Virus record (IMG/VR): IMGVR_UViG_3300017747_002624
Coordinates: 1-36,878 of that record
Length of the DNA stretch: 36,878 nucleotides
Strand: one strand, 5' to 3'
DNA from: a virus
Taxonomy: Duplodnaviria; Caudoviricetes
The notes under the pieces were generated by a model, which saw nothing but the letters and a program-made list of their open reading frames with translations, made no database searches and was not told the DNA's origin. Both the position numbers and the translations under genes were made by a program. Position 1 is the stretch's first letter. Each line of letters starts with the position of its first letter. This document shows, piece after piece, positions 1 to 36,878 of the stretch.

Positions 1-123
1 CGCGAAGCATGTCTCTCGGGCGCTGGATGATTGACTCGTCCAGAAACATCGGCTCACGGGGAAGGACAAGCTGCGTCATGAGTTGAACGCCAAGAGACTT
101 GACGCGACTTGACGTTCAAAGCG
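1..123. repeat. Terminal direct repeat, copy 1 (circular assembly overlap)
   Basis: 1-123 is identical to 36756-36878, and the overlap falls inside the CII-like gene. Confidence 0.95.
96..114 (+). promoter_or_regulatory. Candidate CII-type binding site / pRE-like promoter
   Basis: GACTTGACG repeated at 96-104 and 106-114 gives TTGA-N6-TTGA, the geometry of lambda CII sites (TTGC-N6-TTGC). It lies between cro and the CII-like start, facing cI. Confidence 0.45.
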
Positions 124-143
124 GCGTAAAAAAAGGGGCATGA

Positions 144-353
144 CTACGCCACCCTTTCGCGCTTGAAGATGTCTGGCCTGATTTCTTCGCGCGGTATGCC
201 GACGCGCTTCTCCCATTCGACAGCAGTCTCGGCGGAGGGCCTACGCGCCCCGCTCTCGACGTGCTGCACCATTGCAACGGAGCAGCCAAGCAGCTTGGCC
301 ATCTCCTGCCGCGAGATTCCGGCGCGGCTCCGATATGTTTGGATAGCGTTCAT
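144..353 (-). CDS. cro: Cro-like XRE helix-turn-helix repressor
   Basis: 69 aa HTH (SRQEMAKLLGCSVAMVQHVESG) ending in IRPDIF, typical of Cro/YdaS; divergent from cI. Confidence 0.85.
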   Translation of the reverse strand: MNAIQTYRSRAGISRQEMAKLLGCSVAMVQHVESGARRPSAETAVEWEKRVGIPREEIRPDIFKRERVA

Positions 354-354
354 A

Positions 355-403
355 AATACGGATGGTATTGAATGATTCCGCGCTTGTCAATACCCTCCGT
401 ATT
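355..403. promoter_or_regulatory. OR-like operators (two AATAC-N5-GTATT) overlapping a pR-like promoter
   Basis: Palindromes at 355-369 and 389-403; minus-strand TTGACA (390-385), 17 bp spacer, TACCAT (367-362). Confidence 0.85.
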
Positions 404-437
404 CCCTCTGGTTTATTCCCTTAGTTACGATAGAAAA

Positions 438-770
438 ATGGAATGGACCGATCGTTTCCGCATGTGGATTGCGGACAAGAATATTAGCCAGGCGCAAGCA
501 GGGGAGCGCATGGGCCTTACGCAGGGGGCCATTAGCCATTGGCTGACGAACAGGAACCCGATCCTGCTGCGCGACTTTTTCGCTCTGTGCAAGGCGGTTG
601 ACGCCGACCCGCAGATGATCCTTTTTGGCGCAACGCAACAAATGAAGGCCATAGACGAGATCCGCAAGATCATTGACTCCAAGCCCGAGCAGCACGCTCA
701 CCATGCCCCCCTCATGGCCAAACTCGAAGCCATCCCGCTACCGCCAAAACGCCGCAAAAAACACCCCTAA
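438..770 (+). CDS. cI: CI-like XRE repressor, short, no S24 peptidase domain
   Basis: HTH ISQAQAGERMGLTQGAISHWLTNR; divergent from cro; flanked by operators. Start placed at ATG 438. Confidence 0.8.
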   Translation: MEWTDRFRMWIADKNISQAQAGERMGLTQGAISHWLTNRNPILLRDFFALCKAVDADPQMILFGATQQMKAIDEIRKIIDSKPEQHAHHAPLMAKLEAIPLPPKRRKKHP

Positions 771-788
771 AAAAATTTGTTGAAAGTT

Positions 789-830
789 AATACGATTGGT
801 ATTGACAGCAGATAATACGGTGTGTATTCT
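789..830 (+). promoter_or_regulatory. OL-like operators (two AATAC-N5-GTATT) overlapping a pL-like promoter
   Basis: Palindromes at 789-803 and 814-828; TTGACA (802-807), 17 bp spacer, TATTCT (825-830). Confidence 0.85.
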
Positions 831-875
831 CCTCTCCATCGGCTCCCGCATCGGGGGCGAAACGAGGAGAGCGAT

Positions 876-1265
876 ATGGGACAAGCAGCAACGGTAGCAG
901 CCCCCCGGCGCGACAACTTTCTGAACGTTGACCGCTTGGTCAACCTCGCCGCCGACCAGTACGCCGACGATCTTCTGATCCTGCAAGGTCGCCTGACCTC
1001 CGCGCTTGAAACGTCTGACCCGTGGGGCGACTGGGCCGACTACGAGCACGAGATCGGCGAAGCGGTCCGCAAAGCGATGGCCGACACCCGCGACGAGTCG
1101 CTCTCCGTGCGCCGCTCCTGCATCGGTGCGGCTGCGATGGAAGCGGTCAAGGCCCGCGCTGCGGTGATGGCTGCGCAATACATCGCGGCGAACCAGCCGA
1201 GCGCAATCGATCTTCTTGAAATCTTCAACGACGAACGCGAGTTCAAGCGTTGGGCAGGGCTGTAA
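876..1265 (+). CDS. Hypothetical early protein
   Basis: GAGGAG RBS before ATG 876; first gene after pL. Confidence 0.75.
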   Translation: MGQAATVAAPRRDNFLNVDRLVNLAADQYADDLLILQGRLTSALETSDPWGDWADYEHEIGEAVRKAMADTRDESLSVRRSCIGAAAMEAVKARAAVMAAQYIAANQPSAIDLLEIFNDEREFKRWAGL

Positions 1266-1504
1266 TGAGCCTTTTTCATTGCCCCGACTGTGGCGCGGGC
1301 TACATCGAGACCAAGTACACGGAATGCGTCGTGTGCGGGTTCGACTTCACGCGCCGCCCGATGATCCCGCACACCGACACGGACGAGCACTCGCCGTACT
1401 ACGAGCGCAAGTCGAAGGAGGATTCCCAAGTCATCGCCGCATGGTGCGTCATCGGGATGCTTGTGATCTTCGCAATTGCCGCCTTGTGGAAAGCGTATTC
1501 ATGA
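1265..1504 (+). CDS. Zn-ribbon protein with C-terminal transmembrane helix
   Basis: CPDC...CVVC plus a hydrophobic C-terminus; TAATG coupling. Confidence 0.65.
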   Translation: MSLFHCPDCGAGYIETKYTECVVCGFDFTRRPMIPHTDTDEHSPYYERKSKEDSQVIAAWCVIGMLVIFAIAALWKAYS

Positions 1505-1581
1505 CCCCCCTCACCGGCGGCGAAATCGTCCTGCTCACCCTCGCGGCGCTTTGCATTGCGCTCGCGTTCACCGGAGATTGA
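1501..1581 (+). CDS. 26-aa hydrophobic peptide
   Basis: ATGA overlap with the previous gene; MTPLTGGEIVLLTLAALCIALAFTGD. Confidence 0.45.
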   Translation: MTPLTGGEIVLLTLAALCIALAFTGD

Positions 1582-1582
1582 C

Positions 1583-1765
1583 ATGCTCACCACCCTGATC
1601 CGGGACTTCTTCTTCTCGTACTGGTACAGCCAGGCCGACTACCTGCGCCAGCGACTGCAGGAGATTGACGCCGAGGAATACAACCTTCAGCGGGAGCGCC
1701 AGAAACTCCGGGCGCGACTGAACAAGGCCGATGCGAAGTGCTGCGAGTACGCGAGGACGGCGTGA
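1583..1765 (+). CDS. Hypothetical coiled-coil protein
   Basis: GGAG RBS; tight operon packing. Confidence 0.65.
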   Translation: MLTTLIRDFFFSYWYSQADYLRQRLQEIDAEEYNLQRERQKLRARLNKADAKCCEYARTA

Positions 1766-1995
1766 GCTACGACCAAGACGACGATGGACGCGCCATGCAG
1801 GAACTGGACGCAGAGCGCCTGCAACGGACGCTGGAGACCCTTGACCGCGTACAGGCAGGCGAAGCCAACGACGAGGACGTGGCGTTCCTGGCGGCGGAAC
1901 TGGGAGTGTCCGAATGGATGCAGAAGCCCTCGCGTGGGTACGCGACTACGAGCAGCACGAACTTCAATCTTTTCCAACAGGAGATGACAGCATGA
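1762..1995 (+). CDS. Hypothetical acidic protein
   Basis: GTGA and ATGA overlaps with both neighbours. Confidence 0.6.
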   Translation: MSYDQDDDGRAMQELDAERLQRTLETLDRVQAGEANDEDVAFLAAELGVSEWMQKPSRGYATTSSTNFNLFQQEMTA

Positions 1996-2594
1996 AATGG
2001 TCAGACAGCGGCGGCGGTGATTTTGAGCAACCCCCGGTCGGCACCACCGTAGCCCGGTGCGTGAAGATCATCGACATCGGCACGCAGAAGGGCGAATACC
2101 AGGGAAAGGCCACCAGCAAGCGCCAGTGCATCATCGGGTGGGAGCTGCCGAACGAACTTATGGGCGAAGGCGAACACGCCGGGAAGCCCTTCACCGTGTC
2201 CAAGTTCTACACGGCCTCCCTCGGCGAGAAGGCGAATCTCCGGAAGGATCTGGAGAACTGGCGCGGGCGGGCATTCACCGAGCAGGAACTGGCCGGGTTC
2301 GAGAGCAAGAACATCCTTGGAAAGCCCTGCATGCTCTCGCTCACCCTGAACGACAAGAACAAGGTGCGCGTGTCGGGCGTGATGGCGGTCCCGAAAGGAA
2401 TGAACGTCCCGGAGCAATTCAATCCGACCGTCTATTTCTCGCTGGATGACTTCGATCCGGCTGTGTACGAAGGGCTTTCGGACGGCATCAAGAAGATGAT
2501 CGCCGCCAGCCCGGAGTACGTGAGCGCCATGCAGCGCGGTCCGCGTCCGGCTCCCGGCAGCATCGGCGACATGGAAGATGACATCCCGTTCTGA
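1992..2594 (+). CDS. Phage ssDNA-binding / replication-recombination protein with SSB-type acidic tail
   Basis: ARCVKIIDIGTQ and SLGEKANLRKDLENWRGRAF are recurrent phage motifs; C-terminal MEDDIPF; GGAG RBS. Confidence 0.7.
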   Translation: MKWSDSGGGDFEQPPVGTTVARCVKIIDIGTQKGEYQGKATSKRQCIIGWELPNELMGEGEHAGKPFTVSKFYTASLGEKANLRKDLENWRGRAFTEQELAGFESKNILGKPCMLSLTLNDKNKVRVSGVMAVPKGMNVPEQFNPTVYFSLDDFDPAVYEGLSDGIKKMIAASPEYVSAMQRGPRPAPGSIGDMEDDIPF

Positions 2595-2595
2595 C

Positions 2596-2880
2596 ATGTT
2601 TCCGGCTGACGACATCCTGATTGCTCGCGGGAAGTACACCACGCTTTCCCGCGAGCGCGGAGCGCAAGTTCGCCGCGTGCAGGAAATTTGCACGACGATC
2701 CTGCAGGCGAGCAACGCCACGCTCAAGGATTGCCAGGAGCGCCCGCCGATGAACGCGCAACCGCTCGCCACGCTGGAGAAGTGTGTCGCCAACCTCAAGG
2801 ATGCGCGGGAACGCATTACCACCCTGTGCATCGAAATGGACGGCCTGCGCGGGCTGGCTTGGGAAGGGGCCGAGGAATGA
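2596..2880 (+). CDS. Hypothetical protein
   Basis: Operon packing; ATGA overlap downstream. Confidence 0.6.
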   Translation: MFPADDILIARGKYTTLSRERGAQVRRVQEICTTILQASNATLKDCQERPPMNAQPLATLEKCVANLKDARERITTLCIEMDGLRGLAWEGAEE

Positions 2881-3266
2881 CGCCGCAAACGATCGTCCTC
2901 GACTCCGAGCAACGCCGCGCAAGGGCGCTCGACATCCTCGGCAAGCTGCCGCTGGCGCAACCGTGGGAGGTCACCATCGCCCCGCACAAAGAGCGCCGCA
3001 GCAGCCTGCAGAACGCCCGGCTGTGGGCCTTGCACACACGGGCCGGGGAGGTGACGGGGTACGCCCCGGAAGAAATGCACGAAATCGCGCTTTGTCGGCA
3101 CTTCGGCTACACCGAGCGCGAATGCAAAAACCCGCTGACCGGCGAAATCGAACTGCGCCGCATTCCGAACAAGCGCAGCAGCCAGCGGGACAAGAAGGAA
3201 TTCGCCGGGTTCATGGAGGCGACGGAGGCGTTCTACATCTCCGAACTCGGCGTGTGGTTGGAATAA
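2877..3266 (+). CDS. ninB: NinB/Orf-family recombination protein
   Basis: EVTIAPHKERRSSLQNARLWAL and C-terminal SSQRDKKEFAGFME match the NinB pattern. Confidence 0.75.
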   Translation: MTPQTIVLDSEQRRARALDILGKLPLAQPWEVTIAPHKERRSSLQNARLWALHTRAGEVTGYAPEEMHEIALCRHFGYTERECKNPLTGEIELRRIPNKRSSQRDKKEFAGFMEATEAFYISELGVWLE

Positions 3267-3274
3267 CGATCAAT

Positions 3275-3352
3275 GGACAGCCCGGCGAACTCCCTGCGGA
3301 TGCATACCCTCCCCGTGCTTTTTTGCGCCGCATAGCAACGCCGTGGCTGTCC
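3275..3352 (+). other. Intergenic multi-stem hairpin (candidate structured RNA)
   Basis: Nested complementary pairs GGACAGCC/GGCTGTCC, CGGCG/CGCCG, TGCGG/CCGCA, GCA/TGC. Confidence 0.45.
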
Positions 3353-3375
3353 GCCCCTACCCAAGGAGAGAAGCG

Positions 3376-3645
3376 ATGATGAAACCCCTGCCCTGCCCGT
3401 TCTGCTCGGATCCCGATCCCGCGATCGATGAGGTCGAGCTTCGCGTCTGGGCGCTGGTCTGCAACGGATGCGGCTGCACCGGACCGATCGAGGATTACGA
3501 CAACGCGAAGCAGTCCCCGGAGCGTGCGGTCGAGCTGTGGAACCGGCGCGGTGGCGATGAGCAACCGGCGAGCGAGCCGGTCCCGGAGATGATTCCGGGG
3601 ACGCTGGAGGCGCTTGCATCCATCGGCGCGACCCTGCGCAAATGA
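3376..3645 (+). CDS. lar: Lar-family restriction alleviation protein
   Basis: KPLPCPFC...VCNGCGCTGP...AVELWNRR is the Lar signature; AGGAG RBS. Confidence 0.8.
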   Translation: MMKPLPCPFCSDPDPAIDEVELRVWALVCNGCGCTGPIEDYDNAKQSPERAVELWNRRGGDEQPASEPVPEMIPGTLEALASIGATLRK

Positions 3646-4052
3646 ACCCCTCCCTCCGCCTGCTCCTCCTCTCCGCCGCGCTCTCGGCGGGATGTACCGC
3701 ACCGCTCAAGGCGACTGCTCCCGAGGGTTGGCCGGAGCTTCAGACCATCGAGCGGCTGAACGTAGCGGCGGAGGAAGTGTCTGCGGCGTGCGACACCACC
3801 GACCGGATCGCCGCGTGCTCTCGGGTGAACTTGTGCGCCAAGACCTGCACGCAGTATTACCGGGAGGGCCAGGATACGCCCGCCATCCGCGAACACGAGA
3901 ACGCGCATTGCAAGGGCCGGGATCATTGGTTCTCAAGCGTGCTGGCGGATCTGCTGGCCCGATGGAAGCGCGGAGAGGAATGCTCGGGCGGCGTGTCGAA
4001 GCAGGACCACGACAACGCGGGCGCGGCGTTCACGTTGATGCTTTTACTTTGA
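3642..4052 (+). CDS. Putative lipoprotein with HExxH motif
   Basis: Signal peptide ending LSAGC; Cys-rich; HENAH. Confidence 0.55.
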   Translation: MNPSLRLLLLSAALSAGCTAPLKATAPEGWPELQTIERLNVAAEEVSAACDTTDRIAACSRVNLCAKTCTQYYREGQDTPAIREHENAHCKGRDHWFSSVLADLLARWKRGEECSGGVSKQDHDNAGAAFTLMLLL

Positions 4053-4064
4053 AGGGATGACGAG

Positions 4065-4493
4065 ATGAGCGAGAAAGACGGAGGACCGGCGCAGGGCCAA
4101 ATGAGCGAGCCGGTGGCGTGGATGACTCCGGGCGGCGATGTGTCGCGTAGCTTGGCATGGTGCAAGGAACGCTGCTGGCCGGATGGTGAGCAACCGATGC
4201 CCCTCTACGCCTCGTCCCGCGACTACGCTCAGGGCGTGGCGGATGCGGCGAGGGTGTGCCGAGAAATATGGCAGAACGCACCCAATGATCGCCCGGAGTA
4301 TCGGCAAAACGAAATCTCGCACGGATGCTTGGCATGTGAGCAAGCCATCCGCGCCCTATCCTCGCCGCCGAGCGTGAGCGAAGAGTGGGTGGAGAAGATC
4401 ATCGACGACGCTGGAATGCGCCCGCATCCGTTCTCTGCGCGTATCGCCATTAAAGCTGCTCTCGCCGCGCTTGGCATTGAGGTGACGAAATGA
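4065..4493 (+). CDS. Hypothetical protein (EPVAW-type early mosaic protein)
   Basis: SEPVAWM...PLY is common in prophage early genes. Confidence 0.6.
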   Translation: MSEKDGGPAQGQMSEPVAWMTPGGDVSRSLAWCKERCWPDGEQPMPLYASSRDYAQGVADAARVCREIWQNAPNDRPEYRQNEISHGCLACEQAIRALSSPPSVSEEWVEKIIDDAGMRPHPFSARIAIKAALAALGIEVTK

Positions 4494-4789
4494 GCGACAC
4501 GCCCCGGACGGATGCGCTTTGCAGAGGGACGTACAAAGCAGATACGACGCAAGGTTTGCTCAATCTGGCAATTGAACTTGCCCGCGACCTTGAGCGCGAG
4601 AACGCCGCCCTCCGCGCAGATGTCGAGAAGTTGAGGGTGGATGCGGAGAATTACAGGTGGCTCATTGGCGACCTGTACAAGCCGAAAGAAATGGAAGCGC
4701 GCCAGAGACTGCTTCAACGAATGGACATGATGGGCAGAGGCGCTATTGCTGCCGCCATCGACGCCGCCCGAGCAGATCAACCCGAGTAG
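4490..4789 (+). CDS. Hypothetical protein
   Basis: MSDTPRTDA...ARDLERENAAL...DAENYRWL; GAGG RBS. Confidence 0.7.
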   Translation: MSDTPRTDALCRGTYKADTTQGLLNLAIELARDLERENAALRADVEKLRVDAENYRWLIGDLYKPKEMEARQRLLQRMDMMGRGAIAAAIDAARADQPE

Positions 4790-4814
4790 CACAGGCAAGC
4801 CGACAGCCTGTTCA

Positions 4815-4985
4815 ATGTCGGCATTTTTGGAGATAAAACCCATAAAAGCAATCGAAGATGCAATCACGTTGTTGGCTGAAAAAATCACTGGTGAAGTCAA
4901 GGCCGATGATGCGTTGAAATACACGCAGTCTGCATTGAACTTGGCTCACACGATGCAAGTGCTTAAACAAACAAAGCAAGCGTAA
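4815..4985 (+). CDS. Small helical hypothetical protein (start uncertain)
   Basis: AT-rich ORF; ATG 4815, or an in-frame ATA at 4842 behind GGAG at 4829-4832. Confidence 0.55.
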   Translation: MSAFLEIKPIKAIEDAITLLAEKITGEVKADDALKYTQSALNLAHTMQVLKQTKQA

Positions 4986-4990
4986 TAAAC

Positions 4991-5021
4991 GAGGACCGGG
5001 CAGCAAGTAGGTCCGGTCCTC
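4991..5021. other. Intergenic hairpin
   Basis: GAGGACCGG (4991-4999) pairs with CCGGTCCTC (5013-5021); no U-tract. Confidence 0.5.
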
Positions 5022-5043
5022 ACCCGACAGAAGGAGGCAAATC

Positions 5044-5553
5044 GTGAGCGTTGAAGCGTTAAAACGATACGGAAATCACGACTGGGATTGCCGCTTGCGA
5101 TTGCACTGTGAACCCTGCACATGCGGATTCGACGCCGCGATCAAGGCCGCGCAGACGCCCGAGCCGATGAGCGATGAGCGGAGAGAGGAAACGATTCAGC
5201 GCGGAATGCGACTCGCATGGCAACTAGGCCAAACGTATTGGCAGCAAGCAGATAGCGAAAGCCGGAAGCAGAACGCAATGGCGAAGGAAACAATCCGCAA
5301 ATTTGATGCGTTGCTTACGGAGACAGTCACACTCATCTCAACGCAGCCTGACGGGTGGGTGAGCGTGCCGAGGGAACCGACAGACGAGCAAGAGTTTGCA
5401 GGCGGAACGGTTCTCTGGGAAAAACAGTTTGAAGGAACTCCGTGGCAAAACAAGGTGAAACTGATTGATCCTTCCAGCATGGGGGAATACAACGAAGTCG
5501 CACGCCATGTCTACGAAGCCATGCTCGCCGCCGCGCCGAAGGAGGCGAGATGA
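5044..5553 (+). CDS. Hypothetical mosaic early protein
   Basis: GGAGG RBS; PDGWVSVPREPT...YEAMLAAAP is a recurrent prophage module. Confidence 0.7.
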   Translation: MSVEALKRYGNHDWDCRLRLHCEPCTCGFDAAIKAAQTPEPMSDERREETIQRGMRLAWQLGQTYWQQADSESRKQNAMAKETIRKFDALLTETVTLISTQPDGWVSVPREPTDEQEFAGGTVLWEKQFEGTPWQNKVKLIDPSSMGEYNEVARHVYEAMLAAAPKEAR

Positions 5554-5729
5554 CCGAGGCTGAGAAGCTGGCGCAGAGGTTGGACGAATTGCAGGCGTTT
5601 CAGCAGTCACTCCAGACCGGCAATCCTATCCCGACCATACACGGTGATGCCGCCGCCCTGATCCGCGAGCAGGAAGCGAAGATAAAGTGGATGGGGGAGG
5701 CGCTGCGCGATGCGGGAATAGCTCCATGA
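5550..5729 (+). CDS. Hypothetical 59-aa protein (below the ORF track cutoff)
   Basis: GGAGG RBS; ATGA overlaps at both ends; MTEAEKLAQRLDEL... Confidence 0.6.
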   Translation: MTEAEKLAQRLDELQAFQQSLQTGNPIPTIHGDAAALIREQEAKIKWMGEALRDAGIAP

Positions 5730-5908
5730 TCCCGACCGCGAAGCTGAGATGGTTTGATACGCGACTGCGCGGGGAGGCAGGCAAGGACTACCCTTCTGCG
5801 ATTAGCGGCGGGGATTACCGCACACTCGTATTGCAGCAATGGTGGGAGTCGGGCTACGAAGGCGAGTCCGGCGAATGGCGCGACATACCGATTGCGAGGG
5901 AAGAATGA
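5726..5908 (+). CDS. Hypothetical protein
   Basis: MIPTAKLRWF...VLQQWW...GEWRDIP; coupled start. Confidence 0.65.
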   Translation: MIPTAKLRWFDTRLRGEAGKDYPSAISGGDYRTLVLQQWWESGYEGESGEWRDIPIAREE

Positions 5909-6165
5909 GCGGGCGAATATTTATTGACAGCTTTTCGGGCGATCTTGCTGATTTGATGCCGCGACAACGGTCCCCGCGCATTGCATTAAATGTGCTAAAA
6001 AAATCCCCTCGCGTCAGTTGCTTTGATATGGATAAACGGTGGCTGCAATATTTGATCCGAGATTTGAAGCGCGACGGGCTGATTGAAGAACTTCCAGAAT
6101 CGTACCCGTGGATCAAATTCGCGCTGACAGAAAAAGGTGAGCAACAGATCAAGGAGGAAGCATGA
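5905..6165 (+). CDS. Hypothetical protein, possibly winged helix
   Basis: LIRDLKRDGLIEE...FALTEKG resembles a winged-helix C-terminus. Confidence 0.55.
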   Translation: MSGRIFIDSFSGDLADLMPRQRSPRIALNVLKKSPRVSCFDMDKRWLQYLIRDLKRDGLIEELPESYPWIKFALTEKGEQQIKEEA

Positions 6166-6341
6166 CGCCCGAGAGAGAGAAGCAACTAGCAGACGAAGCG
6201 GGGCGCAACACCGTGTCTCAGTACAACATGGACGCGACTTATACCCGAGTCGGCAATGTCGTGACTATCAGCGGATCAATTCTGCTAGGTAACGATGCAC
6301 AGCAGCATATCCGCGCCTTGAAGTTGAAGGAGGAACCTTGA
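6162..6341 (+). CDS. Hypothetical 59-aa protein (below the ORF track cutoff)
   Basis: AGGAGG RBS; ATGA overlap; stop overlaps the xis start. Confidence 0.55.
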   Translation: MTPEREKQLADEAGRNTVSQYNMDATYTRVGNVVTISGSILLGNDAQQHIRALKLKEEP

Positions 6342-6565
6342 GCGAGACGATACCCTTTGACCGCGTGATTTGGAGCGCGGAGAAGTGCGCCGCGTACTTC
6401 GAGGTAAGCACGGACACCTTCCTGAAAAAGACGCGCCACGCGAAAGGCTTCCCGGCCCCGCTCGACATGCCTGGGCATCCCCGCTGGCGTGCGTCCCTTG
6501 TCACCGCATGGGCGGTTGGCGACCTTATCACGCTAGGTTCACGCGAAACCACTCTAAGCCGCTGA
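6338..6565 (+). CDS. xis: Excisionase / AlpA-like recombination directionality factor
   Basis: CAAYFEVSTDTF...GFPAP...PRWRASLVTAW; adjacent to attP and integrase; AGGAGG RBS. Confidence 0.75.
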   Translation: MSETIPFDRVIWSAEKCAAYFEVSTDTFLKKTRHAKGFPAPLDMPGHPRWRASLVTAWAVGDLITLGSRETTLSR

Positions 6566-6696
6566 TTCTAGGGCTTCTGCGTTTCCCTTCCTCGGCACCA
6601 CTACCCCAAGCAATAACTTTCCTTCCCTATGAAACCCGGAATTATCCGGGTGTTTTGCTTCCTTTTCCGGCATAGTTTCACGCAATTTTTACGCAA
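6527..6696 (+). other. attP: core matching a tRNA 3' end (about 6583-6600) flanked by arm-type repeats
   Basis: TTCCCTTCCTCGGCACCA ends in CCA and complements a GCCGAGG acceptor stem (tRNA-Leu-like). (T/A)T(C/T)ACGC repeats occur at 6527/6538 and 6677/6688, each pair 11 bp apart. Confidence 0.75.
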
Positions 6697-6708
6697 CCGG
6701 GAGGGGGC

Positions 6709-7653
6709 TTGCCGACATTCCGCAAATCCGGCACAGGTTGGCGAGCCGAAGTGTACCGCCGAGGCATCCGCCGATCCGCCACATTCCCGAGCAAAGCCGC
6801 TGCGGTTGCATGGGCCGGTCAGCAGGAATCGGAGATCATGGCCGGAGTCCGGGGCGAAATCCCCAACAAGACCTTCGGCGACCTCCTGACCCGGTACGCC
6901 TTGGAAGTCTCGGCCCATAAACGCGGCGCACGGTGGGAGTCTATCCGAATCGACCTCCTGAAACGCAACGCAATCGCCCTAGTGCCGCTCAAGACGCTAG
7001 ATGCGCCCCATGTCGCCGCGTGGCGGGACAGGCGCTTGCAGGAGGTGTCCGGGGCGTCTGTGCGCCGGGAATGGAACTTGTTGAGCCATGCCTGCAATAT
7101 CGCGGTCAAGGAATGGCGGTGGCTGCGGTCGAACCCGTTTCAGAGCGTGCGCCGCCCGAAGGATGCCGCCCCGCGTGACCGGATTCTGACAGCCGAGGAC
7201 CGCGCCAAGTTGATTGAAGCCGCCGAGTCGCCGGACCAGAAGCGCGTTTTGGCTGCTGCCTGGTTCGCAGTCGAGACGGGGATGCGCCTAAAGGAAGTGT
7301 GCCGGCTGACTGCGGAGGATGTCTCCGGGGCGGTGGCGTTTATCCGGGAGTCCAAGACCGTGCCGCGCCCCTGTCCGCTGTCTGCCGAGGCTTTACGGCT
7401 GATTGGCGAAGGGGCGAAGGTCGGCCCGATATTCGGCTACAAGGAAGGGGCTTTGGGCAAGGCGTGGCGGGAATTGTGCGTCAAGGCGGGCGTGCCGGAT
7501 CTGCACTTCCACGACCTGAGACATACCGCGATCACGCAATTGGCGGGGAAGCTCGACGTTCTGGAACTGGCGCGGATGGTCGGGATTCGGGACTTGCGGG
7601 TACTCATGGTCTACTTCAACAAGACCGCCGAGGACATCGCCAAACGGCTTTAG
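6709..7653 (+). CDS. int: Tyrosine recombinase / phage integrase
   Basis: TGMRLKE, SKT, FHDLRHT and C-terminal Tyr (LMVYFN); N-terminal arm-binding region. Confidence 0.95.
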   Translation: MPTFRKSGTGWRAEVYRRGIRRSATFPSKAAAVAWAGQQESEIMAGVRGEIPNKTFGDLLTRYALEVSAHKRGARWESIRIDLLKRNAIALVPLKTLDAPHVAAWRDRRLQEVSGASVRREWNLLSHACNIAVKEWRWLRSNPFQSVRRPKDAAPRDRILTAEDRAKLIEAAESPDQKRVLAAAWFAVETGMRLKEVCRLTAEDVSGAVAFIRESKTVPRPCPLSAEALRLIGEGAKVGPIFGYKEGALGKAWRELCVKAGVPDLHFHDLRHTAITQLAGKLDVLELARMVGIRDLRVLMVYFNKTAEDIAKRL

Positions 7654-8075
7654 GGGAGCAGCGCCGCTTCCGCCTGTCGCCGGATCACCAGCCCCGGCAG
7701 CACTTTCCCGCCGCCCCGCACCCATTTGGCAAGCTCGACCTTCGCCGCCTCGTAGTCCCCGGCGTTGATCCGCTTTCGCAGGGTTGAGCCTCGCAGCGCC
7801 CCTAGACCCAAATTGTAGGCGAAGTCCGAAACCGCGCTCAAAGCGTCACCAGACAGCACAGGACACGCCAGAAGCGCCCCGCGTGCGAACTTGAGCGCAT
7901 CCATCTCCATGCGCCTGTCGGCGTACTCCTGCGTCCATACGCGCCCCGGAAACACATCCGCGCCGGTACTGCCCCATCCGCATGTCCAAACGCCTGCCGG
8001 ACAGATGTACGGGGTCAGCCTGCATCCCTCGAAACGGCGGATGAGCCGGTAAAGCTCGGCAAGGTCATTTGCCAC
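7650..8075 (-). CDS. Endolysin, GH24 lysozyme
   Basis: IRRFEGCRLTPYICPAGVWTCGWGST...FAYNLG...LPGLVIRRQAE. Confidence 0.93.
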   Translation of the reverse strand: MANDLAELYRLIRRFEGCRLTPYICPAGVWTCGWGSTGADVFPGRVWTQEYADRRMEMDALKFARGALLACPVLSGDALSAVSDFAYNLGLGALRGSTLRKRINAGDYEAAKVELAKWVRGGGKVLPGLVIRRQAEAALLP

Positions 8076-8529
8076 GTTTCATCAGGCTTCGGTCGGCAAC
8101 GTAGACCCCGAGGATCGCCGCCACCAGCTCGCGGTCCCAATCGTCCAACACCAGCCCCCGCGCAAGGATTTGGCCGACCACCGCCGCAATTGCAAGGGTA
8201 GCCAGCAAGGGGCGGACGGACCCGTTCCAGATGTCCAGAAACTTGATGCCGGTCGTTTTACCAACGTCCTTGACCGCTTGCAGCCACGCCTCGACCTCGG
8301 ATTTCTGCATCGCCACATCACCGGCAATCTGGATTTCCTTGACGCCGAGGTCAGATTGCAGCTTGATCCGTTCCATGTCGCGGGCGTGGCGCTTGTCCTC
8401 CATGTCGGCCTGAAGCCGCACCATCGCCTGTTCGTGTTCATGGTCTTGGCGCTTTTGCTTGTAGGAAGCCACTTCGCCCCAAATCATGCGAAAGACGGAC
8501 CCGCCGAGAAAAGAGATTAGAGCGTCCAT
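8065..8529 (-). CDS. Putative holin
   Basis: Hydrophobic segments and the WNGSVRP pattern; directly upstream of the endolysin; AGGA RBS. Confidence 0.6.
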   Translation of the reverse strand: MDALISFLGGSVFRMIWGEVASYKQKRQDHEHEQAMVRLQADMEDKRHARDMERIKLQSDLGVKEIQIAGDVAMQKSEVEAWLQAVKDVGKTTGIKFLDIWNGSVRPLLATLAIAAVVGQILARGLVLDDWDRELVAAILGVYVADRSLMKRGK

Positions 8530-8548
8530 TTCCTGTCCTTTCCTTTGT

Positions 8549-8884
8549 TCATGCAAACCAGCCGAGTTTCTGGAGCGCGGCCAGCCCGATCACAATTGCT
8601 CCCACGACCGACCCGCCCTTCCACGCAAACCGAGCCAGCAGGCAAATCGTTGCCCTCTGTTTGTCCAGGCGCTCGATCGGTTCGACCACGCTCACCAGCC
8701 GGTCGAGCTTGCCGCCCATGTCCTGCTGGCCGACCTCTACCGCGCCAACTCGGTTGGTCAGCACGTCCACCTTGTCCCGCACATCGTTGACCTTGCCGTG
8801 AAGATCCCGACGATCCGCCATGCTTTCCGCAAAGAACTCGCGGATAAGGGCGGAATCGATCTTCTGCTGTATTCGCTCAGTCAC
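8549..8884 (-). CDS. Coiled-coil protein with C-terminal TM helix (lysis region)
   Basis: GTGA-coupled start; heptad pattern followed by a hydrophobic tail. Confidence 0.6.
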   Translation of the reverse strand: MTERIQQKIDSALIREFFAESMADRRDLHGKVNDVRDKVDVLTNRVGAVEVGQQDMGGKLDRLVSVVEPIERLDKQRATICLLARFAWKGGSVVGAIVIGLAALQKLGWFA

Positions 8885-9231
8885 CACCAGCCGAGGGCTT
8901 TGACCGCCCCCGCCAATGCAGCCAGTCCGATGATTGAAGCGGCCACGGCCTTGACTGCCTTCACGCCGAATACGGCAATCGTGCATACCGCGTCGATGTG
9001 ATTGTTCAAGCGCTGCATGCTGGTCATCACGCCGGGGGACTTGTGCTCGTTGTCGTCGTCCTGAGCGAACATCGCCGCGTCCATGCGCTGCATCCATTGA
9101 TTCAACCTCGTGCGGAATTCGTCCGTTTTCCGGAGGTGTTCGTCAAATTCCTGCCGCGTCACCGTGTCCGGGCGGGTGCGCCGGTCGGTTCCGTCCCACA
9201 AATCGCGCCGGATTTTTTCTTGCACGCTCAC
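8881..9231 (-). CDS. Coiled-coil protein with C-terminal TM helix (lysis region)
   Basis: GTGA-coupled start; WDGTDRR; hydrophobic tail ending LGWW. Confidence 0.6.
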   Translation of the reverse strand: MSVQEKIRRDLWDGTDRRTRPDTVTRQEFDEHLRKTDEFRTRLNQWMQRMDAAMFAQDDDNEHKSPGVMTSMQRLNNHIDAVCTIAVFGVKAVKAVAASIIGLAALAGAVKALGWW

Positions 9232-9548
9232 GATATTTGTTGCGCCGCTTTCCACGCTTCGTATTCGGCTTTTACCTGCGGCGTGTGGACCGCGTTGCAC
9301 ACCGCAACCGCCCGCGCCCATTCCTCCGCAGGGATGGCAGGCCAAAGCATGTCGGCGCGAGTTGTGATGTTTTCGTTGACCTGTGCGAACCACACATCCG
9401 GGTCAGCGTCCGGCGTGAAGCACACCGTGTGCGGGTTGGACCGCATGACCTCGCGCCCGTCCTCTTCCATGACCATGAGGAAATGAGCGATAACGGAACG
9501 GCTCTCGGGCAGTTCCATTTCGGCTAGGAATACGCGCTTGGTAATCAT
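9228..9548 (-). CDS. Putative tail-fibre assembly/chaperone protein
   Basis: Follows the fibre gene; EDGREVMRS..H and AVCNAVHTPQVKAEY recur in fibre-adjacent proteins; GAGG RBS. Confidence 0.55.
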   Translation of the reverse strand: MITKRVFLAEMELPESRSVIAHFLMVMEEDGREVMRSNPHTVCFTPDADPDVWFAQVNENITTRADMLWPAIPAEEWARAVAVCNAVHTPQVKAEYEAWKAAQQIS

Positions 9549-9556
9549 GCGACCTC

Positions 9557-10507
9557 TCAGATGTGGAATGTGACGGAGAAACGGATTGCCGCGCCGTTGC
9601 CAAAAATTGCGGGACTGTTGGTGGCCGACACCCCCGCTGCGGTCAGGCTTTGAAACGTGACCAGCGTTGATGTTGCGTAGCACCAGAAGCCGAGGACGTT
9701 GACGGCAAGCGAGTTAAACGTGCCGACCTGTCCCGAAGCGGTCCCATTAACCGTAAATGGAAGTCCAGTCACCGTGGAAGTTGACCCCGTGCCTAGCGAA
9801 TTCACAGTCAATTCGCATTGGCAATTTATAAGCCGTCCCACCCGCGTATAAATTCCCGTCTGCGTCGTGTACGTCGCCGTGCCACCAAGCGTAGGCGTCC
9901 ACGTTCCTTCACCGTAGTAGGAAAGCGTGGTCTGCCCGAAGTTGATCGTCTTGTTCGTCAGCGCCTGCGTGGTCGTGGTCGTGACCAAAGCGCCGGTCGA
10001 TACGATCTGGAATTGCGTGCCGTCATACAGGATCTCGGCGGGGACGTTCTGGACCAGCTCGCCGCCCGTGCATGCAGCGTTGCGCAGATAGACGTTCTTC
10101 GCGCCCAATCCGTCGATATTGATGGTCGTCGCGCCGCTGTTCGTGTTCGCAGGCGTGAACACAAACCGTTGCCCGGACGCATAAGCCGTAATGACGGGGG
10201 ATGCTACGGCGGTGATTGTGTTTGTCCCGGCGATCGTCCCGAGGACCGCCCCGGCCCCGTTTTGCAATTGCGACATGCGCACCGAATCGGTGGACGCAGA
10301 TCCCGCCCCCAAGCCGGTAAGCTTGAACCCGCCAAGCGGAATATTGGCCGTGACGGTCGTCTGGCCGTCCTTCGTGATGGCGGTCGAAAGCCCGGTCGCA
10401 ATGTCATTGATGACCGAATTGAACTTCGCGGCCTCGATGAGCGTCCCGGCGACTGCCGGAAAGCTTGCGCCTGGCGGAGAAAATGAACCGCTGCCGTTGT
10501 AGGGCAT
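9557..10507 (-). CDS. Tail fibre / receptor-binding protein
   Basis: N-terminal MPYNGSG...NDIATGLS..ITKDG anchor; Thr/Gly-rich; C-terminal EGTWTPT...YTRVG...TGLPF domain. Confidence 0.8.
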   Translation of the reverse strand: MPYNGSGSFSPPGASFPAVAGTLIEAAKFNSVINDIATGLSTAITKDGQTTVTANIPLGGFKLTGLGAGSASTDSVRMSQLQNGAGAVLGTIAGTNTITAVASPVITAYASGQRFVFTPANTNSGATTINIDGLGAKNVYLRNAACTGGELVQNVPAEILYDGTQFQIVSTGALVTTTTTQALTNKTINFGQTTLSYYGEGTWTPTLGGTATYTTQTGIYTRVGRLINCQCELTVNSLGTGSTSTVTGLPFTVNGTASGQVGTFNSLAVNVLGFWCYATSTLVTFQSLTAAGVSATNSPAIFGNGAAIRFSVTFHI

Positions 10508-10568
10508 GGCTTACCTCAATTCATGGGGTTTCCCTTCCTCGCAGCCGGTTTGTGGGTATAATTTTTGT

Positions 10569-10718
10569 GTGAGTTCTCAAACATCATTGGCGCTCGCGCT
10601 GATCCTCAAGCCGTTTGCGCTTCTGCTCTTTCTTTGTGCGCTGGCGTCGGTTCGCATCGTTATTGATCGCTATTGGCCGGATTCAAGGGTCAAGCGCCTA
10701 TTGCTGCGCCGCGTTTAG
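10569..10718 (+). CDS. Antisense-oriented 49-aa membrane protein (moron-like)
   Basis: Perfect TATAAT at 10557-10562, then in-frame GTG at 10569; one long hydrophobic helix and a basic tail. Confidence 0.55.
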   Translation: MSSQTSLALALILKPFALLLFLCALASVRIVIDRYWPDSRVKRLLLRRV

Positions 10719-12608
10719 CGCGGGAGCAGACATGCCCAAAGGCGTGAGCGTGCGCGAGGCAATCAGCGCCGCAATCTCCGCCCGCCGTGAAGGTGTCGCC
10801 GATTGCATCATCCGCGCCGCTTCTTTCGGGTCCAGCAGGCCCAAAGCAAGCTTCTCCGCAATCTCCTTGTTCGCCCGCCCGTAAGCCGCATCCGCCGCCC
10901 GTCCTGCAAGGTTGGCCGGGATCTGCGCAAGCGAGAAATTGCGAACAAAGGTCGGCACCCCGGCCTGATCAATCAAGTTCGTGTAGGCCAGCTTCTGCAC
11001 CGTGTCCGAGCCTGCGCCGCGCCCCGCGTCCCGCGCCATTACCGCCCGCGCCACGTCCTGCTTGATCGCATCCAGCTTCGCCAGTTGCTCCGGCGTCATC
11101 ACCTTGTCGAGCGTGGCTCCCTTGAAGCCGGTGGCGCTTGCCGCCGTGGAGTCGTCCAGCGCTCGAGCAAAGTTCTGCGGCTTGAGCGTCCCGGTAAGAC
11201 GGTCCACGGACTTGTCGGCGATCGTCTGCGCAATGTCCATCTGGTTGATGGGCCTGCTCATCTCAGCGAAGGTTTCCACCGCCTCGGCGTACTTGGGCGA
11301 TATGGTTTCCAGCGTTGTGTCTAACCTGCTTTTGAGCGCGGTCAGAATGCGCTTCTCGTTGCTGCCTTTGGCCTCGCCGATCATGTCCGAAAGCGCCCGC
11401 CGTGCGTAGTCCAGTCCCTGCACCGATCCGTCCGGGCTGAGCGCCTTCCCGCGCATGTTCGGGTCATTCAGCATCAGCGTCCGGGCGCGTTTTGAAGCTT
11501 CCTTCATCGCGGGCGTTTGCATCAGCTTGGTGATTTCGCCCTTGCGTGCCGCCTGCTCCGCTTTGCTCAGGAATTGGCCTGTTGCCGCGTCCCGGCTCAG
11601 ATCCACCCCGGCGTCATAGGCTTCCTTGTAAAGCTTGTCCGCCGCCGTCCTGCGGCTTGCGTCAAAGAATTCCCGCTGTCCGGTGCTGCCTGCCATGTCC
11701 TCCAACACACCCACCCGCGCCGCGTTCTGCGCTGCCTGGCGCTCTGAGTGCGCAACGGTGGCCTCCGGGCTGACTGCGACCGCCGCCCGCTCCATCGCCG
11801 CAATCCCTGCGTTCTTGGAGGCTTGGCCAGCGGTCGGGATCGACCCCGGCACGTACTCGGGCGCATTCATGAGAGCTTGCGTTACCTCGTCCGCCTTGCC
11901 GCCCGAGGCGTTGCGCAGCGCCCGCCCGATGATCTGATCCTTGCCGCCCTCGTAGAACGGCTCAAGCGCCGCCTTCCCGGCCTTGAAGGCTCGCGTTGCC
12001 ACCGGAACCGCCGCCGTTGCACCTGCGCCTATCAGCGTGTTCGACAGGCGCTCGCCGCCGTCCGCTGCGGGCTGGATCATGCCTTGCGCGGCTCCCACGC
12101 CCAACGCCGCCGGAATGCTGGTCGGAGCCATCGCCACGCCTCCCGCCGCCGATAGCGCCTGCGCCACCCGAGCCGAGGCCGGGAGCGCTGCTGCGACCGT
12201 TCCTGCGCCTTTGAGGGCCGCGCCGGGACCAAGCGCCATCCCCACGTTCCCGGCGATGTTCCCGGCCATACCTGCGCCCGTATCCATCAACGGACGATCG
12301 CGCTTGCGGCCCTCGATCACGTCCGCCGTGATCTGCGCCGTATCCATGCCGGGAACCACGTAGGAGGCCAATTGCTTCAGGCCGAGGCCGGTATCGGCAA
12401 TTGCCTTGCCTGCGCCTGCCGCGAACTTCTGCACGCCCGACATGCCTTCGGTGGCCATGTTCGTGTTGTCCAGCGCGTCCGGTGCGCGTCCTACGGTCTT
12501 TCCCTGCTTGGAAAGCTGGTAGGCGCTCGCCACGGTGTCGAATTCAGGCGTGCCCTTCTTGTCCTGATTGGCGACGATCCACGCGGCGTATTCGGCGGCG
12601 GTGGCCAT
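10698..12608 (-). CDS. DNA ejection / internal virion protein
   Basis: 636 aa, Ala/Gly-rich and helical; position between nozzle and fibre as in P22-like podoviruses. Confidence 0.7.
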   Translation of the reverse strand: MATAAEYAAWIVANQDKKGTPEFDTVASAYQLSKQGKTVGRAPDALDNTNMATEGMSGVQKFAAGAGKAIADTGLGLKQLASYVVPGMDTAQITADVIEGRKRDRPLMDTGAGMAGNIAGNVGMALGPGAALKGAGTVAAALPASARVAQALSAAGGVAMAPTSIPAALGVGAAQGMIQPAADGGERLSNTLIGAGATAAVPVATRAFKAGKAALEPFYEGGKDQIIGRALRNASGGKADEVTQALMNAPEYVPGSIPTAGQASKNAGIAAMERAAVAVSPEATVAHSERQAAQNAARVGVLEDMAGSTGQREFFDASRRTAADKLYKEAYDAGVDLSRDAATGQFLSKAEQAARKGEITKLMQTPAMKEASKRARTLMLNDPNMRGKALSPDGSVQGLDYARRALSDMIGEAKGSNEKRILTALKSRLDTTLETISPKYAEAVETFAEMSRPINQMDIAQTIADKSVDRLTGTLKPQNFARALDDSTAASATGFKGATLDKVMTPEQLAKLDAIKQDVARAVMARDAGRGAGSDTVQKLAYTNLIDQAGVPTFVRNFSLAQIPANLAGRAADAAYGRANKEIAEKLALGLLDPKEAARMMQSATPSRRAEIAALIASRTLTPLGMSAPALNAAQQ

Positions 12609-13990
12609 TACTTGCCGTCCCTCTTGCTGCCCCGCAGAATGGCATCCGCTTGGTCAATCACCGAAGGCGTTGCACGTTCGGCCTTGGTCGAGAAGAGCGG
12701 GCTTGCGTCCGCATACCGCTGCAATTCCGCGTAGAAGCCCTCGTTCATGCTGCCGTTCTTCTGCCGGTACTCGCGTGCGAGTCGCGCCACGTCCTGATCG
12801 CGCTTGGCAAGCTTGCGGGCCGTCTCGATGATGAGGCGATTTCCTTCGGGCGTCTTGGCCAGCCCCGGCGTCATGCCAACAAGGAATTCGCGGTCCTTGT
12901 CCGACATTGCCCCCGGCATGCCCGCGCCGCCTGCCGGATTGCGCAACTGCAGGGCAATCTCGGAGGACAGCGCCTGCGCCGCCTGCTTGTTGCCGAGGTT
13001 CTTGTCGATCTTGATGCCCATGCTCTCGGCGAGCGCTGCGACCTCCGTCCCGAGCGGCGTCAGCTTTCCTGTGTTCACGCCATCAAGCAGCCCCTGCATG
13101 CGATCCAGGCGCGAAAGCTTGCCGTTTGCTTCTACCCCGGCATTCAGGATTGAGGAATACTGATCGCCGAAGGCTTTCCCGACCGTCTGCGCCTCAGCGC
13201 CTTCCTGCTTGATCGTCACATTGTTGGAGGCGCTCGGCTGGTGCGTGGTCGTCTTGGTGAGCGCCTGCCTGAAAATCTGCTGCGCGGCTGGGCTGTTCGG
13301 GTCGATCCCCGAGGCCACCATCAAGGCTTTCAGGTCATCCGCAGGCGTCTTGACCGGCTTTTCAGGTGCGGTGAATACCGGCGCAACCGTCCCACCCGCG
13401 CCCCTCGGCTCGGGTACGAGACTGCCCGCCACCACATGGAATTTCGGATCTTTTGGCGCGGTCACGATCGGCTGGCGCGTCACCGGATCAATGAGCGAAT
13501 CCCCCGCGCTCATCTTGATCGGCTGCGTGGACTTTTGCATCCGCTCGTAGTCCATCATCCCCATTTGCCGGATCGGCGCATACGGACTCGTCAGCGCCTC
13601 CATGACGCGCTTTCGCGGGTCCGGGGCGACGGTCGCGGACGGCATGGGGTTGCCCTCGTCATCGTTCGGCGTGAGGGGCGGCAGCTCCTGCGGCTGGCCT
13701 GCGTCGGTGTACTTGCGCACCGCGTCGGCCACACCTTCGTTGTACTTTTGCCCCAAGCCCTGCATGTTCCGGTCCGACTGCTCGATACCCTTTCCGGCCC
13801 CGTAGGCAGACAGCATCTGCGCGATGCCCTGAAGCGGGCTGTACGGCGTCACGTAGCCGCCCGCCATCTGCTGCTGGTACGGTTGCTGCGCCCGCTGCAT
13901 CAGGGCCTCGGCCATGCGCCTGCGGCCCGCGATGCGCTGCTGCTCGATCGCCAGTTCGGGAGGCAGTCCGCCTGCAATGTTCATGTCCAT
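12608..13990 (-). CDS. DNA ejection / internal virion protein
   Basis: 460 aa; GAMSDKDREFL...P.L..TPEGN pattern; gene order. Confidence 0.7.
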   Translation of the reverse strand: MDMNIAGGLPPELAIEQQRIAGRRRMAEALMQRAQQPYQQQMAGGYVTPYSPLQGIAQMLSAYGAGKGIEQSDRNMQGLGQKYNEGVADAVRKYTDAGQPQELPPLTPNDDEGNPMPSATVAPDPRKRVMEALTSPYAPIRQMGMMDYERMQKSTQPIKMSAGDSLIDPVTRQPIVTAPKDPKFHVVAGSLVPEPRGAGGTVAPVFTAPEKPVKTPADDLKALMVASGIDPNSPAAQQIFRQALTKTTTHQPSASNNVTIKQEGAEAQTVGKAFGDQYSSILNAGVEANGKLSRLDRMQGLLDGVNTGKLTPLGTEVAALAESMGIKIDKNLGNKQAAQALSSEIALQLRNPAGGAGMPGAMSDKDREFLVGMTPGLAKTPEGNRLIIETARKLAKRDQDVARLAREYRQKNGSMNEGFYAELQRYADASPLFSTKAERATPSVIDQADAILRGSKRDGK

Positions 13991-13993
13991 GCG

Positions 13994-15082
13994 CTACCCC
14001 GTCAAGAATTTGAACGTGCCAGCAGGCGACATCATCGCCGCGCCTCCCAAGCTGAATAGGCCGCTGGTTGTCGCGTTCGATTGCGCCTGCCCCGCGTTGT
14101 AAGCGTTCTGCCCCGCCTGCCCCTGTGCGGCCGCGCCCTGCATGATCGGAGCAGGCTGTACGGTCGTCCCGGTGTAGTTCTGGAACTGCGGCATCGACAC
14201 CTGCGACCCGGAGCGCAGCGCGGAAATCTCGTTGAGCGGCGTCTGCCGCTGCGTGAGCAGCTCGGTAATCGCCTGCTGTCTGCGCTGGGTATCCATCCCG
14301 AAGTCCCGCGAGGCTTCCGCCCCGGCCTGCACATCGGCCTGCAAGCGCGAATCGGTCATCTGGCGATCTAGGCGCTCCATCTCCCGGTTGTACGCCTCCG
14401 ACCCCGGAGGAATGCCCCGCGCAATCAGGTTCGCGCTCGTGGCGTCCCGATCCCGCTCAATGTCCGTGTTCACCCGCGACAGCAGCGCATCGCGCACCTT
14501 TGAGCGGGTGTCCCCGGCGCTCCCCGGCATGGCAGGCAGCGGCGAAAAATCCACGTTCTGCCCGAGGATGCTTCCGGCCTTGTTGACCGCCGTCAGACCG
14601 AGGTCGGCCAACCCCTTTTGGCCGCGCTCGTTTGTGTCGAAAATGGCCTGCTGATTGGGCGAAAGGGTTTGCTTGACCGTCGCTTGGTCGGAGTTGTTGT
14701 ACGTCGTGTACTGCTCTTTCGTCGGAGCAGGCCCGGACGATCCGCCGCCCTGTTGCCATTGGGCCATCGCCGCATCAAACGCAGTTTGGTCAAACTGATT
14801 CGACAATCCCTGCTCTGAATCGAATCGGTTGTTGAACTGCGGCGCGTTGCGGTTCGGGGCGGCTTGGACATTTCCGCCCGCGTTGTACTTCGACATCGCC
14901 GCGTTGTAGCCCGCCTCGTCAAACGTGGGAGACCCCCACGTGACAATCTGCGAGCCGGTCGGCGTCAGGATGTTCGGGTTGGACCCCCGAAGGGTGGCGC
15001 GGGCGGCTTCGACATTGGCCTGGCCCTGCGCTTGGGCGGCGGCTCCGTAATCAGGCGGTGCAGGCGGCGACGGTGCGCACAT
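13994..15082 (-). CDS. DNA ejection (pilot) protein
   Basis: PSPPAPPDY..AA.AQ N-terminus; Gln/Ala-rich; GLFSLGGAAM C-terminus. Confidence 0.7.
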   Translation of the reverse strand: MCAPSPPAPPDYGAAAQAQGQANVEAARATLRGSNPNILTPTGSQIVTWGSPTFDEAGYNAAMSKYNAGGNVQAAPNRNAPQFNNRFDSEQGLSNQFDQTAFDAAMAQWQQGGGSSGPAPTKEQYTTYNNSDQATVKQTLSPNQQAIFDTNERGQKGLADLGLTAVNKAGSILGQNVDFSPLPAMPGSAGDTRSKVRDALLSRVNTDIERDRDATSANLIARGIPPGSEAYNREMERLDRQMTDSRLQADVQAGAEASRDFGMDTQRRQQAITELLTQRQTPLNEISALRSGSQVSMPQFQNYTGTTVQPAPIMQGAAAQGQAGQNAYNAGQAQSNATTSGLFSLGGAAMMSPAGTFKFLTG

Positions 15083-15626
15083 GTTCAAACTCCATAACAG
15101 GCTCCGTTATGGCGCTGTCAGCGCACCCCTGAGAGAGGGCCGTCCCGGACTGGGGGGACGCTTCGATTGTAGAGGATTTCAGGTGTTTTGAATACTGCAA
15201 GGAAACCGGCTTGTATCCGAGGTATTCAAGGATCTTTCCGGCATGGTTGGTCAGCTTCGCGGTCATGCCGATTTCGACCACCCCGCGCCGCTGCATCTCG
15301 TCCTCAACAAATCGATGAAAGGCGAGCGCATTGCGGCCTTTGCGGTAGTCCGGCAGAAGGAACCACGTATCTTCCGTGGCAATAATCTGCTGCGTGTGCA
15401 TGCTCGGCGTGACGTACATCCCGGCATAGCCCACCATCCGCCCCTCATCCCGCGCCGTGAACATCAGGTAAAAGCCAATGTCGTTGTACTGAAAATAGCG
15501 GTACGCATCTGGGGCGAATACCTGCCCATGCCGATAGCCTTCGGTCTCGCTCCAATGCTCTGAGGCCAGCCGAAGGATGTCGCCCCAAATGGGTTTGAGC
15601 GGCTCAAGCGCAAATTGCAGTTTCAC
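15051..15626 (-). CDS. GNAT-fold acetyltransferase-like virion assembly protein
   Basis: ARDEGRMVGY...FLLPDYRKG...LEYLGY; between nozzle and ejection genes; GGAGG RBS before GTG. Confidence 0.75.
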   Translation of the reverse strand: MKLQFALEPLKPIWGDILRLASEHWSETEGYRHGQVFAPDAYRYFQYNDIGFYLMFTARDEGRMVGYAGMYVTPSMHTQQIIATEDTWFLLPDYRKGRNALAFHRFVEDEMQRRGVVEIGMTAKLTNHAGKILEYLGYKPVSLQYSKHLKSSTIEASPQSGTALSQGCADSAITEPVMEFEHVRTVAACTA

Positions 15627-17191
15627 AGGATGCCTCCCACTTCGTACACGAAGTCCGACGACATCCATTGGATTGTCAGCAGGTTGGTCGCAATCTTGAT
15701 CTTGCCTGCCGCGCAATACCCCACGTTCCGTTGCGGGGAGGTCCAGTCCTTCAGCACCTCCAGATTCGCGGCCCAATAGGACGTGTCCCAAATCGCCGTA
15801 TTCCAAAGCCCCCCGGCGCTCACGTTGTAGGTCGCCTCGCCCGAAATCACTTCATCCCGGAAGTCCACATCAAGGCCTGTCAGGAAGGACAGATTGCCGT
15901 TGGCCGAGAACACCGGGCGGAACAGCACAAAGCGCTTTTCGCGCCCCTCCGCCCCAAAGTAGGAAAACGCCTGTTTTGCCTCGATGACGATGTTGCTGCC
16001 CTGATCGTCGGTCCCGGTCCATGCCTTGGTTACCTGTCCGGCTTCGCCGTAGTACAGCTCGCCGTTCAACAGACCGAAGGTTTGCGCCCCCCACGCATTG
16101 AACGAGCACCATGATTTGGTTGTGGTGTTCATCACGTACTGCTCTTGCGAGCCTGTCTCGTCCACCGGCACATTGAACAGCAGCGCGTTCTGCGCGGGGT
16201 AGAGAATGGCCTCCCATCCGAAGTTCGACCCGTACAGCCGCGCCGCCTGCGTGAACGCGGTTTCGATCTTGTTGGTCAGCGACAGGCGCCGGTCGATGGT
16301 GGCCGATTGCAGCGCCGCAGCAAGCGGATACGCGCCGTTCTGCGTGATGAGAACCAGATCGCCGCCGTAGTTCACAAAACAGCGCCGGGAGAGCGGCTGG
16401 CCGAGGAAATAGACGCCCTTTAGGCTCCAGTTCGCCGACACCGAAGGATTGGTCCCGGTATAGACCGCAATTTCACCCTTGCTCGTCACGAACACCGCGT
16501 AATCGTCCGGGCCTGCGCCGCCGTCGAATGTCCATGTTGCCATCGCCATCAACTGGCCGCCCTGCTTGCACACCGAGGACAAATCGAACTCGGTCAATGC
16601 CCCGCCTGCCGCACCCGCCGCGAGATACCAGAAAGAAAGCGAATCCTTCTGGATGAAGAACAAGCGCCCCTGATAGACCATCACATGAATCAACGAGGTC
16701 GTTGCAATCCCGGTCAGCGCGGGGGTCGATACGCCGTCCACCGTGATCCATGCCGAGCCGTTGTAATACAGGGCCTTGTCGGTCCCGTTCACCATAATCA
16801 GGTAGTTGCTGGTCCCGTCGCCGAAATTGGCGGTCTGCCATTTGGCCTCGGTCGAGGTCACCGCCTCCGCCGCCCCCACCGCACCGGCTGCTGTCACATC
16901 CCACACGCCCGAGCTTGTCGCCGCGAACATCTTGTTGGTCCCGGAGAGCGCGTTGTAGGTCGCAATCGTTTTGACCGTCCCGGTGATGCCGGTCGCGTGC
17001 GCATCGCTGCCGCCCCGGCCCTCGCAATACGAGGTTCGCGGGAACACGTTTATCAGGTACACCGCATCGATCGGCGGCATGGCGGCGAGCGCGTCTCGCG
17101 CATTCCAGCCTCCCACAGGCGCGGGGTAACTCTGCGAGCCGGTAATCTGCTGGCGTTGCGCCTGCCCCTTTGATCGGATCGCAGCCCTCAA
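15623..17191 (-). CDS. Tail nozzle / packaged-DNA stabilisation protein
   Basis: PAPVGGWNARD start; beta-rich; follows the adaptor; TTG start overlaps the upstream stop. Confidence 0.75.
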   Translation of the reverse strand: MRAAIRSKGQAQRQQITGSQSYPAPVGGWNARDALAAMPPIDAVYLINVFPRTSYCEGRGGSDAHATGITGTVKTIATYNALSGTNKMFAATSSGVWDVTAAGAVGAAEAVTSTEAKWQTANFGDGTSNYLIMVNGTDKALYYNGSAWITVDGVSTPALTGIATTSLIHVMVYQGRLFFIQKDSLSFWYLAAGAAGGALTEFDLSSVCKQGGQLMAMATWTFDGGAGPDDYAVFVTSKGEIAVYTGTNPSVSANWSLKGVYFLGQPLSRRCFVNYGGDLVLITQNGAYPLAAALQSATIDRRLSLTNKIETAFTQAARLYGSNFGWEAILYPAQNALLFNVPVDETGSQEQYVMNTTTKSWCSFNAWGAQTFGLLNGELYYGEAGQVTKAWTGTDDQGSNIVIEAKQAFSYFGAEGREKRFVLFRPVFSANGNLSFLTGLDVDFRDEVISGEATYNVSAGGLWNTAIWDTSYWAANLEVLKDWTSPQRNVGYCAAGKIKIATNLLTIQWMSSDFVYEVGGIL

Positions 17192-17901
17192 AGCGGCCAA
17201 CTCCCCGAAGGCACCCATATTCCGGGTTTCGGCCCGTTCCAGTTGTTCCCGTCCATGTGCAGATCCGGCTTGCCGCCGTCGCGGTTGGACGTGTCTTTGA
17301 ACTGCGTTTCGTACATCCGCATGTCCTCGGCGTAGTCCAGGCCCTTTTCCTTCTTCCACCACGCCCGCAGGCCCATCAGCAGCAGCGATTCCGGCAGGAG
17401 CATCGTGTCGGTGTCGAGGGTAAAATACTCCTTGTAGGTTGTCCCGTCCGCGCCGAGAATCCAGTAGCGGGACTTGTACTCAAACGCCCACGTCAGACCC
17501 GCAGGCGGTATCGGATTGACAAGGAAGTTCCCGTTCAGGATGCGAAAGCGGTAGCGCGGCCCGGTGACGAACACCGCCTTCAGCGCCTGCCATTCCACCC
17601 CGTCCATGGGTCCAAGGATCGGAAGAATGGTCGAGCGGTCCCAAAGGGTCATGTTCATGACCGACCCCCACCCGCCGCCTGCGACGGTCGTCATCGGCCC
17701 TTGGTCCTCGGTAGCGGTCGTCGTGTGCAACTTCTGGAACGTGGTCCCCTGCCAGGTGGCGCGGCTGTTGGCATCAATGCCGATCTCCTCAAGCAACGCC
17801 TTGATCTGCGTCACTTGCGGATCGGTACTGCCCATCACCGTTGCGGGGGACGGAAGGTTCGTGCGCTCGCAGAACCGTTGAACGAGGGTCAAGAGCGACA
17901 T
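17188..17901 (-). CDS. Head-tail adaptor protein
   Basis: MSLLTLVQ...NPIP...FEYKS...KGLDYAE; position after the head genes. Confidence 0.7.
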   Translation of the reverse strand: MSLLTLVQRFCERTNLPSPATVMGSTDPQVTQIKALLEEIGIDANSRATWQGTTFQKLHTTTATEDQGPMTTVAGGGWGSVMNMTLWDRSTILPILGPMDGVEWQALKAVFVTGPRYRFRILNGNFLVNPIPPAGLTWAFEYKSRYWILGADGTTYKEYFTLDTDTMLLPESLLLMGLRAWWKKEKGLDYAEDMRMYETQFKDTSNRDGGKPDLHMDGNNWNGPKPGIWVPSGSWPL

Positions 17902-18498
17902 TTACGCGGCCTTCTTCTGCTTTCCGCCGTCCAGTTGCGCAAGAAGGCGCTTGTTCGCCTCCATGAGTTCCTGAACCTGCGCATCGAGCGCATCCACCCG
18001 GCTCTTGAGCGCGGCGTTTTCCTGCGCGACCTTGCCGGAGTCCTTGGCCGAGTTCAGCCACGCGCTTGCTTTGTTCTTGAGATCGAGCGCCCCCATGCCG
18101 TAGCGCCGCATGCCTTCGTCGTTGATCGCGGCCAAGTCCTCCACGGTCTTGACGCCAATGGCAATCAGGTTGGATTGCTGCGCCGGAGACAGGATGGCCC
18201 ATCCCTTGATCGGCACACCGTCGAGCGGGATTTCCTGCCCGTCCTTCCACGCCTGATAAGCGGCCTTGTACTTGTCGCGCCACGCGCCCGGCAGGCGCTG
18301 CGCCGCGACGTTCGCCTCCAGCGATGCCAGCCAGTCCGGCACTTCCTGCTCGATGCGGTCCTTCGAGTACGGCGGCGTGATGATTGCGACATCCACGTCC
18401 TTGGAGACGTAATGCCCGGCTTCGATGCTCGCGTTCCGGTCCTCTTTGGCGCGGCGCTCGAACGTCACATACGCGGGGCGGTCCTCTTTGATGTCCAT
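17902..18498 (-). CDS. Conserved phage hypothetical protein (head-neck region)
   Basis: DGVPIKGW...GVKTVEDLA core plus coiled-coil tail; AGG RBS. Confidence 0.7.
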   Translation of the reverse strand: MDIKEDRPAYVTFERRAKEDRNASIEAGHYVSKDVDVAIITPPYSKDRIEQEVPDWLASLEANVAAQRLPGAWRDKYKAAYQAWKDGQEIPLDGVPIKGWAILSPAQQSNLIAIGVKTVEDLAAINDEGMRRYGMGALDLKNKASAWLNSAKDSGKVAQENAALKSRVDALDAQVQELMEANKRLLAQLDGGKQKKAA

Positions 18499-19965
18499 TT
18501 ATGCAGCCTTCCTTTCCGTTGAAATCTCCCGCGCAACATGCGGCAGGAGTCCGTCGCCGTGAACCGTGATGACACAGCCCGCAGCGACCAATTGCCTGGC
18601 CAACTCTTGAAATTCCTGCGCCTGGGCGATCATCCAAAGCGCCGAGCGAAACTTTCGACCACCAGCCACGCAATCGACCACGCGGTCCGCGTCGTTCTGC
18701 GGCTGATCGTAGGCGTGGTGATCGGCGGCGAAGCTCGAATCCATCCCGTACAGGTGGAACGTGCGATACCCGAGGCAGTACGCGGCAGCGATGGCCTGCA
18801 ACGCCACGGTGGAGCCGCCTGACAACAGGTTGACCGCGCCCCGGTTTTGCGGGATGTGATCGAGCACCCCTGCGGTGTTGCTGTGCATGAGAACGATCGG
18901 ACACCCGTTCACCGCCTCAAACAGGCTTGAATCGCATTGGGAGGCCATCAGGTAGGTCGTGCCGGAATCGCGCTGCACAAACGCGAGGTTTTCCGGGCGG
19001 GCGTCCATGAGCACGTGATATTCCGGCTGCACCCCTGCGGCTTTCAGGAACCGGAACGTGTTGTTCGTGGCGAATACCGCGTGGCCATTGTCGGTCCAGT
19101 AAGGCAGCTCGTGCATCGTCTCGCGCAGCGAAGGTCCACCACCGACAATCACCGCATGCCGGTCGTGCGCCTCCATGCGGGGCAACCACGGAACCGATAG
19201 GCTGCACGCATGGCGGATGTTCGCGGCGAGTTTCTCGTCCGCCGTGTTGCACACCGTCGCCAGTTCCCGAGCACTTCCGCCGCCTTTCTTCCAGATCATC
19301 GGCACCCATTCGCCGCCCGCGTTGTGCGGACGCGGCTCGCCGTGAAAGCACACCACCCGCGCCGAGCGGGGAGGATTCGGGCGGCAATGCGCCTTGAAAG
19401 AGACGAACACGCCCGGAAAGATGTCTTGCAGGATCTCCGGCTGCGGCGGCGTCCAATTCACCACATGCGGATACCGGGCGTCCTGATGGGATCGGAAGTA
19501 GTTCTCTAACCATTCCTGATCGCCCCGCGCCAGATGCGGTTTACCGGCATAAACGAACTCGCGCCAGATTTCGGTCCCGTAGCCGCCGCGCCAAAGCATG
19601 ACGGCAGGGCCGAGGCCCTCAGGCCGGTAGAAATCGCGCAAGGTGGAGAAGTCGCCTTCGTACTTGACCACATCGTCCAGCGGCCCGGTGATGAGCGTAT
19701 CAAGGTCAAGAAACATGACCCGCTCGCCGTCCTTGAACACGCCCGGCTTGAACAGGTACAGCTTGTTGTGCCAGCCCTCCAGATCGCCGGGAACCGGGCG
19801 CGTCTCTATTCCCTCATCCAGTCCGCGAGCGTCATCGGTAAAGCACACAAAGCGGCCTTCAAAACTGTCCGGCAGGTTTCGCCGCACCATGTCGAACAGG
19901 ACGTTCACGTACTCCGCGCCGCGCCCGAGGTAGTTGCTCACCTGAACACAGCAAACGGTCAGCAT
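18499..19965 (-). CDS. Two-domain glycosyltransferase: GT-A domain fused to a Maf/DUF115 (MptE-like) domain
   Basis: N-half FVCFTD, GWHNKL.LF, FLDLD (DxD), GDQEW, VCFHGEPRP; C-half AVIVGGGPSL, P.YHVLMDAR, GGSTV, LGYRTFHLYGMDSS. Confidence 0.8.
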   Translation of the reverse strand: MLTVCCVQVSNYLGRGAEYVNVLFDMVRRNLPDSFEGRFVCFTDDARGLDEGIETRPVPGDLEGWHNKLYLFKPGVFKDGERVMFLDLDTLITGPLDDVVKYEGDFSTLRDFYRPEGLGPAVMLWRGGYGTEIWREFVYAGKPHLARGDQEWLENYFRSHQDARYPHVVNWTPPQPEILQDIFPGVFVSFKAHCRPNPPRSARVVCFHGEPRPHNAGGEWVPMIWKKGGGSARELATVCNTADEKLAANIRHACSLSVPWLPRMEAHDRHAVIVGGGPSLRETMHELPYWTDNGHAVFATNNTFRFLKAAGVQPEYHVLMDARPENLAFVQRDSGTTYLMASQCDSSLFEAVNGCPIVLMHSNTAGVLDHIPQNRGAVNLLSGGSTVALQAIAAAYCLGYRTFHLYGMDSSFAADHHAYDQPQNDADRVVDCVAGGRKFRSALWMIAQAQEFQELARQLVAAGCVITVHGDGLLPHVAREISTERKAA

Positions 19966-20609
19966 GTGACCTCCAGCGCCGAGCGTACCCGCGCCACATC
20001 CGCCGCCCTGCCGTTCAGTTTCCAGTCCTCGTACAAGGACTGATCCGCGCCGACATGACCGCGCTCGAACACATCCTTGTCGCCCGTCACGGTGAAATGC
20101 AGATGCCGGGTGATGACTTCCGGCACATAGACCAGCGTATCGCCCACGTCCTGGGCAATGTCGCGCAGAAGGTTGTCCCAGTAGAAATGCCCGAAAGCCG
20201 GGTGCGCAATCCACCCCAAGGCGCGGACCAGCTCGCCACCGATGCAGGGATGCCCAATCGGGGGATTCGGACGCATCAGGTTGTCACCAAAAGCGATCTT
20301 CCAACTGCCTGCCGCGTGCGCCAGAGCTCGGTCCCATTCGGGCGTCTCCGGAACGCAGTCATCGGCCATCAGGAAGTAACGCGGCTCGCCCGGCGCGTAG
20401 AAGAACGCTCCGTCGTTGTACTTCTTGCCCACGAGCGACGGCGCGACCTCGACATGCCGCCAGTTCGCCGGAAGATCCACGCTCAGATACGCCTCCCGGT
20501 CTCGCGGCTCGGTCATGAGCAGCCCCGGCTCGGTCGCCTTGGTCGCGGCGTAAGCGTCGAAAAACCGCTTGAGCTTTTGGGGGCGTCCTCGGGAAGGCAG
20601 CAATATCAT
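19959..20609 (-). CDS. GT-A fold (GT2-like) glycosyltransferase
   Basis: ILLPSRGRP start, LMADD, WD, H.YWDN, V...HLH; AAGGA RBS. Confidence 0.75.
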   Translation of the reverse strand: MILLPSRGRPQKLKRFFDAYAATKATEPGLLMTEPRDREAYLSVDLPANWRHVEVAPSLVGKKYNDGAFFYAPGEPRYFLMADDCVPETPEWDRALAHAAGSWKIAFGDNLMRPNPPIGHPCIGGELVRALGWIAHPAFGHFYWDNLLRDIAQDVGDTLVYVPEVITRHLHFTVTGDKDVFERGHVGADQSLYEDWKLNGRAADVARVRSALEVTC

Positions 20610-20624
20610 CGTTGTCCTTGGTAT

Positions 20625-20654
20625 TCGCAGGGCGACCCGAAAGCCGCCCTGCGA
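20625..20654 (-). other. Strong hairpin between capsid genes and glycosyltransferases
   Basis: TCGCAGGGCG pairs with CGCCCTGCGA (10 bp); no U-tract on the coding strand. Confidence 0.55.
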
Positions 20655-20679
20655 GATTAAACAGCGCCGTTGCCGACGC

Positions 20680-21177
20680 TCAAATCTTCTGACCCTGCAT
20701 ATGCGGGTACTCGATCGTGACAATGACCGTCGAGGTCGTCGTCACCACCGTGGCCGCATTCGCAGTACGCGCACCGAGCACCTGCTTGCCCGAGGCGACG
20801 GTCGGCATGATCCGTCCCGCCGTCGCGCTGACGAAGATCGGCACATCGGGCGACACAGCGACGGTCGTTTTCTTCATGACCGCTGCGCCCTTGATCTGAT
20901 ACCAGCCGTACTGACTGGCGACGTTGGCTGACATCGCAACGCCCACCGGCTGCGCCAGATTTGCCGTATTCGGGCAAAGCGTGGTCGCGCCGGTATAGGC
21001 GTTGAAGGTCACCATGCTTCCGACCACCGTCGAAGCAACGCCGAGGAGATAGATGAATTCCCCCTCGCCGTAGATCGGGTCCCACGCACGGACCTTCGTC
21101 CCGACCGGATGTTTCGATGTGGTTTCGGTGTTGGCGATGGGCTGCGCACCGGCAAGACTGACAATTGCATAAGCCAT
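20680..21177 (-). CDS. Capsid decoration/cement protein
   Basis: Directly after the capsid gene; GEFIYL...VGVAM...QYGWYQIKG; Thr/Val/Ala-rich. Confidence 0.65.
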   Translation of the reverse strand: MAYAIVSLAGAQPIANTETTSKHPVGTKVRAWDPIYGEGEFIYLLGVASTVVGSMVTFNAYTGATTLCPNTANLAQPVGVAMSANVASQYGWYQIKGAAVMKKTTVAVSPDVPIFVSATAGRIMPTVASGKQVLGARTANAATVVTTTSTVIVTIEYPHMQGQKI

Positions 21178-21207
21178 GATTCGTTTTCCTTTCCGCGTCG
21201 AGAGGGC

Positions 21208-22185
21208 TTACGCCTTCATGACGCCTTGACGGTTGCGGTTGGCGAGCGTCAGGTTGCCCATCCAGAGAATGGTCACGACCGCGCCGTCCTGATTGACCGG
21301 GCGAATCTCGTCCATCACTTCCAGATCGGCGTCCCTGTGCGCCACGAGTTCGAGGTAGCGGGTATTGATGAAGTACCCGTGCGCGGTCGGGATGCCCGAG
21401 CCACCGTCGAAGAGAACGTCCGCGTTCTTGTACTTCAGGCCCACGAAGCCGGCGTCCGCCATCTCCTTGTCCATGTACCGCTTGAGCGACACCTGGCTGG
21501 CCTCGAAATACGAGTAGTAGTCGTTCGAGAACACGAGCAGATCGGGCTGGTCGTCCGGTCCGCGATCGAGTTCAAGCCAGAGCGGGAGCATCATCCCGCT
21601 CTCGATCGTGGTCGGACCCACGGTGATGGCCGAGCCGCCTTGCAGCGGTGCCGCCGCCGATTGCACCTTGTTCTGCCAGAACGTCCACGTCGAGGAGTCG
21701 ATGCCGCCGACCGTGCCGGTGCCTGCGTCCGCGATCAGCGCCTGCAACCCGTTCACCTGGTTCGACAACGACCCGGACGAATAGATGTCCGAGGAGAAGT
21801 TGTTATTGTAGGTGTGGATCGCGTTCTTCAGCTTGGACTTCGCGAGGTTGATGATCCGGGAGTCGCCGCTGTTGATGCGCAGTTCACGACCGCTGGACAC
21901 CACGTTGATCGCGATCTGCCGCCACTGATACTCGGCGCTCGAAATCACGTCGCTGGCCGCGATGTTCAGCTCGTCCCAGTCGCTGTAGCGCTGGTAGGTG
22001 CTGTTCGTCGTGTATTCCAGCGGGCAGGCGATGGTCAGACCGCCGTCCTCGGTGCGGTAGTTGCCGCGTTTCTTCATGTACTTCAGCAGAGCGTTGCGGT
22101 TCGATACGTTGTCCGCAACATCCCTGCGCACCTTGCGGAACGTGGTCGAAACCAGTTCCGTGAACGTGCTGTTGGGGGATGCCAT
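21208..22185 (-). CDS. Major capsid protein
   Basis: 325 aa after the scaffold; ADNVSNRNALL, SAEYQWRQ, GTVGGID, W.GNLT..NR..QGV; AGGAG RBS. Confidence 0.88.
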   Translation of the reverse strand: MASPNSTFTELVSTTFRKVRRDVADNVSNRNALLKYMKKRGNYRTEDGGLTIACPLEYTTNSTYQRYSDWDELNIAASDVISSAEYQWRQIAINVVSSGRELRINSGDSRIINLAKSKLKNAIHTYNNNFSSDIYSSGSLSNQVNGLQALIADAGTGTVGGIDSSTWTFWQNKVQSAAAPLQGGSAITVGPTTIESGMMLPLWLELDRGPDDQPDLLVFSNDYYSYFEASQVSLKRYMDKEMADAGFVGLKYKNADVLFDGGSGIPTAHGYFINTRYLELVAHRDADLEVMDEIRPVNQDGAVVTILWMGNLTLANRNRQGVMKA

Positions 22186-22215
22186 GTTTGTAAAGCTCCT
22201 GTCGGTTTAGCGGGA

Positions 22216-23229
22216 TCAGGTTCGATTCCTGATGTCCGCGAGGGTGTCGTTGAGAATTTCATCCACGTTCTGGATCGTTCCCTTCGGCCCTGTCGGAGCG
22301 CGAGCGGTGTCTTGACCTCGGACGTTTGCTGCGGTTGCTTTCTTCGCCTTTTGGGCGGCTTCCTGTGCTTTCTTGCGATTCGCCTCGGCGGCTTCTGTCT
22401 GAATCCGACCGATTTCCTTCTGGCGCGTCACAGGGTTGGCCCATACGGCCTTTTCATAGGCTTCCTTCAACGGAAGCCCGGTCTTGATGAGCAGCACAAT
22501 GTCGTCGGCCACTTCATCAAAATAGGGGTTCGCAGGATCGCGGGCGAAGGCATCTACATCCTTCGCGGTCTGCTCCTGCCGTGCGGTGTAATCGGCGCGT
22601 TCCCGAGCGGTCATCGTCTCGGTCAGGCGGTTGACCTGATCGCGCAAGGCCGTCACCTCGGGCGGCAGCGGCGTTGCGCTCTCCTGCCCCTGCCCAGGCG
22701 CCTGAGCGTTCAGCGTCAGCCCGTAGGACTGCGCCACGCGGGCAAGATAGGCCATCTTCTGCTCAGGACTGCCCATCGACAGGTTCTTGTGCGCGGCGAA
22801 CAGGAATTCGACCGCCTTCGTGGCGTCAATCCCCTGCTGCTGGAGAACGTCCTGATAGCGGTCAATCACGCCCTTGAGCGAGCGCCCGTATTCGGCGTCG
22901 GACTTGTAGCCGGTCAGTCCGTCGAGCATCTGCTTTTCGCGCTCAAGGTAATACTTCTGCGCAGCCGGGTCCATCTTTTCCCACACGGGCGCGAGATCCT
23001 TTTTCCACGACTGCGGAAGCGCGATCTTTTCCGGTGCGGCGGGCGCATCCGTGGCCGTGTCGCCTTCAGGCGCTTCGGTGTCGAGCTTCAGGTCGGCATC
23101 GTTTGTCTCCGCGCCTGTCCCGGCGTCTGCGGCCTTGTCGATCGCCGAATCCAGATCGTCCGCAGGCGGCTCCGTGCCGAGGATGTCCGCCGCGAGGGAG
23201 TTGGAAGCTTCGTTGATGTCAAGGTCCAT
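22216..23229 (-). CDS. Scaffolding protein
   Basis: Acidic N-terminus, PQSWKKD...WEKMDP, L.EAYEKAVWANP; upstream of the capsid gene. Confidence 0.8.
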   Translation of the reverse strand: MDLDINEASNSLAADILGTEPPADDLDSAIDKAADAGTGAETNDADLKLDTEAPEGDTATDAPAAPEKIALPQSWKKDLAPVWEKMDPAAQKYYLEREKQMLDGLTGYKSDAEYGRSLKGVIDRYQDVLQQQGIDATKAVEFLFAAHKNLSMGSPEQKMAYLARVAQSYGLTLNAQAPGQGQESATPLPPEVTALRDQVNRLTETMTARERADYTARQEQTAKDVDAFARDPANPYFDEVADDIVLLIKTGLPLKEAYEKAVWANPVTRQKEIGRIQTEAAEANRKKAQEAAQKAKKATAANVRGQDTARAPTGPKGTIQNVDEILNDTLADIRNRT

Positions 23230-23246
23230 GTCGTTCTTTCCGCCTG

Positions 23247-23657
23247 TCAGGCTCGGGTGAGTTCAAGATCCGCGCCGCTGCGCAGTTCCTGTTCCAGCAA
23301 TTCGCGCTTGCGGGTGGGCATGCGCTCGATCTCTGCATCAAAGGTTTCTTCCACGCGCCGCCCGAGCGCCTCGTTGTCGCGTTCCAGGCGCTTCATGTAG
23401 TCTTTTTTCATCTCGGGGGCGTACTCGACGCAGTTGTGCCGAGCCATGTCCTCGATGCGTGCGGATTTCGTGGTGATCGCCCGTCCGTCGATCGGCGAGG
23501 TGTACTCGACGTTCTTGACTATCCCCATCGGCGCGGTGAGAAACACGCGGTGCGCAGGCGATCCGCAGTCGCAAAGGCGCTCTTTTTCAAGGTCCACCAG
23601 CGGGACAAACGCCTCGAACGTGTGGCCAGCGCAGCACAGGAAGTCGTGGAGAGGCAC
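23247..23657 (-). CDS. FmdB-like Zn-ribbon protein
   Basis: MPLHDFLC..GHTFE...CDCG; YTSPIDGRAIT. Confidence 0.7.
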   Translation of the reverse strand: MPLHDFLCCAGHTFEAFVPLVDLEKERLCDCGSPAHRVFLTAPMGIVKNVEYTSPIDGRAITTKSARIEDMARHNCVEYAPEMKKDYMKRLERDNEALGRRVEETFDAEIERMPTRKRELLEQELRSGADLELTRA

Positions 23658-24157
23658 TAGAGCACCATCATCAGTTCTTCGTCGTCGCGCTGACGACGCT
23701 TGCGAGCCACAAAGATGGCGATGCGGGCTTGGACATCCGCAAGCACTTCCTGCAATTGGGCGTCCGCCTTGGCTTCATCGGCCATCCTCTGGACTTGCGC
23801 CCGCACCTCGGCAACGGCCTGCACACCGGCCAGCTCGCGCAGGAGCGGGGCGGCTTTCTTGGGCGCAAGCGTTTCACGAAGGACGGCCTCGATTTGCGCA
23901 AGTAGCCGCCGCTCTTCTTCCTGCGTTGCTCCGAGCCATCCGCCGCCACCGCCGCCACCGGACGCCGCAGGAGCAACCGGCGTTTGGATCGCGCCAATGA
24001 CCGCCCATTGGTCATCGTCCTCCGTCCACGCGATAGCAGCGTCCACGACAGGCGCGGCAATTTCTCCGACGATTGCCCAAGCGTCGTCGCTTTCGGTCCA
24101 GGCGATTTCCGCCGTGACCGAGCCGCTACCGCCTGTAAGCGCAAGGAGAAGTGACAT
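23657..24157 (-). CDS. Hypothetical protein
   Basis: Two AWTE.DD.WA repeats, a Gly linker and an RRQRDDEELMMVL tail. Confidence 0.65.
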   Translation of the reverse strand: MSLLLALTGGSGSVTAEIAWTESDDAWAIVGEIAAPVVDAAIAWTEDDDQWAVIGAIQTPVAPAASGGGGGGGWLGATQEEERRLLAQIEAVLRETLAPKKAAPLLRELAGVQAVAEVRAQVQRMADEAKADAQLQEVLADVQARIAIFVARKRRQRDDEELMMVL

Positions 24158-25618
24158 TTATTCCCAGCCGTAGGTCGGCGTCCACATGAAAAAGATCGTC
24201 TGCGATGCCGTTGCCGTGCCGACAATGAATTTGCCCACGACTTGCACAAACTCGCCGGGGTTCACGAATACGGGCGCATCGCCAAAGTCCACGACGATTG
24301 CGCCGCCCTGCGGGCCCGCTCCGATCCCGGCTGCTACCGGCCATGTCATGAATCCGAGTGGAACCCGGCGAGGCGCTTTTGCCGCTGCCGCCTCTGTTGT
24401 TGCAAGCGACACGGACGTATGCCCGTAAGCAAGACTGAATTCGATGGTCGTGGCTGTGGTGGCTACCGCAGCGCCGGTATTCACCGCGTCAAGACGCACC
24501 CCGCGAAGAACGCATCGCCTGCCTTGAATGTTCACCGTGCCAGCGGGGATCTGGTAACTGCCCCAAATGCCGTCCGTTGATCCGCCCACTGCTGCGGTCA
24601 CCAAGCCCTGTCCGCCAAGGCCTCCCGGAAGGTTGGCCGTCAGCGCGGTGTTGGAAGGCGCGGCAGCAGTCGGGTTGGTGCTGTTGGCGTAGGTCGCAAG
24701 CGACCCCATTGTTCCGCCCGAAAGCCCTTGATAGGAGCCATACACCCGCTGCCCCATGATCGACGCAGTTTGGGCAATGTTGGGACCGCCGATGCTGATC
24801 GTGTAGTCGTTCAACACGAACGAGAACGCGGAACCTGCTGCACCGCCCACAATTGCATGCCGCATTGCAAACGGCAGCGAGGCACTCATGCACGGCTGGC
24901 CCTGACCTACTGGCGTCGGGATCGTTCCGTAGAGAACATCATTGATCCAAAAATAAACCGCCGTTTCGTGAACGGAGACGATAAATTGATACTTCTGGTT
25001 GTTCGTGTAGGTGAACGCAAACGCGCTCGTCGTCGTTTCCGATCCGTTGGATTTGACCACGCCGAACACGCCCGACGAGTTGACGCGGAAATAGACCCCA
25101 TCGGTCGGCGCGTAGGGGTTGGTGGTCGCCATGCGGCACATGCCGAAATCGACCGTCGTATTCGTCGTCGGCTGCGCTGTAAAACTGCCTTCGATCTCGC
25201 AATACAGCATGGACGCGCCAAGCACGGGGAACTCGGCGTACGTGTTTATCTGCGTGCCGGTCGTGGTTGTCGTGATGTTGCCGCTGTTGGTCGTCAGCCC
25301 CGACGCGGCCCACGTGTTAGCCATCGTTGTGTTGCGGTACGCGAATTTCCCGGTGTTCTGCGCCGTGTAGTTGAACGTTTCGCAGTCAAACAACGCTTCT
25401 TGGGATACGCGAATCCGGTAGTCGTCGTCCGTCTCGGGACTGGCGATATACACGTTTCCGGTCTTGGTTCCAGCGTCGTTTTCAGAGAAAAACCGCGCTG
25501 CGCCGACATTGCCGGGATTGGCAGACGGGTTGGTCTCCGTAACGACTTTCAGTTGATTGGACGAATCAACCTCCGCCACGTTGCCGCTGGTGTTGCCCTC
25601 GATGCGAAATCCTGCCAT
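24158..25618 (-). CDS. Putative virion fibre / lectin-like beta-rich protein
   Basis: 486 aa, Thr/Gly/Ala/Asn-rich; concanavalin-like segment (GVYFRVN...VYFWINDVLYGTI). Confidence 0.55.
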   Translation of the reverse strand: MAGFRIEGNTSGNVAEVDSSNQLKVVTETNPSANPGNVGAARFFSENDAGTKTGNVYIASPETDDDYRIRVSQEALFDCETFNYTAQNTGKFAYRNTTMANTWAASGLTTNSGNITTTTTGTQINTYAEFPVLGASMLYCEIEGSFTAQPTTNTTVDFGMCRMATTNPYAPTDGVYFRVNSSGVFGVVKSNGSETTTSAFAFTYTNNQKYQFIVSVHETAVYFWINDVLYGTIPTPVGQGQPCMSASLPFAMRHAIVGGAAGSAFSFVLNDYTISIGGPNIAQTASIMGQRVYGSYQGLSGGTMGSLATYANSTNPTAAAPSNTALTANLPGGLGGQGLVTAAVGGSTDGIWGSYQIPAGTVNIQGRRCVLRGVRLDAVNTGAAVATTATTIEFSLAYGHTSVSLATTEAAAAKAPRRVPLGFMTWPVAAGIGAGPQGGAIVVDFGDAPVFVNPGEFVQVVGKFIVGTATASQTIFFMWTPTYGWE

Positions 25619-25620
25619 TT

Positions 25621-25914
25621 TCAGTCAGCCCAAACGTAGCGAGCCTTAAATTCCCCCGTCAGGCGCAGAAGGCTCATTGCCTGCGCCGTGAAACCGACCC
25701 CTGCCGACCTTGCAATGGCCTGAACCGACAGCCCTCCAAGGGGAAGCATCTGATGCTCAATGGTGTTGTGATCCGCCGTCGAATCCGTCCCCATCAGATA
25801 AAGCTCGACATTGGAGGCCGCACCGATACCGGCGTCCGAAACAACTGCGCTTGTCACGTTCGTTCCGGGGGCAGCGCCGAAATCGAAGGTCACCGTTCCT
25901 TGTCCGGTCGCCAT
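25621..25914 (-). CDS. Small putative structural protein
   Basis: TGATG coupling; beta-rich. Confidence 0.6.
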   Translation of the reverse strand: MATGQGTVTFDFGAAPGTNVTSAVVSDAGIGAASNVELYLMGTDSTADHNTIEHQMLPLGGLSVQAIARSAGVGFTAQAMSLLRLTGEFKARYVWAD

Positions 25915-26294
25915 CAGGCGTTCCCCCTGGCAATCGAGAAAGACGTGACCGAGCAAGTCGATCCAATTGACACCACGGGTGTGTTCAGCGTGATCTCTGC
26001 GCCCACGCCAAGGTCGATCAAGAACGTCCCGCCAGAGGTCGTGATTCGTCCCCACGTGGCCGTTCCCGCTGCAATCCCTGTGGTGTCAGGAGGAAGGGTC
26101 GGAGAAAGCGTTGCGCTGGCAGCGGCGGCGGCGAAAGGCGTCCCCAAGGTGAATTCGGCCAGCTTGGTGGTTGCCGCTCCGCCCGTTGCCGGGCGAGTTC
26201 CATCGTAGAGCGCCAACTTTCCCGCGCTGCCGATTGCCGCTGTAATGGCGTCAAGCTGGGCGTTTCGCAGCGTCGTTGCGTACCCTGCGGCCAT
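25914..26294 (-). CDS. Putative fibre-associated structural protein
   Basis: RNAQLDAI...LYDGTRPA...GTATWGRI pattern of small phage virion proteins. Confidence 0.6.
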   Translation of the reverse strand: MAAGYATTLRNAQLDAITAAIGSAGKLALYDGTRPATGGAATTKLAEFTLGTPFAAAAASATLSPTLPPDTTGIAAGTATWGRITTSGGTFLIDLGVGAEITLNTPVVSIGSTCSVTSFSIARGNA

Positions 26295-28696
26295 TACGCA
26301 GGCTCCTCAAGGACGTGCAGGATTTCGCCCACTTCATTGCGAACCGGCGTCCTCTTTTTCGTGGCCCTGATTGCCGCAAGCAGTTCTCCTTGCATGCCGA
26401 CGATCTGCTGCATGATGATGGCCGGATTGACTTCGTTTGCTTCGTGCTGCGCACCTTCGGCGGCTTCCTGCTGCGGCGGTTCGGCCTTCTCGTGCGCCTT
26501 CATGGTCTCGGCCATGACTTTCCCGGCGACCTCCATCGCGGCCTTCTCAAGCGCCAGATCGCGCTCCATCACCATTCGTTCCCTGGCGATGCGCTCTTCT
26601 GAGGCCAGCTCGTCCCGGCGCATCTCGGCCTGGGCTTGCGCTTTGATCTGTTCGATAGCTCGATCAGCGGCCAGCCTGTCATTGGCAGCAAGGCGATCGG
26701 CCTCGGCTTTTTCGCGCTCCAGTTGCGCCCGCTCCTGCGCGACTGCCCGCTCGTTTTGAGCCTGCATCGCGGCCTTCTCTTTGTCGGCCAGCAATTCGGC
26801 CTGCTTTTCCTCGATTTTCGGATCCGGCTTGGGCTGCGGCGGCTGCATCGCCTTGATTTCTTCCTCGACCTCGGTCCCGAAGCGGAAGCGGCGAACGATT
26901 GCAAGCAGCATCGACTGAGCGGCGGCGAACGGCATGATTCCCTGCTCGACCAAGGGCGTGATGCCGTTGACGAACTGGCCCATCGCGCCCATTGCTTCGG
27001 CAATGTTTTGCTTGTCCTCCTGCTCGTTGACTTCGACCGTCGAATTCGTCTCGATGTCGATCCGATAGGCGCGGGACAGGTCGTTTTTCAGAAGCGCAAG
27101 CACCGAATCCCAATCCGGCGCAGCCATGACTTGCCCGATCTGCGCTTGTGTCTGAGGGTCAAGCGGCTGGCCGGCAATCTGCGCGGCCTGAATCAACGCT
27201 TGCGCTTGCGCTTTCTGCTCGGCAGTCACATACGGAAGCCCGGTCATTTGCGCGAAGGTCTCAACGGAGAATTGCTTGGCAGCAACCTCCAGCATGAGGC
27301 GCAAGGTGTCGCGCACGTAGCGTCGCACCTCGTTTTGCAGCATCTTGATCCGCAGGCTTCCCCACTGATTTTTGATGTTCTGCGCGGTGGCCGTCTCGGA
27401 TGCGACCGATGCCCCCCGGATAATGTCCGACAGGCCGGTGACCTCGTAGATGATCTGCTTGCACTCGTTGCGGGCTTGGTAGAGCTGTTGCAGCACCGCG
27501 ACAAGCTGCTCCAGCGGCATGAACCAAATGTACTTGTCCAGGCCCCCTTCCAGCCGGATCGACGAGGCGTTCTCCGCCGCGATCATCGAGTTGTCGTCCT
27601 GCTTCAACAGGTCATTCAGCGTGTCGCCGAGGGAGCCGTCATACGCCCCGCGCACCTTGATCGCCTCCACGATCCGGTTGATGCGGATGCTGATCTTGTT
27701 AAGCTCGGTCGCCTGGTTCTCGTACAGCGTATAAAGCGCGGTGGCGCTCAGATCCTCGGTCTTGGCAAGGAAGCGCATCGGCTTCGGGACCGGATAGAAG
27801 CCGGTCAGGTCGAGCGGATCGTCCTCTTCCTTCAGGTAGCCTTCGGGGTACGTGGGCGAGACGAAGCGCACTTTCCGCGCCTTCTTGTGCCAGATTTCGT
27901 AGACAAGGCATGTCTTGCGCTCGGATTTCTGGTCCTCGCGCTCTTTCTTGCGCTCTCCGTCCCAATCGTCGCCGTTGGTGTCCTCGTCCCCCGGCGTGAA
28001 GACCATCTGCGCCGCGACACGAACGCCAAACATCTTCTCGGCTTCCGGCCTGTCCATGTGGTGCTCGAACGCCACCCACGGCACCTTTGACCACTTCTTC
28101 GCGTAGCCGAAATACACCCGATCCCACGGCACCGTCTCCGTGCAGACGGTCTCGTAAGCCTTCGCGGGTGAGGATTGCGCCTCTTGCGCAAGTTCCGGCG
28201 AGCCGGTCGGCGCGTCGTCCTGATCGTTCCCGTCCGGGCTGTCGTCGGTGTCGCCCTCGGCCTCGTCATCGTCTTGCGGCACGTCCACGATGTCCGCTTC
28301 GTACTTCACGCGGGACAGGCCGCGACCGGGGAGCAGCGCATCCAGCGTAACATCGCGCATCGTGGCGTCGAACGTCTCGTATTCCTCCAGATTCGTGTCG
28401 AGCAGGAATTCCAGGCACCGTTGCCCCGCCATCGCAGCGGCTTTGCCGTTTGGATCGGCATCCTTAAAGCGGCGTTGAACGACCGGCTTCGGGGTCGTGC
28501 CGAAAAGCGCAGGAAGCAGCGTCTCGGTGTTGCTGTACAGGATGTTGAACGGGACGCGCCCGCGCTTCTCGCCCGAGTAGATCGCCCGGACGCGCTGGCC
28601 TTCCTTGATGTACTCCTTCTCGCGCTTGCGAGCGGCGGAAATCTCGTTCTTCCAGAAGCGAACGGCTTCCGAAACGGTGCGTTTTTCAGCGCTCAT
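26294..28696 (-). CDS. Portal protein with long C-terminal coiled coil
   Basis: About 800 aa after terminase; FNILYSNTETL.P, LLPGRG, IYEVTGLSDIIRG...ETATAQ.IK, IDIETNST. Confidence 0.9.
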   Translation of the reverse strand: MSAEKRTVSEAVRFWKNEISAARKREKEYIKEGQRVRAIYSGEKRGRVPFNILYSNTETLLPALFGTTPKPVVQRRFKDADPNGKAAAMAGQRCLEFLLDTNLEEYETFDATMRDVTLDALLPGRGLSRVKYEADIVDVPQDDDEAEGDTDDSPDGNDQDDAPTGSPELAQEAQSSPAKAYETVCTETVPWDRVYFGYAKKWSKVPWVAFEHHMDRPEAEKMFGVRVAAQMVFTPGDEDTNGDDWDGERKKEREDQKSERKTCLVYEIWHKKARKVRFVSPTYPEGYLKEEDDPLDLTGFYPVPKPMRFLAKTEDLSATALYTLYENQATELNKISIRINRIVEAIKVRGAYDGSLGDTLNDLLKQDDNSMIAAENASSIRLEGGLDKYIWFMPLEQLVAVLQQLYQARNECKQIIYEVTGLSDIIRGASVASETATAQNIKNQWGSLRIKMLQNEVRRYVRDTLRLMLEVAAKQFSVETFAQMTGLPYVTAEQKAQAQALIQAAQIAGQPLDPQTQAQIGQVMAAPDWDSVLALLKNDLSRAYRIDIETNSTVEVNEQEDKQNIAEAMGAMGQFVNGITPLVEQGIMPFAAAQSMLLAIVRRFRFGTEVEEEIKAMQPPQPKPDPKIEEKQAELLADKEKAAMQAQNERAVAQERAQLEREKAEADRLAANDRLAADRAIEQIKAQAQAEMRRDELASEERIARERMVMERDLALEKAAMEVAGKVMAETMKAHEKAEPPQQEAAEGAQHEANEVNPAIIMQQIVGMQGELLAAIRATKKRTPVRNEVGEILHVLEEPA

Positions 28697-29076
28697 GCGA
28701 TTGCCATCCTTGCCGCGCCGGTCTGCGCCGTCGCCCATCCGCCGTTGAACATGTCCGCTGCATCCACCGCCGAGGTACTGACGCGAAGCGCTCCATCCGC
28801 CCGCACGTTGAAGCCGCCGATCGACTGATCCGATGCCGCAGGCGCGACAGTCGTCACGTACAGCCGCCCGTCCTGATGGAACGCAAGCCCGTTGATGAAT
28901 TGCGCAGCAGCCGGAACCGCAGAAGCGCCCAAGTTCTCCACGTAGGGCTTGCCGGTCGCGCCTTCCACCGCCCATCCGTTGATGAACGACGCCCCCGCAG
29001 GGACGCCCGCAGCGGCATTCAGCGCGGACATTTGCCCCGCATCGGAAAAAAGCTTGCCGCCGATAGATTGCGTCAT
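28693..29076 (-). CDS. Small protein with four internal ~25-aa repeats
   Basis: FINGWAV..TGKPYV / FINGLAF.QDGRLYV / SIGGFNV.ADGALRV / FNGGWAT.QTGAARM; coupled to both neighbours. Confidence 0.7.
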   Translation of the reverse strand: MTQSIGGKLFSDAGQMSALNAAAGVPAGASFINGWAVEGATGKPYVENLGASAVPAAAQFINGLAFHQDGRLYVTTVAPAASDQSIGGFNVRADGALRVSTSAVDAADMFNGGWATAQTGAARMAIA

Positions 29077-30581
29077 AGCGCCTCGGCCCGTTCTTTCCGG
29101 CGCTTGTCAAAATGCGCGGTGCGCACATCCTTGAACTTCATCGCCTTGATGTCCGCCGCAATCAGGGCTTCCTCGGTGCTTACCTCGCTCGGGGCAGGCT
29201 TACGCAGGAACGGGCGCGACATGCACGCATAGCGGGTTTCGTCCGCCGCGTGGTCCTCGCCGTCCGTGTTCACGTCCTCCGGGCGTCCTTCGTCGTGCTG
29301 AAGCGCGGGCAACGTGCGGATGGTGTGTACGCAGGTCGAGAAGAAATAGAGCATCGGGCGCCCGTCCTCGCCCTTCAGGCGCGAGCGAAGCTGATCCCAT
29401 CCGCCCATCGCCCCGCGAGCCGAAACGCGCTTGTTGTCCGCCGCTCTCCACGCAACGCGCTTTTTCGTGTGACGCAGCATCCGCTCGGCAATCGATGGCC
29501 CGCCGTTCTCCGCAAACGCAGCCGGGTCAATGACTGAATGCGGGAACTTGAATTCATAGCCCCGGTCATCGCGCTCGATCACGCCTTCGGCAACTTCTTC
29601 GGCGGTGAGCTTCAGCCCGACATTGGGCTGGCCGTCCTTCATCCCGTACCACTCGCGGTATTTGACGAGAGCGCCTCGGGGAAACTGCGGCAATTCGCCC
29701 TCGCTCACCGCGTACCAGCCCACCGAGAACGGGGCCGATGATCCCCAATCGCAAGCCCGGAACCGCATCCAATGCTTCGGCAGTTCGACCGGCTCGATGA
29801 CGTGCTGCTCGGTCGTGAATTCGGGAAAGAACGCGCCCGCGATCACGTTCCAGTCGCCGTCCTCCATCGCCCGCACGAGCTGCGGCGAGCCAAGCCCGCG
29901 CAGCCGCTGCCGGTAGTTCGGATCGTCCGCCGCCATGCTCGGGTTGTCGTCCAGCCGAGCCGGAATGTACTGCCGACGCATCCCGCCCTCGGAATCGCCC
30001 ATCGGGCGAATCTCAAGCGGTACCGCGTTGTCGATAAACCCGGCTTTGACCCAGTGATGGCCAATGTTTCCGGGGTTTGACCCTGCGATGATTCGCGGGA
30101 AAAGCCCCTCGTACTTCGGCGGCAGTTTCAGGCCAACCGCACGGCAGCGCGAGCGCAGGAAGCGATAGATCACGTCCGTGAAGGTCGTCAATTCATCGAT
30201 CAGCAGAACGTGAATCTCTGCGCCGAGGTACTTGAAGCGGTCTTTTTCGTCCTTGCAATGGCAGAGGTAAATCTTTGATCCGTTCCAGAACCGGATTTCA
30301 TCCTCGACCATGCGCACCAAGCCCGAATTCACCCACGGCGCGAGGATCGCCCGCAGCCCCTTCGGCCCTTCAATGTGGTTCTTGACCAGATCCTCGGAGA
30401 TGCGGCGAAATAGATAGACCTGCAAGCCGGGAATCTCCGCGCACCACGTAATCGCTGCCGAGCGCATCAGGTGCGACTTACCGCCGCCCGCCGCGCCGCC
30501 GTAGAGGATCTCGGTCGCGGTCGAGAGGAACGCCGCGCCCTGCTTCTTGTGAAGGTGCAAGTCAATTGCCGATGGAGACAT
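29073..30581 (-). CDS. terL: Terminase large subunit
   Basis: Walker A YGGAAGGGKS, Walker B LLIDE, GSNPG, nuclease DWG and EDHAADETRY. Confidence 0.95.
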   Translation of the reverse strand: MSPSAIDLHLHKKQGAAFLSTATEILYGGAAGGGKSHLMRSAAITWCAEIPGLQVYLFRRISEDLVKNHIEGPKGLRAILAPWVNSGLVRMVEDEIRFWNGSKIYLCHCKDEKDRFKYLGAEIHVLLIDELTTFTDVIYRFLRSRCRAVGLKLPPKYEGLFPRIIAGSNPGNIGHHWVKAGFIDNAVPLEIRPMGDSEGGMRRQYIPARLDDNPSMAADDPNYRQRLRGLGSPQLVRAMEDGDWNVIAGAFFPEFTTEQHVIEPVELPKHWMRFRACDWGSSAPFSVGWYAVSEGELPQFPRGALVKYREWYGMKDGQPNVGLKLTAEEVAEGVIERDDRGYEFKFPHSVIDPAAFAENGGPSIAERMLRHTKKRVAWRAADNKRVSARGAMGGWDQLRSRLKGEDGRPMLYFFSTCVHTIRTLPALQHDEGRPEDVNTDGEDHAADETRYACMSRPFLRKPAPSEVSTEEALIAADIKAMKFKDVRTAHFDKRRKERAEAL

Positions 30582-31002
30582 TCACCACCGCCTGCACCAG
30601 ATGCTCACCGTTCGGCCCTGCGCCCTCAAGCTTGATCTGATCGCCGTACTTCTTCGGCTTCAGGTGCGCCGCAATCCACTTGCGCGAGTCGATGCGAAGC
30701 TTTGAGCGCTGGACGTGCTCGGTGTCCAGCACCATGTCGTCCATGTTCGGTCCGCCGACGATGTAATCCTTCGATCGATCGTCCGCAATCTCGATGATTT
30801 CGTCCGCGTAGAAGTCCGCTTGATCCTCGCGGGCCTGCGCGTAGATCGCCTGAAACTCAGGGTTCCTGGCGAGCCAGCGCATCACCGTTCGCCGGTTCGG
30901 CATGTCCTCCGATTCGCAGATTTTGCGAAGCGATTCCCCTTTGGCGATGCGCTCGCAGATCGCCTCGGCCTGCTCCAGCGTGTAGGAGGTGACGTTGGAC
31001 AT
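30562..31002 (-). CDS. terS: Terminase small subunit
   Basis: ICERIAKGESLRKIC...MP...V.RWL...Y..ARE...LRIDSRKW.A..L.PKKYG. Confidence 0.92.
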   Translation of the reverse strand: MSNVTSYTLEQAEAICERIAKGESLRKICESEDMPNRRTVMRWLARNPEFQAIYAQAREDQADFYADEIIEIADDRSKDYIVGGPNMDDMVLDTEHVQRSKLRIDSRKWIAAHLKPKKYGDQIKLEGAGPNGEHLVQAVVNVSIGN

Positions 31003-31221
31003 CTAGCCCGAGCGCAACTGCGTCAGGATCGACGCGGCTTGCGTGGCCGCGCTGTCCGCCTGGGTAGTCGTGCACCAGCGCGAACGCCCCGCGTAGCTGT
31101 CGATGCCGACCACGTAGTGGTTGTCGTAGGTCGCGCCCGCGTGGGTGCTGATCGTGATGTTGGCGACCTTGCCGGTGCCAGCGGTGTCGAGTTGCGCCTG
31201 AATCTCTGCCGGTGTCGCCAT
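31003..31221 (-). CDS. Small hypothetical protein, first late gene
   Basis: GGAG RBS before ATG 31221; abuts terS. Confidence 0.6.
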   Translation of the reverse strand: MATPAEIQAQLDTAGTGKVANITISTHAGATYDNHYVVGIDSYAGRSRWCTTTQADSAATQAASILTQLRSG

Positions 31222-31234
31222 GCCCGTCGCTCCG

Positions 31235-31264
31235 AGAAAAAGAAAGGCCCGCACGAGGCGGGCC
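31235..31264 (-). terminator. Rho-independent terminator ahead of the late operon
   Basis: Minus strand GGCCCGC-ctcgt-GCGGGCC followed by TTTCTTTTTCT. Confidence 0.75.
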
Positions 31265-31312
31265 GAATTGGGAGGCTGCAAGGAAGAGGCAGCAAACAAA
31301 AAGGCCCGTCTG

Positions 31313-31552
31313 CTACAGGCGCGATTGTTCCTCGGTGGCTGTCCCGTACTCGGGACAAATAAGCTTGGAGAGCGCAATCAGGCGCATCCCCTCGGAATAG
31401 CGCGGCTCGGTGATGCCCTCTTTGTAGCGGCCCAATGCGGACTTGCTGGTGCCGGTCTTGGCCGCGATGCAGCGCAGGGACAGGCCGCGCCGCTCAAGGT
31501 CCACGATGACGCGAAACCAGTAATCCGGGGGAACGATGGGCGCGAGGGTCAT
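31313..31552 (-). CDS. XRE HTH protein, candidate late-gene regulator
   Basis: WFRVIVDLERRGLSLRCIAAKTGTSKSALGRYK.G..EPRYSEG; last early gene. Confidence 0.7.
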   Translation of the reverse strand: MTLAPIVPPDYWFRVIVDLERRGLSLRCIAAKTGTSKSALGRYKEGITEPRYSEGMRLIALSKLICPEYGTATEEQSRL

Positions 31553-31555
31553 TTC
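31501..31555. repeat. 55-bp direct repeat, copy 1 (copy 2 at 32198-32252)
   Basis: 51/55 identical; both copies encode MTLAPIVPPDYWFRVIV. Confidence 0.9.
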
Positions 31556-31884
31556 TTCACGATCTCGCAATTTTCCCAATAAACCTTTGGGCGTTTTACG
31601 GTGTGAACAAAACCCCATTGCTCGCTCAGATTCTTCTTGAGCAACCTTCGGATGACTTCACGCGCTTGGCAAAATTCACTCCAATCACTCGCGTCTATTT
31701 CCAAGGCGCTTATGACTTGGGGCGGGGATGACTTGACGCTCCAAGTGGCTTCTTTATCCTTGCATTTCTGCTTTCCTTCCGCATCGCGCTGTCGAATCGC
31801 GTTCGCGATTTCAAACAACCCCATGCCGACAATGCTTGCGATGAACACAAGCCCAAAAAATACGCCAATGGCAATCGATGTCAT
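31549..31884 (-). CDS. Hypothetical protein with N-terminal TM helix
   Basis: Hydrophobic first 25 aa; lower GC; GGAGG RBS. Confidence 0.6.
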   Translation of the reverse strand: MTSIAIGVFFGLVFIASIVGMGLFEIANAIRQRDAEGKQKCKDKEATWSVKSSPPQVISALEIDASDWSEFCQAREVIRRLLKKNLSEQWGFVHTVKRPKVYWENCEIVKK

Positions 31885-32249
31885 GCGTGCGCCTCCTCGA
31901 ACAGCGGCGGAGCGCTCGGCTCCATCGCCAGAATCTCCACCTCCAGCCGCGCCCCCTTTCCGTCCGGCTCGGCCCGGTCCGCTACGATGCGATGCACTTG
32001 CGCGTCATCCCCGTAGCCGATCCCCTTCAGCGCGTCCAGCGTGACCTTCAGCGCGTTGTCGAGGTCGATGCAAATGCGATTCTTCGGGACCAGGCGGATG
32101 CGCATCTCGACGAGTCCTGAGAACGGCGAGCGCAGGCCCGATGCTTTCGCGATCCGGCCCACTTCGGACTTGTACGCCTTGGCCTCGTCGCTCACGACCA
32201 CGATGACGCGAAACCAGTAATCCGGGGGGACAATGGGGGCGAGAGTCAT
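31881..32249 (-). CDS. rusA: RusA-family resolvase with chimeric N-terminus
   Basis: SDEAKAYK...DLDNALKVTLDALKG..YGDDAQV; first 17 aa shared with the HTH protein. Confidence 0.8.
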   Translation of the reverse strand: MTLAPIVPPDYWFRVIVVVSDEAKAYKSEVGRIAKASGLRSPFSGLVEMRIRLVPKNRICIDLDNALKVTLDALKGIGYGDDAQVHRIVADRAEPDGKGARLEVEILAMEPSAPPLFEEAHA

Positions 32250-32252
32250 TTC
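32198..32252. repeat. 55-bp direct repeat, copy 2
   Basis: Matches 31501-31555. Confidence 0.9.
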
Positions 32253-32416
32253 GCCTTGAACTTCTCACCGTAGCTCGGCGCGGGACGCGATTCCTCGACG
32301 CGCTTCAGCGCCTCGACCATGCCCCGGTCGTAGCGGTACTGCCCGAACGGGCGCGGTGTCAGGCTGCGCGATACGGCCACGCGACAACCTCGGTTCGTGC
32401 TGGATTGCTCCATCAT
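32246..32416 (-). CDS. Hypothetical 56-aa protein (below the ORF track cutoff)
   Basis: ATGA overlaps at both ends; MMEQSSTNRG...KFKAK. Confidence 0.5.
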   Translation of the reverse strand: MMEQSSTNRGCRVAVSRSLTPRPFGQYRYDRGMVEALKRVEESRPAPSYGEKFKAK

Positions 32417-32766
32417 TCGACTCCCATCGGTAGCACTTCGACCAAAAGCCGCCCTACGCCATCAGGCGGCATCCTCTGCGCGACGATCTTTCGCACCTGC
32501 GAATCGTCCTCGTAGGCGATCCCGTTCAAGGCGTCGATGGTGACCTTCAGAGCGTTGTCCAAGTCCATGCAAACGCCGCTCTTCGGGATCAGACGAACGT
32601 CCAGCGCCACCGCCGAGATCAGCGCAGGCTCGTACAGCCCCGCATTGCGTGCGATGAGCGCCACGGCCTGCTTGTAAGCCTTCGCCTCGGAGGATACGAA
32701 CGTGCGCCCGCGTGCGTTGCGCCAATAGCGATTTGCGCTGATCGGGTAAGGCAGCGTGAGCTTCAT
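32413..32766 (-). CDS. rusA: RusA-family Holliday junction resolvase
   Basis: LTLPYPISANRYWR...DLDNALKVTIDALNG..YEDDSQV. Confidence 0.9.
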   Translation of the reverse strand: MKLTLPYPISANRYWRNARGRTFVSSEAKAYKQAVALIARNAGLYEPALISAVALDVRLIPKSGVCMDLDNALKVTIDALNGIAYEDDSQVRKIVAQRMPPDGVGRLLVEVLPMGVE

Positions 32767-33047
32767 GCGGGCGAATACCTGCTGCTACCGCGTGCGCCGG
32801 TCGCGGTGATAAGCCCCTCGGCCTTCATGCGCGATACCTCGACGTTCAGGCTGACGCGAGACCCGCCGATGACCTCGTACAGCTCTCCCATCGATTTCGG
32901 CGACTGCGTGACGAGCTGCAGGATCACCTGACGTTTCTTGCCGTGCGGTATGCCGAGCTTCTCGCGTGGCTGCACAGGCGGAAGCTCCTCGCCTTGCGCC
33001 CGAAGCATGAAGCCCCCAAGAATCTGCCCCAAGTTCGACGCGATCAC
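32763..33047 (-). CDS. Winged-helix protein
   Basis: ILQLV...SMGELYEVIG.SRVSL...VSRMKAEGLI; GTGA coupling. Confidence 0.6.
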   Translation of the reverse strand: MIASNLGQILGGFMLRAQGEELPPVQPREKLGIPHGKKRQVILQLVTQSPKSMGELYEVIGGSRVSLNVEVSRMKAEGLITATGARGSSRYSPA

Positions 33048-33340
33048 AGCAGCCGCCCTTGCGCAGCCCGCGCACGCACCGGGGTCACCGTCCGCCCGCT
33101 CACCGAGCAAGACCGCGCCGGGCATTCTTCGAGGTAGCCAAGCGCCTTGAGTTCCGTGCATCGCCCCGACACCGCCGACAGGTCGAAGTGCGTCGCGATC
33201 GCCAGTTCCCGCAGCGACCAATCCCGCCCCGGATGCGCGTGGACTTCGAGCATGATCCGCGTCTGCTGCTTGTTCAGCCCTCCGCTGTCGCGGTGCGCGA
33301 AAAATGCCGAGTTGCGCGTCTGTGTCGCCGCTGAAATCAT
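33044..33340 (-). CDS. Winged-helix (MarR-like) protein
   Basis: QQTRIM...SLRELAIAT....SAVSGRCTELKALG; GGAGG RBS. Confidence 0.7.
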   Translation of the reverse strand: MISAATQTRNSAFFAHRDSGGLNKQQTRIMLEVHAHPGRDWSLRELAIATHFDLSAVSGRCTELKALGYLEECPARSCSVSGRTVTPVRARAAQGRLL

Positions 33341-33525
33341 CGCCAATCCCTCCCGGTCACGGTGTAGCTGTAGGTCGGCTGAGGCTTCTTCAGGGCCTCC
33401 CGCCGCTTGCGTTCCTCCGCCGTCTCGGTCAGCGGGTACGTCACGATTTCGCTCGTCACCGGAGGCTCCAAACGCGCGGGCGCGCGCGAAGCGGAGGTCG
33501 CAGAGGGCCGCACTTTGCCGTTCAC
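33337..33525 (-). CDS. Hypothetical protein
   Basis: GTGA and ATGA coupling. Confidence 0.45.
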   Translation of the reverse strand: MNGKVRPSATSASRAPARLEPPVTSEIVTYPLTETAEERKRREALKKPQPTYSYTVTGRDWR

Positions 33526-33932
33526 TCGTCGTCGCTCCCTGGAGTGCGGTCGGACCCGAAGAATCCCCGCGTCGCATCGGTCGCAAGCCGGACATGCAGG
33601 GCCGTGATCGGGTGCCCGGACGCGAGCCGTTCGCCCCGCTGGTGCCGGGAAAGGATGTCCCGAGCCCATCCCTTCGATCCCCGGTCCGCTGCGTCCTTGC
33701 GATGAGCGAGAACGTATGCCCGGCAGTCATTCGCGGACTTGGCACCGAGATTCGCGGTGTACGCCCGAGCCTCTCGGGTCCAATGCAGGTCGTAGTGGAA
33801 CCGGCAGAAGTTCGCCCACCCGGTCGGGACGTGAACCCGGCAGATCGCGTCATCCTGGCAATTTTCCAAAGAGCATGCAGGCCGGATAAACGGCGCTTTT
33901 ACCTCGACCAGCTTGTCGCGTTTAAACGCCAT
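33522..33932 (-). CDS. Hypothetical Cys/His protein next to the initiator (helicase-loader position)
   Basis: C..C..C..CxxH residues; KGWARDIL.R..RGE; GGAGG RBS. Confidence 0.55.
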   Translation of the reverse strand: MAFKRDKLVEVKAPFIRPACSLENCQDDAICRVHVPTGWANFCRFHYDLHWTREARAYTANLGAKSANDCRAYVLAHRKDAADRGSKGWARDILSRHQRGERLASGHPITALHVRLATDATRGFFGSDRTPGSDDE

Positions 33933-34777
33933 CAGGCACCTCCGGGAGCGCGGTTTTGCTCTTTGCTAAGCCAGCCGTTGACAAAGCGCAGCACACCCGA
34001 TTTCGTCTTTCGGCGCGTGGGGTTTGCGAGGCACCAGCCCCGCATTTCGCGCAGGGTCTGAGGCACGTCCAGCGCGGGGTAAAGGCGCTCAAACTCCGCT
34101 ATCAGCGATTTGCGAATGGGGAATTCTTCGCCGGTGTTGAGCGGCATCGACTCGATCGGCGGGTCTGCGGCGTCGAGCGATGAATCGCTCGGGGCTGTAG
34201 GTGTTGACGTTGGTTTTAGGTTTACTTCTCCCTGTCCCTTTACTGTCCCTGTCCCTTGGTGAACGTCGCGTTGTACGTCACGTTCTACGTTACGTTGCTC
34301 GTCGCGTTTGTCGTCACGTGGTTCGTTACGGTCAACGTCACGTTGTTCGTCACGTTGCGTTTGTGCGGCACGTCGTTTGGCTTCGCGTGCTTCCGTCGCG
34401 GCCTTCGTGCGGTTGCGCTGATCGACCTTCGCTTTCCACGATTCGAGGGCCTTTTTGCACACCGTGCGGTGATACAGGCGACCGTCCGAGCACTTGACAA
34501 AGTGGGACAAGGCGCGTTCCTTCACGCGCTTCCATTCCTTTTCGTCGCAGCGTGCAAGGTCGGCCAGAACCTCGTCGTCATCCGGGAGTGATCCGGTCGG
34601 GACTTGATGCCAGGCCTCGCACCAGAGCGACATTGCAGCGTGCGCGACCCTCGGGTCCTTCTTCGCCTTGATCCAGAGCGAGGACGTGAGCAGGGTCCGG
34701 ACATCGAGCGGCATAAAGCCGAAGTCCCGCAGATCAACCTCAGCCGGGACGAGCGGATCGGGGAGAGCGTCGGTCAT
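33932..34777 (-). CDS. Replication initiator, DUF1376/YdaU-like
   Basis: PLVPAEVDLRDF.FMPLDV..L, SLW..AWHQVP.GSLPDDD..LA, SDGRLYH; internal iterons. Confidence 0.8.
   Translation of the reverse strand: MTDALPDPLVPAEVDLRDFGFMPLDVRTLLTSSLWIKAKKDPRVAHAAMSLWCEAWHQVPTGSLPDDDEVLADLARCDEKEWKRVKERALSHFVKCSDGRLYHRTVCKKALESWKAKVDQRNRTKAATEAREAKRRAAQTQRDEQRDVDRNEPRDDKRDEQRNVERDVQRDVHQGTGTVKGQGEVNLKPTSTPTAPSDSSLDAADPPIESMPLNTGEEFPIRKSLIAEFERLYPALDVPQTLREMRGWCLANPTRRKTKSGVLRFVNGWLSKEQNRAPGGA
34264..34359. repeat. Eight 12-bp tandem iterons, probable replication origin
   Basis: CGTCGCGTTGTA CGTCACGTTCTA CGTTACGTTGCT CGTCGCGTTTGT CGTCACGTGGTT CGTTACGGTCAA CGTCACGTTGTT CGTCACGTTGCG inside the initiator gene, next to a T/C-skewed stretch. 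Confidence 0.8.
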
Positions 34778-36234
34778 GCGAAAGTAGCCTTCATCATTCG
34801 CCGAGCAAGTCCAACAAACGCGCAAGCTGCTTGGAGCGCCACGACCTGATTTCCGAGGCTGCGCAGTTGATCTGCTTTGGATTCGTCCACCACCACGGAT
34901 TGCCCTGCAACCAGCCCACGAACGCCGGATTCAGTCGCCGGCGCGAGCCAGGGTTCGTCTCGCACGACGTCTGCCCATCGCGGATCGGTTGGGCCTGGGG
35001 CGAATGCTCCACATAGTTCGCTAGTTGATCCATGTGTTTCCTGCCCCCCCCCTGTTACCAGCGCGTGTTCCTCGCTGTTCGCGCCCTTGTGGTCCCGTGC
35101 CGCGGGTGTCGGCCATGATTTAATCGCGTCCGTCAAAGTTGTCCCGGCATGATGATTCCCATGCCCCCCCTTCGAGCCGTCCCTCGTCGCCGTGTCGTTC
35201 CTCGCTCCAAACGAGTCCGTCACAACAGGCGTCGGCCATGCTTGCGATTGCACGTTCAAACTCGTAATCGTCGAGCGCGGCCCACCTTTCATACGAGCCT
35301 TCATCGCCATGTGTGCCTCCGGCGTTTTGTTGTCGTCGTTCGCCACAGGTGTCATCCATTTATCTGCTTCCCTGTTGAGATCACGATGTCGCCCCCCCGC
35401 TCGGTCGTCCCTGCTCCGGGCGCCTTGTCTCGCGCTTGCGGCGTTGACCAATTCGATGTCATTGCAATCAGCCCCCCCTGATGCGAGGCCGGCGTTACCT
35501 TCGCTCCATCGTCCGCGGCCATCGGCGTTGCCCATGCGCCCACGTCCGCCGCCAGCGTCTTGCCGGTCGTGTTCGCCGTGTAGCTCGCGCCGTTCTTCGC
35601 CTCGGTTGCTCGCGGAGTTCCCCATGTCTTTACTGCCCCCCCCCAACGAGTCCACCGCGCCCGGATGATTCCCGCAGGATTCCGCGTCCTCGGCTCTGGT
35701 GCTGGGCCAAGACGAAGATCCTTTCGCGTTCGTGCGAAGCGCCAACGTCGGCTGCGGCGAGAGAACACCATTCCGCATCGAACCCGAGCGCGGCAAGGTC
35801 AGACAGGACGAGCTCAAGTCCGCCGCCTGAAACAAGTCCAGGCACGTTTTCGAGGAAGACAAGTGGCGGTTCGATTTCTGAAATGAGGCCAACGATTGCG
35901 GGCCAGAGCCAGCGTTCGTCGTCGGTGCCTTGCTGTCGTCCGGCGGCAGACCACGGCTGGCACGGAAATCCCGCCACAATGCAATCCACCGCTCCAGACC
36001 ACATGCGCCAGTCGGCGTCCTCGAAGTTGCCGACGAAAACAGGCGCTGGCTCCAGGGCCTTGTCTGCCATCCGCGCCAGGAGGATGGACGCGGCGAAGCT
36101 TTCCCGCTCACAGTAACCCACCACTTTTGCGGGGCGTCCGAGGAGGCATTCGACGCCGAGTGACAATCCCTCGTCCAGCATTCCGATTCCGCTGCACAAG
36201 GACAGCACAGTGATGGCGGGATCAGCCATGTCAT
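34774..36234 (-). CDS. C5-MTase overlapping-frame polypeptide (beta-type N-terminus, WxTP modules, motif X)
   Basis: 486 aa from ATG 36234; contains WPST, WMTP, WPTP, WPTP and ends with motif X (QLRSLGNQVVALQA). Confidence 0.65.
   Translation of the reverse strand: MTWLIPPSLCCPCAAESECWTRDCHSASNASSDAPQKWWVTVSGKASPRPSSWRGWQTRPWSQRLFSSATSRTPTGACGLERWIALWRDFRASRGLPPDDSKAPTTNAGSGPQSLASFQKSNRHLSSSKTCLDLFQAADLSSSCLTLPRSGSMRNGVLSPQPTLALRTNAKGSSSWPSTRAEDAESCGNHPGAVDSLGGGSKDMGNSASNRGEERRELHGEHDRQDAGGGRGRMGNADGRGRWSEGNAGLASGGADCNDIELVNAASARQGARSRDDRAGGRHRDLNREADKWMTPVANDDNKTPEAHMAMKARMKGGPRSTITSLNVQSQAWPTPVVTDSFGARNDTATRDGSKGGHGNHHAGTTLTDAIKSWPTPAARDHKGANSEEHALVTGGGQETHGSTSELCGAFAPGPTDPRWADVVRDEPWLAPATESGVRGLVAGQSVVVDESKADQLRSLGNQVVALQAACAFVGLARRMMKATFA
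34794..35033 (-). CDS. C5-MTase motif IX-bearing peptide in an alternative frame
   Basis: RRRLNPAFVGWLQGNPWWWT is motif IX-like; AGGA 5 nt before ATG 35033. Confidence 0.6.
   Translation of the reverse strand: MDQLANYVEHSPQAQPIRDGQTSCETNPGSRRRLNPAFVGWLQGNPWWWTNPKQINCAASEIRSWRSKQLARLLDLLGE
35044..35644 (-). repeat. Five poly-G tracts on the coding strand
   Basis: Plus-strand C9 35636-35644, C7 35472-35478, C7 35392-35398, C7 35164-35170, C9 35044-35052. Confidence 0.92.
35352..35635 (-). other. Currently out-of-frame block of three WxTP modules
   Basis: Third frame reads AVKTWGTPRATE...WATPMAADD...WSTPQARD between the tracts at 35636 and 35398. Confidence 0.75.
35630..36229 (-). CDS. DNA cytosine-5 methyltransferase catalytic part (motifs I-VIII), ending right after a G9 tract
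   Basis: LSLCSGIG (I), AGFPCQPWS (IV), FLENVPGL (VI), HERERIFVLA (VIII); stop at GGG GGG GGG CAG TAA. Confidence 0.9.
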   Translation of the reverse strand: MADPAITVLSLCSGIGMLDEGLSLGVECLLGRPAKVVGYCERESFAASILLARMADKALEPAPVFVGNFEDADWRMWSGAVDCIVAGFPCQPWSAAGRQQGTDDERWLWPAIVGLISEIEPPLVFLENVPGLVSGGGLELVLSDLAALGFDAEWCSLAAADVGASHERERIFVLAQHQSRGRGILRESSGRGGLVGGGQ

Positions 36235-36244
36235 CTTGTCCGCC

Positions 36245-36445
36245 CTACTCGCCCGTTTCTTCGATCGTCTTGCCAGCCGAGCCGAGGGATACGCACTCGT
36301 CCGGGGTGGCCTTCTCGATGCTGAAGGACTGGAGCACGTAGCTCTCGACCGACGAGCGACGAGCTGCGCGAACGAGGCGCGGGGATGCGGTGACACCCGA
36401 CTCCTCGCGCGGTTTGACGATGTAGACGGTTCCTGTGGTGCTCAT
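36245..36445 (-). CDS. Hypothetical protein
   Basis: VYIV...RLVRA...A; GGAG RBS; ATGA overlap. Confidence 0.65.
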   Translation of the reverse strand: MSTTGTVYIVKPREESGVTASPRLVRAARRSSVESYVLQSFSIEKATPDECVSLGSAGKTIEETGE

Positions 36446-36834
36446 GCGACTGCTCTCCCTGTGATGAGGTTGCGAAGCAATTTGTTCTCGGCCTCCAAGC
36501 GCTCGCGCTCGAGGTGTTCGACCGCGAAGCGGCGTTCCATTTCGGTCTGGCGTGGGACGAGCGAATAGCCCCGCTGCATGGCCCAGTACGCGAGCGGCAG
36601 ATCGTTCCCGCACTGGTCGAGGAACGACGCGAGGTTTGCGGGCTTCATGCCGACATCGCCCTGCTTGAAGCGGGACCAGGTAGCCGGGTCCATCCCCGCC
36701 GCTGCTGCGGCCTGCTTGTCCTCAAGCCCGCCGAGATCAGCGGCGAGCGTGAAGGCGCGAAGCATGTCTCTCGGGCGCTGGATGATTGACTCGTCCAGAA
36801 ACATCGGCTCACGGGGAAGGACAAGCTGCGTCAT
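36442..36834 (-). CDS. CII-like HTH transcription regulator
   Basis: DKQAAAAAGMDPATWSRFKQG HTH plus coiled coil; directly downstream of cro on the circle. Confidence 0.7.
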   Translation of the reverse strand: MTQLVLPREPMFLDESIIQRPRDMLRAFTLAADLGGLEDKQAAAAAGMDPATWSRFKQGDVGMKPANLASFLDQCGNDLPLAYWAMQRGYSLVPRQTEMERRFAVEHLERERLEAENKLLRNLITGRAVA

Positions 36835-36878
36835 GAGTTGAACGCCAAGAGACTTGACGCGACTTGACGTTCAAAGCG
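36756..36878. repeat. Terminal direct repeat, copy 2
   Basis: Identical to 1-123. Confidence 0.95.

Follow-up and report, generated by a model that had tools for sequence, protein, structure and literature searches.

G tracts in a two-frame phage C5-methyltransferase gene: candidate contingency tracts that may re-route predicted recognition modules and C-terminal motifs

Related methyltransferases and phage contingency loci

Repeat-driven phase variation is well known for bacterial Type I, IIG and III methyltransferases, and SPR and phi3T are among the names given to multispecific C5-methyltransferases (C5-MTases) of Bacillus phages. The locus described here would share with the phase-variable bacterial enzymes the switching of methylation by repeats, but those are host restriction-modification genes and they lack overlapping frames. 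In M.EcoHK31I, a heterodimeric C5-MTase, the alpha chain carries motifs I-VIII as well as motif X, and motif IX lies in an alternative frame of the same DNA (PMC2836561; PMC3404938). Internal Met codons worked as beta starts in this enzyme (PMC2836561), the target-recognition domain (TRD) is placed in alpha, and fragment complementation has been reported (PMC2836561; PMC3404938). Judged by this description of M.EcoHK31I, 184 of the 223 other loci of the family examined here share its layout. The window, by which we mean the whole stretch of 36,878 bases that was analysed, differs from it in that its gene is an orphan phage gene with arrays of WxTP modules in the second frame and with G tracts, and in that its alpha chain cannot reach motif X in its own frame. 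M.AquI is split past motifs I-VIII, its second chain comprising the distal variable region and the C-terminal motifs (PMC3404938), and a like split after motif VIII occurs naturally in 8 of the 223 loci, that of the cultured phage Broseidon among them (L037, L029, L075 and L100 being counted here as AquI-like and not as broken). In the window, however, motifs IX and X are in different frames and hence, unlike in M.AquI, a third chain is needed.

The multispecific C5-MTases of Bacillus temperate phages carry experimentally mapped TRDs in one polypeptide (PMC12707154). The window gene is similar to them in being an orphan methyltransferase of a temperate phage with tandem shuffled units in its variable region, but its modules are predicted from sequence and are located in two-frame DNA. 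Contingency loci of phages include T2 agt and T4 rIIA as well as polyG runs in Fletchervirus receptor-binding proteins and in the methylase gene of Bordetella phage BPP-1 (PMC12633550). These loci likewise involve homopolymer runs and one-base frameshifts, also in DNA-modification genes, but they are single-frame ON/OFF switches, whereas the window has two coding frames and several tracts that would re-route segments. Two-frame C5-MTases, recognition-domain arrays and polyG in phage genes, including the BPP-1 methylase (PMC12633550), are therefore already known singly. The initial annotation of this DNA knew of no described system combining such features, and our search of the open literature (subscription journals and REBASE being outside its scope) likewise found no report of such tracts in a modular methyltransferase that is coded in two frames; the locus is likely a new combination of known parts.

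Reading frames, G tracts and internal starts in the window

Direct terminal repeats bound the window, which is a complete virus record; as it codes for integrase, repressor, terminase, portal and capsid proteins, it represents a temperate tailed phage. The run matching it best is a freshwater metagenome, and 13 of the 15 bacterial genome records with the T5 module (see below) are from Pseudomonadota. The methyltransferase gene is on the minus strand, flanked on one side by an HTH gene (36442-36834) and a further small gene and on the other by a DUF1376 replication gene. The repressor and a divergent cro-like ORF are located upstream of it. The gene thus belongs to the early operon, with a cro/CII-like gene and the replication gene on its two sides, a place that would favour a role in protection during lytic growth over one in the lysogen epigenome. 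A scan of 31 ORFs revealed no restriction endonuclease, and no promoter-like site was found at 34600-36878. The replication gene holds low-complexity repeats at 34230-34360 (minus strand; RDEQRDVD-like, GACAGG units), whose length is not the same in a relative's contig. Elsewhere on this strand are two neighbouring RusA-family genes (31881-32249 and 32413-32766) and, among the virion genes, a 571-aa protein (18499-20214) that combines a glycosyltransferase-like part (phrog_1962) with an MptE-like domain.

The gene carries the C5 DNA methyltransferase motifs I, IV (PC), VI (ENV) and VIII, and family HMMs locate motifs IX and X in two other frames. Its features, all on the minus strand, are as follows.

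35630..36229, minus: alpha chain as assembled, 199 aa, motifs I-VIII, ending just past T1 (PF00145, 1e-27; phrog_363; M.HhaI, 9e-11; TIGR00675 below cut-off)
34774..36234, minus: overlapping +1 frame, 486 aa as assembled, with module 1, alpha-type linker, modules 5-7 and motif X (phrog_1008, phrog_29583)
35636..35644, minus: tract T1, G9; G8 puts the modules in frame, G7 or G10 joins alpha to the modules; followed by ATG 35625
35352..35634, minus: modules 2-4 (W at 35624, 35534 and 35450), an orphaned frame as assembled, with its stop at 35352-54
35472..35478, minus: tract T2, G7, in frame; followed by ATG 35462
35392..35398, minus: tract T3, G7; shifts the alpha-type linker frame onto modules 5-7
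35053..35391, minus: modules 5-7 (W at 35358, 35238 and 35115), the sole open frame there
35164..35170, minus: tract T4, G7, in frame
35044..35052, minus: tract T5, G9; modules joined to motif X; G8 joins modules to motif IX
34794..35033, minus: 79-aa ORF with motif IX (LNPAF at 34934), ATG 35033 lying 10 nt past T5 (phrog_27243)
34774..35043, minus: tail with motif X (LGNQVV at 34857), which overlaps the frame of motif IX (alignment A4)

A genome-wide count confirmed the five tracts at the positions and lengths first given for them, and also that they are the sole G/C runs of at least 7 in the 36,878 bases (C9 at 35044-52 and 35636-44, C7 at 35164-70, 35392-98 and 35472-78); all five read as G on the coding minus strand and fall within 600 bp, and 8 runs of 6 occur elsewhere in the genome. 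The total of five was dropped as significant by itself, as about 2.5 such runs are expected per genome under an order-3 Markov model. Five runs within the 740-bp region were, however, reached in only 0, 3 and 1 of 20,000 codon shuffles for the three frames, and thus the clustering of the tracts is beyond chance while their number is within it, in a window that was chosen for being extreme. This region contains one G4 and no G5 or G6, and its tracts hold five of the six Gly-Gly pairs of the module frame. The tracts are Gly-Gly codons within modules and not, as was first thought, parts of linkers behind WxTP modules.

Homopolymer errors of sequencing or assembly are a very improbable explanation for these tracts, although a frameshift at a homopolymer is the typical error and the platform is not on record for most relatives. 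In run X1, which may be the source sample of the window, a single contig spans 33900-36500 at a depth of 31 with no gap and no difference from the window; this separate assembly, from records of 151 bases, thus agrees base for base at all five tracts. In a second study (run X2) one 151-base contig (depth 3.7) is identical across T1, and runs X3-X7 gave just short pieces of relatives; at the level of contigs, no variation within a population was seen. Such errors, moreover, would not produce the fixed stops described below. Run X1 also contains a contig of a relative, with 13 differences in 90 bases, in which T5 is shorter by one base.

Two frames are open upstream of T1, namely alpha (motifs I-VIII) and +1, and two from T1 to T3, namely that of the modules and that of the alpha-type linker. 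In the part between T3 and T5 the alpha-type frame is closed by three fixed stops (35381-83, 35360-62 and 35120-22), and hence just one upstream chain can cross this part; past T5 the frames of IX and X overlap. The product of the +1 frame is 334 aa when started at ATG 35778. The module that bears T3 has an intact, tract-free copy in locus L442. As originally described, the module-bearing reading changes frame at T1, T3 and T5, whereas T2 and T4 are in frame, and the 479-aa chain (seven modules and IX, from ATG 36234) and the 484-aa chain (motifs I-VIII, modules 5-7 and X) were both obtained again on recomputation. The proposal that G8 restores the module frame holds for the 479-aa chain, but it does not extend to a restored two-chain enzyme: none of 243 frame states from the starts at 36229 and 35778 has both IX and X (8 have IX and 8 have X). 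The all-G8 state was accordingly rejected as such an enzyme; its alpha chain stops at 282 aa and the fixed stops block every tract state. A pair of the M.EcoHK31I type (alpha with I-VIII and X, beta with IX from an upstream start), which is present in relatives L001-L004, is absent from all 243 states. With T1 at G8 the alpha chain has I-VIII and X, yet an internal start is needed for IX, and more generally the missing piece requires an internal start.

The candidates for such starts lie behind the tracts. SD-like pairing of about -11 kcal/mol, exceeding that of the capsid gene, is found upstream of ATGs 35625, 35462 and 35033; for the last, which opens the 79-aa motif-IX frame in all tract states, the pairing is to T5 itself, whereas it is weak for ATG 35116 (motif X). 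The residue at the 35033-type start is Met in 28 of 35 relatives and Leu in 7, one of the seven Leu copies being a +1 tract copy, and Met past T5 was hence dropped as an invariant. With the T5 site excluded, 12 of 29 tracts are followed by an ATG at a distance of 3-11 nt, compared with 44 of 524 G4-G5 runs, although these 29 tracts include homologous copies and are not independent. These observations could be explained if the enzyme is a stable assembly of several chains and its G runs persist because internal restarts use them as ribosome-binding sites (or because they permit some ribosomal or transcriptional slippage at a low level); changes of tract length in the DNA would then be rare events of evolution, and there would be no working switch. 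We consider this quite unlikely. The equal tract lengths of near-identical genomes and a +1 state in L178 despite an interrupted run are in its favour; however, five G would be enough for an SD, and otherwise intact genes that are broken solely at the tract (10 of 15, see below) point to recent slips in the DNA.

The methyltransferase family and tract lengths among relatives

The family set consists of 276 complete loci (224 non-redundant), including four annotated phage regions, and one 18-base signature has matches in about 2,400 viral stretches. Besides the EcoHK31I-like and AquI-like loci, 10 of the 223 loci without the window have IX and X on alpha and 21 are broken. Motif IX is in an alternative frame within the alpha gene in both the window and its EcoHK31I-like relatives. 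Of 158 loci, 127 have an open +1 frame across the catalytic part (at low GC, 63 of 83) and 9 an open +2 frame. The second chain may run the full length of the gene. In the window (35778-36234) an ATG of the +1 frame is found 5 bases ahead of the alpha ATG. In L011, L021, L031, L033, L038, L042, L061, L274 and L320, where IX and X are on alpha, the overlapping frame is a modules-only chain of up to 365 aa, indicating that free module chains occur in nature. In L037 a G10 run (3787-3796) makes an AquI-like pair out of a gene whose alpha chain bears IX and X, and in L432 (phage Jarcob) a frameshift without a G tract, at about 2200, splits the catalytic part, which is annotated as two methyltransferases. 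Broseidon, Alfacinha1/3 and Jarcob have this gene without a tract, and no carrier of the T5 tract was found among the cultured phages and plasmids searched.

Seven modules stand in tandem between motifs VIII and IX in the window. Close copies of module 5 occur in three other loci, close copies of modules 1, 3 and 7 are also found in other loci, and modules recur in unrelated arrays. Among 75 copies of the T5 module, constraint falls on the module frame (third-position entropy 1.39 vs 0.65 bits), and judged from this pattern the module units are under purifying selection. Their position and shuffling suggest a role for the WxTP modules as target-recognition units. For the module chain there was no PDB profile match and no fold match, the latter carrying little weight because the model was poor (pLDDT 59).

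At the T5 site 165 loci were matched, and after leaving out 16 without a scorable upstream module the remainder gave 111 distinct sequences. Among those with at least 7 G, the window included, 13 are out of frame (10 at +1 and 3 at -1) and 18 in frame, whereas the corresponding numbers for fewer than 7 G are 2 and 78; without the window, 12 of 30 tract-bearing and 2 of 80 tract-free distinct copies are out of frame (p 1.5e-6). The tract copies at the T1 site (G7, G7, G8 and G9) represent all three frames, while all 37 scorable tract-free copies are in frame (12 were not scorable). Comparison of homologous loci, which had been suggested as a check, thus revealed tracts at homologous sites with different lengths and in all three frames. 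Breaks affect 15 of the 36 whole genes that have a tract and 6 of the 187 that have none; in 10 of these 15, a change of one base at the tract repairs the gene. All 6 loci with a G7-G9 run in the catalytic part have it in frame (p 0.07), which also argues against homopolymer error. A G9 run in the catalytic coding region is in frame in all of L044, L051, L087, L098 and L183. The tract contexts of L013 and L017 (G11 and G8, both out of frame) are identical at 376 of 390 positions, and a search found no carriers other than these two.

A second multi-tract lineage (L161, L212, L218, L241 and L434-L441) has kept several tract sites. In this lineage the alpha chain ends directly past the T1 site, so that X must sit on a separate chain, and an ATG is located behind the last tract. 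The last tract joins the modules to IX where it is G8 (L439, L437 and L212) and to X where it is G9 (L438, L440, L434 and L441). L439 (G8) and L438/L440 (G9) are identical in the 10 and 12 nt flanking the tract, L437 (G8) differs in the same way from L434/L441 (G9), and the phages showing this IX/X swap are about 90% identical. The expectation that a slip exchanges downstream segments between the two chains, and does not simply truncate them, is borne out both by the computed chains and by this G8/G9 difference. In L434-L441, about 120 bases upstream of the central tract, a conserved overlapping stop-start cuts the module array into coupled ORFs. All tract lengths are equal in near-identical loci (97.5-100%; L434/L441 at 99.9%, L438/L440 at 97.5%), which indicates that the majority states are stable, and in one comparison set no pair above 94% identity differed in tract length.

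It is possible, although in our judgment unlikely, that the tracts are accidental hot spots in a dispensable gene, in which Gly-rich and G-rich two-frame DNA yields G runs by chance and slips persist through decay or near-neutrality. The abundance of tracts bears directly on this. In all loci, a sample enriched for T5 carriers, there are 33 runs of G8 or longer compared with 9 by codon shuffle, but the 99 loci sampled via the catalytic part alone contain 9 runs of G7 or longer compared with 8.7. Tracts are thus above composition in the window and at the T5 site but not in the unbiased subset, where their number equals the null. Intact genes have 16 runs of G8 or longer, which does not exceed the maximum of 17 under synonymous resampling. 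In a tree test that left out six long-branch rows, tract and breakage occurred together in 6.6 vs 1.3 of 15 independent pairs (median p 0.125). With no family-wide excess and a weak tree test, the tracts appear to be a gain of some modules or lineages scattered on the tree and not a family trait. The hot-spot explanation is also favoured by the avoidance of GGG as first codon of Gly-Gly family-wide (69 of 310) and by the excess of +1 over -1 states at T5 (10 to 3), which fits the insertion bias reported for G8-G9 tracts in Campylobacter (PMC3401435). It is further favoured by the three stops of the alpha-type frame and by the nearest relatives: the four closest (59-64% identity) are intact and tract-free, and the seven nearest all lack tracts. 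However, the frames of the catalytic domain, modules, IX and X are all intact, and in the module frame the Gly-Gly pairs are concentrated in the tracts while G5-G6 runs are missing. In addition, at T5 the in-frame Gly-Gly-Gly is GGG-GGG in 18 of 26 copies, as against the family-wide 69 of 310 for a first GGG in Gly-Gly, and it is retained among diverged copies whose third positions nearby vary freely, and the second lineage retains three tract sites and fixed chain breaks at 80-97% identity.

A contingency reading and its implications

On balance, the sequence comparisons slightly favour the view that the five G runs are slippage-prone contingency tracts, re-routing predicted modules and IX/X tails in a two-frame C5-MTase. 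Homopolymers of at least 7 in coding DNA with length variants that change the frame are present between related phages; the Leu behind T5 in 7 of 35 copies and the three alpha-type stops, which also fit decay, count against it. Under this reading, tract length would set which predicted recognition modules and which C-terminal piece (IX or X) each chain receives. The pieces would assemble non-covalently, as M.EcoHK31I, M.AquI and fragment complementation suggest, and internal ATGs behind the G runs would supply IX or X, whichever the long chain misses. The assembled state would give alpha with I-VIII (199 aa), a chain with modules 1, 5, 6 and 7 and X (334 or 486 aa) and the 79-aa IX peptide. 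As all motifs are present in these products, this state need not be OFF and may constitute a full enzyme of three chains. Loss of one G at T1 would yield the 484-aa chain; other slips would bring in or remove modules 2-4 or cost the product a motif (OFF). A likely purpose would be bet-hedging in early lytic growth between restriction systems that spare or cut methylated DNA; a benefit against restriction is suggested by the known role of orphan phage methyltransferases (PMC12707154) and the precedent of T2 agt (PMC12633550).

A stronger version, in which the tracts form a combinatorial switchboard that deals modules and IX/X tails among two to four chains, siblings methylate different motifs and the arrangement arose at least twice in the family, is conceivable but doubtful. 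The hot-spot and ribosome-binding-site explanations are not fully exclusive of the contingency reading.

If the contingency reading is correct, a frameshift in overlapping frames would be a means of domain re-assortment free of recombination, and anti-restriction methylation could be adjusted rapidly through a phage gene that is very common. As the overlapping module frame is unannotated in both of the cultured Acidovorax phage records examined, the family may constitute a large untapped set of exchangeable 5mC recognition units.
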